Shown: positions 1-64,000 of the stretch, one piece after another
How positions within the stretch are numbered: the stretch's first letter is position 1
Layout of the letters: every line of letters starts with the position of its first letter
Source: Actinomycetales bacterium
GTDB lineage: Bacteria; Actinomycetota; Actinomycetes; Actinomycetales; Cellulomonadaceae
Direction: 5' to 3'
DNA length: 64,000 nt
Assembly (NCBI GenBank): GCA_038204895.1
Contig: JBBRCL010000006.1
Span: 6,078 to 70,077, forward strand
Made by a program: the position numbers and the translations under genes
Notes under the pieces: generated by a model
The model's database searches: none
Told to the model about the DNA's origin: nothing
What the model saw: only the letters and a program-made list of their open reading frames with translations

Positions 1-1
1 C

Positions 2-853
2 CTGATGCGGCGCGCCCTGGAGTACGTGAAGGCGTTCGACGGCGTGATCGCCCAGCACGCGCAGGAGCCGCGCCTGACCCGCGGGGCACAGATGCACGAG
101 GGCGTCGTCTCGGCCGAGATCGGCCTGACCGGATGGCCGGCGGTGGCTGAGGAGGCGATCGTTGCCCGGGACGTCCTGCTGGCCCAGCACGTCGGGTCGC
201 GGCTGCACGTGCTGCACGTGTCCACCGCGGGTTCGGTCGACCTGATCCGGTGGGCGAAGTCCCGCGGCATCTGCGTGACGGCCGAGGCGACGCCGCACCA
301 CCTGATGCTCACCGACGAGCTGGCGCGCAGCTACGACCCCCTGTTCAAGGTCAACCCGCCGCTGCGGACCGCCGACGACGTCGAAGCGCTGCGGGCCGGT
401 CTGGCTGACGGGACGATCGACGTCGTGGGAACCGACCATGCCCCGCACAGCCGGGAGAACAAGGACTGCGAGTGGGCAGCCGGTGCCTTCGGCATGCTCG
501 GGCTGGAGACGGCACTGAGCGTCGTCGCGACGCTGATGGTCGACACCGGGCGGATGAGCTGGGCGGACGTCGCGCGCGTGATGTCGGTGGCCCCCGCGCG
601 GATCGGTCGGGTGGACGACGGGCCGTTCGCCCATGGCCGCCCGCTGGTGGTGGGGGAGCCGGCGAACGTGGTCCTGATCGATCCGGCCACCCGCTGGACC
701 GTCGACCCGTCGGCTCTGTGGAGCTTGAGCAAGAACACGCCGTACGGCGGCCGGGAGCTCACCGGTCGGGTGGTGGCGACCTTCCTGCGCGGTCATCCGA
801 CAGTCCTGGACAGCCGCCCGGCGACGCCCGTCGGCGGGGGAGCTGCCCGGTGA
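2..853 (+). CDS. pyrC: Dihydroorotase, 5'-truncated by window edge
   Basis: [31 protein letters not shown] motifs; upstream of carAB. Confidence 0.95.
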
Positions 854-1365
854 CCCGCACGGGGCTCGGCATCGGTGTCCTGGTCCTGATCACGGTGGTC
901 GCACTGATCGCGATGCGCCACGGATGGTCTCGTCGAGCGCGGTGGTCGGAGTCGGCGCTGCCGAGCCTGCCCGAGGTCCCTGCCGAGCGCGGGTCGATCC
1001 GGTTCGGGCCGGTCGCGGCGACGTACCTGTCGAGCACCCTGGCCGGCCGCCCGCTGGAGCGTCTGGCCGTGCACGGCCTTGGCGTGCGATCACCGGCGGC
1101 CGTCGAGGTGGACGACGCCGGAGTGCTGGTCCGGCGGACCGGGAGCGCCGACCTCCACCTGCCCGCCTCGGCCGTCCTGCACGTCACCACGGCCGGCGGG
1201 ATCGCGGGGACCGCAGTCGGCCGGGCACGACTGGTGCTGATCGGCTGGCAGGCGGGCGAGACGGTGGTCGAGACCGGCCTGCTGCCGCGACACGACGGCG
1301 ACCGCGCGGGCCTGATCGAGGCGGTCCGCGCCGTGATGGCGCATATGAGGGAGGACGACAGATGA
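850..1365 (+). CDS. Conserved membrane-anchored protein of the actinobacterial pyr operon (Rv1382-like)
   Basis: GTG850 overlaps pyrC stop; N-terminal TM then PH-like domain; conserved position pyrC-X-carA. Confidence 0.8.
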
Positions 1366-2601
1366 ACGGGCAGACAGCCGTCCTGGTGCTCGAGGACGGC
1401 CGGACCTTCACCGGCCAGGTGCTCGGGGCCACCGGGAGCACGGTCGGCGAGATCGTCTTCAGCACCGGGATGACCGGGTATCAGGAGACCCTAACCGACC
1501 CCTCGTACCATCGGCAGATCGTGGTGATGACGGCCCCGCACATCGGGAACACCGGGATGAACGAGGAGGACCCCGAGTCGACCCGGATCTGGGTCGCCGG
1601 CTACGTCGTGCGCGACCCCGCGATCCGCCCCTCCAGCTGGCGGTCGACGCGCAGCCTTGCCGAGGCGCTCGAGGCCGAGGGGATCGTCGGGATCAGCGAC
1701 ATCGACACCCGCGCCCTGACCCGCCACCTGCGGGAACGCGGTGTGATGCGAGCCGGCATCTTCTCCGGCGACGGGCTGGTCGACGGGTCCGGACGTCGTC
1801 GGGTGGAGCAGGACCTGTTGGACGTCGTCACGGCTTCGCCGGTGATGAGCGGTGCCGACCTGGCTCGGGAGGTCACGGTCGCCGAGCCGTACACCGTCCA
1901 GCCGCTGCGCGGTCCCGCGAGCGGCACCGAACCGGTCGCAACGGTGGTCGCCGTCGACCTGGGGATCAAGTCCATGACGCCGCACCGGCTGGCCGAGCGT
2001 GGCGTCCGCACGCACGTGGTCCCGGCCGGTACGACGGTGCAGGAGGTGCTGGCACTGGCCCCTGACGGCGTCTTCTTCTCCAACGGCCCGGGCGACCCTG
2101 CGGCCGCCGTGCACGAGGTCGAGCTGCTGCGCGGGGTGCTGGACCGGCGGATCCCGTTCTTCGGCATCTGCTACGGCCACCAGCTGCTCGGCCGGGCACT
2201 GGGCTTCGGCACCTACAAGCTGACGTACGGGCACCGCGGCGTGAACCAGCCGGTGCTGGACCGGCGCACCAAGAAGGTGGAGATCACGGCCCACAACCAC
2301 GGCTTCGCGGTGGACGCACCGATCGACCACGACGCCGTCGCGCCGTGCGACGGCGGCCGGTACGGGCGCGTCACCGTGTCCCACGTCGCCCTGAACGACG
2401 GCGTCGTCGAGGGTCTTGAGTGCCTGGATCTGCCGGCCTTCTCCGTGCAGTACCACCCAGAGGCCGCCGCCGGTCCGCATGACGCCGACTACCTGTTCGA
2501 CAGGTTCATCGAGCTGATGGCCTCCGGTCGGACCCACCGGCCCCCCGGGACCCACGACGGCTTCGCTCCGGCCACCACCCCGCGCACCGCCGAGGAGTCC
2601 G

Positions 2602-2618
<17 letters not shown>
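1362..2618 (+). CDS. carA: Carbamoyl-phosphate synthase small subunit
   Basis: [26 protein letters not shown]; ATG overlaps upstream TGA. Confidence 0.97.
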
Positions 2619-5939
<3,321 letters not shown>

Positions 5940-5943
<4 letters not shown>

Positions 5944-6827
5944 GCACCGGTGCCGGGCGGGTGAGCAGCTTCGGTGACCGGCTCGCGGCCGCGATGGACG
6001 ACCTGGGGCCGCTGTGCGTGGGGATCGACCCGCACCCGGCGCTGCTGGCCTCCTGGGGCCTGCCGGACGACGTCGTCGGGCTGCGCCGGTTCGCGCTCAC
6101 CGTTGTCGAGGCGCTGGCCGGGAACGTCGCGGCACTCAAGCCGCAGTCGGCGTTCTTCGAGCGGCACGGCGCCGCGGGGATCGCGGTGCTGGAGGAGGTC
6201 CTGGCCGCTGGGCGGGCGGACGGCCGGACCCAGATGATCCTGGACGCCAAGCGGGGCGACATCGCCTCCACCATGGCCGGCTACGCCGACGCGTACCTGC
6301 GCGACGGCGCACCGCTGGCCTGCGATGCCCTCACCGTCAGTCCCTACCTGGGTGTCGGGTCACTGGAGCCGGCTGTGCGCGCCGCCCTTGCGTCCGGCCG
6401 CGGCCTGTTCGTGCTCGCACTCACCTCCAACCCCGAGGGGGCGAGCGTCCAGCACGCCATCGGCGCCGGCCCGGACGGGCCGGAGGCGGTGGCCGCGGCC
6501 GTCGCCCGGCAGGTGCGTGAGCTGAACGCGGCCGAGCTGGCCGGGGGTGGCCGGTTGGGTTCGCTGGGCCTCGTGGTGGGTGCCACCGTCGGGCCGGCGG
6601 TGCGCGACCTCGGCATCGAACTGGCGGCGGTCCGCGGTCCGCTGCTGGCCCCGGGCGTCGGGGCGCAGGGCGCGGGGCCGGCGCAGCTCCGCGAGGTGTT
6701 CGGGGCCGCCCGGCGGGCGGTGCTCGCCACGACGTCCCGCGCCGTGCTCGCGGCAGGTCCGGACATCGCCACGCTGGTCGGTGCGGCAGCAGGCGCCACC
6801 GCGGAAGCCGCGGCAGCACTGCGCTGA
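5940..6827 (+). CDS. pyrF: Orotidine-5'-phosphate decarboxylase
   Basis: [25 protein letters not shown]. Confidence 0.95.
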
Positions 6828-6851
6828 CCAGCAGGTTTTCTGGGCTGCGCG

Positions 6852-6881
6852 TTGCCGAGGGACGCTCCGGCTCGCTAGGTT
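6852..6881 (+). promoter_or_regulatory. Putative sigmaA promoter of mihF
   Basis: TTGCCG-N18-TAGGTT. Confidence 0.55.
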
Positions 6882-6923
6882 CAACCCGACCGCCAACGCC
6901 GTTCGTGAAGTAGGTGACCCCGC

Positions 6924-7235
6924 GTGGCTCTACCACCGTTGACCCCGGAACAGCGCGCCGCTGCACTGGAGAAGGCTGCCGCTGCCCGGCAGGCCCGAGC
7001 TGAGGTGAAGAACCGACTGAAGTACTCCCAGGGCTCGCTGGCCGAGGTGCTGGAGCAGGCGCGCGCGGACGACGTCCTTGGCAAGCTCAAGGTCTCGTCG
7101 CTCCTGGAGTCTCTCCCCGGCATCGGCAAGATCAAGGCGCGCGCCATCATGGCCGAGATCGGGATCTCCGAGACCCGACGGCTGAGGGGGCTCGGTCCGC
7201 ACCAGGCTCAGGCGCTCGTCGAGCGTTTCGGCTGA
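6924..7235 (+). CDS. mihF: Actinobacterial integration host factor (mIHF/sIHF)
   Basis: [29 protein letters not shown]...LPGIGKIKA; pyrF-mihF-gmk synteny. Confidence 0.96.
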
Positions 7236-7243
7236 GCGGCGAG

Positions 7244-7831
7244 TTGGCCGTCCCGCGCGAGTCCGGGCCCGGGGACTCCAGGCTCACGGTGCTGGCCGGT
7301 CCGACCGCGGTGGGCAAGGGGACGGTCTCGGCAGACGTCCGCACGCGGTATCCCGAGGTGTGGTTGTCGGTGTCGGCAACGACCCGGCCTCCGCGCGCCG
7401 GCGAGCTGGACGGTGTGCACTACCACTTCGTCGACGGGCCGACCTTCGACCGGATGATCGCCGACGGTGAGTTCCTGGAGTGGGCGGTCGTGCACGGCCG
7501 CAACCGGTACGGAACCCCCCGGAAGCCGGTGCTGCAGCGCCTGGCGGAGGGTCGGCCGACCCTCCTGGAGATCGATCTCGCCGGCGCTCGACAGGTCCGC
7601 GCCGCCGTGCCCGGCGCGAGGTTCGTCTTCCTCGCCCCGCCCAGCTGGGCCGAGCTCGAGCGGCGCCTCGTCGGCCGGGGCACCGAGGACCTGGCGGAGC
7701 GTGAACGGCGGCTCGCGACGGCGCGCGTCGAGCTCGCCGCTGCCGACGAGTTCGAGCACGTGATCGTCAACGACGACGTGCACCGGGCCACGGACGAGCT
7801 GATCTCCGGGATGGGACTGCGCACCCGGTAG
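7244..7831 (+). CDS. gmk: Guanylate kinase
   Basis: [10 protein letters not shown]-loop, [21 protein letters not shown]. Confidence 0.96.
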
Positions 7832-7834
7832 ACT
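7829..7834 (+). promoter_or_regulatory. Putative -10 (TAGACT) for rpoZ overlapping gmk stop
   Basis: TAGACT about 90 bp upstream of rpoZ ATG. Confidence 0.45.
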
Positions 7835-7921
7835 GATGCGGTTCGCCTCGGCCCACCTGGCCGACCGCCGCCCGGGACGCCCAGGCGGCCACCGACCACT
7901 CGATCACGGAGCTGCGCACAC

Positions 7922-8185
7922 ATGTCCGGAACAGTTGCATCGCCCGAGGGCATCACCGACCCGCCCATCGACGAGCTCCTCACCGCTGCGGAGTCCAAGT
8001 ACGCCCTGGTGATCTACGCGGCCAAGCGCGCCCGGCAGATCAACGCCTACTACTCCCAGCTGAACGAAGGCCTGCTCGAGTACGTCGGCCCACTGGTGGA
8101 GGCCCGCCATCAGGAGAAGCCGTTGTCGATCGCGCTGCGGGAGATCAACGCCGGCCTGCTGACCATCCAGCCCACCGACGGCTGA
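7922..8185 (+). CDS. rpoZ: RNA polymerase omega subunit
   Basis: [46 protein letters not shown]. Confidence 0.97.
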
Positions 8186-8195
8186 CCCACCACCC

Positions 8196-9389
8196 GTGCG
8201 CATCCTGCTCGGTGTCTGCGGGGGCATCGCCGCCTACAAGTCGGCGGGCCTGCTGCGGCTGTTCACCGAGGCGGGGCACGACGTGCGGGTGGTGCCCACC
8301 CGGTCGTCCCTCGAGTTCGTCGGGCGTGCCACCTGGGAGGCGCTGTCCGGTCATCCGGTGACCACCGGGGTGTTCGACAACGTCACCGCGGTCGAGCACG
8401 TCAGCCTTGGCCAGTCCGCGGACTTGGTGGTGGTCGCACCGACGACCGCCGACCTGCTGGCCCGTGCTGCCGCGGGGCGCGCCGACGACCTGCTGACCGC
8501 GTCCCTGCTGACCGCGCGTTGCCCGATCCTGCTGGTGCCTGCGATGCACACCGAGATGTGGCAGCACCCAGCGACCCGCGCCAACGTCGCCACCCTGCGT
8601 GGGCGAGGAGTGCACGTCCTGGAGCCCGACGTCGGGCGCCTCACCGGTGCGGACTCCGGGCCGGGTCGGCTGCCGGAGCCGACGGCGATCGCAGCGAGCG
8701 CGCTGGCCCTCGTCGCGCCGCAGGACCTGACCGGAAGGACTGTCGTGGTCTCGGCCGGCGGCACCCGGGAGCCGGTCGATCCGGTCCGTTTCCTCGGCAA
8801 CCGATCGACCGGCCGACAGGGAGTCGCGCTGGCGGCTGCCGCCCGGCGCCGCGGCGCCGACGTCGTGCTGGTCGCGGCGAACCTCGCCGTCGCGGCACCG
8901 CACGGAGTGACTGTCGTGCCGGTAGAGAGCGCAGCTGAGCTACGAACCGCCGTCCGGGCGGCTGCCGCCGATGCCGACGTCGTCGTGATGGCCGCGGCGG
9001 TGGCCGACTTCCGGCCCAGCGCACCGAGCGTGCACAAGATCAAGAAGTCCGACGCCGGTCCGGCGCCGATCGAGCTGACCGAGAACCCGGACGTGCTGGC
9101 CGAGCTGGCCGGTGACCGGCTGCGTCCGGGTCAGGTCGTCGTCGGCTTTGCCGCGGAGACCGGCGACGCAGCGGGCGATGTCCTGCACCACGGGCGCGCC
9201 AAGGCCCTCCGCAAGGGCGCCGACCTACTCGTGGTGAACGAGGTCGGGCCGGACCGCGGATTCGGCGTCGGGCACAACGAGGTGACCCTGTTGGACGTGC
9301 GCGGTGAGACCGTTGCCACCGCGGCCGGTACGAAGGATGAGGTCGCGGACGCGGTCTGGGACGCCGTCGTGCCGCTCCTGAACAGGTGA
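8196..9389 (+). CDS. coaBC: Bifunctional PPC decarboxylase/PPC synthetase
   Basis: [42 protein letters not shown]. Confidence 0.96.
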
Positions 9390-9424
9390 CGGGACGGGTC
9401 GCCGAAGCAAGTAGGCTGGCCGCC

Positions 9425-10627
9425 ATGACTGTGAGTTCCCACCGCTTGTTCACGTCCGAGTCCGTCACCGAGGGGCACCCGGACAAGGTCTGTGACCAGA
9501 TCTCCGACGGCATCCTTGACGCGATGATCGCCCAGGACCCGCACTCCCGCGTTGCGGTTGAGACCCTGGTCACCACCGGCCTCGTGCACGTCGCGGGCGA
9601 GGTGACCACCGAGGCGTACGTGGAGATCCCGCAGGTGGTGCGGGAGGTCCTGCACCGGATCGGCTACACCTCCTCCGAGATCGGCTTCGACGCCCAGTCG
9701 TGCGGGGTCTCGGTGTCCATCGGCCAGCAGTCGCCGGACATCGCGGTCGGCATCGACAAGGCGTGGGAGGTCCGCAACGACGCCGCGGACCTGGACCCGC
9801 TGGACGCGCAGGGGGCCGGTGACCAGGGCCTGATGTTCGGCTACGCCTGCGACGACACCCCGTCACTGATGCCGCTGCCGATCTGGATCGCGCATCGCCT
9901 GGCCGAGCGCCTCGCGATGGTGCGCAAGGAGGGCACGCTCGACTACCTGCGGCCGGACGGCAAGACCCAGGTCACGATCGCGTACGAGGGCGACCGCCCG
10001 GTGCACCTGGAGACCGTTGTCGTCTCCACCCAGCATGCCCCGGATGTCTCCCTTGAGTCCCAGCTGGCCCCTGAGGTCGCCGAGCACGTCGTGGCGCCGG
10101 TGCTGAGCGAGCTGGACCTGGACATCACCGGCCACCGGTTGCTGGTGAACCCCACCGGCGTCTTCGTGATCGGCGGCCCGCGGGGCGACGCCGGCGTGAC
10201 CGGCCGCAAGATCATCGTGGACACCTACGGCGGCATGGCGCGCCATGGTGGCGGCGCGTTCTCCGGCAAGGACCCCTCGAAGGTCGACCGGTCCGGGGCG
10301 TACGCGGTGCGCTGGGTCGCGAAGAACGTCGTCGCCGCCGGGTTGGCCCGCCGTTGCGAGATCCAGGTCGCGTACGCGATCGGCGCGTCGCACCCGGTGG
10401 GGCTGTACGTGGAGACGTTCGGCACCGAGACGGTGCCGGTCGACCGGCTCACCGCGGCGATCCGCGAGGTCTTCGACCTGCGCCCGGCCGCCATCGTGCG
10501 GGACCTTGACCTGCTGCGGCCGATCTACTCGCGCACCGCCGCCTACGGGCACTTCGGGCGCGAGCTGGCGGACTTCACCTGGGAGCGGACCGACCGGATC
10601 CTGGACCTGCACTCCGCGCTGGGCTGA
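9425..10627 (+). CDS. metK: S-adenosylmethionine synthetase
   Basis: [35 protein letters not shown]; start ATG9425 chosen because TAGGCT lies 7 nt upstream. Confidence 0.97.
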
Positions 10628-10679
10628 CCTGCCCTGTGCACAGCGGCCGGTCGTCGGCGCGCCGTGATGGGATGGGCCC

Positions 10680-12794
10680 GTGGACCTGATCGCGGAGCAG
10701 CCGGCGCTGGCCGGTCTCGCGCCGCGACGGCGTCGTCGGCCGCCGGTTGAACCCCTGGCCGACGACCTGCCGGTGGCGCAGGTGGTGCTCGACCGACCGG
10801 TGCCGCACCTCGACCAGGTCTTCGACTATGCGGTTCCCGCGTCGATGGCCGCCTCCGCGCGGCCGGGGGTGCGGGTCCGCGTCCGGCTCGGGCGTCAGGA
10901 CGTCGACGGGTTCTGTGTCGGACGCCTGCCCGCGAGCGAGCACGACCTCATCCCGTTGCGGCGCGTCGTCTCCGAGGAGGTGGTGCTCGCGCCTGAGGTG
11001 CTCGAGCTCGCGCGCGCCGTCGCCCGGCGCTGGGTGGGCACACTCCCGGACGTGCTGCGGTTGGCCGTCCCGCCACGGCATGCGCGGGTGGAGGCGGACG
11101 TCGCCGCCGACCGCCACACCGACGACGTCGCGGCCGATCTGGCAGCCCCGGAGCCGCCAACCGAGGCGCCCCTGTGGGCCGACTACCGGGGCGGACCGGC
11201 GTTCCTCCGGCGGCTCGCCGAGGGTCAGGCGCCCCGAGCGGTGTGGCAGGCGTTGCCCGGACCGACCGGTCACACCTGGGCGGACAGCGTCGCCGAGGCG
11301 GTGGGTGTCGTCGTGGCCGCCGGCCGGGGCGCGCTGGTGGTCGCCCCCTCCGCAACGGAGCTCGCCGCGCTGGAGCACGCCCTGGTGCCCGTGCTGCCGC
11401 GCTGGGAGCCCGGTACGGAGGGTGGTTGGGTGCGGTTGTCCGCCGACGACGGTCCGGCCCAGCGGTACCGCGCCTTCCTCGCCGTCGCGCGCGGCCAGGC
11501 GTCGGTGGTGATCGGCACGCGGGCGGCCGCATTCGCCCCGGTGGCCGACCTGGGGTTGGCGATCTGCTGGGACGACGCGCACGATCTGCATGCCGAGCCG
11601 CGGGCGCCCTACCCCCACGTGCGGGACGTGCTGGCGCTGCGCTCGGAGCAGCAGGGCTGCGCCCTCCTGGTGGGCGGGTTCATCCGCTCGGTTGCCGCAC
11701 AGCGGTGGGTGGCAGCGGGATGGGCGCACCCGGTGGTGGCCACCCGGGAGGTGGTCCGTCGGCGCACCCCACGGGTCACGGCACTGACCTCTGTCGAACT
11801 CGCCCGGGAGGGGCCCGCCGCGGCCGCGCGCCTCCCCGGCCCTGCGTGGCGCGCCACGCGTGATGCCCTCGAGCGGGGGCCGGTGCTGGTCCAGGTGCCC
11901 CGCGCGGGGTACCTGCCTGCCGTCGCATGCGGCACGTGCCGGACCTTGGCGCGGTGCGGTGCGTGTGCGGGACCGCTGCAGATCGCCGCGCCCGGTGCCG
12001 CACCTGCGTGCCGCTGGTGCGGCCGGGTGGCCACCGAGTGGCGCTGTCCGGAGTGCAACGGCGTGGCACTGCGGTCGGTCCGGGTCGGGTCGGACCGGAC
12101 GGCGGAGGAGCTCGGCCGGGCGTTCCCGGGGGTTCCGGTGTGGGTCTCCGGTGCGGCACCCGGTGTCCTGGTGACGGTGCCGGACCGGCCCGCGTTGGTG
12201 GTCGCGACACCCGGAGCCGAGCCGACGGCGGCGGGCGGCTATGCCGCGGCGCTGCTGCTCGACGCCGCGGTGGTGACCTCTCGGCCCGCGCTCGACGTCG
12301 CGGAGCAGGCGCTGCGCAGCTGGATGGCGGCGGCCAGCCTTGTCCGTCCGGCGGACGCCGGAGGCGTCGTCCTGCTCGTTGGCGATGCCGCCCCGGTGCC
12401 CAGCCAGGCGTTGGTCAGGTGGGATCCGGCGGGCCTGGCCGAGCGCGAGCTCGCCGAGCGCACCGAGCTGAGCCTGCCGCCTGCGGTTCACGTGGCGGTC
12501 GTGGAGGGCACCCGGGATGCCGTGAGCGGCCTGCTTGCCCGTGCCGGGCTGCCGGCCGCTGCTCAGGTGGTCGGCCCAACGCCGGTAGACCGCCCCGGCG
12601 ACGGGCCCCGTGAGCCGTCGACATCGCCGCTGCTGGTCGAGCCCGAGGGGGAGCGGCAGGTCAGGGCGCTCGTCCGGACCCGGTGGCGGTGGTCCGCCGA
12701 CGTGACGGACGGCCTCGCCGCCGCGATCGCGATCCGCAGCGCGCGGCGTGAGGCGCCGGTGCGGGTGCGGATGGAACCGCCGGAGGTGTGGTGA
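10680..12794 (+). CDS. priA: Primosomal protein N' (actinobacterial type, no Walker A)
   Basis: FDYAVP, VIGTRAAAFAP, four CxxC pairs, RVGSDRTAEEL; metK-priA-fmt synteny. Confidence 0.93.
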   Translation: MDLIAEQPALAGLAPRRRRRPPVEPLADDLPVAQVVLDRPVPHLDQVFDYAVPASMAASARPGVRVRVRLGRQDVDGFCVGRLPASEHDLIPLRRVVSEEVVLAPEVLELARAVARRWVGTLPDVLRLAVPPRHARVEADVAADRHTDDVAADLAAPEPPTEAPLWADYRGGPAFLRRLAEGQAPRAVWQALPGPTGHTWADSVAEAVGVVVAAGRGALVVAPSATELAALEHALVPVLPRWEPGTEGGWVRLSADDGPAQRYRAFLAVARGQASVVIGTRAAAFAPVADLGLAICWDDAHDLHAEPRAPYPHVRDVLALRSEQQGCALLVGGFIRSVAAQRWVAAGWAHPVVATREVVRRRTPRVTALTSVELAREGPAAAARLPGPAWRATRDALERGPVLVQVPRAGYLPAVACGTCRTLARCGACAGPLQIAAPGAAPACRWCGRVATEWRCPECNGVALRSVRVGSDRTAEELGRAFPGVPVWVSGAAPGVLVTVPDRPALVVATPGAEPTAAGGYAAALLLDAAVVTSRPALDVAEQALRSWMAAASLVRPADAGGVVLLVGDAAPVPSQALVRWDPAGLAERELAERTELSLPPAVHVAVVEGTRDAVSGLLARAGLPAAAQVVGPTPVDRPGDGPREPSTSPLLVEPEGERQVRALVRTRWRWSADVTDGLAAAIAIRSARREAPVRVRMEPPEVW

Positions 12795-13426
12795 CCGGCG
12801 AGCGTCTCGTGGACGCGGTGCTGTTCGATCTCGGCAACGTGCTGGTTGGGTGGGACCCATTCCTGCCCTACCAGGGCCGCTGCCCCCGTGCCCAGGTGGA
12901 GCGGTTCTTCACGACGATCGACTTCATGGCGTTCAACCACGAGCAGGACGCCGGCCGCGCGTGGGCCGATGCGCGGGAGGCGCTGGCTCGTGCGCACCCC
13001 GAGTACGTGCCCATGCTCGACGTCTACATCGCGCACTTCGCCGACTCGGTCACGGGGGACCTGCCGGGGGCGGCGCCACTGGTCGCCGACGTCAAGGCAG
13101 CTGGCGTGCAGACGTTCGGCCTGACGAACTGGTCGGCGGAGACCTTCCACGTTGCGCTGCAGAAGACCACGGTGGTCGGGACCCTGACCGACGTCGTCGT
13201 CTCCGGACGGGAGAAGATCGCCAAGCCTGACGCGCGAGTCTTCGACCTTGCGGTCAGCAGGTTCGGCCTAGACCCGTCCCGGACGCTCTTCACCGATGAC
13301 GCCGAGCAGAACACCCGCGTGGCCGCCGGGCGGGGCTTCCGCACCCATCACTTCCAGGGACCGGCGGGTCTGCGCGCCCAGCTGCGCGCGCTCGGGGTCG
13401 ACGTGCCGGTGGAGGCCGCCACCTAG
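12788..13426 (+). CDS. HAD-superfamily hydrolase
   Basis: FDLGNVL motif I, LTNWS, AKPD, FTDD. Confidence 0.88.
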
Positions 13427-13436
13427 GATCAGGGCC

Positions 13437-14369
13437 ATGCGCGTGCTGTTCGCCGGGACTCCCGAGGTCGCCCTGCCGTCCCTTGAGGCGCTGCTCGGCT
13501 CCCGCCACGAAGTGGTGGCCGTGCTCACCCGGCCGGATGCGCCGACCGGCCGCGGACGGCACTTCCGGTCGAGCCCGGTGAAGGCACGCGCGGAGGCGGC
13601 CGGCGTGCCGGTCCTTGCTCCGCGGAACCTGCGGGACCCTGACGTGGTGGCAAGCCTGGCGGCACTGGACATGGAGTGCGCCGCGGTGGTCGCGTACGGG
13701 GCCCTGCTGTCGGTGACGGTGCTGGACCTGCCGCAGCACGGCTGGGTCAACCTGCACTTCTCCCTGCTGCCGGCCTGGCGAGGTGCCGCGCCGGTGCAGC
13801 ACGCCATCCTGCACGGCGACGAGGTCACGGGCGCCACGACGTTCCAGATCACCGAGGGCCTCGACGAGGGTGGCGTCTTCGGCACCCTGACCGAGGAGAT
13901 CCGGCCGCAGGACACCGCAGGCGACCTGCTGGGCCGGCTCGCGACCAGCGGGTCCGGCCTGCTCCTTGCCACGCTCGACGGCATCGCCGACGGCATCCTG
14001 GCAGCCGTGCCGCAGCCGCCGGACGGGATCAGCCACGCCTCTCGGCTGACCGTCGATGACGGACGGGTGCGGTGGGAGCACCCCGCGATGGCCGTCGACC
14101 GACGCATCCGGGCCTGCACCCCGGCGCCCGGCGCCTGGACCACCGCTCCGGACGGCGCCCGGCTCAAGCTCGGGCCGGTGCGCACCCGGCCGGACCTGGC
14201 CCTCGCCCCCGGCGAGCTGCGGGTGGACCGGCACGAGGTGCTCGTGGGCACCGGAACCCACGCGGTCGTGCTCGGCGACGTCGCGGCGGCCGGCAAGCGG
14301 ATGATGCCGGCGGCGGACTGGGCGCGTGGCGCGCGGCTGCCCGACGGCAGCCGACTGGGCGCGCAGTGA
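13437..14369 (+). CDS. fmt: Methionyl-tRNA formyltransferase
   Basis: [29 protein letters not shown]; TAGGAT 7 nt upstream. Confidence 0.97.
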
Positions 14370-15937
14370 GCGCCGACCGGCACGGCCGGCGTGAGGGACC
14401 GCACGAGGGCGAGCGGAGCGGCCCAGCCGCCTCCGGCGGTCGTCAGAGCGCGCAGGGCTCGTCGGCGGGTCGGGACCGGTCCGGGCGGGAGCGCGGACCG
14501 GCTCGCGCCTCCGGCCGCCCGGGGGCCCGCACCGAGCAGGCTCCGTCCCAGCGCCGGCGGGGTGGTGACCCGGCGCGCACCGCGGCCTTCGACGTCCTCC
14601 GGGAGGTCGCGGAGTCCGACGCGTACGCCAACCTCGTCCTGCCGCCCCTGCTCCGGCGTCGTGGCATCACCGGCCGCGACGCGGCGTTCGCCACCGAGCT
14701 CGCGTACGGCACGCTGCGGTTGCGTGGCAGGTACGACGCCGTCGTCGCGCTGACCGCCGACCGTCCGGTGGAGGCGGTGGACCCGCCCGTCCTTGACGTC
14801 CTGCGGCTCGGCGTCCACCAGCTGCTCAGCATGCGGGTGCCGGCGCACGCGGCGGTCTCGGAGACCGTCGCGCTGGCCCGGTCGACGGTCGGTGCCGGGG
14901 CAGCTCAGTTCGTCAACGCCGTGCTGCGCCGGGTGTCGGTGGACTCCCCGGACGACTGGACGGCCCGGATCACCGAGGCGGCGGGTCCCGACCAGACGGC
15001 GCGTCTTGCGGTCGTGCACAGCCACCCGGCCTGGATCGTCCGAGCCCTGCGCCAGGCGCTGGTCGCCGACGGACGGGCCGCAGAGGAGCTCATCCAGCTG
15101 CTCGCCGCCGACAACGCCGCACCGTTGGTGACCCTGGTGGCCCGCCCCGGCCTGGTGTCCGCAGAGGACCTGCTGCGGGATGTCGCCGGCTCGACGAGGG
15201 GCAGGTGGGCCCCGACAGCGGTCACCGTTCCCGGCGGAGACCCGGCCGCCATCGGCGCTGTGCAGCAGGCCAGGGCCGGCGTGCAGGACGAGGGCAGCCA
15301 GCTGGTCGCCCTGGCCCTGGCCGCGGTCGACGTCGGCGACGCAGACCGGCGGTGGCTGGATCTGGCGGCCGGGCCTGGGGGCAAGTTCGCCCTGCTCGGC
15401 GCGGTGGCGGTCAACCGCGGCGCGCACGTCGTGGCGACGGAGATCCAGCCGCACCGTGCCCTGCTCGTCGAGCGGTCCGTCGCCGCGTTGCCCGAGGGAA
15501 CCGTCGAGGTGCGCTGCGCGGACGGCCGCGATGTCGGTGCGGTCGAACCGGCCTCGTACGACCGGGTGCTGGTCGACGCACCGTGCACGGGCCTCGGGGC
15601 GCTTCGACGGCGACCGGAGTCCCGGTGGCGGCGCAGCCCGGAGGACTTGTCTCCGCTGACCCAGCTGCAACGGGAGCTCCTGGGCTCCGCGCTGGACGCG
15701 GTGCGTCCCGGTGGCGTGGTGGCATACGTCACCTGCTCACCGCACGTCGCCGAGACCAGCCTCGTGGTCGGCGACGTGCTCCGGGGGCGTGCCGACGTCG
15801 AGCAGCTGGATGCACGGGAGGCGGTGCGCGCAGTGGCGGGCGACGCCATCCCGTTGGGGGACGGGCCCGCGGTCCAGCTCTGGCCGCACGTGCACGGCAC
15901 GGATGCGATGCACCTGGCCCTGCTGCGCCGGCACTGA
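14366..15937 (+). CDS. rsmB: 16S rRNA m5C967 methyltransferase RsmB/Sun with NusB-like domain
   Basis: [41 protein letters not shown]; Gly/Arg-rich N-extension. Confidence 0.93.
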
Positions 15938-15962
15938 TCCGGACGGCCGGCCGGTCAGCCGG

Positions 15963-17108
15963 TCAGCGGGCCTGCAGGTCGCTGCTCTCCGGCCAGGTCA
16001 GGCGGCGCCGCAGCCACAGGGCGAGGTAGACGAGCGCGACCAGGGCCGGGACCTCGATGAGCGGACCGACGACACCGGCGAGGGCCTGGCCGCTGGTGAC
16101 GCCGAAGACGCCGATCGCCACCGCGATGGCGAGCTCGAAGTCGTTGCTGGCGGCGGAGAACGACAGTGCCGTCGCTCGGGGGTAGGTCAGCTTGAGCGCG
16201 CGGGCGATGGCGAAGGCGCCGAACCACATGATCGCGAAGTACGCCAGCAGCGGCAGCGCGATGCGGGCGACGCTGAGGGGGTCGCCGGTGATGGTCTTGC
16301 CCTGCAGGGCGAACAGGACGACGACCGTGAACAGCAGGCCGTAGAGCGCAATGGGGCCGATCTTGGGCAGCAGCCTCGTCTCGTACCACTCCTGGCCGCG
16401 GAAGTGCTCGCCGAGGGTGCGGGTGAGGTACCCGGCGACAAGTGGGATGCCGAGGAAGATCAGCACGGTCTTGGCGATGCTCCAGATGGACACGTCCAGG
16501 TCCGTGGTCGCCAACCCGAGCCAGCCGGGCAGCACCTTGAGGTAGAAGTAGCCGAGCGCGGCGTAGGTGAGGACCTGGAAGATCGCGTTGAGGGTGACCA
16601 GGACCGCGGCCATCTCGCGATCACCGCATGCCAGGTCGTTCCAGATCAGGACCATGGCGATGCACCGGGCCAGGCCGACCAGGATGATCCCGGTGCGGTA
16701 GGCGGGCTGGTCGGCCAGGAGCAGCCAGGCCAGGGCGAACATCACCGCCGGACCGATCACCCAGTTCAGCAGCAGGCTCGCCGCGATCATCCGCCTGTCC
16801 GCGGTGACCAGGCCGATCTCGCGGTAGCGCACCTTGGCGAGCACCGGGTACATCATCAGCAGCAGGCCGATGGCGATCGGCAGCGACGTCTGGCCGACCT
16901 TCACCGCGTCGAGGGCGTCGTCCAGGCCCGGGACCAGCCGGCCGAGCAGCAGGCCGGCGACCATGGCGGCACCGATCAACACCGGAAGGAACCGGTCGAC
17001 CGTCGACAGCCGCGCCACGACGGCGGTCGGGTCCGCGGGGTCGGTCGCCACAGTCGGCGCCACGGCGGCATCGGGTGCTGCGGCGGTGGGATCGGGGCGA
17101 GTGCTCAT
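15963..17108 (-). CDS. acr3: ACR3-family arsenite efflux transporter
   Basis: LLMMYPVLAKV, GLARCIAMV, SNDFELAIAVAI, GVVGPLIEVP; ATG17108 overlaps arsR end. Confidence 0.94.
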   Translation of the reverse strand: MSTRPDPTAAAPDAAVAPTVATDPADPTAVVARLSTVDRFLPVLIGAAMVAGLLLGRLVPGLDDALDAVKVGQTSLPIAIGLLLMMYPVLAKVRYREIGLVTADRRMIAASLLLNWVIGPAVMFALAWLLLADQPAYRTGIILVGLARCIAMVLIWNDLACGDREMAAVLVTLNAIFQVLTYAALGYFYLKVLPGWLGLATTDLDVSIWSIAKTVLIFLGIPLVAGYLTRTLGEHFRGQEWYETRLLPKIGPIALYGLLFTVVVLFALQGKTITGDPLSVARIALPLLAYFAIMWFGAFAIARALKLTYPRATALSFSAASNDFELAIAVAIGVFGVTSGQALAGVVGPLIEVPALVALVYLALWLRRRLTWPESSDLQAR

Positions 17109-17428
17109 CCGCAGGGTCTCCTGGTCCGCCCGGCGGTCCGGGCCCGATCGGCAAGGCCGACGTACTGCGCGGTGAGGGCGTCCAGCGTCTCCGGGCACAG
17201 CCGGTAGTAGGTGAAACGTCCAGCCGGCTCGGCCTCGATCAGCCCGGCCTCGCGCAGCACCCGCAGATGGTTGGACACATTCGTCTGACCTGCCCCGGTC
17301 AGCTCCACCAGGTGGCAGGTGCACAGCATCTCGCCGGCGAGGAGTTCGACGATCCGGGCCCGTAGTGGATCGGCGAGGGCGCGGATCACCGTGCCGGGCT
17401 CTGCCGAGTCGGTCGGCGCTGAGATCAT
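17105..17428 (-). CDS. arsR: ArsR/SmtB family repressor
   Basis: ALADPLRARI, LCTCHL, SNHLRVLREAGL, C-terminal RRPC. Confidence 0.92.
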   Translation of the reverse strand: MISAPTDSAEPGTVIRALADPLRARIVELLAGEMLCTCHLVELTGAGQTNVSNHLRVLREAGLIEAEPAGRFTYYRLCPETLDALTAQYVGLADRARTAGRTRRPCG

Positions 17429-17434
17429 CCCCGG

Positions 17435-17457
17435 ACGATATCAGCGCGCAGTGATGT
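17435..17457 (-). promoter_or_regulatory. arsR -10 element and probable ArsR operator
   Basis: Inverted repeat ATATCA-N8-TGATGT (17438-17457) overlapping - strand TATCGT, 6 nt before ATG. Confidence 0.6.
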
Positions 17458-17577
17458 ATGAGAGGTCTCGCCGCCGCTGGAGCAGTTCGCACCGCTCGTC
17501 GTCGCGTGCTGGGCGCGGCGTTGCCCGAGCCCCCAGCGGTGCGCCAGGTGACGGCGCAACCCGGGAGAAGGGAGACT

Positions 17578-18249
17578 GTGCAGGTGGACGTCGTGATCTC
17601 GCCCAGCATCCTTGCCGCGGACTTCGCCAACCTCGAGCGCGAGCTGGGCCGGATCGCCTCCGCCGACTTCGCGCACGTCGACGTGATGGACAACCACTTC
17701 GTGCCGAGCCTGACCATCGGCCTGCCGGTGGTCGAGCGGATCGTCGCCGTCTCCCCGGTGCCGGTGGACGTGCACCTGATGATCGATGACCCGGACCGGT
17801 GGGCGCCCCCCTTCGCGGAGGCCGGTGCCGCGTCGGTGACCTTCCACGTCGAGGCCGCGCACGCCCCGGTGCGGCTGGCCCGCGAGCTCCGCCGGCTGGG
17901 GGCCCGGGCCGGGATGGCCCTGAAGCCGGGTACCTCCGTCGAGCAGTACCTCGACCTGCTCCCGGAGCTCGACCTGTTGCTGCTGATGACCGTTGAGCCG
18001 GGTTTCGGGGGGCAGAGCTTCCTGGACGCCGTGCTGCCCAAGATCCGCCGCGCCCGCGAGGCCGTCTCGGAGTCCGGCCTTGACGTGGCCATCCAGGTCG
18101 ACGGCGGGGTGACCGCCGCGACGATCGAGCGGGCGGCCGACGCGGGGGCGAACGTGTTCGTTGCCGGGACCGCGGTGTACGGCGCGGACGACGCCGCAGC
18201 GGCAGTGGCGACCCTGCGCGACCTCGCATCGCGGTCGCACCGGCACTAA
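17578..18249 (+). CDS. rpe: Ribulose-phosphate 3-epimerase
   Basis: [42 protein letters not shown]. Confidence 0.97.
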
Positions 18250-18321
18250 CCGCCCCCGGCGCTGCGCAGGGCCCCCGTTCGGCAGGTTGCGCTGTGGCAG
18301 ACTGGGCGACGAACGACACGT

Positions 18322-18461
18322 ACGTGCTCCGGGGTCGGTGTAAGTCCGAGCCGGCGGTGACAGTCCGCGACCCGTTCCGATGGACCAGTGGTCCGATCGG
18401 GACGGTTGACCTGGTGGAACTCCAGGACCGACGGTGAAAGCCCGGATGGGAGGAAGCACGT
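18322..18461 (+). ncRNA. FMN riboswitch (RFN element)
   Basis: P1 ACGTGCT/AGCACGT; GGGGTCGGTGTAAGTCCGAGCCGGCGGTGACAGTCCGCGA...GACCTGGTGGAACTCCAGGACCGACGGTGAAAGCCCGGATGGGAGGAA; precedes ribD. Confidence 0.93.
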
Positions 18462-18546
18462 GGCGTCGACCGGCGCATCCGCCGGTCTGCGTCCTGGCGT
18501 CCTGCGACGCCATAGCCCCGGAGCCTGAGCGCTCGGGGAGGGACGG

Positions 18547-19644
18547 ATGGTCCACTCGGCAGACCGGCCGGCCGGTGGTGCGCGCCCTGAGGTCTCCGGG
18601 TCGCCGGCACCCTCGGTGACGCCGGCCGAGCTTGACGCGATGGACCGCGCACTTGAGCTGGCCCGTCGGGGGCCCGTACACGGGCCGAACCCACGGGTGG
18701 GGTGTGTGCTGCTGAGCAGTGCGGGCGCCCTGCTCGCCGAGGGCTGGCACGACGGCGTGGGGACGCCGCACGCGGAGGCGGCAGCCGTCGCGGCGGCCCG
18801 GGCGCAGAACATCGACCTGTGGGGTGCGACGGCGGTCGTCACGCTCGAGCCCTGCAACCACACCGGTCGGACGCCGCCCTGCACGGAGCTGTTGCTGGCG
18901 AACGGGATCGCCAGGGTGGTGCATGGCCTGGACGACCCGGATCCGGTGGCGGCCGGTGGCGCGACCCGGCTCCGGGAGGCCGGCGTCGACGTCGTCGGCG
19001 GTGTGCTGGCCGACCAGGCCGAGGTGCTGCTGCGGGTGTGGGCGCACGCGGTCCGGACCGGACGTCCGTTCGTGACACTCAAGCTGGCGTCGTCGTTGGA
19101 CGGCCGCGTGGCCGCGGCCGACGGCTCGAGCCGCTGGATCACCTCGGCGCAGGCCCGGGCACACGCCCACCGGTTGCGGGTCGACGTCGACGCGATCGCG
19201 GTCGGCACCGGCACAGCTCTGACCGACGACCCCGCGCTGACGGCCCGGACCGTCGCCGGCGACCTCGCCCCGCACCAGCCGCTGCGGGTAGTGGTGGGCC
19301 GGCGCGACCTGCTCCCGGGCGCACGCCTGGACGGGGCGGGCGGTGAGCTGCTGCACCTGCGGACGCACCAGCCCGAGGAGGTCCTGGTGGCTCTCGCGGA
19401 GCGTCAGGTGCGCCATCTGCTGGTCGAGGGCGGTCCCACGTTGGCGGCGGCGTTCCTGCGGGCCGGCGCGGTCGACGAGGTACACGCCTACCTGGCGCCT
19501 GCGCTGCTCGGGGCCGGGCCGTCCGCCGTCGGCGACCTCGGCGTGCGCACCATGGCCGACGCCGTGCGCCTGACCACCGTCTCTGTGCAGCAGCTGGGTC
19601 CGGATGTGCTTGTGGTCGCAGTACCGATCCGAGAGGAGATCTGA
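18547..19644 (+). CDS. ribD: Riboflavin biosynthesis deaminase/reductase
   Basis: PNPRVGCV, HAE, TLEPCNH, KLASSLDG, VEGG. Confidence 0.96.
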   Translation: MVHSADRPAGGARPEVSGSPAPSVTPAELDAMDRALELARRGPVHGPNPRVGCVLLSSAGALLAEGWHDGVGTPHAEAAAVAAARAQNIDLWGATAVVTLEPCNHTGRTPPCTELLLANGIARVVHGLDDPDPVAAGGATRLREAGVDVVGGVLADQAEVLLRVWAHAVRTGRPFVTLKLASSLDGRVAAADGSSRWITSAQARAHAHRLRVDVDAIAVGTGTALTDDPALTARTVAGDLAPHQPLRVVVGRRDLLPGARLDGAGGELLHLRTHQPEEVLVALAERQVRHLLVEGGPTLAAAFLRAGAVDEVHAYLAPALLGAGPSAVGDLGVRTMADAVRLTTVSVQQLGPDVLVVAVPIREEI

Positions 19645-20243
19645 TGTTCACCGGGATCGTCGAGGAGGTCGGTACCGTTCTGGCGGTCGACTACGGGGGG
19701 ACCGACGCGCGGCTCGTGCTGCGTGGACCGACGGTCACCGAAGGCACCGGCGTCGGTGCCTCGATCGCGGTGGACGGGGTGTGCGTGACCGTCACCGATG
19801 TCACCGACAGTGCCTTCACCGTCGACGTGATGCCGGAGACCCTGCGCCGCAGCAGCCTGGGTGCCCTCGCCCCGGGAGACCGGGTCAACCTCGAGCGAGC
19901 CGTCCCGGTGACCGGCCGTCTGGACGGCCACATCGTGCAGGGCCACGTCGACGGGGTCGGCGTGGTGCTCGAGCGGCACCCCGGCCCGCGGTGGGACGAC
20001 GTCGTCGTCGGGCTCCCTGCGGACCTGGCCCGCTACGTGGCGGTGAAGGGGTCCATCGCCGTCTCGGGCGTCTCCCTGACGGTCACGAGTGTCGCGGCCG
20101 ACCGCTTCGGCATCTCTTTGATCCCCACGACGCTCGCCGGCACCACCTGGGGCGGCCTGACCGTCGGAGCGCAAGTGAACCTGGAGGTGGACGTGATCGC
20201 GAAGTACGTCGAACGCCTGCTCACAATGGGGCAGGACTCATGA
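19644..20243 (+). CDS. ribE: Riboflavin synthase alpha chain
   Basis: MFTGIVEEVG, SIAVDGVCVTV, GHIVQGHVDG, VNLEVD. Confidence 0.97.
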   Translation: MFTGIVEEVGTVLAVDYGGTDARLVLRGPTVTEGTGVGASIAVDGVCVTVTDVTDSAFTVDVMPETLRRSSLGALAPGDRVNLERAVPVTGRLDGHIVQGHVDGVGVVLERHPGPRWDDVVVGLPADLARYVAVKGSIAVSGVSLTVTSVAADRFGISLIPTTLAGTTWGGLTVGAQVNLEVDVIAKYVERLLTMGQDS

Positions 20244-21508
20244 CCATCCGCTTGGCAACCGCGCAGGAGGCTCTCGACGCCCTGCTGGCCGGTCGGCCGG
20301 TGGTCGTGGCGGACTCCCCGGACCGGGAGGACGAGACCGACGTGATCCTTGCCGCGCAGTCGGCGACAACGGAGTGGGTCGGCTGGACCATCCGGCACTC
20401 CTCGGGGTACATGTGCGCGCCGATGCCGGCGGCCCGAGCGGACGCCCTCGAGCTGCCGCTGATGGTGCCGGAGAGTCAGGACCCGCGCCGCACGGCGTAC
20501 ACGGTCACGGTGGACGCGGCCGACGGCGTCACGACGGGGATCTCGGCGGCCGACCGGGCGCGCACGCTCCGTGTGCTGGCGGACCCGGCTGCCGGGCCGC
20601 GGAGCATCATCCGGCCGGGCCACGTGCTGCCGCTCCGGGCGGTCCCGGGCGGCGTCCTGCACCGGGCAGGGCACACCGAGGCGGCCGTCGACCTGTGCCG
20701 GCTGGCCGGCCTGGAGCCAGTGGCCGGAATCGCCGAGCTGGTGCACGACGACGGGTCGATGATGCGCCTGCACGAGGCCGCGGCCCTCGCCGAGGCCGAG
20801 GGCCTGGTGGTGCTCACCATCGCCGACCTGATCGCCTGGCGCCGGGCGAACGGTGACGTGTCGCCGTCCGGTCTGCGGCCGGTGCCCGAACGTCGCGTCC
20901 ACCCGACCGGCAGCGCCCTGCTGCCCACGCGGCACGGGCAGTTCGTCGTGCACGGGTACCGCGACCTGCGGACCGGCGCTGCCCATGCGGCGCTGGTCGC
21001 CCAGCAGCCGAGCGCGCCGGCCGACGTGCCCCTGGTGCGGGTGCACTCGGAGTGCCTGACCGGGGATGCCTTCGGGTCCGTGCGCTGCGACTGCGGGCCG
21101 CAGCTGGACACCGCCCTGCAGCGGGTGGCCGTCGAGGGTGGCGCGGTGGTGTACCTCCGCGGGCACGAGGGCCGGGGGATCGGCCTCCTGGCCAAGATCA
21201 GTGCGTACGCCCTGCAGGACGCCGGCCGGGACACCGTCGAGGCGAACCTCGACCTGGGGTTCCCGGCGGACCGCCGGGAGTACGGCGCGGCGGCGGCGAT
21301 CCTTGCGGACCTCGGGATCACGCGGCTCCGGCTGCTCACCAACAACCCGGCCAAGGTGGCGGGGTTGGCGGCGCACGGCATCGGCGTCGAGGCGTCGCTG
21401 CCGATCGAGGTGGGCCGGACACCGGAGAACCTGCACTACCTGCGCACGAAGGCCCAGCAGATGGGTCACCTGTTGAGCCCCGAGACCTTCCGGGAGCACG
21501 TCCGATGA
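20240..21508 (+). CDS. ribBA: DHBP synthase/GTP cyclohydrolase II
   Basis: [19 protein letters not shown]; [31 protein letters not shown]. Confidence 0.95.
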
Positions 21509-21972
21509 GCGGAGCCGGAGCGCCGACCCTGCACCTGGACGGGAGTGGCCTGCGGATCGCGGTGGTCGCCGCCAGCTGGCACGAGGTCGTGATGGACGGG
21601 CTCCTTGCGGGCGCCCAGCGCGGGCTCGCGGAGGCCGGCGTCACCGACGTCGAGGTGTTGCGGGTGCCGGGCTCCTTCGAGCTGCCGGTTGCGGCGGCCC
21701 GCCTGGCGGCATCGGGCGTTGACGCAGTGGTCGCCCTCGGCGTGGTGATCCGCGGTGGCACGCCGCATTTCGAGTACGTCTGCACCGCCGCGACGCTGGG
21801 GTTGACGGAGGTGACCGTTCGGACCGGCGTCCCGGTCGGCTTCGGGCTGCTGACCTGCGACGACGAGGCGCAGGCGCTGGACCGGGCGGGGTTGCCGGGC
21901 TCTCACGAGGACAAGGGCGCCGAGGCCGCGAAGGCGGCCGTCGCGACGGCGCTGGTGCTGCGCGGTCGGTGA
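21505..21972 (+). CDS. ribH: Lumazine synthase
   Basis: [31 protein letters not shown]. Confidence 0.97.
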
Positions 21973-21998
21973 GCCTGTCGCCGGTAGGCTCTACCGAC

Positions 21999-22262
21999 GT
22001 GAAGACCTTCGAGTCCCTGTTCGCCGAGCTCACCGAGCGCGCCGCGACCCGGCCGGCCGGTTCGGGCACGGTCACCGAGCTCGACGCAGGCGTGCACGCC
22101 ATCGGGAAGAAGATCGTCGAGGAGGCGGCCGAGGTGTGGATGGCCGCCGAGCACGAGGATGCCGCGCGGGCCGCGGAGGAGATCTCCCAGCTGCTCTACC
22201 ACGTCGAAGTGCTGATGATCGCCTGCGGCCTGTGCCTGGAGGACGTCTACCGCCATCTGTAG
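21999..22262 (+). CDS. hisE: Phosphoribosyl-ATP pyrophosphatase
   Basis: [38 protein letters not shown]. Confidence 0.95.
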
Positions 22263-22322
22263 GGCTCGTCGCCGGACAGGCCCACCGCCGCCCACTCCTA
22301 CCACCCACGCCAAGGACCCACC

Positions 22323-23171
22323 GTGCTGCGCATCGCTGTCCCGAACAAGGGCTCGCTGTCCGAGCCCGCCGTCGACATGCTCCGGGAGGCGGGGTACCGG
22401 CAGCGCCACGACCCGAGGGTGCTGGTGCTGGTCGACCCCGACAACGACATCGAGTTCTTCTTCCTGCGCCCGCGGGACATCGCCGTGTACGTCGGTGCCG
22501 GGACCGTCGACGCCGGGATCACCGGGCGTGACTTGCTGCTGGACTCCGGCGCGGACGCCGTCGAGCACATGCAGCTGGGCTTCGGGGCGTCGACATTCCG
22601 GTTCGCGGCACCGGCGGACCGGGTGGCTGCGCTCGGCCAGGTCGCCGGGCGGCGGGTCGCGACGTCGTATCCCGTCCTGGTGGACGGGTATCTGCGCGAG
22701 CGCGGGATCACCGCTGAGGTGATCCGGCTGGACGGGGCGGTGGAGTCCGCGGTGCAGCTGGGCGTCGCGGAGGTGGTGGCCGACGTCGTCTCCACCGGCA
22801 CCACCCTTCGTGGGGCCGGCCTGGCCGTGTTCGGCGAACCGATCCTGCAGTCGGAGGCCGTGCTGATCCGGCCCCGGTCGCAGATCGAGGTGCCCCAGGG
22901 GCTCGAGGTGCTGGCCCGGAGACTGCAGGGCGTGCTGGTGGCCCGGCAGTACGTGCTGATGGACTACGACGTCCCCACCGCGCTGGTGGAGCAGGCGGTG
23001 GCGATCACGCCGGGACTGGAGTCCCCGACGGTCTCGCCGCTGCACAACCGGGAGTGGTCAGCGGTTCGAGCGATGGTGCACCGGGACGAGACGAACCGGG
23101 TGATGGACACGTTGTACGACCTCGGTGCCCGAGCGATCCTGGTGACGTCCATCCACGCGTGCCGCTTGTAG
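22323..23171 (+). CDS. hisG: ATP phosphoribosyltransferase, long form
   Basis: [35 protein letters not shown]. Confidence 0.97.
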
Positions 23172-23194
23172 GCACCCGGCGGTACGAGAGCGGC

Positions 23195-23656
23195 ATGGCT
23201 GCGCACGACGACCCGACCCACCGACCGTTCCGGCCCCGCGCGGGCCGAGTCGTCCCGTTCGGCCTCGGTGCCGCCGTGCTGGCGATGATGGTGGGGATCG
23301 CTGTGTTTCTCCCGCAGATCACCGATGCTGCGGCCGGGGCCGGGGACCGGGTGGGGATGGCAGCGTTCGGGTTGCTGACCGCGTGGTTCCTGCACCGGCT
23401 GGGGGCCGTGCGAGCCGACCCTGACGACGCCGGGCTGACGGTGCGCAACATCGCGCACACCCAGCGGTTGACCTGGGTGGAGATCGTCTCCGTTCGCTTC
23501 GGACCGGACCGGCCCTGGGTCCAGCTCGACCTGGCCGACGGCGACACACTCGCGGTGATGGCCGTCCAGCGCGCCGACGGCGTCCTGGCTCAGGCGGAGG
23601 CGCGCCGGATGGCGACCCTCGTCGCGCTGCACTCGGCCACCACGCGAGACGACTGA
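23195..23656 (+). CDS. PH-domain membrane protein
   Basis: Two TM segments then bPH-like domain (LTVRNI..W.EI); conserved position after hisG. Confidence 0.8.
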   Translation: MAAHDDPTHRPFRPRAGRVVPFGLGAAVLAMMVGIAVFLPQITDAAAGAGDRVGMAAFGLLTAWFLHRLGAVRADPDDAGLTVRNIAHTQRLTWVEIVSVRFGPDRPWVQLDLADGDTLAVMAVQRADGVLAQAEARRMATLVALHSATTRDD

Positions 23657-23696
23657 GCGCACCGCCGGTCACGGTGCAACGGGGGGTTGGCCTGGC

Positions 23697-24812
23697 TCAG
23701 CGCGTCAGGCGGGCCGCGTGCACTCCGGCGACGGCTGCGGCGAGGAACGCCTCGGGATCCGCATCCAGTCCGCGGCCCATGGTCGACAACCGGACCGGCG
23801 TCCGGGCGAGGACGGACTCCAGCTCCGCGTGCACTGCCACCTCGACGAGCCGGTGACGACCCTGCGGCGCGCACAACGTTGCCGCCTGCCCGCGGATCAC
23901 AGCCCGCAGCGCGGACCGGTCGGGATCGTCGACCTCGCCGACCGGCACGACGACGTCCGCCGGCATGAGCGCCACCCGCCCGTAGGTGGTGAGCGAGTGG
24001 TGCGAGACGCCGTGGTGCCGAGGCCGCGGATCGGCACCCGAGACCCGCAGTGCGGCGATCGCGCGGCCCCCGAGCACCCCAGCGGCGTTGATGGCCTCAC
24101 CGGCGGCCACGCCGGAGAAGCCCCACCGGGTACCGGTGCCCAGGTTCCCCGGGCCCTGGGCGACCACCACCAGGTCGGCGGCGCACACCCGTTGCGCAGC
24201 GAGCAGCCCGGTGTGCACGGTGACCGCCTCCAGGTCGCCACCGAAGGCCTGGCCGACGGTGATGGACGCTTCGAGCCAGCCGGCTTCGCGCAGCGCGGCG
24301 ACGGTGCGGGAGAACCAGGCCGGCAGCGCCCCGCCGTCGGTCATCACGTAGACCACGCGAGGTACCGCGCGGCCCGCGACCGCGGCTGCCCAGCGTGCAC
24401 CGGCCACGACCGCGGGGAGCGAGGAGTGCAGGTCGGCCACGACGACCGGCAGGCCGCCCAGGTCGTCGGCTTCCCGGAGCAGCTCGTGGTGCACCGACTC
24501 CTGCTCGTCGACACCGAGCACCATGGCCTGCTCGGGCGTGTACCGGGCCTTGACCAGGTGCCCCGGGCCGGGCGCCAGGTCCTCGGGCAGGGTGTCCGGG
24601 CACGCGACCACCATCGCGTAGCCACCGGTCCCGAGCCCGCGGGCGAGCGCGGTGACGTTGAGGAGCACGCGTTCGCCCACCGCCGCCTGACCGACAAGGG
24701 CCGGGTACGCCAGGGCGCGGACCGGCCCTTCTGGAGTCTGCACCGCCAGTTCGTAGGCACCGGCCCAGGCCGCGCCGAGGGACATGACAGTGCCGCTGCG
24801 CCACGTGATCAC
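23697..24812 (-). CDS. DUF3866 family protein
   Basis: MITWRSGTV start, LGTGGY, KARYTPEQ, DLHSSL, MTDGGALP, GQAFGGDLE, RHHGVSHHS. Confidence 0.85.
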   Translation of the reverse strand: MITWRSGTVMSLGAAWAGAYELAVQTPEGPVRALAYPALVGQAAVGERVLLNVTALARGLGTGGYAMVVACPDTLPEDLAPGPGHLVKARYTPEQAMVLGVDEQESVHHELLREADDLGGLPVVVADLHSSLPAVVAGARWAAAVAGRAVPRVVYVMTDGGALPAWFSRTVAALREAGWLEASITVGQAFGGDLEAVTVHTGLLAAQRVCAADLVVVAQGPGNLGTGTRWGFSGVAAGEAINAAGVLGGRAIAALRVSGADPRPRHHGVSHHSLTTYGRVALMPADVVVPVGEVDDPDRSALRAVIRGQAATLCAPQGRHRLVEVAVHAELESVLARTPVRLSTMGRGLDADPEAFLAAAVAGVHAARLTR

Positions 24813-24846
24813 GTCAGCACGGTACCGGGCGCTAGCGTGTGCCGTG

Positions 24847-25866
24847 ATGTCTGACGCCCTGCCACCCGCCGAGCGGCTGCTCAACCTCGTCATCGCCCTG
24901 GTCAACACATCCGGCCGAATGACAAAGGAGCAGATCCGCACATCTGTCGCGGGGTACGACAGGGAGGGGAGCACTGAAGCGTTCGAACGGATGTTCGAAC
25001 GCGACAAGGAGACCCTGCGTGAACTGGGTGTGCCGATCGTCACGGTGCACAGTGCCGCGCACGGGGACGACGCCGGCTACCGCGTCGACCTGGACGCCTA
25101 TGCGCTGCCGCCGATGGAGCTCAGCGCGGCTCAGCTGGGCGTGCTGGGCCTTGCGGCGGAGTTCTGGCAGGACCAGACCCTGCGCGCGGACGCCGCACGG
25201 GCGCTCACCAAGCTGCGCGTGGTCGGCACCACGCCGGCCGCCACCGATGCGGTGGTCGGGCTCGCGCCCCGCCTGCACGCCGCCGGGCCCGCACTGGGGC
25301 CGCTGCTGGATGCCACGCACGCGCGGCAGGCGGTCGAGTTCACCTACCGCGCGGCGAGCACGGGGGAGGTGCTGCACCGCCAGGTGCAGCCGTGGCGGTT
25401 GATCGCCAGCCGTGGTGGCTGGTACCTGGTCGGGCTGGACACCGGCCGCGGAGCGCCCCGGGTGTTCCGGCTGAGTCGCATCGTCGGCGACGTCGCGGCC
25501 GTTGGCGCACCCGGCGCGTTCGAGGTGCCGCCGGACGTCGACCCGATGGCGATGCTGCTCGACTCCCAGCACGGGACCACCCGGCTTGCCTGGCTCGCCG
25601 TCGTCCCCGACCGCGCCGGCGCCCTGCGGTCCCGGGCGGTCGAGCCGGGCGACGAGGCAACGCCACGACCGGCACCCGCCGGCCGCGACCTGGTGGCCGT
25701 TCCGTACGACCGCACCGGTGACCTGGCCGACGAGATCACCGGCTACACCGACGCGGTGCTGGTGCTGGGGCCGGCAGAGCTGCGCGAGGAGGTCGTCCGT
25801 CGGCTGCGCGAGGCAGCGGCGATGGCCGATCGCGGACCCGGCGCACCTGGAGGCACGGGTGGCTGA
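24847..25866 (+). CDS. pafB: WYL-domain DNA-damage activator PafB
   Basis: ERLLNLVIAL, FERMFERDK, GGWYLVGLD, RVFRLSRI; alternative start GTG24844. Confidence 0.92.
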   Translation: MSDALPPAERLLNLVIALVNTSGRMTKEQIRTSVAGYDREGSTEAFERMFERDKETLRELGVPIVTVHSAAHGDDAGYRVDLDAYALPPMELSAAQLGVLGLAAEFWQDQTLRADAARALTKLRVVGTTPAATDAVVGLAPRLHAAGPALGPLLDATHARQAVEFTYRAASTGEVLHRQVQPWRLIASRGGWYLVGLDTGRGAPRVFRLSRIVGDVAAVGAPGAFEVPPDVDPMAMLLDSQHGTTRLAWLAVVPDRAGALRSRAVEPGDEATPRPAPAGRDLVAVPYDRTGDLADEITGYTDAVLVLGPAELREEVVRRLREAAAMADRGPGAPGGTGG

Positions 25867-26851
25867 GCGCACGCCCGAGCGGCTGGTCCGCCTGCTGGGC
25901 ATGGTGGCCTACCTGGACCGGCACCCCGGTGTGCCCGTCGAGGACGTCGCCGTGCATTTCGCGGTGAGCCCCGAACAGGTCCTGCAGGATGTCGACACGC
26001 TCTGGGTGTCCGGCACCCCCGGATACTGGCCCGACGACCTGATCGACTTCGACGCGAACTCCCTGGAGTCCGGGGTGCTGCGGCTGACCCAGTCCCGCGG
26101 CATGACCCGGGCGATGCGCCTGGGCACCCGCGAGGCTGTCGCCCTGGTGGCGGCGCTGCGGGCCCTGCACGAGTCCGTCGCCGATGCCCTCGAGCCGGCG
26201 GAGCGCGAGGTGATCGCCAGCACTCTGGAGGCGCTCACCGCCGCCACCGGGGAAGCGGCCGCGACCGTCGACGTGCAGCTGGCCGTCGAGGCGGCCCCCG
26301 AGGTGATCGCTGCCGCTCGGGCGGCCCTGCGGGAGCGTCACCGGCTGCGCCTGAGGTATGTGAACGCCTCCGACGCGATCAGTGAGCGCGACGTCGACCC
26401 CTGGGCGCTGCTCACTGGTGACGAGCACTCCTACCTCCAGGCGTGGTGTCACAACGTCGAGGGGGAGCGGCTGTTCCGGCTGGACCGGATCCTGGACGCG
26501 CGGGTCCTCGACGAGCCCGCCGCGACCCGGCCGGGACGCGTGCGAGACACGACCTTCAGCCCGTCCGACGCGCACGAGCGCGTCACCCTCGAGCTGGACG
26601 GCCAGGCCAGGTGGGTTGCCGAGCAGTTCCCGGTGGAGGAGACGACCGACCTGTCGGACGGCGGGTTCCGCGTCGTCCTGCGGGTCGCCTCGCCCGCCTG
26701 GCTGGAGCACCTGCTGCTGCGCCTCGCCCCGCAGCTCCGGTCGGCGGAGCCTGCGACGGTCGTGGCCGGAGCGGCCGCGGCGGCGCGGCGCGCGCTGGAC
26801 GCGTACCAGGGGCTCGAGCGGGAAGCCGGGCCTGGGGGCCCTGCGGTCTGA
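25859..26851 (+). CDS. pafC: WYL-domain DNA-damage activator PafC
   Basis: ERLVRLLGMVAYL, LWVSGTPGY..DLID, YLQAWC, FRLDRI. Confidence 0.92.
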   Translation: MAERTPERLVRLLGMVAYLDRHPGVPVEDVAVHFAVSPEQVLQDVDTLWVSGTPGYWPDDLIDFDANSLESGVLRLTQSRGMTRAMRLGTREAVALVAALRALHESVADALEPAEREVIASTLEALTAATGEAAATVDVQLAVEAAPEVIAAARAALRERHRLRLRYVNASDAISERDVDPWALLTGDEHSYLQAWCHNVEGERLFRLDRILDARVLDEPAATRPGRVRDTTFSPSDAHERVTLELDGQARWVAEQFPVEETTDLSDGGFRVVLRVASPAWLEHLLLRLAPQLRSAEPATVVAGAAAAARRALDAYQGLEREAGPGGPAV

Positions 26852-26898
26852 TCCCTGCGTCATCGAGGGGCACCCGGATCCGGCACTACCCTTGGCGG

Positions 26899-27216
26899 GT
26901 GCTCTGGTTCACCGTCTGGTCGGTCCTGGTGGTCGAAACGCTGGTGGGCGCCCTCTTCCTCGGGCGCAGCCTGTATCGGGCCGGTCGCGACCTGCTGGCC
27001 GAGCTCGAGCGGATGACCGACGCGCTCGACCGGCTCACCGAGCGCAGCGAGGCCCTCGCCGCAGCCGCGACAGCCCCGGTTCCGGTCGATCTGATGGATC
27101 CCGAGCTGGCCCGCGCCCGCCTGGTGCAGGCCCGGCTGGCAACGTTCCGGCGTCGGGAACGCCGGGCGGACCGGCGCGCGCGGACCTATCTGCGCTGGCG
27201 GTCTTTCGTGCGCTGA
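26899..27216 (+). CDS. Small membrane protein between pafC and tatA
   Basis: N-terminal TM, Arg-rich tail; TACCCT 6 nt before GTG. Confidence 0.7.
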   Translation: MLWFTVWSVLVVETLVGALFLGRSLYRAGRDLLAELERMTDALDRLTERSEALAAAATAPVPVDLMDPELARARLVQARLATFRRRERRADRRARTYLRWRSFVR

Positions 27217-27280
27217 CGCGCCTGGCGCTCGGCACCGATCCGGGCAGGTAACATGAGGCGATTCGACCGAGGAGGGCGCG

Positions 27281-27493
27281 ATGCGGGGTCCACAGGGTTA
27301 TGAGTGGCTGATCCTCCTGGCCATCGTGCTCGTGCTGTTTGGTGCGAAGAAGCTGCCCGACCTCGCACGCAGCGTCGGCCGTTCCATGCGGATCTTCCGC
27401 TCGGAGGTCAAGGACGGTCAGGAGGGCTCGGGCACCGACACCACGGCCCCCGGTGCCCCGCCCAGCTCGGACGACAGTGGGCCGCGGGCCTGA
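27281..27493 (+). CDS. tatA: Tat translocase TatA
   Basis: [26 protein letters not shown]. Confidence 0.96.
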
Positions 27494-27539
27494 CGGACCT
27501 CGGACCGGCCGCGGTCGACGCCGGGGCACCGAGGGCCGG

Positions 27540-28286
27540 ATGTCGCTGCGCGACCATGTTCGCGAGCTGCGCAACCGGGTGATGCTGGCGGTGGCTGGTG
27601 TCGGGCTCGGCGCGGTAGCTGGCTGGTTCTGGTACCCGCAGGTCTTCGCCGCCCTGCAGGCCCCGCTCGCGGGGGTCACGCACGACGGCGACCAGTTGAT
27701 CGCCCTGAACTTCGGCGGCGTCGCCACCCCGCTGGACATGCAGATCAAGGTGGCCCTGTTCGCCGGGGTACTGCTCACCAGCCCCTGGTGGATCTACCAG
27801 CTGTGGGCGTTCGTCACGCCGGGACTGACCCGCACCGAGCGCCGCTACACCCTGGGGTTCCTTGGCGCGGCAGTCTCGCTGTTCGCCGTCGGTGCCGCAC
27901 TTGCGTGGTGGGTGCTGCCCAAGGCTGTCCAGCTGCTGGTCGGGCTCACGCCACGGCAGGCCGTCAACGTGATCGACGCCCAGGTGTACCTCGGGTTCGT
28001 GATGCGGATGGTGCTCGCGTTCGGGCTGGCCTTCCTGCTGCCCGTTGTGATGGTGGCGGTGAACTCGCTCGGGCTGGTGAGTGCCCGGACGTGGTTGGCC
28101 GGGTGGCGGTGGGCGGTCCTGATGATCTTCGTGTTCGCCGCAGTGGCGACCCCGACGGCCGACGCGATCTCGATGTTCGGGCTCGGGCTGCCGATGTGCG
28201 GGCTGTACTTCGGCGCGGTGGGTATCTGCGCCCTGACGGATCGCCGGCACGCGGCACGAGAAGCGGCGAGGGAAGCTGTCGGATGA
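27540..28286 (+). CDS. tatC: Tat translocase TatC
   Basis: MSLRDHVRELRNR, YQLWAFVTPGL, AVATPTAD. Confidence 0.95.
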   Translation: MSLRDHVRELRNRVMLAVAGVGLGAVAGWFWYPQVFAALQAPLAGVTHDGDQLIALNFGGVATPLDMQIKVALFAGVLLTSPWWIYQLWAFVTPGLTRTERRYTLGFLGAAVSLFAVGAALAWWVLPKAVQLLVGLTPRQAVNVIDAQVYLGFVMRMVLAFGLAFLLPVVMVAVNSLGLVSARTWLAGWRWAVLMIFVFAAVATPTADAISMFGLGLPMCGLYFGAVGICALTDRRHAAREAAREAVG

Positions 28287-29200
28287 GCGGACTGCGGATC
28301 GGCGTCGTGATCAACCCGACGGCAGGTCATGGGCGCGGCGAGGTGCGCGGACGCCACCTGCTGGCGGCTGTGCGCGACCGGGGCCACACCGTCTTCGACC
28401 TCACGGCGGCCGACCTGATCAGCGCCGAGCTGCACGCGCGGCAGGCCGTCGTGCACGGGCTGGACGCGCTCGTCGTGGTGGGCGGGGACGGGATGGTGCA
28501 CCTCGGGGCTAACGTGGTCGCCGGCACCGACCTGCCGCTGGGGATCGTTGCCGCCGGCAACGGCAACGACGTGGCGCGGGCGATGGAGCTGCCACGGCAC
28601 GACGTCCGGGCCGCCGTCGCCGTCATCGAGTCCGGGCTGGAGACCGGTGGCCGCGTGGTGGACGCCGTCATCGTCGGTCCGCCGGACTACAGCGCGCACG
28701 AATGGTACCTGGGCGTGCTGTCGTGCGGCTTCGATGCGGCCGTGAACGCTCGGGCCAACAGCCTCTCCTGGCCGCGCGGGAGCGGGCGCTACGTGCGGGC
28801 CCTGTTGACCGAGCTGAGGCGCTTTCGGCCCTACGGCTACCGGATCACCCTCGACGACGAGTCGTGGGAGTCCACCGGGACGCTCGTGGCGGTGGCCAAC
28901 GGCGGCCTGTTCGGCGGGGGGATGCGGATCGCACCGGACTCGCAGATGGACGACGGCCTGCTCGACGTGGTGATCGCCGGCCCCCTCAGTCGGCGTGAGC
29001 TGCTCGGCATCTTCCCCAAGGTGTACTCCGGTGCGCACGTGCACCACCCGGCCTGCACGGTGCTGCGCAGCACGAGCGTGCTGATCGAGCACAGCCACGT
29101 GGGACCGGTGCCACCGGCGGCGTTCGCCGACGGCGAGCGGCTCGGGCCGCTCCCGTTGCGGGTGGAGGTACGGCCCGAGGCGGTCCGGCTGCTGGCCTGA
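28283..29200 (+). CDS. Diacylglycerol/lipid kinase family protein
   Basis: INPTAGHG, GGDGMV, AGNGND, GFDAAVN, GGGMRIAP, FADGE. Confidence 0.92.
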   Translation: MSGLRIGVVINPTAGHGRGEVRGRHLLAAVRDRGHTVFDLTAADLISAELHARQAVVHGLDALVVVGGDGMVHLGANVVAGTDLPLGIVAAGNGNDVARAMELPRHDVRAAVAVIESGLETGGRVVDAVIVGPPDYSAHEWYLGVLSCGFDAAVNARANSLSWPRGSGRYVRALLTELRRFRPYGYRITLDDESWESTGTLVAVANGGLFGGGMRIAPDSQMDDGLLDVVIAGPLSRRELLGIFPKVYSGAHVHHPACTVLRSTSVLIEHSHVGPVPPAAFADGERLGPLPLRVEVRPEAVRLLA

Positions 29201-29247
29201 CTCACGCGCCGGACTCCTGGCGGATCACTCGCCTGGGACGGTTCGGT

Positions 29248-29979
29248 TCAGCCTTCGGGAGAGCATGAGGAGCCCCACGGCGAGCGCAAGACCCCGAGAA
29301 GAGCTACCGGTCCGACATCCGTTCCCGTCGCGAGCTGAAGGACGCTCTTGGCCAGCCCGAGCGACCCGCCGAGGACGAAGAGGACGGGCACGGCACGCGG
29401 CAGGCCCGCCGTCCTCCGGAAGAGCCCCGCAACCACAACGAATGCGGTGCCCATGAGGAGCCCGCCGGCGGCGAAGCTCACATTCACGAGGCGCTGCTGG
29501 TCGATGAACGACACGAGGATCGCGGTCCGATCCCGGGCAGCGGCATCCAGCAGGCGGTCGCCGAGCTCGGCCGTGCCGGCGAGGCGCAGGCAGGCCCCGA
29601 GGAGCCCGATCGACATGCCGACGCCGAGCGCTGCGACGATCGTGCTGCGGACGGGCTCACGGCGGACGTACGTCCCCGCCGCCATGACGAGGAACCCACC
29701 GAACGTGAGCCAGGACGCGACGTCGAACCCGATGGCGGTCCGGTAGGCAAGGGGCGAGCGTCTGGCTGCCGCCAGCTCCAGGTACTCGGCGGGCAGGGAT
29801 CCGCTCCCACCGGGAAGGATGCCGACGATGACCATCGTGACGAGCCCGACGTAGCTGGCGGCGGCCAGGATGGCCGTTCGTGACAGGGCGCGACGCCAGG
29901 GAGCGACGATCGCCGCATCCTCGGCGCGCTCGCCCGGGGCCGACGTCTCGGCGGGGATTCTCGTGCGGAATGTGACCAC
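29248..29979 (-). CDS. Multi-pass membrane protein (DUF4386-like), probable -1 frameshift near C-terminus
   Basis: Several hydrophobic helices; GAGAGGA RBS; last helix continues better in an alternate frame to stop at 29225-29227. Confidence 0.65.
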   Translation of the reverse strand: MVTFRTRIPAETSAPGERAEDAAIVAPWRRALSRTAILAAASYVGLVTMVIVGILPGGSGSLPAEYLELAAARRSPLAYRTAIGFDVASWLTFGGFLVMAAGTYVRREPVRSTIVAALGVGMSIGLLGACLRLAGTAELGDRLLDAAARDRTAILVSFIDQQRLVNVSFAAGGLLMGTAFVVVAGLFRRTAGLPRAVPVLFVLGGSLGLAKSVLQLATGTDVGPVALLGVLRSPWGSSCSPEG

Positions 29980-30041
29980 TGTGCGATTCCTCTCGGTTGT
30001 GATGTCGCCGCCGCACGCGGGTGTCCGTGCGCGGGGAGTGC

Positions 30042-30764
30042 TCAGGACCCGATGACCCCGAGGTCAGAGCGGTCCGCTGCGCCGAGGTCGGCCAGCAGAT
30101 CGATCAGGGCCAGAGCGAGGGCATCGAGCGCACCGGTCGGGACCGACCGGTCGCTCTCGAACGCCCGCCGGACCGTGACGGCAAGAAGGTCGGCCCGCCG
30201 ATCGAGGCCGGCCCCCGCATCGGACGCGTCGTCGTCGGCGGTGGTCTCCGCCCGAAGGAAGCCTTCGAATGTCGCGAGGAACGAGAAGGCGGTGCCGTCG
30301 ATGTCCATCCCGGAACCGAGCAGGCCACGCTCGTTCAGCAGCTCGAAGTACCGGCGGGGCATGAGCCGGTGGCGATCCTCGTGCGCCTCGCTGCGGCTGT
30401 GCGCGAGCCTCCCGAGCAGATCGGCGTCCGACAGTAGGAGGCCCCGCAGGAGTGGCCGGCTCATGATCGCGAGGAAGTAGCAGCGAGCGAGCCCGTGCAG
30501 CAGAGCGACGTGCGGGTCGTCGCGCACGGCCGCCACGAGCTCCCCGACGGCGCCGAGGACCTCGCGGTCGAGGACTGCGGCGAAGAGCTCCTCGCGGGTC
30601 CTCCAGTGCAGGTAGACGGTTCCCTTGCCGATCCCGGCGCCGGAGGTGACGTCGTCGATCGTCACCCGGCGATAGCCGTGACGCACCAGGAGGTCGGCAG
30701 CGACGTCGAGGATGCGCGTGGCGCGCTCCGCCAGTTGGCCCGGTGTCGACGCCCGTCTGCTCAT
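30042..30764 (-). CDS. TetR/AcrR family regulator
   Basis: RILDVAADLLVRHGYRRVTIDDV..GIGKGTVYLHW..REELF. Confidence 0.93.
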   Translation of the reverse strand: MSRRASTPGQLAERATRILDVAADLLVRHGYRRVTIDDVTSGAGIGKGTVYLHWRTREELFAAVLDREVLGAVGELVAAVRDDPHVALLHGLARCYFLAIMSRPLLRGLLLSDADLLGRLAHSRSEAHEDRHRLMPRRYFELLNERGLLGSGMDIDGTAFSFLATFEGFLRAETTADDDASDAGAGLDRRADLLAVTVRRAFESDRSVPTGALDALALALIDLLADLGAADRSDLGVIGS

Positions 30765-30770
30765 ATCGGG

Positions 30771-30800
30771 AGCATATGACTGATTTCGCATTCTGGTCAA
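30771..30800 (-). promoter_or_regulatory. sigmaA promoter of leaderless tetR with probable operator
   Basis: TTGACC-N18-TATGCT-6 nt-ATG; TGAC-N15-GTCA dyad (30777-30799) overlaps it. Confidence 0.75.
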
Positions 30801-30847
30801 TAGTGGCGTTGCAGACCGCGCCGGACCCGGGTGCCTAGGCTGGCCAC

Positions 30848-33658
30848 ATGTCCTCCCCGGCCGAGCGCTACGCCGCCGCCCCTCTCCGGGCAACACCGGC
30901 ACGCACCTCGCTCGCCGGCTTCGCGGCCGACCTGCCGTTCGAGCTCGACCCGTTCCAGGTGCAGGCCTGCACCGCACTGGAGGGCGGACGCGGGGTCCTG
31001 GTCGCGGCACCGACCGGGGCCGGCAAGACAGTCGTGGGGGAGTTCGCCATCCATCTGGCCCTCAGCAAAGGTCAGAAGGCCTTCTACACCACGCCGATCA
31101 AGGCACTGAGCAACCAGAAGTACGCGGACCTCGCGCGTCAGCACGGTGCCGAGCAGGTCGGCCTGCTCACCGGGGACACCACTCTCAACAGCGAGGCACC
31201 GGTGGTCGTGATGACCACCGAGGTGCTCCGGAACATGCTGTACGCCGGGTCCGCGACGCTCGAGGGCCTCGCGTACGTGGTGATGGACGAGGTGCACTAC
31301 CTCGCCGACCGGTTCCGCGGCCCGGTCTGGGAGGAGGTGATCATCCACCTGCCGGCCGACGTCGCGCTGGTCTCGCTGTCCGCGACGGTCTCCAACGCCG
31401 AGGAGTTCGGGGACTGGCTGACCATGGTCCGCGGTGACACCGCCGTGGTCGTCAGCGAGACGCGACCGGTGCCGCTCTGGCAGCACGTGATGACCCGGGA
31501 CGGGATCTTCGACCTGTACGCCGGGAATGTGGACCCGACCGCGCCCGGCGTCGACCCGCCGATCAACCCGGACCTCCTGGCCGACCTCCGTCGGCAGGCC
31601 CGGACCTCTGGTGTGGCGCGGTCCGGGCCAGGGGACCGCGGGTTCCGGGGCAGAGGCGGGCGCCGGCCGGACGGCGTCTCGTCGGCCCGGCGACCACCGT
31701 CGAGGTTCGCCGTGGTCGAGGTGCTCGATCGTGAGGCGCTGCTGCCGGCGATCTTCTTCGTCTTCTCCCGTGCCGGGTGCGAGGCGGCGGTGCAGCAGTG
31801 CATGGGCGCTGGCCTGCGGCTGACCACCCCGGAGCAGGCCGCAGCGATCCGGGACACCGTCGAGCGACGCTGCGGCGTCATCGGGCCGCAGGACCTGGCG
31901 GTCCTCGGCTACTGGGAGTGGAGCCAGGCGCTGGAGCGGGGCATCGCCTCTCACCACGCGGGTCTGCTCCCGCTGTTCAAGGAGACCGTCGAGGAGCTGT
32001 TCTCCCGTGGCCTGGTGAAGGTGGTCTTCGCCACCGAGACGCTCGCGCTGGGCATCAACATGCCCGCCCGGTCGGTGGTGCTGGACCGCCTGGTGAAGTG
32101 GGACGGCTCGGCCCACGTGGAGATCACGGCGGGGGAGTACACCCAGCTCACCGGCCGTGCCGGCCGGCGCGGGATCGACGTCGAGGGCCACGCGGTGGTG
32201 GTCGACCACGGTCGGCTGGACCCGACCGCCCTGGCCGGGCTGGCGTCCCGGCGGACGTACCCCCTGCGATCCAGCTTCCGGCCCACGTACAACATGGCCG
32301 TGAACCTGGTGGCCCAGGTAGGCCGCGAACGGGCACGAGAGGTCCTCGAGACCAGCTTCGCCCAGTTCCAGGCCGACCGCGCGGTGGTGGGGCTGGCCCG
32401 GCAGGCGCAGTCCCATGGGGAGGCCCTCGAGGGCTACGCCGCGGCGATGCAGTGCCACCTCGGTGATTTCGGGGAGTACGCGGCGCTGCGCCGCACACTC
32501 AGCGACCGGGAGCGCGACGTCTCCCGGGACGCCGCGCGGAGCCGCCGCGCAGGTGCCGCGGAGAGCCTGCGCTCGCTGCACGTCGGGGACGTCATCGAGA
32601 TCCCGACCGGTCGGCGGGCGGGCTTCGCAGTGGTCCTCGACCCCGGCCGGGAGAGCCTCGACGGCCCGCGGCCGACCGTCCTGACCTCGGAGCGTCAGGT
32701 CCGCACGGTGTCGGGGGCTGAGCTCAGCCGCGCGGTGCGGACGGTGACGACCGTTCGGGTGCCCAAGAACTTCTCGCTGCGGAACGCGGCGGCGAAGCGG
32801 GACCTCGCGGCCGCAATGCGCAGCGCGCTGGCGCGCCCCGCGCAGCAGGCCGGGCGGGCGACCGACCCAGCACCTGAGCAGGCACCCGAGCGGGCGCCGG
32901 CAGCCGACGACGCGACCATCGCCGAGCTGCGGCGTCGGCTGCGCGCCCACCCCTGCCACGGCTGCTCCGAGCGGGAGGATCACGCCCGGTGGGCCGAGCG
33001 GTATCACCGGCTGCGGCGTGAGCACGACGGCCTGGTCCGGCGGATCGAGGGTCGCACCAGCTCGATCGCCCGCGTGTTCGACAAGGTTTGCGACGTGCTC
33101 AGGACCACCGGCCACCTTGAGGTGGTCGACGGGGTGACCCAGGTGACGGAGGCCGGTCAAGGACTCCGCCGGCTGTATGCCGAGAGCGACCTGCTGGTCG
33201 CCGAGTGCCTGCGCGCCGGCGCCTGGGACGGTCTTGATGCCGCCGGCCTGGCTGCTGCCGTCTCTGCTGTGGTGTTCGAGTCGCGCGGTGAGGACCTCGC
33301 CCAGGCACCGCAGGTGGCCGGCGGCACCGACGGACGGTTGGCCCGCGCGCTGGACGCCACCCAACGGGTGTGGTCGCGGCTGGAGGACCTGGAGGTCAGC
33401 AGGGGGGTCCCGGCCACCCGGGCGCCCGACGTGGGTCTGGTCGGCCCGATCCACCGCTGGGCCTCCGGACGCTCCCTCGGCACCGTGCTCCAGGGCACGG
33501 AGCTGGCAGCTGGGGACTTCGTCAGGTGGTGCAAGCAGGTGATCGACCTGCTGGACCAGCTCTCCGGCGCGGCGTCGTCGCCCCCCGCCACGCGGGCGAC
33601 CGCGCGGCGGGCCGTTGAGCAGGTGCGGCGCGGCGTCGTCGCCCACAGCGCCGTCTGA
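30848..33658 (+). CDS. helY: Ski2-like DEVH RNA helicase HelY
   Basis: APTGAGKT, PIKALSNQK, DEVHY, SLSAT, GRAGRRG, DSHCT-like C-terminus. Confidence 0.95.
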   Translation: MSSPAERYAAAPLRATPARTSLAGFAADLPFELDPFQVQACTALEGGRGVLVAAPTGAGKTVVGEFAIHLALSKGQKAFYTTPIKALSNQKYADLARQHGAEQVGLLTGDTTLNSEAPVVVMTTEVLRNMLYAGSATLEGLAYVVMDEVHYLADRFRGPVWEEVIIHLPADVALVSLSATVSNAEEFGDWLTMVRGDTAVVVSETRPVPLWQHVMTRDGIFDLYAGNVDPTAPGVDPPINPDLLADLRRQARTSGVARSGPGDRGFRGRGGRRPDGVSSARRPPSRFAVVEVLDREALLPAIFFVFSRAGCEAAVQQCMGAGLRLTTPEQAAAIRDTVERRCGVIGPQDLAVLGYWEWSQALERGIASHHAGLLPLFKETVEELFSRGLVKVVFATETLALGINMPARSVVLDRLVKWDGSAHVEITAGEYTQLTGRAGRRGIDVEGHAVVVDHGRLDPTALAGLASRRTYPLRSSFRPTYNMAVNLVAQVGRERAREVLETSFAQFQADRAVVGLARQAQSHGEALEGYAAAMQCHLGDFGEYAALRRTLSDRERDVSRDAARSRRAGAAESLRSLHVGDVIEIPTGRRAGFAVVLDPGRESLDGPRPTVLTSERQVRTVSGAELSRAVRTVTTVRVPKNFSLRNAAAKRDLAAAMRSALARPAQQAGRATDPAPEQAPERAPAADDATIAELRRRLRAHPCHGCSEREDHARWAERYHRLRREHDGLVRRIEGRTSSIARVFDKVCDVLRTTGHLEVVDGVTQVTEAGQGLRRLYAESDLLVAECLRAGAWDGLDAAGLAAAVSAVVFESRGEDLAQAPQVAGGTDGRLARALDATQRVWSRLEDLEVSRGVPATRAPDVGLVGPIHRWASGRSLGTVLQGTELAAGDFVRWCKQVIDLLDQLSGAASSPPATRATARRAVEQVRRGVVAHSAV

Positions 33659-33690
33659 GGCACCGCCACGAGCCCAGCGCCGTCTGAGGC
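33646..33690 (+). repeat. 16-bp direct repeat duplicating the helY 3' end
   Basis: CAGCGCCGTCTGAGGC at 33646-33661 and 33675-33690. Confidence 0.85.
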
Positions 33691-33748
33691 GGGGCCCGCG
33701 CGCCCGCTAACCGGCACGCTCCGGACAGTGCTGCGCTACGGTCGCACC

Positions 33749-35356
33749 GTGCGGACGGTCTACCGCGACGGTGTGGTGCACGCACGGGTCGACGGTGCGG
33801 CCCAGGCGCTCGTCGTGCTGGACGGACGGATTACCTGGATCGGCCCGGACGACGATGCGCCGACGGATGGCGTCGACGAGGTCGTCCGCCTGGCCGGTGC
33901 CCTGGTCACACCCGGCTTCGTCGACGCGCACGCTCACGTGCTCGAGACGGGGTTCGCGCTCACCGGGGTCGACCTGTCGACGGCACCCTCGTTGGCTGTG
34001 GCGCTGGACGCGGTCGCCCGAGCTGCCCGGCTCGGTCCGGACCCCCTGCTGGGCCATGGTTGGGATGAGACCACCTGGCCGGAGCGGCGTCCTCCCACCC
34101 GCACGGAGCTGGATCGGGCCACCGGCGACGGCGTCGCCTACCTGTCCCGGGCCGACCTGCACTCCGCTGTCGTGTCCACCGCGCTTGCCGACCGCGCGGG
34201 GTGCGCAGAGGCAGCTGGCTGGCGCCCCGACGGGCTGGTGACCGGTGAGGCCCACCACCAGGCTCGCCTCGTCGTGCGGGACGTGGCTCCCCAGCGGCGG
34301 GAGCAGCTGTACCGAACCGCCCTGGCGGCGGCTGCCGCTGCGGGTGTGGTGAGCCTGCACGAGCACAGCGTTCCGTTCCTTGACACCCGTGAGGGCCTGA
34401 ACGAGCTGCTCGCCCTGACGCACGACGCCGCGTCGGGGCTGCCCGGCGTCGTCGGCTACCGGGCTGAGCTCTGCGTGACCGTCGACGACGCGCGGGCCCT
34501 GCTGCGCGCGGTTCCGGGCCTGACCGGGATCGGTGGTGACCTCAACGTCGACGGCTCCCTCGGGTCCCGGACCGCTGCCCTGAGGTTGCCGTACCACGAC
34601 GCCGAGCCGGGCCACCGCGGCAGCCTGTACCTGAGTGCCGAGCAGGTGGCCAACCACGTCACGGCGGTGACCCGCGCGGGCGTGCACGCCGCGTTCCATG
34701 TGATCGGTGACCGGGCGATGGACGAGGTGCTGCTCGGGTTCCAGGCCGCCGGAGATGTCGAGGGCATCACTGCGATCCGGGCGGCCGGGCACCGGCTGGA
34801 GCATGCGGAGATGGTCGACGCCGTGGCCCTCGCCCGGATCCTGCTGTTCGGGCTCACGGTCAGTGCGCAGCCGGCGTTCGACGCCGCGTGGGGCGGCCGG
34901 GACGAGATGTACGCCGGGCGGCTGGGCGCCGTGCGTGCCGCGGACATGAACCCGTTGGCGGACCTGGCCGATGCCGGGGTGCCGCTCGCGTTCGGCTCGG
35001 ACAGCCCGGTGACGCCCATCGACCCCTGGGCCGGCGTGCTGGCGGCAGCCCGGCATCACGAACCGGGCCAGCGGCTCTCGCTCGAGGCGTCCTTCCGTGC
35101 CCACACGGTGGGCGGATGGCGCGCGGCCAACGGGCGGAAGGCGGAGTACGGGGTGCTTCGGGTGGGTGCGCCGGCGTCCTTCGCGGTGTGGCGGGTGTCG
35201 GGGCTGGCCCACGAGGAGCGCACCGGGATGCGGACGTGGCGCGCCGAACCTGCGGCGCCGCCCCTGCCGCTCCCCGAACTGGTCTCGGGGGCATCTGCTC
35301 CGGTCTGCTTGCGCACGGTGCGCGACGGCGTCGTGCTGCACGACCTGCTGGGCTGA
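33749..35356 (+). CDS. Amidohydrolase 3 family protein (YtcJ/Rv2052c-like)
   Basis: PGFVDAHAH, DGSLGSRTA, FHVIGD, RLEHAE, FGSDSP; TACGGT 6 nt before GTG33749. Confidence 0.9.
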   Translation: MRTVYRDGVVHARVDGAAQALVVLDGRITWIGPDDDAPTDGVDEVVRLAGALVTPGFVDAHAHVLETGFALTGVDLSTAPSLAVALDAVARAARLGPDPLLGHGWDETTWPERRPPTRTELDRATGDGVAYLSRADLHSAVVSTALADRAGCAEAAGWRPDGLVTGEAHHQARLVVRDVAPQRREQLYRTALAAAAAAGVVSLHEHSVPFLDTREGLNELLALTHDAASGLPGVVGYRAELCVTVDDARALLRAVPGLTGIGGDLNVDGSLGSRTAALRLPYHDAEPGHRGSLYLSAEQVANHVTAVTRAGVHAAFHVIGDRAMDEVLLGFQAAGDVEGITAIRAAGHRLEHAEMVDAVALARILLFGLTVSAQPAFDAAWGGRDEMYAGRLGAVRAADMNPLADLADAGVPLAFGSDSPVTPIDPWAGVLAAARHHEPGQRLSLEASFRAHTVGGWRAANGRKAEYGVLRVGAPASFAVWRVSGLAHEERTGMRTWRAEPAAPPLPLPELVSGASAPVCLRTVRDGVVLHDLLG

Positions 35357-35467
35357 GCGCTGTCGACGCGACGCGCCGCGCACGACACGCCGCCGACCTG
35401 AGGTCACCCGATCGGAGCACTACCCGCTTGACCTGGGGAGATGGCGCTGACCTGCGGCGACGCCCCC

Positions 35468-35495
35468 TTGACTCACCCGCTGGAGCGGGTAGTTT
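35468..35495 (+). promoter_or_regulatory. Near-consensus sigmaA promoter with palindromic spacer
   Basis: TTGACT-N16-TAGTTT; ACCCGCT-GG-AGCGGGT palindrome (35475-35490). Confidence 0.7.
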
Positions 35496-35510
35496 GCAGG
35501 AGTTCCCTCC

Positions 35511-35675
35511 CGCGGACGCCGCGCCCGAGCTGGTCTCACATCGAGCGCCCCGGACGTGCCTGCGGGGGACACCGGCTGGGCCCGCGCGTTCAGTAGACAA
35601 CGGGCGACGCTCGTTTGACGTCGTCGTCCGGTCCGAAGGACGCGCGGGCCAGTCGGCCGGGCTCCGGCGGTCCCG
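35511..35675 (+). ncRNA. Candidate structured non-coding RNA, family not recognised
   Basis: Manual fold gives a 4-way junction with a 19-bp stem; own promoter; no credible ORF; lnt has a separate -10. Confidence 0.6.
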
Positions 35676-35687
35676 TACCCTTGTCGG

Positions 35688-37247
35688 ATGCCGTTCCACG
35701 CCCCCCGCCGCAGGACGTCGCTGCTGCTGGCGGTCGGGGGAGGGCTCCTCACCGACGCGGGGTTCCCGGGCCTCGGCTGGTGGCCCCTGACCTTCGTCGG
35801 GGTGGCCGCGCTCTTCCTTGCACTCGGCCGCGACAGCGCGCGGTGGAACGCCCTCGTGGGCTTCGTCTTCGGACTCGCGCTCTTCCTGCCGCACATCTCG
35901 TGGGCCGACACCGCCGTCGGGCTGGCACCATGGCTGGCGCTCTCCGTTGCCGAGGCCGGGTTCATGGCGCTGATGGGCGCGGGATGGGCGTGGGCCCGCA
36001 GGGGTGCCGTGATCTGGACGAGTGCCCCGTTGCAGGTGCCGGTCTTCGCGGTGCTCTGGGTCGCGGGGGAGGAGGCGCGCTCGGTTGCTCCCTTCGGTGG
36101 GTTCCCGTGGGCTCGACTCGCCTTCGCCCAAGCCGACTCCCCGCTCGGGTCCTGGGCCTGGGCCGGCGGCGTGCCTCTCGTCTCGATGCTGGTTGCGGTC
36201 GTCGGAGTGCTGCTGGCGCTCGCCGTGATCGCCGTGCGTACCGCCGACATCGCCCAGGTGAGCGCACTGGTGCTGGTGGCCGTCGTCGTGGCTACGTCCG
36301 GGTTGCTGCTGCCGCTGGACACGGCGGCGCAGGCCGGCCGGTTGGTCGTCGGCGCCGTCCAGGGCAACGTGCCCGACCGGGGGCTGGACTCCTTCGACCA
36401 GGCGCGCGAGGTGTTGATGAACCACCTCGCCGGGACATCGGCGTTGCTGAGCCGCGTGCAGCCCGGCGAGCTTGACGTCGTGCTCTGGCCGGAGAACAGC
36501 ACCGACATCGATCCGCGCGCCGACGCCGACGCGGCGGACGCGATCACGGCGGCAGCGCAGGAGGTCGGAGCACCGATCCTGGTCGGAGCCGACAACTACC
36601 CGGCGACCGGGGGTCGGCTGAACACGTCGCTGCTGTGGGACCCGCAGCTCGGCGCGATCGACAGCTACGCCAAGCAGCACCCTGCACCGTTCGGCGAGTA
36701 CATCCCCATGCGCGACATCGCGCGAGCCTTCTCGGACGCGGTCGACCGGGTGCAGACCGACATGGTGCCCGGCACGGAGGCCGGCGTGATCCACCTGCCG
36801 GTCGATCGGCTCGAGCGCATCGTCCCGCTCGGCGTCGGCATCTGCTTCGAGGTGGCCTACGACGACCTGATGCGGAATGCGGTGCAGGCCGGCGCCGAGA
36901 TGATCGTGATCCCCACCAACAACGCGACCTTCGGGCAGACGGACCTCTCCAGCCAGCAGCTGGCCATGTCGCGGATCCGCGCCATCGAGCACGGACGGGC
37001 CACGGTGCAGATCTCGACGGTGGGGGTCAGCGGGGTGATCAGCCCGTCCGGCGTGCTGGTACAGCACACCGGTCACTGGACCGCCGAACAGATGGTCGCG
37101 ACGATCCCACTGCGGACCGAGCTGACGCCCGCCACCCGGTTCGGCGACGCCATCGCCTGGTCGGTTCGTTGCCTTGCCGTCGCGTTCGTCCTCGCCGGGA
37201 TCGGCGGAGCGTTCCGGACCCGGCGCGACGAGCGGATGAAGCCATGA
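35688..37247 (+). CDS. lnt: Apolipoprotein N-acyltransferase
   Basis: PFGGFPW, WPEN, KQHPAPFGEY, ICFEVAYD, PTNNATF; TACCCT 6 nt before ATG. Confidence 0.96.
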   Translation: MPFHAPRRRTSLLLAVGGGLLTDAGFPGLGWWPLTFVGVAALFLALGRDSARWNALVGFVFGLALFLPHISWADTAVGLAPWLALSVAEAGFMALMGAGWAWARRGAVIWTSAPLQVPVFAVLWVAGEEARSVAPFGGFPWARLAFAQADSPLGSWAWAGGVPLVSMLVAVVGVLLALAVIAVRTADIAQVSALVLVAVVVATSGLLLPLDTAAQAGRLVVGAVQGNVPDRGLDSFDQAREVLMNHLAGTSALLSRVQPGELDVVLWPENSTDIDPRADADAADAITAAAQEVGAPILVGADNYPATGGRLNTSLLWDPQLGAIDSYAKQHPAPFGEYIPMRDIARAFSDAVDRVQTDMVPGTEAGVIHLPVDRLERIVPLGVGICFEVAYDDLMRNAVQAGAEMIVIPTNNATFGQTDLSSQQLAMSRIRAIEHGRATVQISTVGVSGVISPSGVLVQHTGHWTAEQMVATIPLRTELTPATRFGDAIAWSVRCLAVAFVLAGIGGAFRTRRDERMKP

Positions 37248-38047
37248 GCGAGCAGCTGGACGCCACTGCCGAGCCGCTCGGTCGAGTGCTGGTCGTCATC
37301 CCCACCTACGACGAGGCGACGACCCTTCCGGGCATCGTCGGGCGGCTCCGGGCCGCCGTACCGGTCGCGGACGTGCTCGTGGTCGATGACGCCAGCCCGG
37401 ACGGCACCGGCCGGATCGCCGACGGCCTGGCCGCGGCGGACGGCGCGGTGCACGTGCTGCACCGGCCAGGCAAGCAGGGCCTCGGTGTCGCCTACGTCGC
37501 GGGGTTCCGGTGGGCCCTCGACCGCGGCTACGACGTGGTCGTGGAGATGGACGCCGACGGATCGCACCAGCCGGAGGAGCTACCTCTGCTGCTCAAGGCC
37601 TTCTCCGGCCCGGGGGCTCCCGACCTGGTGCTCGGCTCCCGGTGGGTGCCCGGCGGTCGGGTGGAGCAGTGGCCCTGGCACCGGGCCCTGCTGTCCAGGG
37701 GCGGCAACACCTACACCCGGCTCGCGATGGGCCTGCCACTTGCCGACGCAACCGGTGGATTTCGGGCATATCGGGCGGGCGCGTTGGCCCAGATGCACCT
37801 GGACGACGTCGCGTCGCACGGCTACTGCTTCCAGGTGGACATGGCCTGGCGCGTGCACCAGGCCGGGGGAGTGATCCGTGAGGTGCCGATCCGGTTCGTC
37901 GAACGGATCGAGGGGCGCTCGAAGATGAGCCGCCGGATCGTCGGCGAGGCGCTCATGCGGGTGACCGTCTGGGGGGTGCAGCGGCGCTGGGCCCAGGTCA
38001 GGGGTGCAGCGGCGCGGCTGACGTCCCGCGCGCTCCGTCGTAGGTGA
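37244..38047 (+). CDS. ppm1: Polyprenol monophosphomannose synthase
   Basis: IPTYDE, VVDDASPDGTG, EMDADGSH, DATGGFRAY, GYCFQVD. Confidence 0.95.
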   Translation: MSEQLDATAEPLGRVLVVIPTYDEATTLPGIVGRLRAAVPVADVLVVDDASPDGTGRIADGLAAADGAVHVLHRPGKQGLGVAYVAGFRWALDRGYDVVVEMDADGSHQPEELPLLLKAFSGPGAPDLVLGSRWVPGGRVEQWPWHRALLSRGGNTYTRLAMGLPLADATGGFRAYRAGALAQMHLDDVASHGYCFQVDMAWRVHQAGGVIREVPIRFVERIEGRSKMSRRIVGEALMRVTVWGVQRRWAQVRGAAARLTSRALRRR

Positions 38048-38392
38048 TCAGGCCGAGCGACGGAGCTTGCCGGCACGCAGCAGCTCCAGGCGCTCGGTGA
38101 GCAGCTCCTCCAGCTCGCCGACGGTGCGACGCTCCAGGAGCATGTCCCAGTGGGTGCGGGGTGACTTCCCGGACTTGGGCTCCGGCCTGTTCGCATCGCG
38201 GAGCAGGGCCTCGGCGCCGCACCGGCACTCCCAGAACACCGGCACGTCCGCCTGGGCGGCGAAGGGCAGCACGATGGTGTGGTCGTTCGGGCAGTCGTAG
38301 TACGCCTCGAAACGCTCGGCGAACTCCACGCCCTCCTCGGACTCCATGCTGTGGGCGCCGATGCGGGTACCCCGCAGTGAGCGGTCTGCCAT
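38048..38392 (-). CDS. rbpA: RNA polymerase-binding protein RbpA
   Basis: MADRSLRG.., WECRCG, RTHWDMLLERR..ELEELLTERLELLR; GGAGG RBS. Confidence 0.96.
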   Translation of the reverse strand: MADRSLRGTRIGAHSMESEEGVEFAERFEAYYDCPNDHTIVLPFAAQADVPVFWECRCGAEALLRDANRPEPKSGKSPRTHWDMLLERRTVGELEELLTERLELLRAGKLRRSA

Positions 38393-38447
38393 GGCGACCT
38401 CCCTTCTGACCGACAGGACTCCCAGGACGGTCTGTCCTTCGTCGTGA

Positions 38448-38474
38448 CAACGCGCAGGCACTCAGTGGTGTTCC
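38448..38474 (-). promoter_or_regulatory. SigR/SigH-type ECF promoter of rbpA
   Basis: GGAAC-N18-GTTG on - strand; rbpA is a known sigmaR target in Streptomyces. Confidence 0.7.
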
Positions 38475-38631
38475 ACGCCTGGCGTGAAGGTCCGGTGAAC
38501 ATCCACGCGGGTCCAGGTTCTGTGCGGGCTGTGTCCCGATGACTCGCCCTACCGTCCCGTGACCGGGGCGACCCCGCAACCGCAGGGGCTCGGGCGGAGT
38601 GACCCGAGCGCTGGTGGAGCACCATCCCGTC

Positions 38632-38799
38632 GGCGAACAGGCCGCCGGCGGCCGTGGACCCGGTGATGTCGTACGCCGGGAGCCCACCGACGACGTTCGT
38701 CAGAGCCGTGCCGATGCCGGACAACGAGGCGCCGAGCGACATCCTGCGGTACGGGACGCTGACCCGGAGCGGGGACAGATCCATCTTCAGGCGCGGTAT
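38632..38799 (-). pseudogene. 5' remnant of an actinobacterial MFS transporter (EntS/DUF894-like)
   Basis: IPRLKMDLSPLRVSVPYRRMSLGASLSGIGTALTNVVGGLPAYDITGSTAAGGLFA resembles the recalled family N-terminus; similarity then stops. Confidence 0.7.
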
Positions 38800-38822
38800 C
38801 CGGCCGTTCTCGGTCAGTCGCT

Positions 38823-38850
38823 GACGCCGATAATGGACGTTATGTCAGTC
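38823..38850 (+). other. dif-like XerC/XerD recombination site (probable replication terminus)
   Basis: GACGCCGATAA-TGGACG-TTATGTCAGTC (11-6-11); cores GCCGATAA and TTATGTCA match recalled actinobacterial dif. Confidence 0.75.
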
Positions 38851-39117
38851 AGACCCAAGGGGCTGCTGCGCGGGTTTGCCGAGCTGCTCCTCTCCCAGGA
38901 GCTTCGTCCACCGCTCCTCCGTGAGCGACCTGTCGCGTGGCATCGGCATCCGCACACCGGTCGGTGCGTAGCCGGCCCGCCGGTACAGCCGCTCAGCCAC
39001 TGCGTTCCCGTCCATCAGCCACAGCGAGATCAACGCCGCGCCGTCCGTCGTCAGCGCCCGCAGCCTGATCTCGCGCAGCGTCTCCCAGTCGCCCTCGGTC
39101 AGGCGGTCGACGCGCAT
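38845..39117 (-). pseudogene. GNAT acetyltransferase with in-frame internal deletion
   Basis: MRVDRLTEGDWETLREIRLRALTTD joined directly to GAALISLWLMDGNAVAERLYRRAGY; motif A missing; 90 aa. Confidence 0.7.
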
Positions 39118-39184
39118 GTCGCCATCCTGACAGACCCAGCCCCGGCGGTCTCCTGCACCGTCTGTCCCCCGGTGCACTTCACCA

Positions 39185-39200
39185 TCGAACACCTGTTCGA
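39185..39200. promoter_or_regulatory. Perfect LexA (SOS) box
   Basis: TCGAAC-ACCT-GTTCGA within a 10-bp perfect inverted repeat (39182-39203). Confidence 0.8.
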
Positions 39201-39256
39201 TGGCCCGCTCCCCCAACGTGCCGCTCGGCCGGAGGCACCGAACCCGTGCCGCGCCA

Positions 39257-41803
39257 TCACTGGCACCAGGCCGCCTGCGCAAGGATGTCGGAGCACACCT
39301 CCATGCCGGACGGCGCCGCGACATGGATCACGTCGGCGAACTGCGCACCCTCGGGCGACAGGGACCCCACCAGGTTCGGCAGGTCGAGCACCCGCTCCGG
39401 ACGGAAGTTCACGCCACCCTGACCATCGAAGATCGCGACGTAGAAGATCCCGGACTCCACGAGGTCCTGGAAGAAGTGGCTGCCATAGGACAGCTCCGGG
39501 GAGAACCCGGCCTCCTGTGACGCCACCTCACCGATGACCGCCATGTTGCACAGCTCAGCGAACCGCAACGGCACTCCCAGCGCGGGGGTCGTGGTGCCCC
39601 AGCGGCCGGGGCCGAGGAGCATCATGGTCTTGTCGCTGAGCGCGCTGTTCAGCTTGCCGATGTGGCGGGCGACCGCGTACCGCTGCTGGTCGCTGAGCGC
39701 CAGGTACGCGTGCGGGCGCACGTAGATCACGAAGTCGAGCGGGATCCGCACGTTCCCGCCCATGAAGTTGCCCTTGGTGCAGAACAGGCACGTGCCCGGG
39801 TCTGTCGGCAGCAGCGCCGCGACGGCCGCGCCCAGTCCTCTGGTCTGCAGCGGGCGGCATTGCAGGATGTTCAGCCGGAAGTCGCCATCCGGGCCGAAGT
39901 TGGCGGTGAACTCCACGTCGACCGGGTAGGCGTAGGCCGCGGACAGCAGGGCAAGGACATCCTTCATCAAAGCCGGGAACTCGGTCTCGGCGAGCAGTCC
40001 GTGGAAGTCAAGGATGTGCGACAGGCCGACGTCGCCGCGCCCCATCTCCCGTGCTCGTGTCGCTGCGTGGCTGTCGACGCTGGCAAACAGCGCCACGTCG
40101 GCCTTCAGATCGGAGATGACCTCCTCGTACTTGCGGCTCCCCCAGGCGTTCTCCCTGAGCGAGAGCACGTCGACACCTCGTTGGGAGTACTTCTTCTCGT
40201 CCCCGTAGCTCATCGGGGGCAGCCGCAGCGGATCGTCCAGGCACACGATCTTCGCGTAGTCGCCGACCGTCCGGTCGACCGCTCTGGTCCCGAGCCCGAA
40301 GACCAGCCGGAGCATCCCGGCCTCCATGTCGACGTCGTCGGACCAGATGTAGAGGTTGGAGGAGTTGCCGACGCCCGCCACGTGCGGGAAGTAGTCCTCG
40401 TCGTGCTGGTCGCCGGACACCCGCTGGACCAGGATGGCCATCTGCTCGTCCCGCTCCAGGAGTCCACGGTTGCTCCGGTAGTCCAGTGCCTCCTCGCTCA
40501 TCGCGCTGGCATAGACCTCCCTGACCGCGTCCTCGAAGGCTCGGTAGCGCTCCTCAGGGCTCCCCTGGTTGACGCAGAAGATGCTCTCGTACTTGCCGGC
40601 GAAGGCATTGCCGAAGTCGTCCTCCAGCAGTGAGCTGGACCGGACGATGATGGGTGACTGGCCGAAGTACTCGAGCATCTCGACGAACTGCTCACGGATG
40701 TCGGTCGGGAACGCCCCGTGCAGCAGCTTCTCCCTAAGCTCCGGCGCGTGCGTGTAGTAGCCCTCCGGGGTCCGCTGCTTCGCGCGGAGCGGCCACCAGC
40801 CGTTCTGCACGATGTAGGTGTAGAAGATGTCGGACCCGAGGTAGTACGAGTCGTGCGGCTCCATGCGACCGGTGAGCCCCGGCCCGCCGTCATGGTCCAA
40901 GACCCGCCTGGCGAGGAGCATCCCGACGCTCTTGCCGCCGATGAGCCCGGTGCCAACCTCTCGTGACGCGATGGCGAGGATGTCGGCGAGGGTGAAGTAC
41001 CGGTCGCACAGATCGAGCATCCGGGTCGACCCGCCGATCAGCATGCGCATCAGCGACGTCTTGACGGGCTCCTGCTGCTCGGGCGGAAGAGCCAGTGCGT
41101 CGCGGGCCTGGTCGAAGGCGACGTTCCAGTGATCGATCCGGTCGCCCTGGCGCGGGATGCTCGAGAACAGCTCGGCGGCCTCCGAGCTCGCGGTGATGCA
41201 GATGGCCTCGTCGCCCCGGATCAGGTTGGGGAAGAACATGGTCGGCGAGTAGCGCCGCCACACCTTGAGCGGATGGATGTAGGTGTTTCCGGCCACCCGA
41301 TAGAGGTCGAGGAGCAGCTGGGTCGTCTCGCGGACGGTCGCGATGGTCGCGTAGGTGTGAGTGCCGCGCACGATGGCGAAGTAGGCGATGGTGTCCAACT
41401 CGTACAGGAACGGACAGGTCACCTTGAAGAAGTTGCCGATCATCAGGTCGGAGTGCCAGTACTGCAGGAGGTCGGTCAGGCAGTCGAAGACGTAGAACGC
41501 CCCCTTGCCGTGTCGCTCAGCCAGGTTGTGCACCTCGGTGGCGAAGATCTCGAACCCTTGGGTCGGGTCGACCTGGCAGACCGCCGTGCCGGGGCCGTCT
41601 TCCAGCAGCGGCTCGTGGCTGCCGAACCGGACGTAGACCAGCCGCCGGCCGTCGGCCCTGGCCTGCGCGACGTAGGGGTCGACCATCTGCTTGTAGTCGA
41701 GCACCGAGTCGACCTGCCAGACGACGTTGTCGCCGAGGCGGAGACCGTCGATCACCTGATCGAATCCCGACGAGCCGGTGCTGACCCGGTCACCCGTGCC
41801 CAT
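39257..41803 (-). CDS. KaiC/RecA-like N-domain plus PEP/pyruvate-binding (PPDK_N ATP-grasp) protein, function unknown
   Basis: RVSTGSSGFDQVIDGL; IGGKSVG, IIVRSSSLLEDDFGNAFAGKYES, FGLGTRAV, DVEF..LQCRP; GAGGAG RBS; 848 aa. Confidence 0.85.
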   Translation of the reverse strand: MGTGDRVSTGSSGFDQVIDGLRLGDNVVWQVDSVLDYKQMVDPYVAQARADGRRLVYVRFGSHEPLLEDGPGTAVCQVDPTQGFEIFATEVHNLAERHGKGAFYVFDCLTDLLQYWHSDLMIGNFFKVTCPFLYELDTIAYFAIVRGTHTYATIATVRETTQLLLDLYRVAGNTYIHPLKVWRRYSPTMFFPNLIRGDEAICITASSEAAELFSSIPRQGDRIDHWNVAFDQARDALALPPEQQEPVKTSLMRMLIGGSTRMLDLCDRYFTLADILAIASREVGTGLIGGKSVGMLLARRVLDHDGGPGLTGRMEPHDSYYLGSDIFYTYIVQNGWWPLRAKQRTPEGYYTHAPELREKLLHGAFPTDIREQFVEMLEYFGQSPIIVRSSSLLEDDFGNAFAGKYESIFCVNQGSPEERYRAFEDAVREVYASAMSEEALDYRSNRGLLERDEQMAILVQRVSGDQHDEDYFPHVAGVGNSSNLYIWSDDVDMEAGMLRLVFGLGTRAVDRTVGDYAKIVCLDDPLRLPPMSYGDEKKYSQRGVDVLSLRENAWGSRKYEEVISDLKADVALFASVDSHAATRAREMGRGDVGLSHILDFHGLLAETEFPALMKDVLALLSAAYAYPVDVEFTANFGPDGDFRLNILQCRPLQTRGLGAAVAALLPTDPGTCLFCTKGNFMGGNVRIPLDFVIYVRPHAYLALSDQQRYAVARHIGKLNSALSDKTMMLLGPGRWGTTTPALGVPLRFAELCNMAVIGEVASQEAGFSPELSYGSHFFQDLVESGIFYVAIFDGQGGVNFRPERVLDLPNLVGSLSPEGAQFADVIHVAAPSGMEVCSDILAQAAWCQ

Positions 41804-41916
41804 GTCGCTCCTCTGCTGGCGGATCGGTGCCTGCCGGGGATGACGATGCCACAGTGGCGGGCGTTCGGTCGGGTCCCTGTGACCGAGCTCCGCACCTGGG
41901 GTGGCAGGCTGGGCGC

Positions 41917-42204
41917 ATGGCCGACAGCTCCCCCGATCCCGACCGCTCGCTCGCATCGTCCGCCGACGAGACCACCTCAGGCTCCGAGCCGACGAATCGC
42001 TCCCTCACCCACCGCTGGTGGTGGCAAGCAGTGGTGATCGCGGTGACCGGCGCCGCGATCATCGGCTTCCAGTGGGAGGTCATCTCCCAAGGCGAGTCCA
42101 TCGTGGCCACCTGGGTGATGGTCGGCATCGGCGCGGTGGCCGTCGTCGCGGGCGCGGTGGTCGCCTGGCGTTCCCGGCCGGGTCGCTCGCAGCAGGACGG
42201 CTGA
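41917..42204 (+). CDS. Small two-TM membrane protein
   Basis: Acidic Ser/Thr-rich N-tail, two hydrophobic helices; CAGGCT 6 nt before ATG. Confidence 0.65.
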   Translation: MADSSPDPDRSLASSADETTSGSEPTNRSLTHRWWWQAVVIAVTGAAIIGFQWEVISQGESIVATWVMVGIGAVAVVAGAVVAWRSRPGRSQQDG

Positions 42205-42227
42205 GCCGCGGGTACCCTCCCAGCGGC

Positions 42228-45200
42228 TCAGGCGATGACCATCACCAGGTCGCCGCCCTCGAGCTGCTGGACCGGACCGATCGCCAACCGTCGGATGGTC
42301 CCGCCGACCGGCGTCGTGATGCTCGCCTCCATCTTCATCGCCTCGATGGTCGCGACGATCTGGCCGACCTGGACCGTCTGCCCCTCCTGCACCACGGGAG
42401 TGACGGCGCCGGCGAACGGAGCGGCGATCTGGCCGAGGGTGCCGGGGTCCGCTTTCTCAGCGGCAGCCTGGTCGACCTCGACGGACCGGTCCCGGACCTG
42501 GATCGGCCGCAGCTGACCGTTCAGGGTGAACATCACCGTGCGCATGCCGCGCTCGTCCGGCTCTCCGATCGCCTCCAGGCCGAGCAGCAGGCGCACGCCC
42601 CGGTCGAGGATCACCTCGACCTCCGTCGAGGGGGTCATCCCGTACAGGTAGCTCTCGGTGTCGAGCAGACTGACGTCGCCGTAGCTCGCCCGCACCTGCT
42701 GGAAGTCCTTGGTCGGGCCGGGGAACAGCAGATGGTTCAGCCGGTCCCTCCTGGTTGCGGAGTCGCCATCCAGGTCGGCCCGGTCCTGGTCGGTCAGGGC
42801 CGCCTGCTCCCGGCGAGGTGACCGGCCGCGCAGGGCCCGGGTGCGGAACGGCTCGGGCCAGCCCCCAGGAGGTGCGCCGAGCTCCCCGCCGAGGAAGCCG
42901 ATCACCGAGTCGGGCACGTCGTAGTCCTGCGGGTGGGTCGCGAAGTGGGCCGGATCCGCGCCTCGCGCGACAAGGTGCAGGGCCAGATCGCCGACCACCT
43001 TGCTGGACGGGGTGACCTTGACCAGCCGGCCCAGGATCTTGTCGGCGGCCGCGTACATCGCCTCGATCTCCTCGAACCTGTCCCCCAGGCCCAGCGCGAT
43101 CGCCTGCTGACGCAGGTTGGAGAGCTGCCCACCAGGGATCTCGTGGTCGTAGACCCGGCCGGTCGGGCCCGGCAGGCCCGACTCGAACGGCCGGTACAGC
43201 CGTCGCACGGCCTCCCAGTAGGGCTCCAGGTCGCATACCGCCCGCAGGCTCAGCCGGGTGTCGCGCTCGGTGTGCGCCATGGCCGCGACCAGCGCGGACA
43301 TCGGCGGCTGGCTGGTCGTGCCGGCCATCGCCGCACTGGCGACGTCGACGGCGTCGACCCCGGCGTCGATGGCCGCCAGGAGGGTCGCCATCTGCCCGCC
43401 GGCGGTGTCGTGGGTATGCAGGTGGATCGGCAGGTCGAACCGCTCCCGCAGCGCGGTCACCAAGGTGCGCGCCGCGGGCGGGCGGAGCAGGCCGGCCATG
43501 TCCTTGATCGCCAGGATGTGGGCGCCGGACGCCACGATCTGCTCCGCGAGGCGCAGGTAGTAGTCCAGGGTGTACAGACCCTCACGCGGGTCGCTCAGGT
43601 CGGCGGTGTAGCACAGCGCGACCTCGGCCAGCGGCACGCCCACGTCGCGCACGGCGTCGATCGCCGGCCGCATCTGCTCGACGTCGTTCAGCGAGTCGAA
43701 GATCCGGAAGATGTCGACGCCGGTGGCCGCCGCCTCCCGCACGAAGGCCTGCGTGACCTCCGTGGGGTACGGGGTGTAGCCGACGGTGTTCTGTCCGCGC
43801 AGCAGCATCTGCAGCGCGACGTTCGGCATCGCCTCACGCACGGCCGCGAGCCGCTCCCACGGGTCCTCGCCGAGGAACCGGAGGGCGACGTCGTAGGTCG
43901 CCCCGCCCCAGGTCTCGACGCTCAGCAGCCCACCGGTCATCCGGGCGACGTACGGGGCGACCTCGAGGAGGTCGTACGTGCGCACCCGAGTGGCGAGCAG
44001 GGACTGATGGGCGTCCCGGAAGGTCGTGTCGGTGACCGCGACGGCGGTCTGCTCGCGCAGGGCGCGGGCGAACCCCTCCGGCCCGAGCTCGAGCAGCCGT
44101 TGGCGACTGCCCGGGGCGGCCGGCTGTGCGAGATCGGCCACTGGCAGCTTGGCGCCAGGGCGTGGCAACCCGTTCGGTGGACCGTTCGGTCGGTTGACCG
44201 TGACATCACCGAGGTAGGTGAGCAGCTTCGTCCCCCGGTCGGCGCTGAACTTGGCGACCAGCAGCTGCGGTCGCTCCTCGATGAACGAGGTGGACAGGTT
44301 CCCCTCGACGAACTCGCTGTCGGCCAGCACGGCCTGCAGGAACGAGATGTTGCTACGGACACCACGGATCCGGAACTCGGCCAACGCGCGTCGAGCACGG
44401 CGGACGGCCGTCGGGAAGTCCCGTCCACGGCAGGTGAGCTTGACCAGCATCGAGTCGAAGTGGCCGGTGACCTCCGAACCCACGCTTGCGGTGGCACCGT
44501 CCAGGCGGATCCCCGCACCGCCGGGTGAGCGGTAGGCGACGATCCGGCCGGTGTCCGGGCGGAAGCCGTTGGACGGGTCCTCCGTGGTGATCCGGCACTG
44601 CAGGGCCGCGCCGTTCACCCGCACGGTGTCCTGGGAGATGCCGAGGTCGGCGAGCGTCTCCCCCGCTGCGATCCGCATCTGGGAGGACACCAGGTCGACG
44701 TCGGTGACCTCCTCCGTCACCGTGTGCTCCACCTGGATGCGAGGGTTCATCTCGATGAAGACGTGCTGGCCGGCCCGCTCCCCCACCGTGTCGACGAGGA
44801 ACTCGACGGTCCCGGCATTGACATGACCGATACTCCGCGCGAACGTCACCGCGTCGCGGCACAGGGCGTCCCGGATCGCCGGGTCCAGGTTCGGGGCCGG
44901 CGCGATCTCGATCACCTTCTGATGCCGCCGCTGCACCGAGCAGTCCCGCTCGAACAGGTGGACGACCTCGCCGGTCGCGTCAGCCAGGATTTGCACCTCG
45001 ATGTGCCGAGGGCGGACCACGGCCCGCTCCAGGAAGACCGTCGGGTCACCGAAGGCGCCGTCCGCCTCCCGCATGGCGGCCCGGAGGGCGGCCGGCAGGT
45101 CGCCGGGGGCCTCGACCCGGCGCATGCCGCGTCCTCCGCCGCCGGAGACCGCCTTGACGAACAGGGGGAAGCCGACGTCCGCGGCGGACGCAAGGAGCGC

Positions 45201-45626
45201 CTCGACGTCGGCCGACGGCTCCGACGACGGGAGGACGGGGATCCCCGCCTGCCGGGCTGCACGCAGGGCACGGACCTTGTTGCCCGCCATCTCCAGCACC
45301 TCGGGCGACGGCCCGATGAAGGTGATGCCGGCCTCGGCGCACGCACGAGCGAGCTCCGGGTTCTCCGACAGGAAGCCGTAACCCGGGTACACGGCGTCCG
45401 ACTCGGATTCCCGGGCCACCCGGATGATCTCGGCGATGTCCAGGTAGGCCCGGACCGGATGACCAGGCTCCCCGATCGGGTAGGCCTCGTCGGCCTTCAG
45501 CCGGTGCTCGGAGTTGCGGTCCTCGTACGGGAAGACCGCGACGGTGCGCGCGCCCAGCTCGACCGCGGCCCGGAAACCTCGGACAGCGATCTCCGCACGG
45601 TTGGCGACGAGCACCTTGGAGAACAC
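42228..45626 (-). CDS. pyc: Pyruvate carboxylase
   Basis: MFSKVLVANRAEIAVR, RDCSVQRRHQK, FRDAHQS, HTHD, EAMKME biotin site; 1132 aa. Confidence 0.98.
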   Translation of the reverse strand: MFSKVLVANRAEIAVRGFRAAVELGARTVAVFPYEDRNSEHRLKADEAYPIGEPGHPVRAYLDIAEIIRVARESESDAVYPGYGFLSENPELARACAEAGITFIGPSPEVLEMAGNKVRALRAARQAGIPVLPSSEPSADVEALLASAADVGFPLFVKAVSGGGGRGMRRVEAPGDLPAALRAAMREADGAFGDPTVFLERAVVRPRHIEVQILADATGEVVHLFERDCSVQRRHQKVIEIAPAPNLDPAIRDALCRDAVTFARSIGHVNAGTVEFLVDTVGERAGQHVFIEMNPRIQVEHTVTEEVTDVDLVSSQMRIAAGETLADLGISQDTVRVNGAALQCRITTEDPSNGFRPDTGRIVAYRSPGGAGIRLDGATASVGSEVTGHFDSMLVKLTCRGRDFPTAVRRARRALAEFRIRGVRSNISFLQAVLADSEFVEGNLSTSFIEERPQLLVAKFSADRGTKLLTYLGDVTVNRPNGPPNGLPRPGAKLPVADLAQPAAPGSRQRLLELGPEGFARALREQTAVAVTDTTFRDAHQSLLATRVRTYDLLEVAPYVARMTGGLLSVETWGGATYDVALRFLGEDPWERLAAVREAMPNVALQMLLRGQNTVGYTPYPTEVTQAFVREAAATGVDIFRIFDSLNDVEQMRPAIDAVRDVGVPLAEVALCYTADLSDPREGLYTLDYYLRLAEQIVASGAHILAIKDMAGLLRPPAARTLVTALRERFDLPIHLHTHDTAGGQMATLLAAIDAGVDAVDVASAAMAGTTSQPPMSALVAAMAHTERDTRLSLRAVCDLEPYWEAVRRLYRPFESGLPGPTGRVYDHEIPGGQLSNLRQQAIALGLGDRFEEIEAMYAAADKILGRLVKVTPSSKVVGDLALHLVARGADPAHFATHPQDYDVPDSVIGFLGGELGAPPGGWPEPFRTRALRGRSPRREQAALTDQDRADLDGDSATRRDRLNHLLFPGPTKDFQQVRASYGDVSLLDTESYLYGMTPSTEVEVILDRGVRLLLGLEAIGEPDERGMRTVMFTLNGQLRPIQVRDRSVEVDQAAAEKADPGTLGQIAAPFAGAVTPVVQEGQTVQVGQIVATIEAMKMEASITTPVGGTIRRLAIGPVQQLEGGDLVMVIA

Positions 45627-45776
45627 GGACTCACCTCACGGTCAGCGGGGCGGGAAGCAGAACGCTAGCGGCTGATGACCGGTCCACGTGAGGCGTCCGC
45701 CTCGCGGACGTCTAGAGGAGGTCAGAGGTGCACCATGACAAGACCAGCGACCACGCGCAAGCCGGCAGAGCGCCGT

Positions 45777-46361
45777 TCAGCCGGCGTTCCGTGCCCGACG
45801 GCGCAGCGAGAGCTCGTCGTCGCCCGCAACGAGCGGGCCATCGTCGTCCGCCCGTTCCGTCGGCAGCGAGGCGAGGGTCCCCTCGACCTCGCGCCAGACC
45901 CGGCCGACCGCGATGCCGAAGACGCCCTGACCGCCCTGCACCAGGTCGATGACCTCGTCGGCGGACGTGCACTCGTAGACCGACGCACCGTCGCTCATCA
46001 GGGTGATCTGCGCCAGGTCCTCGACGCCGCGCTCGCGCAGATGGGACACGGCGGTCCTGATCTGCTGCAGCGAGACGCCGGTGTCCAGCAGTCGCTTGAC
46101 GACCTTCAGGACCAGGATGTCGCGGAAACTGTACAGGCGCTGGGTCCCGGAACCGCTGGCCGGCCGGATGGACGGTTCGACCAGGCCGGTACGGGCCCAG
46201 TAGTCCAGTTGGCGGTAGGTGATGCCCGCGGCGCGGCAGGCCGTCGGCCCGCGGTAGCCCGTCGTCGTGTCAAGATCGGGCAGCTCGTCACCGAACAGGA
46301 AGCCCTGGGCGCGCTGTGGGATGGCGACGGACTCGTGGACCGACTCTCCGGGGCCGCTCAC
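45777..46361 (-). CDS. MerR-family regulator (Rv1830/McdR-like)
   Basis: GYRGPTACRAAGITYRQLDYWARTGLVEPS..QRLYSFRDI. Confidence 0.93.
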   Translation of the reverse strand: MSGPGESVHESVAIPQRAQGFLFGDELPDLDTTTGYRGPTACRAAGITYRQLDYWARTGLVEPSIRPASGSGTQRLYSFRDILVLKVVKRLLDTGVSLQQIRTAVSHLRERGVEDLAQITLMSDGASVYECTSADEVIDLVQGGQGVFGIAVGRVWREVEGTLASLPTERADDDGPLVAGDDELSLRRRARNAG

Positions 46362-46420
46362 GGCACCCTCCCCTCGTCGTCGTCATCCGGCGCGCTGACC
46401 GCCTGATGATCTCACTGATG

Positions 46421-46449
46421 ACGCTAGGGCCGGCCACCGGGGGCGTCAA
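46421..46449 (-). promoter_or_regulatory. sigmaA promoter of the Rv1830-like regulator
   Basis: TTGACG-N17-TAGCGT. Confidence 0.7.
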
Positions 46450-46494
46450 CGACGCCACGCGGTCGGGGACGTGCGTGTCGGCCGGGATGAACCC

Positions 46495-46515
46495 TCAACC
46501 TCAACGTGAACGTGA
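46495..46515. promoter_or_regulatory. MerR-type dyad operator candidate
   Basis: TCA-ACC-TCA-ACG-TGA-ACG-TGA in AT-richer intergenic DNA. Confidence 0.5.
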
Positions 46516-46560
46516 AATCTGCCCCAGATCGCGGCTTCTGTGCCCCTCTGGCCGGTGTCC

Positions 46561-47076
46561 TCAGGAGTTGCCGTTGCCGGTTTCGCCCTCGTCGGTCGCC
46601 ACGAAGTCGTCCGGGCTGACCGTGTCAAGAAAGGCGCGGAACTCCTCGACCTCCTCGTCCTGGTCGGCCGTCTCCTGCACCTCCAGCCCGGACTCGGCCA
46701 GCACCTGCGGGTCGCACAGCACGGGGCTGCCGGTCCGCACCGCCACGGCGATCGCGTCGGAGGCCCGCGAGTCGATCCGGCGACCGTCTGCGAGCACCAG
46801 TGCGGCGTGGAACACGCCGTCGATCAGGGCGACGATCTCCACCCGGTCCACCGTCGCCGCGACGGTCGACAGCACCGAGACCAGAAGGTCGTGGGTCATC
46901 GGGCGCGGCGGCACGACGCCTGCCTGCCCTGCCGCGATGGCCTGCCCCTCGGAGAGCCCGACGACGATCGGCAGCACCCGGCTCCCGTCGACGTCCAGCA
47001 GGAGCACGACGACCTGGTCCAGCGGCACCTGCCGACGCACACCCAGAACCTGCATCTCGATCAGGCCGTCCCGCAT
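46561..47076 (-). CDS. Bifunctional nuclease family protein (DUF151, Rv1829-like)
   Basis: LPIVVG..E, PPRPMTHDLL, DSRASDAIA, VEEFRAFLD. Confidence 0.92.
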   Translation of the reverse strand: MRDGLIEMQVLGVRRQVPLDQVVVLLLDVDGSRVLPIVVGLSEGQAIAAGQAGVVPPRPMTHDLLVSVLSTVAATVDRVEIVALIDGVFHAALVLADGRRIDSRASDAIAVAVRTGSPVLCDPQVLAESGLEVQETADQDEEVEEFRAFLDTVSPDDFVATDEGETGNGNS

Positions 47077-47165
47077 ACCGTCACGCTACGTCCCCGACGC
47101 GGCGCAAGCACACCCCCTCGGCTACCCGATCGGCCGACGCGCGGAATCGCGCCCGAGGCTCGCGC

Positions 47166-47939
47166 TCAGAGCGGCAGGTCCGCGACGCCGGCTCGCACGA
47201 GGGTCACGTGGAGCTGGGCACACAGCTCACCGACCTCCCCCGCGACACTGGCGGCGTGGGCCTGTGCCGCGACGGCGCGCTGGCCGCGCAACGGCGCGAC
47301 GATCTGCTCGACCATGTCCACCTGGCGGTCCGCCGCCGACCGGAACGCTCGCAGGTGCCGCGGCTCGACACCGTGCTCGGCGAGGGCGACGGCCAGCAGG
47401 ACCACGTCCCTCGCCCAGGGCTCGAGATGGCCTGACCGATCGCTGTGCAGCACCCCGGCCTCCGCGAGCCCCGTGACAAGTGCCGGGTCCGCGCCGGTGT
47501 CCTGCGCCAACGACGCAACCGTGTACCGGCCGTGCCGTGCGCCTGTGCGCTCACCGTCTGCCGCGGCGAGTCGAGGCGCCGGTGACGACGTCACCTCCCC
47601 TGCGTCCAGGGCGGCCAGCTGCTCCCGGATCACGCGCAGGGGCAGGTACCGGTCGCGCTGCTGGCGCAGCACGAACCGCAGACGCTCCAGATCCGCCGGG
47701 CTGTACTGCCGGTAGCCACCGGCCGTCCGCACGGGCTCGACCAGCCCCTGCTCCTCGAGAAACCGCAGCTTGGACGGGGTCACCGCAGGGAAGTCCGGGC
47801 CCAGGTCCCCCAGGACGTCGGAGATCCGCATGCTCGGCTCGCGCGAGACCCCCTGGGGCCACGGCTCGACGAGTCGCGGTCGGGCCGGCGCCTCCGCTGG
47901 GACCGACCCGTCCGGGTGCGGCTGGGCTGCAGGCGTCAC
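47166..47939 (-). CDS. MerR-family regulator (Rv1828/FtsR-like)
   Basis: FPAVTPSKLRFLEEQGLVEP.RTAGGYRQY, QRDRYLPLRVI; follows garA. Confidence 0.9.
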   Translation of the reverse strand: MTPAAQPHPDGSVPAEAPARPRLVEPWPQGVSREPSMRISDVLGDLGPDFPAVTPSKLRFLEEQGLVEPVRTAGGYRQYSPADLERLRFVLRQQRDRYLPLRVIREQLAALDAGEVTSSPAPRLAAADGERTGARHGRYTVASLAQDTGADPALVTGLAEAGVLHSDRSGHLEPWARDVVLLAVALAEHGVEPRHLRAFRSAADRQVDMVEQIVAPLRGQRAVAAQAHAASVAGEVGELCAQLHVTLVRAGVADLPL

Positions 47940-48421
47940 GGTTCGTCCACCGCCACGCCCTCGGGGCGGTCCGCCGGACGGACCGGGCTGGGGTGGAAGG
48001 TCATCCGGAACTTGCCGATCTGCACCTCGTCGCCGGCCTTGAGCGGCGCCCGCTCGATCCGGTCCCGGTTCACGTACGTGCCGTTCAGCGAGCCGACGTC
48101 GCGCACGACGAAGCCATCACCCTCACGGACGAACTCCACGTGCTTGCGAGAGACCGTGACGTCGTCGAGGAAGATGTCGGCGTCGGGGCTGCGGCCGGCC
48201 ACAGTGCGCTCGGCGTCGAGCAGGAACCGCGCGCCCGCACTCGGCCCGCGCTGGACGACCAGCAGGGCGGACGTCGGGGGAAGTGCGGCAACGGCCGCCT
48301 GGTCCTCCGTGCTCAGGCCGGCGGGACCGTCGTGCTCCACCGCCCCGACAACACCCTCGCCGAAGCCGATCGTGGTCTCGGCCGCCGTCCAACGACCTTC
48401 GGACGCATCGCGCTCGGTCAT
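47936..48421 (-). CDS. garA: FHA-domain protein GarA/OdhI
   Basis: ETT phosphomotif, GRSPDADIFLDDVTVSRKH, SLNGTYVN, QIGKFR. Confidence 0.93.
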   Translation of the reverse strand: MTERDASEGRWTAAETTIGFGEGVVGAVEHDGPAGLSTEDQAAVAALPPTSALLVVQRGPSAGARFLLDAERTVAGRSPDADIFLDDVTVSRKHVEFVREGDGFVVRDVGSLNGTYVNRDRIERAPLKAGDEVQIGKFRMTFHPSPVRPADRPEGVAVDEP

Positions 48422-48522
48422 GGGTCCTCCTCGGCGTCGGCGGTCGGTGATCGCCCGGGTCTGGTGATGGACAGCCTAAGCCGCACGCGGCCCCGACCGG
48501 CAGTCCCGGGACGAGACCAGCG

Positions 48523-49284
48523 TCATCCACCGTCGATCGCTGGTGCCGGTGTGGCGTAGCGCGGGCGCTCGACCACCCGCACCGCCGTGACCTGCACCTC
48601 GTCAAGGGAGCTCAGGCCGGTGCTACCACCGGCGTTCCGGACGGTAGCGAGGGCACCGCCGGGGATGCTCAGGGCGGTGGTGACGGTGTCGGGGTCCCCG
48701 ATCGCCAGCCAGCGGTAGGGCGGGCTCAGCAGGACGCCGTCCACCTGCACGCCGTCCGGGGTGTCGATGAAGTAGCTGGAGGCGGTCAGCCGCTGGTCGC
48801 CGACCTGGATGGCCTCGGCTCCAGCGTTCCGCAGCTCCTCGAGCACGTTGTAGAGCACCGGTGCCGGGATCGGCTGGTCCGGTTCGCGGATGATCAGCTC
48901 AACCCCGGGCCCCACTGCCGGCAGCTCACCGGCCAGGATGCCCTGCACCTCCGCTCGGGCCGCGGCTGCCTCGCGCGCGGCGCGCTCGGTGTCCGAGCCG
49001 GTCACGAGCTCGGTGCGCTGCGCCCGCAGGTCGGTGACCTGGGTCTGGAGCTCCTCGGCGCGGCGGGTGACCTCGTCGAGGATGCGCACGAGCTCGTTCT
49101 GGCGCAGGCTCGACAAGCCCTCGCTCCGGTTGGCCTGGACCTGGACCACAAGGGCGAAGCCGAGCAGCGCGCACAGCAGACCGGTGATGACCTGGCCTCG
49201 GCTGGCGTGCGGTGCGAACGAGCGCGCGAGCGTGCGCCAGGCCGATCGCGGTTCGGCCTGGCGCTGCAGGTGGTCGGGTGTCAT
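48523..49284 (-). CDS. DUF881 protein (Rv1825-like)
   Basis: TM, coiled coil, GPGVEL, EELRNAGAEAI. Confidence 0.9.
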   Translation of the reverse strand: MTPDHLQRQAEPRSAWRTLARSFAPHASRGQVITGLLCALLGFALVVQVQANRSEGLSSLRQNELVRILDEVTRRAEELQTQVTDLRAQRTELVTGSDTERAAREAAAARAEVQGILAGELPAVGPGVELIIREPDQPIPAPVLYNVLEELRNAGAEAIQVGDQRLTASSYFIDTPDGVQVDGVLLSPPYRWLAIGDPDTVTTALSIPGGALATVRNAGGSTGLSSLDEVQVTAVRVVERPRYATPAPAIDGG

Positions 49285-49285
49285 C

Positions 49286-49618
49286 TCAGGCCTTCAGGAG
49301 GTGGCGCCGGATGGCCGCGGCGTTGGAGAAGATCCTGATCCCCAGGACCACGACGACGGCGGTCGACAGCTGCGTACCGACTCCGAGCTGGTCCCCCAGG
49401 AACACAATCAACGCGGCGACCACGACATTGGACAGGAAGGAGATCACGAACACGCGGTCGTCGAACACACCGTCGAGCAGCGCGCGCAGGCCACCGAAGA
49501 GAGCGTCGAGCGCGGCAACGACCGCGATCGGCAGGTAGGGCTGCAGGACCGCGGGAACTGTCGGTTCGAGGAACAGCCCCACGAGAGCACCGACCACCAA
49601 CCCGATGAGCGCGATCAT
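49286..49618 (-). CDS. Small basic protein Sbp/DUF1290
   Basis: YLPIAVVAALDALFGG, GIRIFSNAAAIRR. Confidence 0.92.
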   Translation of the reverse strand: MIALIGLVVGALVGLFLEPTVPAVLQPYLPIAVVAALDALFGGLRALLDGVFDDRVFVISFLSNVVVAALIVFLGDQLGVGTQLSTAVVVVLGIRIFSNAAAIRRHLLKA

Positions 49619-50523
49619 GGCGAACCCTTCTCCTCGGGTGGTGCCGACTTCAGCGGTGCCGACGACGATGCCACATCCGCCAGGCCTGTCGCGTGCCGCA
49701 AGGTGGTGCTGCCCGCACCGGGAAGATCAAGCTGCTGCGCCGCGGTCGCGGTGGCGGTGATCCCGTAGGTCCCGGAGAGGAAGGCGAGATGGTTGGCCGC
49801 AGAGGACCGGGCGAACGCCGTCTGCATCTCCCGGACGTCGCCGATGGCCTCGATCCGGTAGGGGGCGAGCACCGGGGCGAGGTCGACCTGGATCGCCTGG
49901 CCCGCGCCGCGGATCGCGGTGAGCGCGGTGAGGCGCGAGCCGTTGATCGCGATCGCCTCGGCGCCTGCCGCCCACAGGCCGTTGGTGACGATCTGCAGGT
50001 CGATGTCCTGGACCCGGGCCGCGTCGTCCTCCGGATCGGTCACCTCACCGTCGTCGAGCTCGATGACCAGTCCGGGCCCGCTCACGCCGAGGGCACCGGA
50101 GGCCAGCTCGGAGGCCTCGAGCCGTTCGAACAACCCGGGGTTCAGTGAGGCGATCGCGTCGGACTGCACCTGCGCGATGTCGGCACTGAGCCGCTCGACC
50201 AAGTCGGCCAGGTCCTCGACCTCAGTCGAACGGAGGGTGATCTCCCGTTCCAGAAGTGCACGTGGCGATGGGCCGGCCAGCAGCGGCCTCCGGAGCTCGC
50301 TGACCGCAACGACGGTGATCAGACCCAGCAGCACCGCAAGGATCATGTGCAGGGCGGTGCGCGTGGCGCGGTCGGCGACCCCCCGCTGCACCACCGGGCG
50401 CTGCGCGGCCTCGACGTAGCCGGGGTCGAGGGCCTTGCTCATCACGTCGTTCAGCAGGCCCATCGATGCGTCGACGGCCCGCGGCGCCCTCGGCAGCACG
50501 CGTCGCCCCGGGTCCGCCGTCAT
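49615..50523 (-). CDS. DUF881 protein (Rv1823-like)
   Basis: LDPGYVEAA, GPGLVIEL, DLQIVTNGLWAAGAEAIAING. Confidence 0.9.
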   Translation of the reverse strand: MTADPGRRVLPRAPRAVDASMGLLNDVMSKALDPGYVEAAQRPVVQRGVADRATRTALHMILAVLLGLITVVAVSELRRPLLAGPSPRALLEREITLRSTEVEDLADLVERLSADIAQVQSDAIASLNPGLFERLEASELASGALGVSGPGLVIELDDGEVTDPEDDAARVQDIDLQIVTNGLWAAGAEAIAINGSRLTALTAIRGAGQAIQVDLAPVLAPYRIEAIGDVREMQTAFARSSAANHLAFLSGTYGITATATAAQQLDLPGAGSTTLRHATGLADVASSSAPLKSAPPEEKGSP

Positions 50524-51134
50524 CGCGGTGCCCGACGTCGTCGCACCAGCTCGGTGCCCGACTGCCGCAGGTAGATGGCACCCGCCAGCCAGTACAGCCC
50601 GACGCCCCAGATGGCGAAGGCCCAGCCGAGCAGGTCTGCGGCGACCCCGACTGGACCGGACAGCTCCGCGAGCAGGAGCAGCGGAAGCGCGTACAGCAGA
50701 GCGAAGGTGCCGGCCTTCCCAACGAAGTGCACCGGGAGGGGCCCGATCCGGGCGGCCATCAGCACTGCCAGCACGACCGCAAGGAGGACGTCCCGCGCGA
50801 GGATCACGACCACCAACCAGACGGGCACAACGTCTCGCACGGCGAGCACCACGAGCGTCACGATGATGAACAGGCGGTCCGCGGCGGGGTCGAGCAGCTC
50901 ACCGAGCCGCGACTGCTGGTTCAGCGCCCGGGCAAGACGACCGTCCAGCCAGTCGCTCGCTCCGGCGACGACCAGGACACCGAACGCCCACACGTCGTGC
51001 CCACCCAGCGCCAGCCAGGTGAAGACCGGCACCAGGAGCAGTCGCAGCAGGCTGATCAGGTTGGGCAGGGTCATGGCGCCGGCCAAGGGACGCGTCGTTG
51101 TCCCGTCGGCAGAAGGCTGGCCGGTATCGCTCAC
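50520..51134 (-). CDS. pgsA2: CDP-alcohol phosphatidyltransferase (PgsA2-like)
   Basis: TLPNLISLLR, SDWLDGRLAR..G..LDPAAD, GKAGT. Confidence 0.92.
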   Translation of the reverse strand: MSDTGQPSADGTTTRPLAGAMTLPNLISLLRLLLVPVFTWLALGGHDVWAFGVLVVAGASDWLDGRLARALNQQSRLGELLDPAADRLFIIVTLVVLAVRDVVPVWLVVVILARDVLLAVVLAVLMAARIGPLPVHFVGKAGTFALLYALPLLLLAELSGPVGVAADLLGWAFAIWGVGLYWLAGAIYLRQSGTELVRRRRAPR

Positions 51135-51219
51135 GCCCCGCTCGTCCCTTCCGTACCCGCAGACCGGCCAGAGGCCGTGCCGCGATCTTACGGCCCGGAG
51201 CGGACCTGCCACGGCCGGC

Positions 51220-52632
51220 TCAGCGGACGCGCCGCAATCGCACCGACCGGTTCGCCGGATCGGCCTGGAGCAGCCGGACGCGCACCCGCAGGCCCACCGG
51301 GAGGTCGTCGTCCTCGGTGTGCGCCACCACTGCGGGAGAGCGCAGCTGGACGGTCCGCGGGTCGAGCGCGACGCCGTCGAACTCCTCACCGACGTGCGGC
51401 GCAAGGATGGCAGCCTCGACCAGGTCGGTGCACGCGCGGTCGACCGCCGCCGCCCGCCGTGCGCCGGTCGCCATCAGCTCGCCGAGTGACGAGAACTCGG
51501 CGAGCACCCACTCCGGCGGATCGACGCTCTGCTGCGCGGCGAGGCAGATCTCCAGGCCGTACCTGTCGACCAGCCGGCGCAGCGGTGCAGTGACGTGCGC
51601 GTACGGAGCGGCGACCGCGCCGTGCACGACGGCGGACGGCGGGGTTCCGCGGAACGGTTCCCAGGCGGCCCCCCGGAACAGGCTGACCGCGGCGGTCAGG
51701 AAGGCGGCGGTCGCCGGCGTCGCGCGGTCAAGGGCGGCGAGGGCGTCCGGGTAGCTCGTGCCATGAGGCCAGGGAACGCCGAGCCCGACGGCACGACGCT
51801 GCAGCCGCTCCAGCTGCTCGGGTTCCGCCGCGGGCATAGTCCGCAGGATCCCGACCCCGGCGTCCAGCATCATCCGAGCGGCGGTCATCCCGGTCATCAG
51901 CGAGATCTGCGCGTTGTGGTTCTCCACGGGCAGCGGGGCACGGAACTCCAGGTCCCATCCGCCACCCGCGGCGTCGACCACCTCCTGCTCGGGCTTGGCG
52001 AGCGACACCCCTCCGCGTTCGCGCTCGAGCCAGCTGCGGAGGGTCCCCACCTCGACCAGGAGTCGCAGCACCTCCCCGGTGGTGCCGGCGTCCAGCCGCG
52101 CCTGCTCGGTCGGGTAGTCCAGCTGCTCCCGGCTGCGGACAACGCTCCGGGCGACCGTTGCCTCCTCGACCTCACCGTCCGCGCCCAGCCGCAGGTCCCA
52201 GACGATGGCCGGCCGGTCCTGCCCGGGCAGCAGCGAGGCCGTGCCCTCGCTCAGCACCGTCGGGTGTAGCGGCACCCGTTCGTCCGGGCAGTAGACCGTG
52301 AGGGTGCGCTCCTTGACCGCCCGATCCAGTGCTCCACCGGGCCGCACGAACGCCGCGACGTCGGCAATGGCATACCGCACGCGGTAGCCGCTACCCGAGC
52401 GTTCGATGTGCATCGCCTGGTCGAGGTCCCGCGATCCTGGCGGATCGATCGTCACGAAGGGCAGGTCCGTCAGGTCCGCGCGTCCGGCGGTACGGTTGTC
52501 AGCCGCGGCGCTCGCCTCGTCCAGCGCGGCCTCGGGGAAGTCGGTCGGCACCTTGAGCTCCCGCCTGATGGCGGCGAAGCCCTCCCGCAGCAGCAGCCCC
52601 TCACCCCGCAGGTGACGACGTGGTTGAGGCAC
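51220..52632 (-). CDS. RNB-domain ribonuclease (RNase II/R family)
   Basis: TIDPPGSRDLDQA, HVTAPLRRLVD; TAGGGT 6 nt before GTG. Confidence 0.92.
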   Translation of the reverse strand: MPQPRRHLRGEGLLLREGFAAIRRELKVPTDFPEAALDEASAAADNRTAGRADLTDLPFVTIDPPGSRDLDQAMHIERSGSGYRVRYAIADVAAFVRPGGALDRAVKERTLTVYCPDERVPLHPTVLSEGTASLLPGQDRPAIVWDLRLGADGEVEEATVARSVVRSREQLDYPTEQARLDAGTTGEVLRLLVEVGTLRSWLERERGGVSLAKPEQEVVDAAGGGWDLEFRAPLPVENHNAQISLMTGMTAARMMLDAGVGILRTMPAAEPEQLERLQRRAVGLGVPWPHGTSYPDALAALDRATPATAAFLTAAVSLFRGAAWEPFRGTPPSAVVHGAVAAPYAHVTAPLRRLVDRYGLEICLAAQQSVDPPEWVLAEFSSLGELMATGARRAAAVDRACTDLVEAAILAPHVGEEFDGVALDPRTVQLRSPAVVAHTEDDDLPVGLRVRVRLLQADPANRSVRLRRVR

Positions 52633-52701
52633 CTCGCCACCCTAGGTGCCCGTGCCGGCGCCCGCGCCCGCGAACCGTTCTCAGACCAGCTGAGGTGCAG
52701 G

Positions 52702-53748
52702 TCAGCCGAGCTCCGCTGCCAGCACGGCTGCGAACTCGTCGACGTCGGCCTCCGTCGTGTCGAAGGCGCACATCAGCCGGACCAGACCGGGATGACCCTC
52801 CCAGTCGTAGAAGTGGAAGCGCTCGCGCACCCGATCGGCAACGCCGTCGGGCAGCACAGCGAACACCGCGTTGGCCTCGACGGGCAGCGCAACGTGCACC
52901 CCGGGCAGCCCGCCGATCGCGTCGCGGAGCCGGCGCGCCATGGCGTTGGCGTGCTGGGCGGATCGCAGCCACAGGTCACCGTCGAAAAGGGCCAGCAGCT
53001 GGGCGGACACGAACCGCATCTTCGAGGCCAGCTGCATGTCGATCTTGCGGAGGTAGCGCACACCCTCGACGGCAGCCGGCTCCAGCACGACGATGGCCTC
53101 GGCGCCGAGCGCGCCGTTCTTGGTCCCGCCGAGCGAGACGACATCGACCCCGACGTCAGTGGTGAAGGCGCGAAGCGGCAGCCCCAGGGTGGCGGCGGCG
53201 TTCGCGATCCGGGCCCCGTCCAGGTGGACCCGCAGTCCCTGCTGATGGGCCAGCTCGCACACCGCTGCGATCTGCTCCGGTGAGTAGCAGGTGCCGAGCT
53301 CGGTGGTCTGGGTGATCGACACGACTCCCGGCTGCGCCCGGTGCTCGTCGTCGCGTCCACCCATCCGGAGGTCGACGAGCTCAGGGGTCAGCCGGCCGTC
53401 CGATGCGGCGACGGTGAGCAGCTTCAGCCCGCCGACACGTTCCGGGGCCGCGTTCTCGTCGGTGTTGATGTGCGCGGACTCCGAGCAGATCACGGCGCCC
53501 CAACGCGGCAGCATCGACTGCAGGGCGACCACGTTGGCCGCAGTCCCGGTGAACACGGGGTAGATGTCGACGTCACGGCCGAAGTGCCCGGCAAGGACCT
53601 CGCGCAGACGGGCGGTGTAGACGTCCGCCCCGTACGCCACCTGGTGTCCCTCGTTGGCCTCGGCCAGCGCCGCCAGGACCTCGGGATGGGCACCTGCGTA
53701 GTTGTCCGAGCCGAATGCCCGGTGGCCGGGCTCATGCAGTCGCGTCAC
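52702..53748 (-). CDS. ltaE: Low-specificity L-threonine aldolase
   Basis: FGSDNYAG, YGADVYT, TQTTELGT, LDGARIAN, GGTKNG, KMRFVSAQ. Confidence 0.92.
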   Translation of the reverse strand: MTRLHEPGHRAFGSDNYAGAHPEVLAALAEANEGHQVAYGADVYTARLREVLAGHFGRDVDIYPVFTGTAANVVALQSMLPRWGAVICSESAHINTDENAAPERVGGLKLLTVAASDGRLTPELVDLRMGGRDDEHRAQPGVVSITQTTELGTCYSPEQIAAVCELAHQQGLRVHLDGARIANAAATLGLPLRAFTTDVGVDVVSLGGTKNGALGAEAIVVLEPAAVEGVRYLRKIDMQLASKMRFVSAQLLALFDGDLWLRSAQHANAMARRLRDAIGGLPGVHVALPVEANAVFAVLPDGVADRVRERFHFYDWEGHPGLVRLMCAFDTTEADVDEFAAVLAAELG

Positions 53749-53776
53749 GTCGGCATCCTGCCACCGGTTCGACCGC

Positions 53777-54364
53777 TCAGTCGTGGCTCGGCGGCTCGTC
53801 GTCGTCCGCGGTGTGCCGGGCGAGCACGAAGACGAGGTCGGAGAGCCGGTTGAGGTAGCGGAGCAGCTCTGGGCTCACCCCCTGGCCGGCGTCCTGCAGG
53901 GCCACCACTCGCCGCTCTGCCCGGCGCACGACCGTGCGGGCGTTGTCAAGAGCGGCTGACGTCCCACCCGTGCCCGGTACGACGAAGACCGGGCGCAGCG
54001 GCCGGGCTGCCAGCCTGCCGTCGATCGCCCGCTCGATGGCGTCCACCATCTCCTGGGTCACCAACGAGATCCCCGCCTCGAGCCGGTCGCGATGCCGTGG
54101 GTTCGTCGCAAGATCGGCGGCCACGACGAACAGCTCTCGCTGGCGCTCGAGGATCTCGCTCGCCAGCGCGGCGTCATGGCACGACGCCCGCGCCACCCCG
54201 AGCGCGGAGACCGCCTCGTCGATGTCCCCGCACGCCTCCATCAGGGCGTCGGCCTTGGAGACCCGACCACCGAGGAAGGTGCCCGTGGTGCCGTCGTCCC
54301 CGGCCCTGGTGTAGACGCGCACATGTCCTCCCGGTCGCCTGGTCCTGTCGGCACCCTCGCCCAT
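53777..54364 (-). CDS. pduO: PduO-type cob(I)alamin adenosyltransferase
   Basis: VYTRAGDDGTT, RTVVRRAERR, YLNRLSDLVF; alternative start GTG54322. Confidence 0.92.
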   Translation of the reverse strand: MGEGADRTRRPGGHVRVYTRAGDDGTTGTFLGGRVSKADALMEACGDIDEAVSALGVARASCHDAALASEILERQRELFVVAADLATNPRHRDRLEAGISLVTQEMVDAIERAIDGRLAARPLRPVFVVPGTGGTSAALDNARTVVRRAERRVVALQDAGQGVSPELLRYLNRLSDLVFVLARHTADDDEPPSHD

Positions 54365-54454
54365 GGCACGTCCTCCGGGCAAGTCACCCCGCGGCGTCGG
54401 CCCGTGGCGGTACGGTGATCCGGTCACCCACCGGGTGATGCTCTGAACAGGGCC

Positions 54455-54546
54455 CGCAGCCAGGGGAAGCCGGTCGAAGTCCGGCGCTGACCCGCAACCG
54501 TAGGTCGGACGCTCCCCGCGTCCGACGAGCCGGAGCACCTGCTGCG
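54455..54546 (+). ncRNA. Cobalamin riboswitch, compact form
   Basis: AGGGGAAGCCGGTCGAAGTCCGGCGCTGACCCGCAACCGT, P6 hairpin, GAGCCGGA; P1 CGCAGC/GCTGCG. Confidence 0.9.
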
Positions 54547-54671
54547 AGCCGAGAGGCTCCAACCGTCGAGGCATGCGGGACGGAGCCCGGGTCGTCGCCA
54601 CGACCGTGCGGGCCTCCCGCAGCCGGCGACGGTGCTGGGTCCGGCCACGGACCCCTCAGAAAGAAGCACCG

Positions 54672-55334
54672 ATGCGTCGCACTGCTGCCACACTCTCCCG
54701 TCAGTTCGCCGCCGCCCTCCTCGCGGCCGGCTTCGCGATCCCCCTCGCTGCGTCCAGCGCTGCCGGGGACACCGAGGTTCCCCCCTCGCCGTGCCAGGAC
54801 GGCGTGACGGTCGTCGTCGACTTCACGGACCTCGGCGGCCGACTCGAGACCGGCTGCGCGGCGGATCCCGCCACCGGCATCGAGGCGCTCCAGCAGGCCG
54901 GGTTCACCGACACTCGCGACCCCGCCGGGATGATCTGCGCGATCGACGCCCGGCCGGACCCTTGCCCGGAGACCTTCACCGGCTCGTACTGGTCGTACTG
55001 GTACGGCGGCACAGACGGCACCTGGCAGGTCCGGATGGAGGGCACCGACACGTCGGTGCCGGCGGCCGGCGGATTCGAGGGCTGGCGGTACAACGACGGC
55101 TCGACCGGCCCAAGCGTGCTCCCGGCCGATCTGCCGGCGCAGCCGACGGACGAGTCGGCGGCTGTCTCCGGCGACGACGGGACGGACGCCGGCACCCTGG
55201 TCCCCGAGGCCGCCCAACCATGGGTGTTCGCCATCGTCGGCATCGGCGCCGTCTCCGCGGTCGTTGCGGTCGGCATCGGCTTGATGCGGCGCTCGGGACG
55301 CGGGTCGTCGAACGGCCCGGCCGGACAGGACTGA
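54672..55334 (+). CDS. Secreted, C-terminally anchored putative B12-binding protein (SCO2322/DUF4430-like)
   Basis: Signal peptide; ICAID..P..C..SYWSYW..W..EGWRY domain; C-terminal TM; first gene after the riboswitch. Confidence 0.75.
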   Translation: MRRTAATLSRQFAAALLAAGFAIPLAASSAAGDTEVPPSPCQDGVTVVVDFTDLGGRLETGCAADPATGIEALQQAGFTDTRDPAGMICAIDARPDPCPETFTGSYWSYWYGGTDGTWQVRMEGTDTSVPAAGGFEGWRYNDGSTGPSVLPADLPAQPTDESAAVSGDDGTDAGTLVPEAAQPWVFAIVGIGAVSAVVAVGIGLMRRSGRGSSNGPAGQD

Positions 55335-55338
55335 GCCG

Positions 55339-56358
55339 ATGACGATGCGCCCCCTTGCACTGCACCCGCTCGCCTGGTGGGCGTGGGCGCTCGCGCTCGC
55401 GGTCGCGGCGACCCGGGTGAGTGACGTCCGAGTGGTCGCACTGCTCCTGGCGGCGGTCGTCGCGGTCGTGATCCTGCGCCGCGACGACTCGCCGTGGGCA
55501 CGGTCGTTCCCTGCCTACCTGGTGCTCGGGGGCTGCATCGTCGTCGTCCGGATCGCCTTTCACGTGGCGGTGGGGATCAAGTCGCCGGGAACGGTGCTGC
55601 TGGACCTGCCACGCGTGCGGACCCCCGACTGGGCGGTCGGGATCGAGCTCTTCGGTCCGGTGACCAGCACTGGGCTGGCCACCGCGGCGGCAGCCGGCTT
55701 GCGCCTCGCGCTGCTCGTCGTGTGCTTCGGCGCCGCCAACGCGCTGGCCAATCCGAAGCGGGCCCTTCGTGCGCTGCCGGCGTCGCTGCACCACATGGGC
55801 TCGGCAGTCGTGATCGCGATCAGCGTGACGCCGCAGCTGGTCGCGGCCGCCGTCGGGGTGCGACGCGCGCAACGCCTGCGCGGCACACCCCGACGGGGCG
55901 CCCGCGCGGTGCTTGCCTCGGCGGTCCCGGTGCTCACTGACGCCCTCGACCGGTCCCTTGCCCTTGCGGCTTCGATGGACTCGCGCGGGTACGCCCGGAC
56001 GTTGCCCGGCAGGTCCGACCGTCGGGTCGGTGCGCTGCTGCTGCTGGCCCTGCTCTCGGCCGCGTTCGGCACCTACGCCCTGCTGGCCGGCAGCCCGGTC
56101 CTGCAGTCGGCCGGCATGCTGGCCGCCGGCGCAGCTGCTGCCGTTGTCGCGTCGGTGCTCGCGGGACGCCAGGTGCAGCGCAGCAGGTATCGGCCGGACG
56201 TCTGGGGCAGGCCGGAGACGCTCGTCGCGCTCGCCGGCACGGTTGCCGCCGGTCTGCTGATCGCCTCGTCGGGGGCTGCCGGACAGCTCCTCCTCGCGGC
56301 CGCGGGAGCTGCGCTCGCGGCAGCGCCGGCGCTGGGCTCGCGCAGGTTCGCCTCATGA
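55339..56358 (+). CDS. ECF transporter T component (CbiQ/CbrV-like)
   Basis: LHPLAWWAWA, DRSLALAASMDSRGY, RSRYRPDVW. Confidence 0.9.
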   Translation: MTMRPLALHPLAWWAWALALAVAATRVSDVRVVALLLAAVVAVVILRRDDSPWARSFPAYLVLGGCIVVVRIAFHVAVGIKSPGTVLLDLPRVRTPDWAVGIELFGPVTSTGLATAAAAGLRLALLVVCFGAANALANPKRALRALPASLHHMGSAVVIAISVTPQLVAAAVGVRRAQRLRGTPRRGARAVLASAVPVLTDALDRSLALAASMDSRGYARTLPGRSDRRVGALLLLALLSAAFGTYALLAGSPVLQSAGMLAAGAAAAVVASVLAGRQVQRSRYRPDVWGRPETLVALAGTVAAGLLIASSGAAGQLLLAAAGAALAAAPALGSRRFAS

Positions 56359-58061
56359 ACCGGACCGCACTGCGGATGGAGCACGTCACCGTCACGTACC
56401 CGGGCGCGACCCGACCGGTCCTGCGCGACGTGTGCCTCGACGTCCCCGAGGGAGAGCTCTGCCTCGTCATCGGGCCCACCGGGGCAGGCAAGTCGACGCT
56501 GCTGCGGGCGGCCTGCAGCCTCGTCCCGCACTTCACCGGGGGAACGCTGGCCGGACGCGTCCTGCTGGACGGACGTGACACCCGCGACCACCTTCCCCGG
56601 GACCTCGCCGATGTGGTGGGCGTTGTCGGCCAGGACCCGGCTGCCGGCTTCGTCACCGACATCGTCGAGGAGGAGCTCGCCTACGCCATGGAGCAGCTCG
56701 GCCTGGCGCCGGCGGTGATGCGCAAGCGGGTCGAGGAGGTGCTCGACCTCCTGGGCCTCGCCGCGCTGCGGGACCGCCCGCTCAGCGGTCTGTCCGGGGG
56801 TGAGCAGCAGCGGGTGGCGATCGGCGCGGTGATCACGGCGCAGCCCCGCGTCCTGGTGCTCGACGAGCCGACCTCGGCCCTTGATCCGGCGGCTGCCGAG
56901 GACGTGCTCGCGGCGCTCACCCGGCTGGTGCACGACCTCGGGATGACGGTGGTCCTCGCCGAGCACCGGCTCGAGCGGGTGGTCCAGTACGCGGACCGGG
57001 TGGTGGCTGTCGCCGCCGACGGGTCGGTCACGGACGGGCCGCCGCAGGACGTGCTCGCCACCGCCGCCGTCGTGCCACCGATCGTGGATCTCGGGCTGTT
57101 GGCCGGCTGGGATCCGCTGCCGCTGTCCGTGCGTGATGCCCGACGCCGGGCCCCCGCCCTGCGCGCGCGTCTGGCACCCGGTCTCGCCCGCGACGTGGAC
57201 CGGCCGACCGCTCCCTCGCCCGAGGTGCTGACGGCTCGGGACGTACACGTGCACCACGGTCGGCTCGCCTCGCGGCGACGGCCCGGTCCCGGCTCGACAG
57301 CGGATTGCGCACCCGGCGCGACGGGGGTGCATGCGGTGCGCGGGGTGAACCTCACCCTGCGGGCCGGCGACGTCGTCGCCCTGATGGGTCGCAACGGCTC
57401 GGGCAAGACGTCGTTGCTCTGGGCGCTGCAGGGCTCCGGGCGCCGCAACCGCGGTTCCGTCCAGGTGGCGCCCGGCCCGTCCGACGTTGGTCCGGCCCGC
57501 GCCGATCCCGCGCGGCTCTCCCCCCGCGACGCGCGGCGCCGGGTGGCCCTGGTGCCGAACACCCCGCAGGACCTGCTGTTCCGCGAATCCGTCGCGGCCG
57601 AGTGTGCGGAGGCGGACGGATCGGCGCCCGGGACGACGCGTGCCCTGTTGGACGACCTGGCCCCCGGGATCCCCGGGCAGGCGCACCCGCGCGACCTGTC
57701 GGAGGGTCAGCGCCTGGCACTGGCACTGGCGGTCCAGCTCGCCGCGACACCGCGCGTCCTGCTGCTCGACGAACCGACCCGCGGCCTGGACTACGCCGCG
57801 AAGCGGCACCTGGCCGAGGTGCTGGTCAGGCACGCAGCCGGCGGCGGTGCGGTTCTGCTGTCCAGCCACGACGTGGAGTTCGTCGCGGAGTGCGCGTCCC
57901 GGGTGGTCGTGATGGCCGACGGAGATGTGGTCGCCGACGGCACGGCGGCTGAGGTGCTGGTGTCGTCGCCGGTCTTCGCCCCGCAGGTCGCCAAGATCCT
58001 GCACCCCTTGCCGCTGCTGACTGTCGCGCAGGCCCGCCGGGCCATGGAGCGCACGCCATGA
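56355..58061 (+). CDS. ECF transporter duplicated ATPase
   Basis: GPTGAGKST/LSGGEQQR/LDEP and GRNGSGKT/LSEGQR/LDEP/SHD. Confidence 0.94.
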   Translation: MNRTALRMEHVTVTYPGATRPVLRDVCLDVPEGELCLVIGPTGAGKSTLLRAACSLVPHFTGGTLAGRVLLDGRDTRDHLPRDLADVVGVVGQDPAAGFVTDIVEEELAYAMEQLGLAPAVMRKRVEEVLDLLGLAALRDRPLSGLSGGEQQRVAIGAVITAQPRVLVLDEPTSALDPAAAEDVLAALTRLVHDLGMTVVLAEHRLERVVQYADRVVAVAADGSVTDGPPQDVLATAAVVPPIVDLGLLAGWDPLPLSVRDARRRAPALRARLAPGLARDVDRPTAPSPEVLTARDVHVHHGRLASRRRPGPGSTADCAPGATGVHAVRGVNLTLRAGDVVALMGRNGSGKTSLLWALQGSGRRNRGSVQVAPGPSDVGPARADPARLSPRDARRRVALVPNTPQDLLFRESVAAECAEADGSAPGTTRALLDDLAPGIPGQAHPRDLSEGQRLALALAVQLAATPRVLLLDEPTRGLDYAAKRHLAEVLVRHAAGGGAVLLSSHDVEFVAECASRVVVMADGDVVADGTAAEVLVSSPVFAPQVAKILHPLPLLTVAQARRAMERTP

Positions 58062-58954
58062 GCGGGCCCTCCGTGCCCCGGCGGGCGACAGCCATGCCGC
58101 TGGGGCCACGCACGACGTCTGCTCTCGTCCTCGCCTCGGTCGCCGGTCTGCTCGCGTTCGGCTGGCCGCTGGTCCTGGCACCCGCCGGCGGGCTCGAGCA
58201 CGGTGTCGATGCGCCGCTGGTGCTCGCGGCGGTCCTGGCGGGCGTGCTGCTCGTGCTGGCGGTGGCTCTCGGCGAGGGTGGCATCGACGTCAAGGCGATC
58301 GCCGTGCTGGGCCTGCTGTCCGCCGTCGGGGCGGTGCTGCGACCGCTCTCCGCGGGGACCGGCGGGGTGGAGCTGGTCTTCGTCGTCATCATCCTGGGCG
58401 GTCGGGTGTTCGGTCCCGGGTTCGGGTTCGCCCTTGGTTCCACAACGATCTTCGCGTCCGCGCTGCTCACCGGTGGTGTCGGGCCGTGGCTGCCGTTCCA
58501 GATGCTCGCCGCGTCGTGGGTGGGTCTGGGTGCCGGTCTGCTGCCGCGGCGCCTCCGCGGGCGTTCCGAGGTCGCGCTGGTCGCGGTCTACGGGGCGCTG
58601 GCCGCCCTGACCTTCGGGATCGCGATGAACCTGTCCTTCTGGCCGTTCCAGCTCGGGGTGGGTACCGAGCTCTCGTTCGTCCCGGGCGACGCGGTGGCCG
58701 CCAACCTGCACCGGTTCTGGGTGTACAGCCTCGCGACCTCACTCGGCTGGGACGTCGGGCGCGCGGTGACGACCGCCGTCGGCATCGTGATCCTCGGCCG
58801 TCCGGTCCTGGCGGCCTTGCGGCGAACCGCGGCGCGCGCGGCGTTCGTTCCGGCCGAGCCGGCTCCAGCACGTCTCGACGACGGTCCCGTTGCCGTCCCC
58901 GTTGCTGTTGCCGGTGCCACGCCAAGGGTGGCGACACGCCGCGCGACGCCGTGA
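58058..58954 (+). CDS. ECF transporter S component (CbrT-like, cobalamin)
   Basis: GRVFGPGFGFALG, GPWLPFQM, LGWDVGRA; riboswitch context. Confidence 0.88.
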   Translation: MSGPSVPRRATAMPLGPRTTSALVLASVAGLLAFGWPLVLAPAGGLEHGVDAPLVLAAVLAGVLLVLAVALGEGGIDVKAIAVLGLLSAVGAVLRPLSAGTGGVELVFVVIILGGRVFGPGFGFALGSTTIFASALLTGGVGPWLPFQMLAASWVGLGAGLLPRRLRGRSEVALVAVYGALAALTFGIAMNLSFWPFQLGVGTELSFVPGDAVAANLHRFWVYSLATSLGWDVGRAVTTAVGIVILGRPVLAALRRTAARAAFVPAEPAPARLDDGPVAVPVAVAGATPRVATRRATP

Positions 58955-59043
58955 TCCGTCGGCACTCCTCCCCCGCCCTCGGGCCGCTGGCCTGCACCTT
59001 CGCGGCACACGGGTGAACCCCCGGCGCGCCGCACGGACGAGTG

Positions 59044-59099
59044 TGTCGGAGGCACTACATATAGTGGTTCCACGCTTGTAAGTTAGGCACCCTTAGTGG
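59044..59099 (+). promoter_or_regulatory. nrdJ promoter: PafBC-type motif plus NrdR box(es)
   Basis: TGTCGG-N10-TA-N3-T at 59044-59065; NrdR box GCACTACATATAGTGG at 59052-59067 (13/16 to recalled consensus); degenerate second box 59084-59099. Confidence 0.75.
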
Positions 59100-59235
59100 T
59101 GGACCTCACGGTCCGCACGGTTGGCGACGAGGCCCGCGACGGCATCTCGCACACCGTCGGCGGGCCCCGGGGACGCCCACAGCACTTCCGGCCCGGTAGC
59201 CGGTGAGAGATCCTGGGAACGTGAAGGAGAAGGAC

Positions 59236-62073
59236 ATGACGGAGACGTCCAGCACCAACAAGTCAGGCCCCCGCGGCGCATCGAAGGCGCGCCAGGCGGG
59301 CCTGACGATCGAACGGGTCTTCACGACGCCGGGCACGCACCCCTACGACGAGGTCGAGTGGGAGCGCCGCGACGTCGTGCAGACCAACTGGCGGACCGGC
59401 GAGACCATCTTCGAGCAGAAGGGTGTGGAGTTCCCGACGTCGTGGTCGATGAACGCTTCCACCATCGTCACGACCAAGTACTTCCGCGGGGCGGTCGGCA
59501 CCCCTGTCCGGGAGTGGAGCCTCAAGCAGCTCATCGACCGGGTCGTCCTGACCTACACCAAGGCCGGACGCGACAACGGCTACTTCGCCACCGACGAGGA
59601 CGCGAGCCTCTTCGAGCACGAGCTGACCTGGATGCTGCTGCACCAGGTCTTCTCCTTCAACTCCCCCGTGTGGTTCAACGTGGGCACCGCGTCCCCGCAG
59701 CAGGTGAGCGCCTGCTTCATCCTCTCGGTCGACGACACGATGGACTCGATCCTGAACTGGTACCGCGAGGAGGGGATGATCTTCAAGGGCGGCTCGGGCG
59801 CCGGGCTCAACCTCTCGCGCATCCGGTCCTCCAAGGAGCTGCTCTCCTCTGGCGGCACGGCCAGCGGTCCGATCTCCTTCATGCGGGGTGCGGACGCATC
59901 CGCCGGGACCATCAAGTCCGGTGGCGCGACCCGGCGCGCAGCGAAGATGGTGGTCCTGGACGTCGACCACCCGGACATCGAGGAGTTCGTCCAGACCAAG
60001 GCCCGCGAGGAGGACAAGATCCGGGCCCTGCGCGAGGCCGGGTTCGACATGGACCTCGGCGGCAAGGACATCGTGTCCGTGCAGTACCAGAACGCCAACA
60101 ACTCCATCCGGGTCAACGACGAGTTCATGCAGGCGGTCGAGGACGGCGGCGCCTTCGGGCTGCGCGCCCGCGCCGACGGCTCGGTGGTGGCCACCGTCGA
60201 CGCCCGGGAGCTGTTCCGCAAGATCTCCACAGCGGCCTGGGAGTGCGCCGACCCGGGTCTGCAGTACGACAGCACCATCAACGACTGGCACACCAGCCCC
60301 GAGGCCGGGCGCATCACGGCCTCCAACCCCTGCTCGGAGTACATGCACCTGGACAACTCCTCGTGCAACCTCGCCTCGCTCAACCTGATGACCTTCCTGC
60401 GGGACGACGACACCTTCGACGTCCGGAGCTTCGAGAAGGCAGTCGAGCTGGTCATCACGGCGATGGACATCTCGATCTGCTTCGCCGACTTCCCCACCGA
60501 GGCGATCGGGGCGACGACGCGCGCTTACCGCCAGCTCGGTATCGGGTACGCCAACCTCGGTGCCCTCCTCATGGCGACCGGCCACGGCTACGACTCCGAG
60601 GGCGGCCGGGCACTCGCCGCGACCATCACCTCGCTGATGACCGGGACCGCCTACAAGCGCTCGGCCGAGCTGGCCGGCGTCGTCGGGCCGTACGACGGCT
60701 ACCGACGCAACGCCACCGCGCACCGGCGCGTGATGCGCAAGCACGCCTCCGCCAACGACGACATCCGGACGTTCGGGGCGATGGACGCCGAGCTGCACGC
60801 CGCGGCCACCCGGGCGTGGGCCGACGGCAACCGGATCGGCGAGAAACTGGGCTGGCGGAACGCGCAGGCCTCGGTGCTCGCCCCCACCGGCACCATCGGC
60901 TTCATGATGGACTGCGACACCACGGGCATCGAGCCGGACTTCTCCCTTGTCAAGTTCAAGAAGCTGGTCGGTGGCGGGTCGATGCAGATCGTCAACCAGA
61001 CGGTCCCCCGCGCCCTGCGCCGCTTCGGGTACACCGAGGAGACCATCGAGGCGATCGTTGAGTACATCGCCGAGCACGGCCACGTCGTCGACGCACCGGG
61101 TCTGCGCCCGGAGCACTACGACGTGTTCGACTGCGCAGTCGGCGAGCGGGCGATCTCCCCGCTCGGTCACGTTCGGATGATGGCGGCGGTCCAGCCGTTC
61201 ATCTCCGGGGAGATCTCCAAGACCGTCAACATGCCTGAGTCGGCCACCGTCGAGGAGATCGAGGAGATCTACTTCAAGGCCTGGAAGATGGGCATCAAGG
61301 CGCTGGCCGTGTACCGCGACAACTGCAAGGTCGGCCAGCCGCTGTCCGGCGGGTCCACCTCTACCACGTCCGTCCCGGCAGCGGCACCGACGACCGGCGC
61401 CGCTCCGGCCAGGGCCGTCCGCAAGCGGCTCCCGCGCCAGCGCGCCTCGGTGACGACCTCCTTCAAGGTGGCCGGCGCCGACGGGTACATCACCGCCGGG
61501 TCCTATCCCGGTGACGGCCTCGGTGAGGTGTTCCTCAAGCTCGGCAAGCAGGGGTCGACTCTCGCCGGCGTGATGGACGCGTTCTCGATCGCGGTGTCGG
61601 TGGCACTGCAGTACGGCGTGCCGCTGGAGACGTACGTGGAGAAGTTCACGAACATGCGGTTCGAGCCGGCCGGGATGACCGACGACCCTGACATCCGGAT
61701 TGCCCAGTCGATGATGGACTACATCTTCCGGCGCCTGGCCCTTGACTACATCCCGTTCGAGACCCGCTCCGCGCTCGGCATCTACACCGCTACCGAGCGC
61801 GCCCGGCAGCTCGAGACCGGCTCCTACGTCGAGGAAGAGCCGGACCAGGGAGAAGTCGGTGAGTCCATCGAGGCGGCCTCGCCGGTGGAACCGGCAGCAC
61901 CGCAAGCCGGCGGTCCGCCGGCTCCTGCCGCGCGCTCCTCCGCCGAGCTGTTCGAGTTCAAGCAGGGCCGCACCGCCGACGCCCCGTTGTGCCTGTCCTG
62001 CGGGATCAAGATGCGCCCCTCAGGCTCGTGCTACGTCTGCGAGGGCTGCGGATCGACGAGCGGCTGCAGCTGA
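59236..62073 (+). CDS. nrdJ: Class II (AdoCbl-dependent) ribonucleotide reductase
   Basis: FNSPVWFN, ACFIL, SNPCSEY, APTGTI, YRDNCK, TSCPD domain, C-terminal CxxC/CxxC. Confidence 0.97.
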   Translation: MTETSSTNKSGPRGASKARQAGLTIERVFTTPGTHPYDEVEWERRDVVQTNWRTGETIFEQKGVEFPTSWSMNASTIVTTKYFRGAVGTPVREWSLKQLIDRVVLTYTKAGRDNGYFATDEDASLFEHELTWMLLHQVFSFNSPVWFNVGTASPQQVSACFILSVDDTMDSILNWYREEGMIFKGGSGAGLNLSRIRSSKELLSSGGTASGPISFMRGADASAGTIKSGGATRRAAKMVVLDVDHPDIEEFVQTKAREEDKIRALREAGFDMDLGGKDIVSVQYQNANNSIRVNDEFMQAVEDGGAFGLRARADGSVVATVDARELFRKISTAAWECADPGLQYDSTINDWHTSPEAGRITASNPCSEYMHLDNSSCNLASLNLMTFLRDDDTFDVRSFEKAVELVITAMDISICFADFPTEAIGATTRAYRQLGIGYANLGALLMATGHGYDSEGGRALAATITSLMTGTAYKRSAELAGVVGPYDGYRRNATAHRRVMRKHASANDDIRTFGAMDAELHAAATRAWADGNRIGEKLGWRNAQASVLAPTGTIGFMMDCDTTGIEPDFSLVKFKKLVGGGSMQIVNQTVPRALRRFGYTEETIEAIVEYIAEHGHVVDAPGLRPEHYDVFDCAVGERAISPLGHVRMMAAVQPFISGEISKTVNMPESATVEEIEEIYFKAWKMGIKALAVYRDNCKVGQPLSGGSTSTTSVPAAAPTTGAAPARAVRKRLPRQRASVTTSFKVAGADGYITAGSYPGDGLGEVFLKLGKQGSTLAGVMDAFSIAVSVALQYGVPLETYVEKFTNMRFEPAGMTDDPDIRIAQSMMDYIFRRLALDYIPFETRSALGIYTATERARQLETGSYVEEEPDQGEVGESIEAASPVEPAAPQAGGPPAPAARSSAELFEFKQGRTADAPLCLSCGIKMRPSGSCYVCEGCGSTSGCS

Positions 62074-62078
62074 TCGTC

Positions 62079-62126
62079 ACGCCCGACGGGCCGGTTCCTC
62101 TTCCGGGGAGCCGGCCCGTCGGGCGT
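62079..62126 (+). terminator. Long GC hairpin after nrdJ
   Basis: About 22-bp stem ACGCCCGACGGGCCGGTTCCTC/GGGGAGCCGGCCCGTCGGGCGT with TTCC loop; no U-tract. Confidence 0.7.
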
Positions 62127-62382
62127 CGTGCCGTGACGCGCAACGCCTCAAGCCGCCCGGTATCGGACATCTGCGGAGGAGCCGGGTCCATGACCCGCGG
62201 CCGCAACGCTCGGCGGTCTCGTCGCACCCGCTGATGGCCGGAAATCGGTGCGTTTGCGCTGAAGGTCCGGGAATTTCACCCGCGTGCTTCCTCAGCCTCG
62301 CGGCTGGTCGTCCCGAAGCCTTCAGCGACAGACCCATGCCGTCCATCCGGACGGCCTGAGCCGCACGCGAGGACTCGAGCAC

Positions 62383-63954
62383 ATGGCGTCAGCACAGCCG
62401 TCGGTCACTCGACGCTCCTTGCGAGCTGCCGAGCGCGCCGCCAGCGGGAATGCCGACGAGCCCGTCGTGCCGCAGGCACGGACGGAACCGACCCTCCAGC
62501 CCAGCCGGCGAGACCAGCGATCCCTTGCGCGCGCCCACCTCGAGGCCACCGTTCGCGCCTCCGTGCGGCGTGCCGTTGCCCGCTTCGAGCCGCAGCCCGG
62601 ACAGCACAGCCGCACCGCGTCGGCGAGCGGCCATGCGCACTCCGCCGCAGCCACCGCGCCGGCAATCCGCGCCTCCCGGCCGACCTCGGTCCAGGCGTCC
62701 CGTTGGCACTCCTCCCCCTCGCTGATGTGGGCCCCCCAGCTCGGCCAGGCACCTGCCCTCGGCCTCGCGCTGTCCGTGCTGATCGTGATCGCCGGGATCG
62801 GGTACGTGCACACCGACAACCTGGATCGGGCGGATCAGGCCGCGGTGGCGGCCGCGGCGGCCGAGCAGAGCCGCCGGGACAGGGTCGACGACGCCGCCGC
62901 GGACCGGCTCAACGGGTTGGCCACTGCCTTCTTCGCCGAGCGCCGTCAGGAGGCCCTCGAGGCGGCGCGCGGCGCGGTCGAGACGGCCGATGCGGTGGTC
63001 GTCGTGGCGACCCAGGTACTCGCAGCCGAGACCGTCAGCCCGCTGGGCGAGGCGGCAGCAGAGCTTGCCGAGATGGTGCGGCAGAACCCTGACCCGCTGA
63101 TGCTCTCCGGGGCCGACGTCATTCCGCTCGCGGCCACCGATCCCACGGTGACGTCGACGGTTTCGGCAACAGAGCCGGCTCCGGTCACGGCAGAACCGGC
63201 CACGGCTCCTGTCCCGGCAGAGCCGGCTCCGGCGGGGCCTGCCGCGGCAGCCGGTCCCACTACCGACCTCCGGTTGGAGGAGGGGGCGCTCGGCAGGATG
63301 GCGGAGCGTCCGGCCGCTGAAACCCTCGCGGCGCTCGACCTCGAGACCAGCGCACGGATGCTTGAGTTCGCCCAGCAGGTGAGCCAGCTGACGGAGCAGG
63401 TCAAGGCGGCTTCCGACGTCGCATCGGCTGAGCTGGCCGCGGCCGCGCAAGCCGCCGCCGAGCAGGCCGCCCAGCAGGCCGCGGCAGCGGCTGCCGCAGC
63501 CGAGCGCGCGGCTGCATCGATCCACCACAAGATCGAGATCGCCGATGCGTCACCGAACGGACAGATCCCCCGCGAGGTCCTCTGCGGCGTGGCGTTCGAC
63601 TCCGACACGCTCCTGCGCTGCGACGCCGCCCGCGCCCTTGAGCAGCTCAACGCGGCCTACCGCGGGCAGTTCGGCCAGAACCTCTCAGTGACCAGCTCCT
63701 ACCGGGATTACGACGGCCAGGTCGAGGCGCAGAATACCCGCGGCGGCCTGGCTGCCACTCCTGGGACCTCCAAGCACGGCCGCGGTCTGGCAGCGGACCT
63801 GGACGGCTTCGGCGATGTCGGCCAGTTCGACACGCCGTCGTACATCTGGATGACGGCGAACGCCGGAGCCTACGGATGGATCCACCCCTCGTACATGGGT
63901 CCCGGCGGTTCCGGCCCGCTGGAACCGTGGCACTGGGAGTACGGCACCGAGTGA
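62383..63954 (+). CDS. Membrane-anchored M15B/VanY-like D,D-carboxypeptidase
   Basis: TM LGLALSVLIVIAGIGYV, coiled coil, Pro/Ala linker, SSYRD..SKHGRGLAAD..EPWHWEY. Confidence 0.88.
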   Translation: MASAQPSVTRRSLRAAERAASGNADEPVVPQARTEPTLQPSRRDQRSLARAHLEATVRASVRRAVARFEPQPGQHSRTASASGHAHSAAATAPAIRASRPTSVQASRWHSSPSLMWAPQLGQAPALGLALSVLIVIAGIGYVHTDNLDRADQAAVAAAAAEQSRRDRVDDAAADRLNGLATAFFAERRQEALEAARGAVETADAVVVVATQVLAAETVSPLGEAAAELAEMVRQNPDPLMLSGADVIPLAATDPTVTSTVSATEPAPVTAEPATAPVPAEPAPAGPAAAAGPTTDLRLEEGALGRMAERPAAETLAALDLETSARMLEFAQQVSQLTEQVKAASDVASAELAAAAQAAAEQAAQQAAAAAAAAERAAASIHHKIEIADASPNGQIPREVLCGVAFDSDTLLRCDAARALEQLNAAYRGQFGQNLSVTSSYRDYDGQVEAQNTRGGLAATPGTSKHGRGLAADLDGFGDVGQFDTPSYIWMTANAGAYGWIHPSYMGPGGSGPLEPWHWEYGTE

Positions 63955-64000
63955 CGGTCGGCCTCGTCCACTGCCAGAGCCCGTCCACGTCCGTTTCGCC

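Follow-up and report, generated by a model that had tools for sequence, protein, structure and literature searches.

A predicted noncoding RNA family linked to the lnt-ppm1 operon in the class Actinomycetes

INTRODUCTION

The 64,000-nucleotide stretch of Cellulomonadaceae DNA analyzed here (the window) contains a gap of 331 bp (35357 to 35687), the length also given in a preliminary description of this DNA, between an Amidohydro_3 gene (33728 to 35356, plus strand) and lnt (35688 to 37247, plus strand; Pfam LNT_N and CN_hydrolase domains). What does this gap encode, and how is it related to the genes that follow it? The next gene, ppm1 (37244 to 38047, plus strand), is a GT2 gene with a Pfam Glycos_transf_2 domain and forms an operon with lnt (35688 to 38047). 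The rbpA gene (containing PRTHWDMLLERRTVGELEELLTERLELL), already placed about 2.4 kb away in the preliminary description, lies at 38048 to 38461 on the minus strand, convergent with ppm1 and abutting its stop codon. The gene order amidohydrolase, RNA, (lnt), ppm1, and rbpA equals that of SCO1424 to SCO1421 in Streptomyces coelicolor. Lnt carries out lipoprotein N-acylation, and Ppm1 synthesizes a mannose donor that is used for protein O-mannosylation and, in some actinobacteria, for lipomannan and LAM as well. To our knowledge, essentially nothing is known of the regulation of the lnt-ppm1 operon.

Our analysis indicates that the gap very probably encodes a genuine plus-strand noncoding RNA of about 160 to 170 nucleotides (nt), which is predicted to start near 35502 from its own sigmaA promoter and to fold into two hairpins, P1 followed by P2. 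With the same high confidence, the RNA belongs to a previously uncatalogued family confined to the class Actinomycetes.

RESULTS AND DISCUSSION

Promoters of the RNA and of lnt

The promoter TTGACT-N16-TAGTTT that had been proposed for the gap was found on the plus strand. It is of the sigmaA type, with the -35 element at 35468 to 35473, a 16-nt spacer, and the -10 element at 35490 to 35495, and its position predicts an RNA start at about 35501 to 35503. The promoter is kept as CTTGAC-N16/17-TAKKTT in all 30 same-genus loci and takes the form TTGACA-N17/18-TAGGTT in other families and in Streptomyces. An E. coli-style promoter scan overlooks it because its -10 element is of the actinobacterial TAnnnT type. 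The spacer (35474 to 35489) is a small palindrome, CACCCGCTGGAGCGGG, which is loosely conserved in the genus; on the minus strand, this palindrome gives rise to the one weak Rfam match of the gap (an rsmX terminator-like stem, E = 1).

A second promoter element lies between the RNA and lnt (35676 to 35690, plus strand), where the -10 element TACCCT (35676 to 35681) stands 6 nt upstream of the leaderless ATG at 35688. Conservation of this element as TAnnnT-N6-7-GTG throughout the genus bears out the earlier proposal that lnt has a leaderless promoter of its own. The corresponding sequence is ACGTATCCTGC-N5-GTG in other families, and in other orders, the -10 element of lnt or ppm1 is TTGATAnCGT, GGTAGCGT, or TAGGCT. 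A -10-like element was found just upstream of lnt or ppm1 in every lineage, and these genes are mostly leaderless.

Differential RNA sequencing of S. coelicolor (Jeong et al. 2016, PMC4895711, supplementary file 2) reported two transcription start sites (TSSs) for SCO1423/ppm1 (1518492 to 1519400, minus strand). The primary TSS is at 1519424, 24 nt upstream of the gene, and the secondary TSS is at 1519787, 387 nt upstream, with a low TSS count (3 versus 11). The RNA start predicted for five Streptomyces loci, 7 nt past TAGGTT, lies 387 to 442 nt upstream of the ppm1 start. The 387-nt TSS thus matches the predicted RNA start, by geometry and not base for base.

The RNA promoter is preceded by two TGACCTG(S)G direct repeats (35429 to 35437 and 35448 to 35456, plus strand), which are conserved in the genus and the order, are spaced 19 to 21 bp apart, and are in phase with the TGAC of the -35 element. 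The TGACCTGCG half-sites, located directly upstream of the -35 element, are conserved across orders (loci L210 to L215 and L033 to L060). Actinotalea and Cellulomonas have them as direct repeats with a spacing of about 20 bp, and other families and Streptomyces have them inverted (TGACCTGCGG..CCGCAGGTCA). In the Streptomyces version, the sites read CTGACCTGCG..CGCAGGTCG and stand immediately upstream of TTGACA. The module consisting of direct or inverted TGACCTGCG sites, TTGACA, N17/18, and TAGGTT is therefore kept from Actinotalea to Streptomyces. Since the arrangement switches between direct and inverted, the TGACCTGCG sites are better regarded as DNA sites than as part of an RNA, and they look like the operator of a transcription factor. 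No known operator matched them, and string searches of the literature returned only unrelated matches.

A direct pair of the form TGACCTG-N11-12-TGACCTG is also present upstream of a leaderless PPK2-like gene (MAGATEHDD..FEGRDAAGKG), and copies of the direct pair in the same genome are located at C29:18838-18862 (minus strand), C66:13611-13946, and C67:2845-2869. The pair occurs three to four times, together with GTAAC iterons, beside a serine-recombinase gene on a 14-kb contig, which may be a prophage or an integrative element. Further upstream in the gap, GACRCGCC repeats (GACGCGCC at 35370 to 35377 and GACACGCC at 35384 to 35391, plus strand) constitute a possible protein-binding DNA site. 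One or two such CGACACGCC repeats follow directly past the stop codon of the upstream gene in most loci of the genus and of the order, and thus in many families, including loci with a different upstream gene. They include GACAC, which we take to be the WhiA core motif.

Structure and covariation of the predicted RNA

Positions 35500 to 35690 fold at -103.5 kcal/mol on the plus strand (z = -2.18), and the minus strand gives a z score of -1.18. The predicted fold consists of two adjacent hairpins, P1 and P2. The region has a G+C content of about 72%, at which any sequence folds well, and its shuffled versions average -93 kcal/mol against the -103.5 kcal/mol observed. Good folding at this G+C content would fit a nonfunctional origin of the structure, whether by GC-driven chance folding, as a DNA-level element (an operator or a cruciform), or as the remnant of a mobile repeat. 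The z scores of the two strands point to more than chance folding on the plus strand.

P1 is a 5' hairpin of variable length (35503 to 35571, plus strand), the base of which pairs UUCCCUCCCGC (35503 to 35513) with GCGGGGGA (35562 to 35569). A hairpin of 27 to 93 nt is folded at this place in every species, with an unconserved interior and a conserved base (UCCUCC with GGAGGR), and columns 9 to 16 of alignment A1 are mostly paired with columns 95 to 101. On the MAFFT alignment, P1 covaries little, which also favors a nonfunctional reading, with 70% of cells paired versus 69% in shuffles; P1 is therefore moderately supported. This single hairpin contains both the D-arm-like arm and the CCCCG/CGGGG arm that the preliminary description had drawn as separate elements of a cloverleaf. 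The closing stem of that cloverleaf (35514-35527/35658-35673) pairs at chance level, in 42.0% of cells versus 41.3% in shuffles, and ARAGORN detected no tRNA or tmRNA gene in 35300 to 35800. On these grounds, and since the conserved architecture is one of two adjacent hairpins, the cloverleaf or tRNA-mimic reading was abandoned.

P2 is a long hairpin that forms the conserved core of the family (35572 to 35660, plus strand), defined by the RNAalifold consensus and by covariation; on the MAFFT alignment of the genus, RNAalifold retains P2 alone. According to its dot-bracket structure, P2 comprises a lower helix (35572-35577/35655-35660), a main helix of 13 bp (35579-35591/35638-35650), and an upper helix (35601-35609/35622-35630) followed by a variable apex. 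Within the genus, 93.5% of cells pair versus 89.3% in shuffles and 31 to 41% in slid controls. The main helix pairs in 100% of cells in the genus, with four positions changed on both sides, and its variants are GCGCG/CGCGC, GCGUG/CACGC, and GCAUG/CAUGC. At the base of P2, CGGCU (35573 to 35577) pairs with GGCCG (35655 to 35659), or CGGCU with GGYCG genus-wide, leaving AGUC bulged. This register is preferred because it accounts for changes from U-G to U-A that are left unexplained by the register CCGGCU/AGUCGG. The long arm proposed earlier therefore stands as the hairpin at 35572 to 35660 with its AGUA/GAA loop, and its base pairs better in a register other than the one first drawn.

Class-wide, 94.1% of cells in P2 pair versus 76.4% in shuffles, and 19 of the 27 pairs are compensatory on an alignment fitted to the model. 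An independent MAFFT-only alignment of 22 loci gives 14 compensatory pairs out of 27. P2 thus covaries strongly. The length of the apex varies while the stems are preserved. P2 is also strongly asymmetric between strands: R1, a covariance model of P2 (with rough E values), scores 101.5 bits on the plus strand of the window and 28.7 bits on the minus strand, and the helix contains G-U pairs on the plus strand. Across loci, the reverse strand scores about 28 bits versus 58 to 101 bits for the forward strand. An RNA on the minus strand, or the terminator of a minus-strand gene, was rejected on the basis of these scores, the plus-strand G-U pairs, and the plus-strand orientation of the flanking genes. 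A small open reading frame (35441 to 35596) was also rejected, since it starts upstream of the -35 element and since P1 and the apex vary in length by non-multiples of 3.

Chance folding is excluded by the covariation, the strand asymmetry, and the mapped S. coelicolor TSS. A nonfunctional origin in any of its forms is highly improbable, given that 14 to 19 of the 27 P2 pairs are compensatory, that G-U pairs and a 70-bit asymmetry distinguish the strands, that the stems are kept despite an apex of variable length, that a TSS is mapped in S. coelicolor, and that the single copy per genome is not what a repeat would show. The earlier claim of an unrecognized RNA with its own promoter, apart from that of the leaderless lnt, is upheld by conservation, covariation, strand asymmetry, and the S. 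coelicolor TSS.

The conserved internal loop of P2

The main and upper helices of P2 are separated by an internal loop, with AGUAGACAA as its 5' strand (35592..35600, plus strand) and GUCCGAA as its 3' strand (35631..35637, plus strand). UAGAnAACG on the 5' side is invariant in 34 loci from several families. On the 3' side, GG(N)(N)CGAAGG is nearly invariant, and its CGAAGG part is fully so. In 22 loci from other orders, the loop strand AGUAGACAACG shows no variation; both AGUAGACAACG and CGGUCCGAAGG are invariant away from the neighborhood of the window, and across most of the class, AGUAGACAACG/CGGUCCGAAGG hardly varies. The first two residues of the loop vary in several families near the window (ACUA, CAUA, UAUA, and AACA). 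Positions 30, 81, and 82 of alignment A2 vary without covariation, and the GAC/GUC mini-helix that the minimum free energy fold places inside the loop was rejected because its variant positions fail to covary. An invariant loop within a covarying helix looks like a specific binding site.

The loop had been likened to a bulged-G (sarcin-ricin/loop E, S-turn) motif, the textbook consensus of which we take to be C-AGUA-G over C-GAA-G with flanking Watson-Crick pairs. The P2 loop of the window and of most of the class reads C-AGUA-G over C-GAA-G, and the flanking pairs C23-G87 and G28-C83 (A2 numbering) are invariant. AGUA opposite GAA is present in the window and in 22/22 loci from other orders. 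However, the G is replaced in several related families, both it and its 5' neighbor varying near the window, and the loop contains extra invariant residues (A-N-AA over G-N-N) that do not belong to the module. The likeness thus fits most of the class, with a variable G in several families close to the window, and the bulged-G reading is no more than plausible because the first two loop residues vary in neighboring families.

Conservation and distribution of the RNA family

A DNA search detected the gap in 34 of the 36 other species of the genus at 70 to 88% identity, and the two misses are genomes that are 62% and 82% complete. The flanking proteins of these loci are only 47 to 72% identical, so that the conservation of the gap goes beyond chance. 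From 5' to 3', the conserved blocks in the genus are the GACACGCC repeats, the two TGACCTGCG repeats, CTTGAC-N16/17-TAKKTT, UUCCUCCCCGCGG, a variable hairpin, CGGRGGRCACCGGCUGGGCCCGCGYGUUCAGUAGACAACGG, the variable apex, CGUCCGGUCCGAAGGACRCGCGGGCCAGUCGGYCGG, a variable spacer, and TAnnnT-N6-7-GTG.

The family was defined by R1 as a P2 hairpin with the UAGAnAACG/CGAAGG loop that occurs once per genome, immediately before lnt or ppm1 and in their orientation; the window, with 101.5 bits and its linkage to lnt, belongs to it. Within the order, R1 matched 92 of 401 genomes and 43 of 118 genera, nearly always in single copy. Within the class, it matched 187 of 401 genomes and 98 of 175 genera, nearly all with one copy of 97 to 102 nt, and no match was obtained among about 270 genomes of the other classes of the phylum. 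Named matches include Cellulomonas, Oerskovia, Cellulosimicrobium, Georgenia, Ruania, Sanguibacter, Luteimicrobium, and Flavimobilis. The occurrence of one copy per genome led us to reject a repeat or mobile element. In two other families, the promoter architecture is retained and P2 has diverged, so that R1 overlooks it.

In most lineages, the RNA is 230 to 300 nt long, with a larger 5' domain, a G-rich linker, and an NGCCR pentaloop on P2. The second structured domain lies 35 to 45 nt upstream of P2. Its outer helix covaries (GACUGG/CCAGUC, CACUGG/CCAGUG, and GGCUGG/CCAGCC), its inner hairpin has the loop GUGCACCCGC, an invariant CCAGGU lies about 55 nt upstream of P2 at the junction, and a GCACC/GGUGC pseudoknot is possible. 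Actinotalea and its close relatives, including Cellulomonas, have neither the 5' domain nor the conserved pentaloop, and this joint absence is the pattern that would be expected if the two interact. The RNA of Actinotalea, the genus of the window, is a reduced form within a family that spans the class and accompanies the lnt-ppm1 operon.

Linkage to the lnt-ppm1 operon

In every locus for which downstream DNA was available (more than 100), lnt-ppm1, or ppm1 alone, lies directly downstream of the RNA on the same strand. This was the case for lnt in 30/30 genus loci and in 30/30 of the best order-level loci, where an amidohydrolase gene lies upstream solely in the family of the window. At the class level, lnt is downstream in 26 of the 28 best loci, and the other two, which are the shortest, have no match inside the available DNA. 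Orientation was determined for 25 loci, in all of which lnt and the RNA share a strand, with candidate starts about 10 to 120 nt past P2 in most of them, and in 20 more loci from lower-scoring families, the next gene or genes are lnt-ppm1, lnt, or ppm1. Since ppm1 itself is the next gene where lnt is absent, namely, in five of six Streptomyces loci and in one other family (L225), the partner of the RNA is the ppm operon and not lnt as such.

Some genera that keep the operon have lost the RNA, including two of the window's own family and genus g164 of family f70. In RNA-less genera (L250, L251, and L258 to L260), the stop codon of the amidohydrolase gene abuts or overlaps the lnt start, which indicates that the RNA and its promoter form one module, there or missing as a whole between genes whose synteny is otherwise kept. 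The retention of lnt-ppm1 in several genera without the RNA indicates that the RNA is dispensable. As a side observation, two genomes of another order carry a c-di-GMP-II-GAG riboswitch (RF03169, 47 to 48 bits; L181:2594-2723 and L185:2636-2765, both on the minus strand) about 1 kb upstream of the lnt-associated RNA and on the same strand.

Possible modes of action

A terminator scan of 35200 to 35900 detected no intrinsic terminator. P2 is followed by AAAACACG in a relative with 55% GC and by UCUACCUGG in one with 63% GC, and the lack of a U-tract past P2 even at these GC contents makes read-through into the next promoter plausible. Intrinsic termination, whether for the amidohydrolase gene or for the RNA itself, was rejected as a reading of the element because there is no U-tract and because the element persists where the upstream gene differs. 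Streptomyces loci often have an extra GC hairpin past P2 that is terminator-like. A Rho-type C-rich tract past P2 was likewise not adopted, as the C>G bias is mild and not decisive (0.386 versus 0.345, in 51 of 79 loci).

The best explanation overall, to which we assign a probability of about 0.45, is a regulatory RNA that is linked in cis to the ppm operon and binds a factor. The promoter, the fold, the linkage, and the arrangement of the promoters in tandem are shown. How such a cis-linked transcript would work is slightly less certain, as its binding partner, its 3' end, and its effect on lnt-ppm1 are inferred. A transcription factor at the TGACCTGCG sites would set the firing rate of the upstream promoter. 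The nascent RNA would then fold, and its P2 loop, which is invariant and resembles an S-turn module flanked by conserved purines, may bind a protein or a small molecule. Depending on this binding, the polymerase would either halt or be released where P2 ends or continue across the closely following leaderless lnt or ppm1 promoter. A polymerase that runs on may occlude that promoter or give a long-leader transcript, which would be poorly translated for want of a Shine-Dalgarno sequence. In leaderless lineages, the read-through transcript has no Shine-Dalgarno sequence before lnt, and a cis effect would for this reason be one of interference and not of classical attenuation. No computational result obtained here indicates a ligand or a protein partner. 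A more specific and rather speculative version is a class-wide regulatory RNA of actinobacterial envelope biogenesis, not described before, in which the P2 loop, joined in most lineages by a 5' domain containing a pseudoknot, would recognize a metabolite or protein that reports lipoprotein acylation or the supply of polyprenol-phosphate-mannose, and which would act by a new mechanism, the controlled run-on into a leaderless promoter instead of by attenuation or masking of a Shine-Dalgarno sequence.

The same layout could belong to a free-standing, stable trans-acting RNA that ends at or after P2 and serves envelope or lipoprotein functions by sequestering a protein, as a scaffold, or as a base-pairing small RNA. 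Its place beside lnt-ppm1 would then reflect no more than regulation in common or an old synteny, comparable to the pairings of 6S RNA with ygfA and of tmRNA with smpB. A strong -35/-10 promoter of its own with a candidate upstream operator, a mostly leaderless downstream gene with its own promoter, and a single copy per genome speak for this alternative. Like stable RNAs, the RNA has a paired 5' end and a long GC hairpin at its 3' end, followed in Streptomyces by the extra terminator-like hairpin, and the invariant internal loop suggests a protein site. However, its position and orientation are fixed throughout the class, even where the upstream gene has changed or lnt is missing, which is unusual for trans-acting small RNAs; moreover, the RNA has no conserved single-stranded seed, and lower-GC relatives have no canonical terminator. 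We consider a free-standing RNA a serious competitor and less probable than the cis-linked regulatory RNA.

A metabolite riboswitch of the ppm operon, responding to GDP-mannose, a nucleotide second messenger, or another envelope precursor, would be a special case of cis regulation. Its aptamer would consist of the 5' domain, the P2 loop, and the P2 pentaloop, with the Actinotalea form being degenerate or minimal. The multi-helix 5' domain of most lineages, with its covarying outer helix, invariant CCAGGU, and possible GCACC/GGUGC pseudoknot, is in keeping with an aptamer, as are the NGCCR pentaloop, the strict association with one biosynthetic operon, and the existence of an unrelated Lnt RNA motif (RF01711) upstream of lnt in Chlorobi. 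We nevertheless regard a riboswitch as unlikely, because the genes that it would regulate have their own promoters downstream of the RNA, because there is no recognizable expression platform in the form of a terminator or a helix sequestering a Shine-Dalgarno sequence, and because the 5' domain and pentaloop of the putative aptamer are dispensable in Actinotalea and Cellulomonas.

A single-copy RNA with a promoter of its own under operator control, occurring in about half of the sampled Actinomycetes, with Streptomyces, Cellulomonas, and many other genera among them, would join the widely distributed bacterial RNAs, and its linkage to the lnt-ppm1 operon looks invariable. Through the RNA, envelope regulation becomes directly accessible to experiment in the genetically tractable model S. 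coelicolor, where ppm1 phenotypes, namely, phiC31 resistance and antibiotic hypersensitivity, are easily scored (PMC5882110). The tandem layout, in which a leaderless promoter comes after a structured RNA, poses a question of mechanism that lies outside current riboswitch and attenuator models.

Comparison with known RNA families

Rfam 15 (4,227 models) was searched at the gathering threshold and at an E value of ≤10. At the gathering threshold, nothing was detected in the lnt gap, and the sole matches in the window are an FMN riboswitch (85.7 bits, 18320 to 18463) and a cobalamin riboswitch (32.4 bits, barely over the cutoff, 54440 to 54560), both outside the gap. At an E value of ≤10, positions 35300 to 35800 yielded only rsmX noise on the minus strand (16.4 bits versus a gathering score of 56), and the homologous loci of other orders and Streptomyces had no match at an E value of ≤1. 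In agreement with the preliminary description, the RNA therefore matches no family, including tRNA, SRP, tmRNA, Ms1-type, and 6C RNAs. Membership in a known Rfam family (Lnt RF01711, SRP, 6S, 6C, Ms1-type, or raiA) was rejected for the lack of matches in the window and its relatives. Our literature searches found no RNA upstream of lnt or ppm1 in actinobacteria, an earlier description in a small-RNA catalogue being possible.

SRP RNA was considered because the R1 matches are single-copy hairpins of about 100 nt. P2 shares with SRP RNA (RF00169) this size and copy number and the conservation of its internal loops, and its string GGUCCGAAGG recalls what we take to be GGUCCGGAAGG in SRP helix 8. 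In P2, however, this string sits on the 3' strand of an internal loop and not around a tetraloop, and the RF00169 model does not match P2. The only RF00169 match in the genome (C89:1308-1404, 61.1 bits, against the 40 bits required for this family) is on another contig and represents the true SRP RNA.

The Lnt RNA motif (RF01711), located upstream of lnt, was reported from Chlorobi only (Weinberg et al. 2010, PMC2864571). Its covariance model had no match in the window (E ≤ 10) or in the relatives (E ≤ 1). Both are structured RNAs directly upstream of an apolipoprotein N-acyltransferase gene that are presumed to be cis-regulatory and have no known ligand. The actinobacterial RNA differs in having its own promoter and then a second promoter and in staying with ppm1 where lnt is absent.

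The raiA and yjdF motifs, which are orphan structured RNAs each associated with one class of genes, and put of HK022 and EAR, which act in cis by modifying the polymerase, have no sequence or model similarity to the RNA in the Rfam searches. The put RNAs are two adjacent hairpins with conserved internal loops. In all of these systems, as in the RNA described here, a conserved multi-helix RNA, whose sequence does not betray its function, lies between a promoter and a specific operon. The difference is that the operon here has its own promoter past the RNA and is a two-gene operon without an evident antitermination target.

Follow-up and report, generated by a model that had tools for sequence, protein, structure and literature searches.

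The DNA analysed here (the window) is a stretch of 64,000 nucleotides, bases 6078-70077 of contig C6 in a draft actinobacterial genome, and it contains a sequence resembling dif, the XerC/XerD chromosome dimer resolution site. The question raised by this locus is whether the sequence is the functional dif of the chromosome, a true dif with a damaged XerD arm, or a relic left by an element that exploits the Xer recombinases. The original prediction had described the site as a dif with a clipped XerD arm near a switch of gene strand, and had proposed the true terminus dif or a damaged att-like copy as alternatives. The genome is a 2.88 Mb draft of 147 unordered contigs that is 95% complete, with 3.8% contamination and 72% G+C.

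Sequence and uniqueness of the site

The sequence GACGCCGATAATGGACGTTATGTCAGTC is present exactly as described at positions 38823..38850 of the + strand. It is composed of a left arm, GACGCCGATAA (38823..38833, +), a 6-bp central region, TGGACG (38834..38839, +), and a right arm, TTATGTCAGTC (38840..38850, +). This is the layout of dif, in which two 11-bp arms with partial dyad symmetry (..ATAA / TTAT..) flank a 6-bp central region. By analogy with the E. coli dif, the left and right arms are the putative XerC- and XerD-binding arms, respectively, and the known Xer mechanism suggests that the central region serves in strand exchange. The TTATGTCA part of the right arm is conserved, whereas its last three nucleotides (GTC) are variable.

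No second dif-like site was found in the window at three or fewer mismatches, and the number expected by chance is zero (0 of 100 shuffles matched at this threshold). The pattern ATAA-N6-TTATGT has a single match in the 147 contigs, which is the window site. With a weight matrix built on the sites of 29 relatives, the window site scores 46.3 bits and the runner-up in the draft 15.8 bits, so the search for another dif that had been proposed as a check returned none in the 95% of the genome that the draft covers. The relatives' own sites score 38.7-53.7 bits on this matrix (median 49.3), a range that includes the window site.

Conservation in relatives and in the phylum

The pattern ATAA-N6-TTATGTC was found in 34 of 41 related genomes, and as a single copy in 30 of those; the reversed control pattern had no matches in the related genomes. 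In the alignment of the relatives' sites, GCCGATAA-N6-TTATGTCA is near-invariant, the conservation of ATAA and TTATGTC being partly by construction because both were fixed by the search pattern. The outer bases of the left arm, which were not imposed by the search, are GCCG in 27 and ACCG in 2 of the 29 relatives, and the A at position 25 is invariant although the search did not impose this position. The central region of the relatives' sites reads TGGACA, GGGACA, GGGACG and similar. The outer three nucleotides of the two arms (GAC...GTC in the window site) show no palindromic covariation among the relatives, and their symmetry in the window site is therefore a coincidence.

A 23-nt core, CGCCGATAATGGACRTTATGTCA, was found exactly once in each of 80 records that span a wide range of Actinomycetota, among them Kribbella, Nocardioides, Geodermatophilus, Actinomyces, Micrococcus and Acidimicrobiia.

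Location at the replication terminus

The distance between dnaA and dif was measured in three relatives with single-contig chromosomes. In G014, which belongs to the same genus, dnaA lies at 304 and dif at 1,746,246 on a chromosome of 3,546,809 bp; in G025, dnaA lies at 122 and dif at 1,609,311 on 3,095,448 bp; and in G029, dnaA lies at 1,398,098 and dif at 509,195 on 1,830,060 bp. The distances amount to 49.2%, 52.0% and 48.6% of the chromosome, respectively.

GC skew was computed per contig, the 147 contigs being unordered. To the left of the site C6 has a skew of +0.032 and to its right one of -0.017, and the cumulative maximum lies at window position 38300. Where exactly the sign changes is poorly defined: there is a plateau between 38 and 46 kb, and a division into two segments fits best at window position ~46.3 kb. 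C6 is among the few long contigs with a change of skew sign at a magnitude typical of the genome's contigs. The 20-kb skew around the relatives' dif sites is also weak; it is higher on the left than on the right in 8 of 8 congeners, with values of 0.00-0.04. Motif polarity is a much sharper marker of the terminus than GC skew.

Strand-biased octamers were searched de novo after the other contigs had been oriented by the sign of their skew, with C6 excluded from learning. The most strand-biased octamers all contain GGGGGAG and lie on the leading strand in 86-94% of cases. On C6, GGGGGAG has 13 copies on the + strand and 0 on the - strand left of the site, and 0 and 10 copies, respectively, right of it (Fisher p = 9e-7). 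A clean convergent switch of this kind was found on C6 only in the assembly. When the motif was extended to RGGGGAG, the window contained 24 copies between 652 and 62718, of which 11 left of the site (all at or before 37871) are on the + strand and 13 right of it (all at or after 39208) are on the - strand. The last rightward GGGGGAG before dif is at 37865..37871 (+) and the first leftward one after it at 39208..39214 (-), so that the site is bracketed within 1.3 kb. Octamer polarity, which had been named as a check on the site, thus converges on it.

The same convergent pattern of GGGGGAG was observed in each of ten relatives within 20 kb on each side of dif. Summed over the eight relatives of the same genus, the counts of the two orientations are 62/1 on the left and 1/66 on the right. 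In 80 dif loci across the Actinomycetota, 321 of 325 copies of GGGGGAG and 86 of 91 copies of AGGGGAG point toward dif, and the density of the motif is about three times that genome-wide. In the draft genome, GGGGGAG is present in 525 copies (1 per 5.5 kb), 89% of them on the majority strand of their contig. The 24 copies of RGGGGAG in the window compare with 36 in shuffles, and copies in the wrong orientation therefore appear to have been purged from the window.

The polarity of RGGGGAG throughout the phylum gives a somewhat better than even chance that this motif is the FtsK-orienting sequence of the Actinomycetota, equivalent to KOPS, with the site as its focal point. A literature search found no paper in which GGGGGAG is named with KOPS or FtsK; lists of architecture-imparting octamers may contain the motif. 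Its near-perfect polarity is the most useful product of the analysis, as it provides a cheap locator of the terminus in fragmented actinobacterial assemblies and a candidate target of the FtsK gamma domain.

Three contigs of the same assembly (C17, C18 and C19) differ from nearly all the others in carrying GGGGGAG on both strands in mixed order (for example C18: +----+++++--). This may be due to rearrangements, islands, misassemblies or contaminant DNA.

Gene neighbourhood of the site

Left of the site, the window contains lnt (35688..37247, +; PF20154 and PF00795), which encodes an apolipoprotein N-acyltransferase, and a ppm1-like gene (about 37247..38047, +; PF00535, E 4.5e-28), which encodes a family-2 glycosyltransferase and is the last + gene before the strand switch. 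It is followed by rbpA (38048..38461, -; PF13397, E 1e-39), which encodes an RNA polymerase-binding protein and is the conserved left neighbour of dif. Right of the site are a gene for an 899-aa protein with a PPDK_N domain (39257..41956, -) and the pyruvate carboxylase gene pyc (42228..45626, -). The PPDK_N protein is 59-64% identical to proteins encoded to the right of dif at the loci L011, L015 and L025. Among the relatives, dif has a constant orientation, with rbpA on its left in 8 and, on its right, pyc in 9, the PPDK_N protein gene in 3 and a GNAT acetyltransferase gene in 10. These shared neighbours and the constant orientation show that the location of the site and its direction are ancestral traits of the genus.

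The two genes that touch dif are deletion remnants. The remnant on the left (38635..38784, -) preserves ~50 codons from the start of an MFS_3 transporter gene; over 49-50 aa its product shares 73-75% identity with the N-termini of proteins encoded at L006, L018, L025 and L015. The intact orthologue, which adjoins dif in G011, is a protein of 427 aa that matches PF05977. The remnant on the right (38845..39117, -) has 90 codons and belongs to the GNAT acetyltransferase gene. The remnant aligns through its first ~27 and last ~60 residues with the ends of an intact protein of ~164 aa and lacks about 76-87 residues from the centre, in frame. The intact orthologue in G019 (L011) has 164 aa and matches the Pfam family Acetyltransf_1 (PF00583). 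Neither remnant itself gave a match in Pfam or NCBIfam; both were identified by tblastn to relatives and by scans of the intact orthologues. The gene content directly beside dif varies among Cellulomonas species, and at 2.9 Mb the genome is smaller than is usual in the genus (3.2-4.4 Mb).

A GNAT remnant with its stop codon inside the XerD arm had been claimed, and the 90-codon open reading frame read from 39117 to 38845 on the - strand bears this out. The conserved TCA at 38845-38847 in the right arm, read on the opposite strand, is the TGA stop of this frame, and positions 26-28 of the site form its last sense codon. The same overlap of stop codon and dif, with the last codon provided by positions 26-28, is also present in G015 and G011 (loci L015 and L025).

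The ppm1-like gene and rbpA are convergent, and the gene strand switches between them at 38047/38048, about 775 bp left of the site. In a rough, GC3-based gene call with an incomplete list, 22 genes are on the + and 3 on the - strand left of 38047, and 14 are on the - and 0 on the + strand from 38048 to 54.7 kb, followed by 5-6 genes on the + strand. The claimed switch of gene strand therefore stands, whereas its exact counts (32 of 37 and 14 of 15) were only roughly checked. The last six + genes had been thought to weaken the pattern. This concern falls away, because RGGGGAG keeps its - orientation to 62.7 kb and the replichore thus reaches the end of the window; the six genes are merely lagging-strand genes and mark no second switch. 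A genomic island at 38-42 kb, where G+C is lower, was considered and rejected, as the 899-aa gene has a native-like GC3 of 0.91 and is syntenic in relatives.

The unique site, the orthologues located 48.6-52.0% of the chromosome away from dnaA, the synteny and the convergence of RGGGGAG and skew strongly support the first of the two originally proposed alternatives, the true terminus dif. The sequence is accordingly predicted, with a probability of about 95%, to be the functional chromosomal dif of a Cellulomonas genome (Cellulomonadaceae) at its replication terminus. It is an ordinary and intact dif that is typical for the genus and of a kind already known.

The outer end of the XerD arm

The closest competitor of this reading also takes the site for a true dif and holds that a 1-bp deletion (CAAGT to CAGT) has damaged the XerD arm and weakened XerD binding or FtsK activation. 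Relative to the Frankia alni site CACGCCGATAATGCACATTATGTCAAGT, which has been used as the seed of actinobacterial predictions, the ending of the arm can indeed be expressed as one missing A. The AAGT-type ending that had been taken as the actinobacterial pattern is that of this seed site and is no consensus of the phylum. It was found in 0 of 21 other Cellulomonas species, where the endings are ATTC (6 species), ATTA (3), AGTT (3), AATC (2), AGTC (1) and six others (once each), and is therefore not ancestral in the genus. In the 80 actinobacterial sites it is a minority form, with 11 sites ending in AAGT, 23 in AACT and 2 in AGTC.

Position 26 is A in 44, G in 20, T in 11 and C in 5 of the 80 sites, and the G of the window site is shared by 5 of the 21 congeners. 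At least four other genomes carry the identical arm, TTATGTCAGTC: G007 of the same genus, G028 and two Actinomycetales MAGs (loci L023, L027, L058 and L062). Positions 26-28 are unconserved and under little constraint in the lineage. As they vary freely and the same arm occurs elsewhere, a one-base deletion is unnecessary to explain the ending. The GNAT frame also crosses these positions in the same register in the present genome (G000) and in G015 and G011, and the score of 46.3 bits lies within the range of the orthologues. Loss of a base from the arm is therefore very unlikely, and the claim of a clipped arm is abandoned in favour of an intact dif. In practice, the outer three bases of an actinobacterial XerD arm are unsuited for judging a site.

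Evidence on a relic or a chance sequence

Under a further explanation, the site would be the relic attachment site of an Xer-integrating element (IMEX), and the working dif would lie elsewhere. The remnant state of both genes touching the site fits such an origin, as does the occurrence of Xer-associated elements in the genus (secondary sites in G018 and G020, and an alternative left junction in G006). Against it, the searches gave no second site in the window and nothing above 15.8 bits in the draft, and the position is syntenic with the dif of the relatives. No element genes adjoin the site, rbpA and the genes for the PPDK_N protein and pyruvate carboxylase have a native codon bias, and neither foreign genes nor a break in gene order were found beside it. 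The polar motifs, moreover, converge on the site itself, within the 1.3-kb bracket. A relic is thus highly improbable, and the suggested damaged att-like copy of an Xer-exploiting element does not hold for this locus. That the sequence arose by chance as an AT-rich palindrome-like stretch, or is the site of an unrelated regulator, found nothing in its favour and is scarcely credible in view of the zero matches expected by chance, the conservation across the phylum, the single copy in most related genomes and the location at the terminus.

For the window's genome, there is therefore no longer any reason to suspect a dif that is damaged or parasitised. The site marks the replication terminus in a draft Cellulomonas assembly, which is of use for the orientation of contigs and for reading the strand bias of the window.

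Xer recombinases, FtsK and proposed mechanism

The draft genome encodes XerD on contig C146 (3058-3945, -), above the cut-off of TIGR02225. A second XerD-like gene, also above the XerD equivalog cut-off, is split at contig ends between C72 (6-770, -) and C48 (19874-20137, -), the putative join of the two halves being based on an identical overlap of 46 residues. The two XerD-like proteins are 64.5% identical, and the second gene is either a paralogue or contamination or a second strain in the MAG, for which 3.8% contamination is estimated. A XerC-like protein encoded on C7 has its best match to TIGR02224 (XerC), with a score of 293.8 that is below the equivalog cut-off of 335. An FtsK gamma domain (82.6 bits) is encoded within an open frame of 921 aa on C7.

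In E. coli, XerC binds the left arm of dif and XerD the right arm, and FtsK follows polar motifs. If the system in Cellulomonas works in the same way, XerC would bind the left arm of the window site and XerD the right arm, and septal FtsK, guided by the polar motifs, would translocate to the XerCD-dif complex. The gamma domain of FtsK would then activate XerD, which would carry out the first exchange of strands, and XerC would finish the exchange across TGGACG, by which chromosome dimers would be resolved.

Comparison with known dif sites

Hendrickson and Lawrence reportedly predicted a dif for Frankia alni in 2007. The window site and this F. alni sequence are both 28 bp long and are identical at positions 2-13, 15-16 and 18-25; they differ at position 1, at positions 14 and 17 of the central region and at the three outermost bases of the XerD arm, all of which are variable among the relatives. 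Like the predicted actinobacterial dif sites, the window site is a single copy at the terminus. In the survey of Kono et al. (2011, BMC Genomics 12:19; PMC3025954), dif was predicted in 66 of 66 Actinobacteria with CACGCCGATAATGCACATTATGTCAAGT of F. alni as the seed, and no actinobacterial dif had been experimentally confirmed at that time. A later experimental confirmation was not found in a non-exhaustive literature search.

The window site shares with the E. coli dif the two 11-bp arms around a 6-bp centre. Its right TTATGTCA matches the E. coli TTATGTTA at 7 of 8 positions, and its left GCCGATAA matches GCGCATAA at 6 of 8. The likeness extends to the XerCD/FtsK-KOPS system, as XerC, XerD and FtsK-gamma are encoded and G-rich polar motifs converge on the site. 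The differences are that the polar motif is RGGGGAG here and GGGNAGGG in E. coli, that the outer arm bases differ, and that the system of the window's lineage is predicted from sequence. Attachment sites of IMEX and dif-like sites of plasmids (cer/pdif-type) have an Xer-type core in common with the window site; however, they are additional or duplicated copies located on mobile DNA or next to it, whereas the window has one site, in a conserved housekeeping neighbourhood and at the polarity switch.

Xer-associated DNA in other genomes

In the Cellulomonas MAG G006, three contig ends lie at dif (C13:21-37, C24:77-93 and C135:94-110; loci L137-L139). These ends have dif and ~100 nt of the right flank in common and carry two different left flanks. 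The alternative flank, on C135, contains a tyrosine-recombinase-like open reading frame and has GCC in place of TCC in the outer XerC arm. Part of the population seems to carry an insertion of an element at dif.

Secondary dif-like sites were identified in G018 on contigs C119 (L142, ~3738-3754) and C292 (L141), and in G020 on contig C10 (46268-46284; L140). They have divergent left arms and centres, with the forms CAYACCGATAA-N6-TTATGTCAACC followed by GGTTGAC, and AGTTCCGATAA-CTTACG-TTATGTCGGAC. A gene encoding a 395-aa ATPase is common to G018:C119 and G020:C10; a Lsr2-like gene is also found beside the site in G018 and a relaxase-like gene in G020. These are probably the Xer sites of plasmids or integrative elements. 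The mobile Xer-associated DNA of G006, G018 and G020 is irrelevant to the genome of the window.
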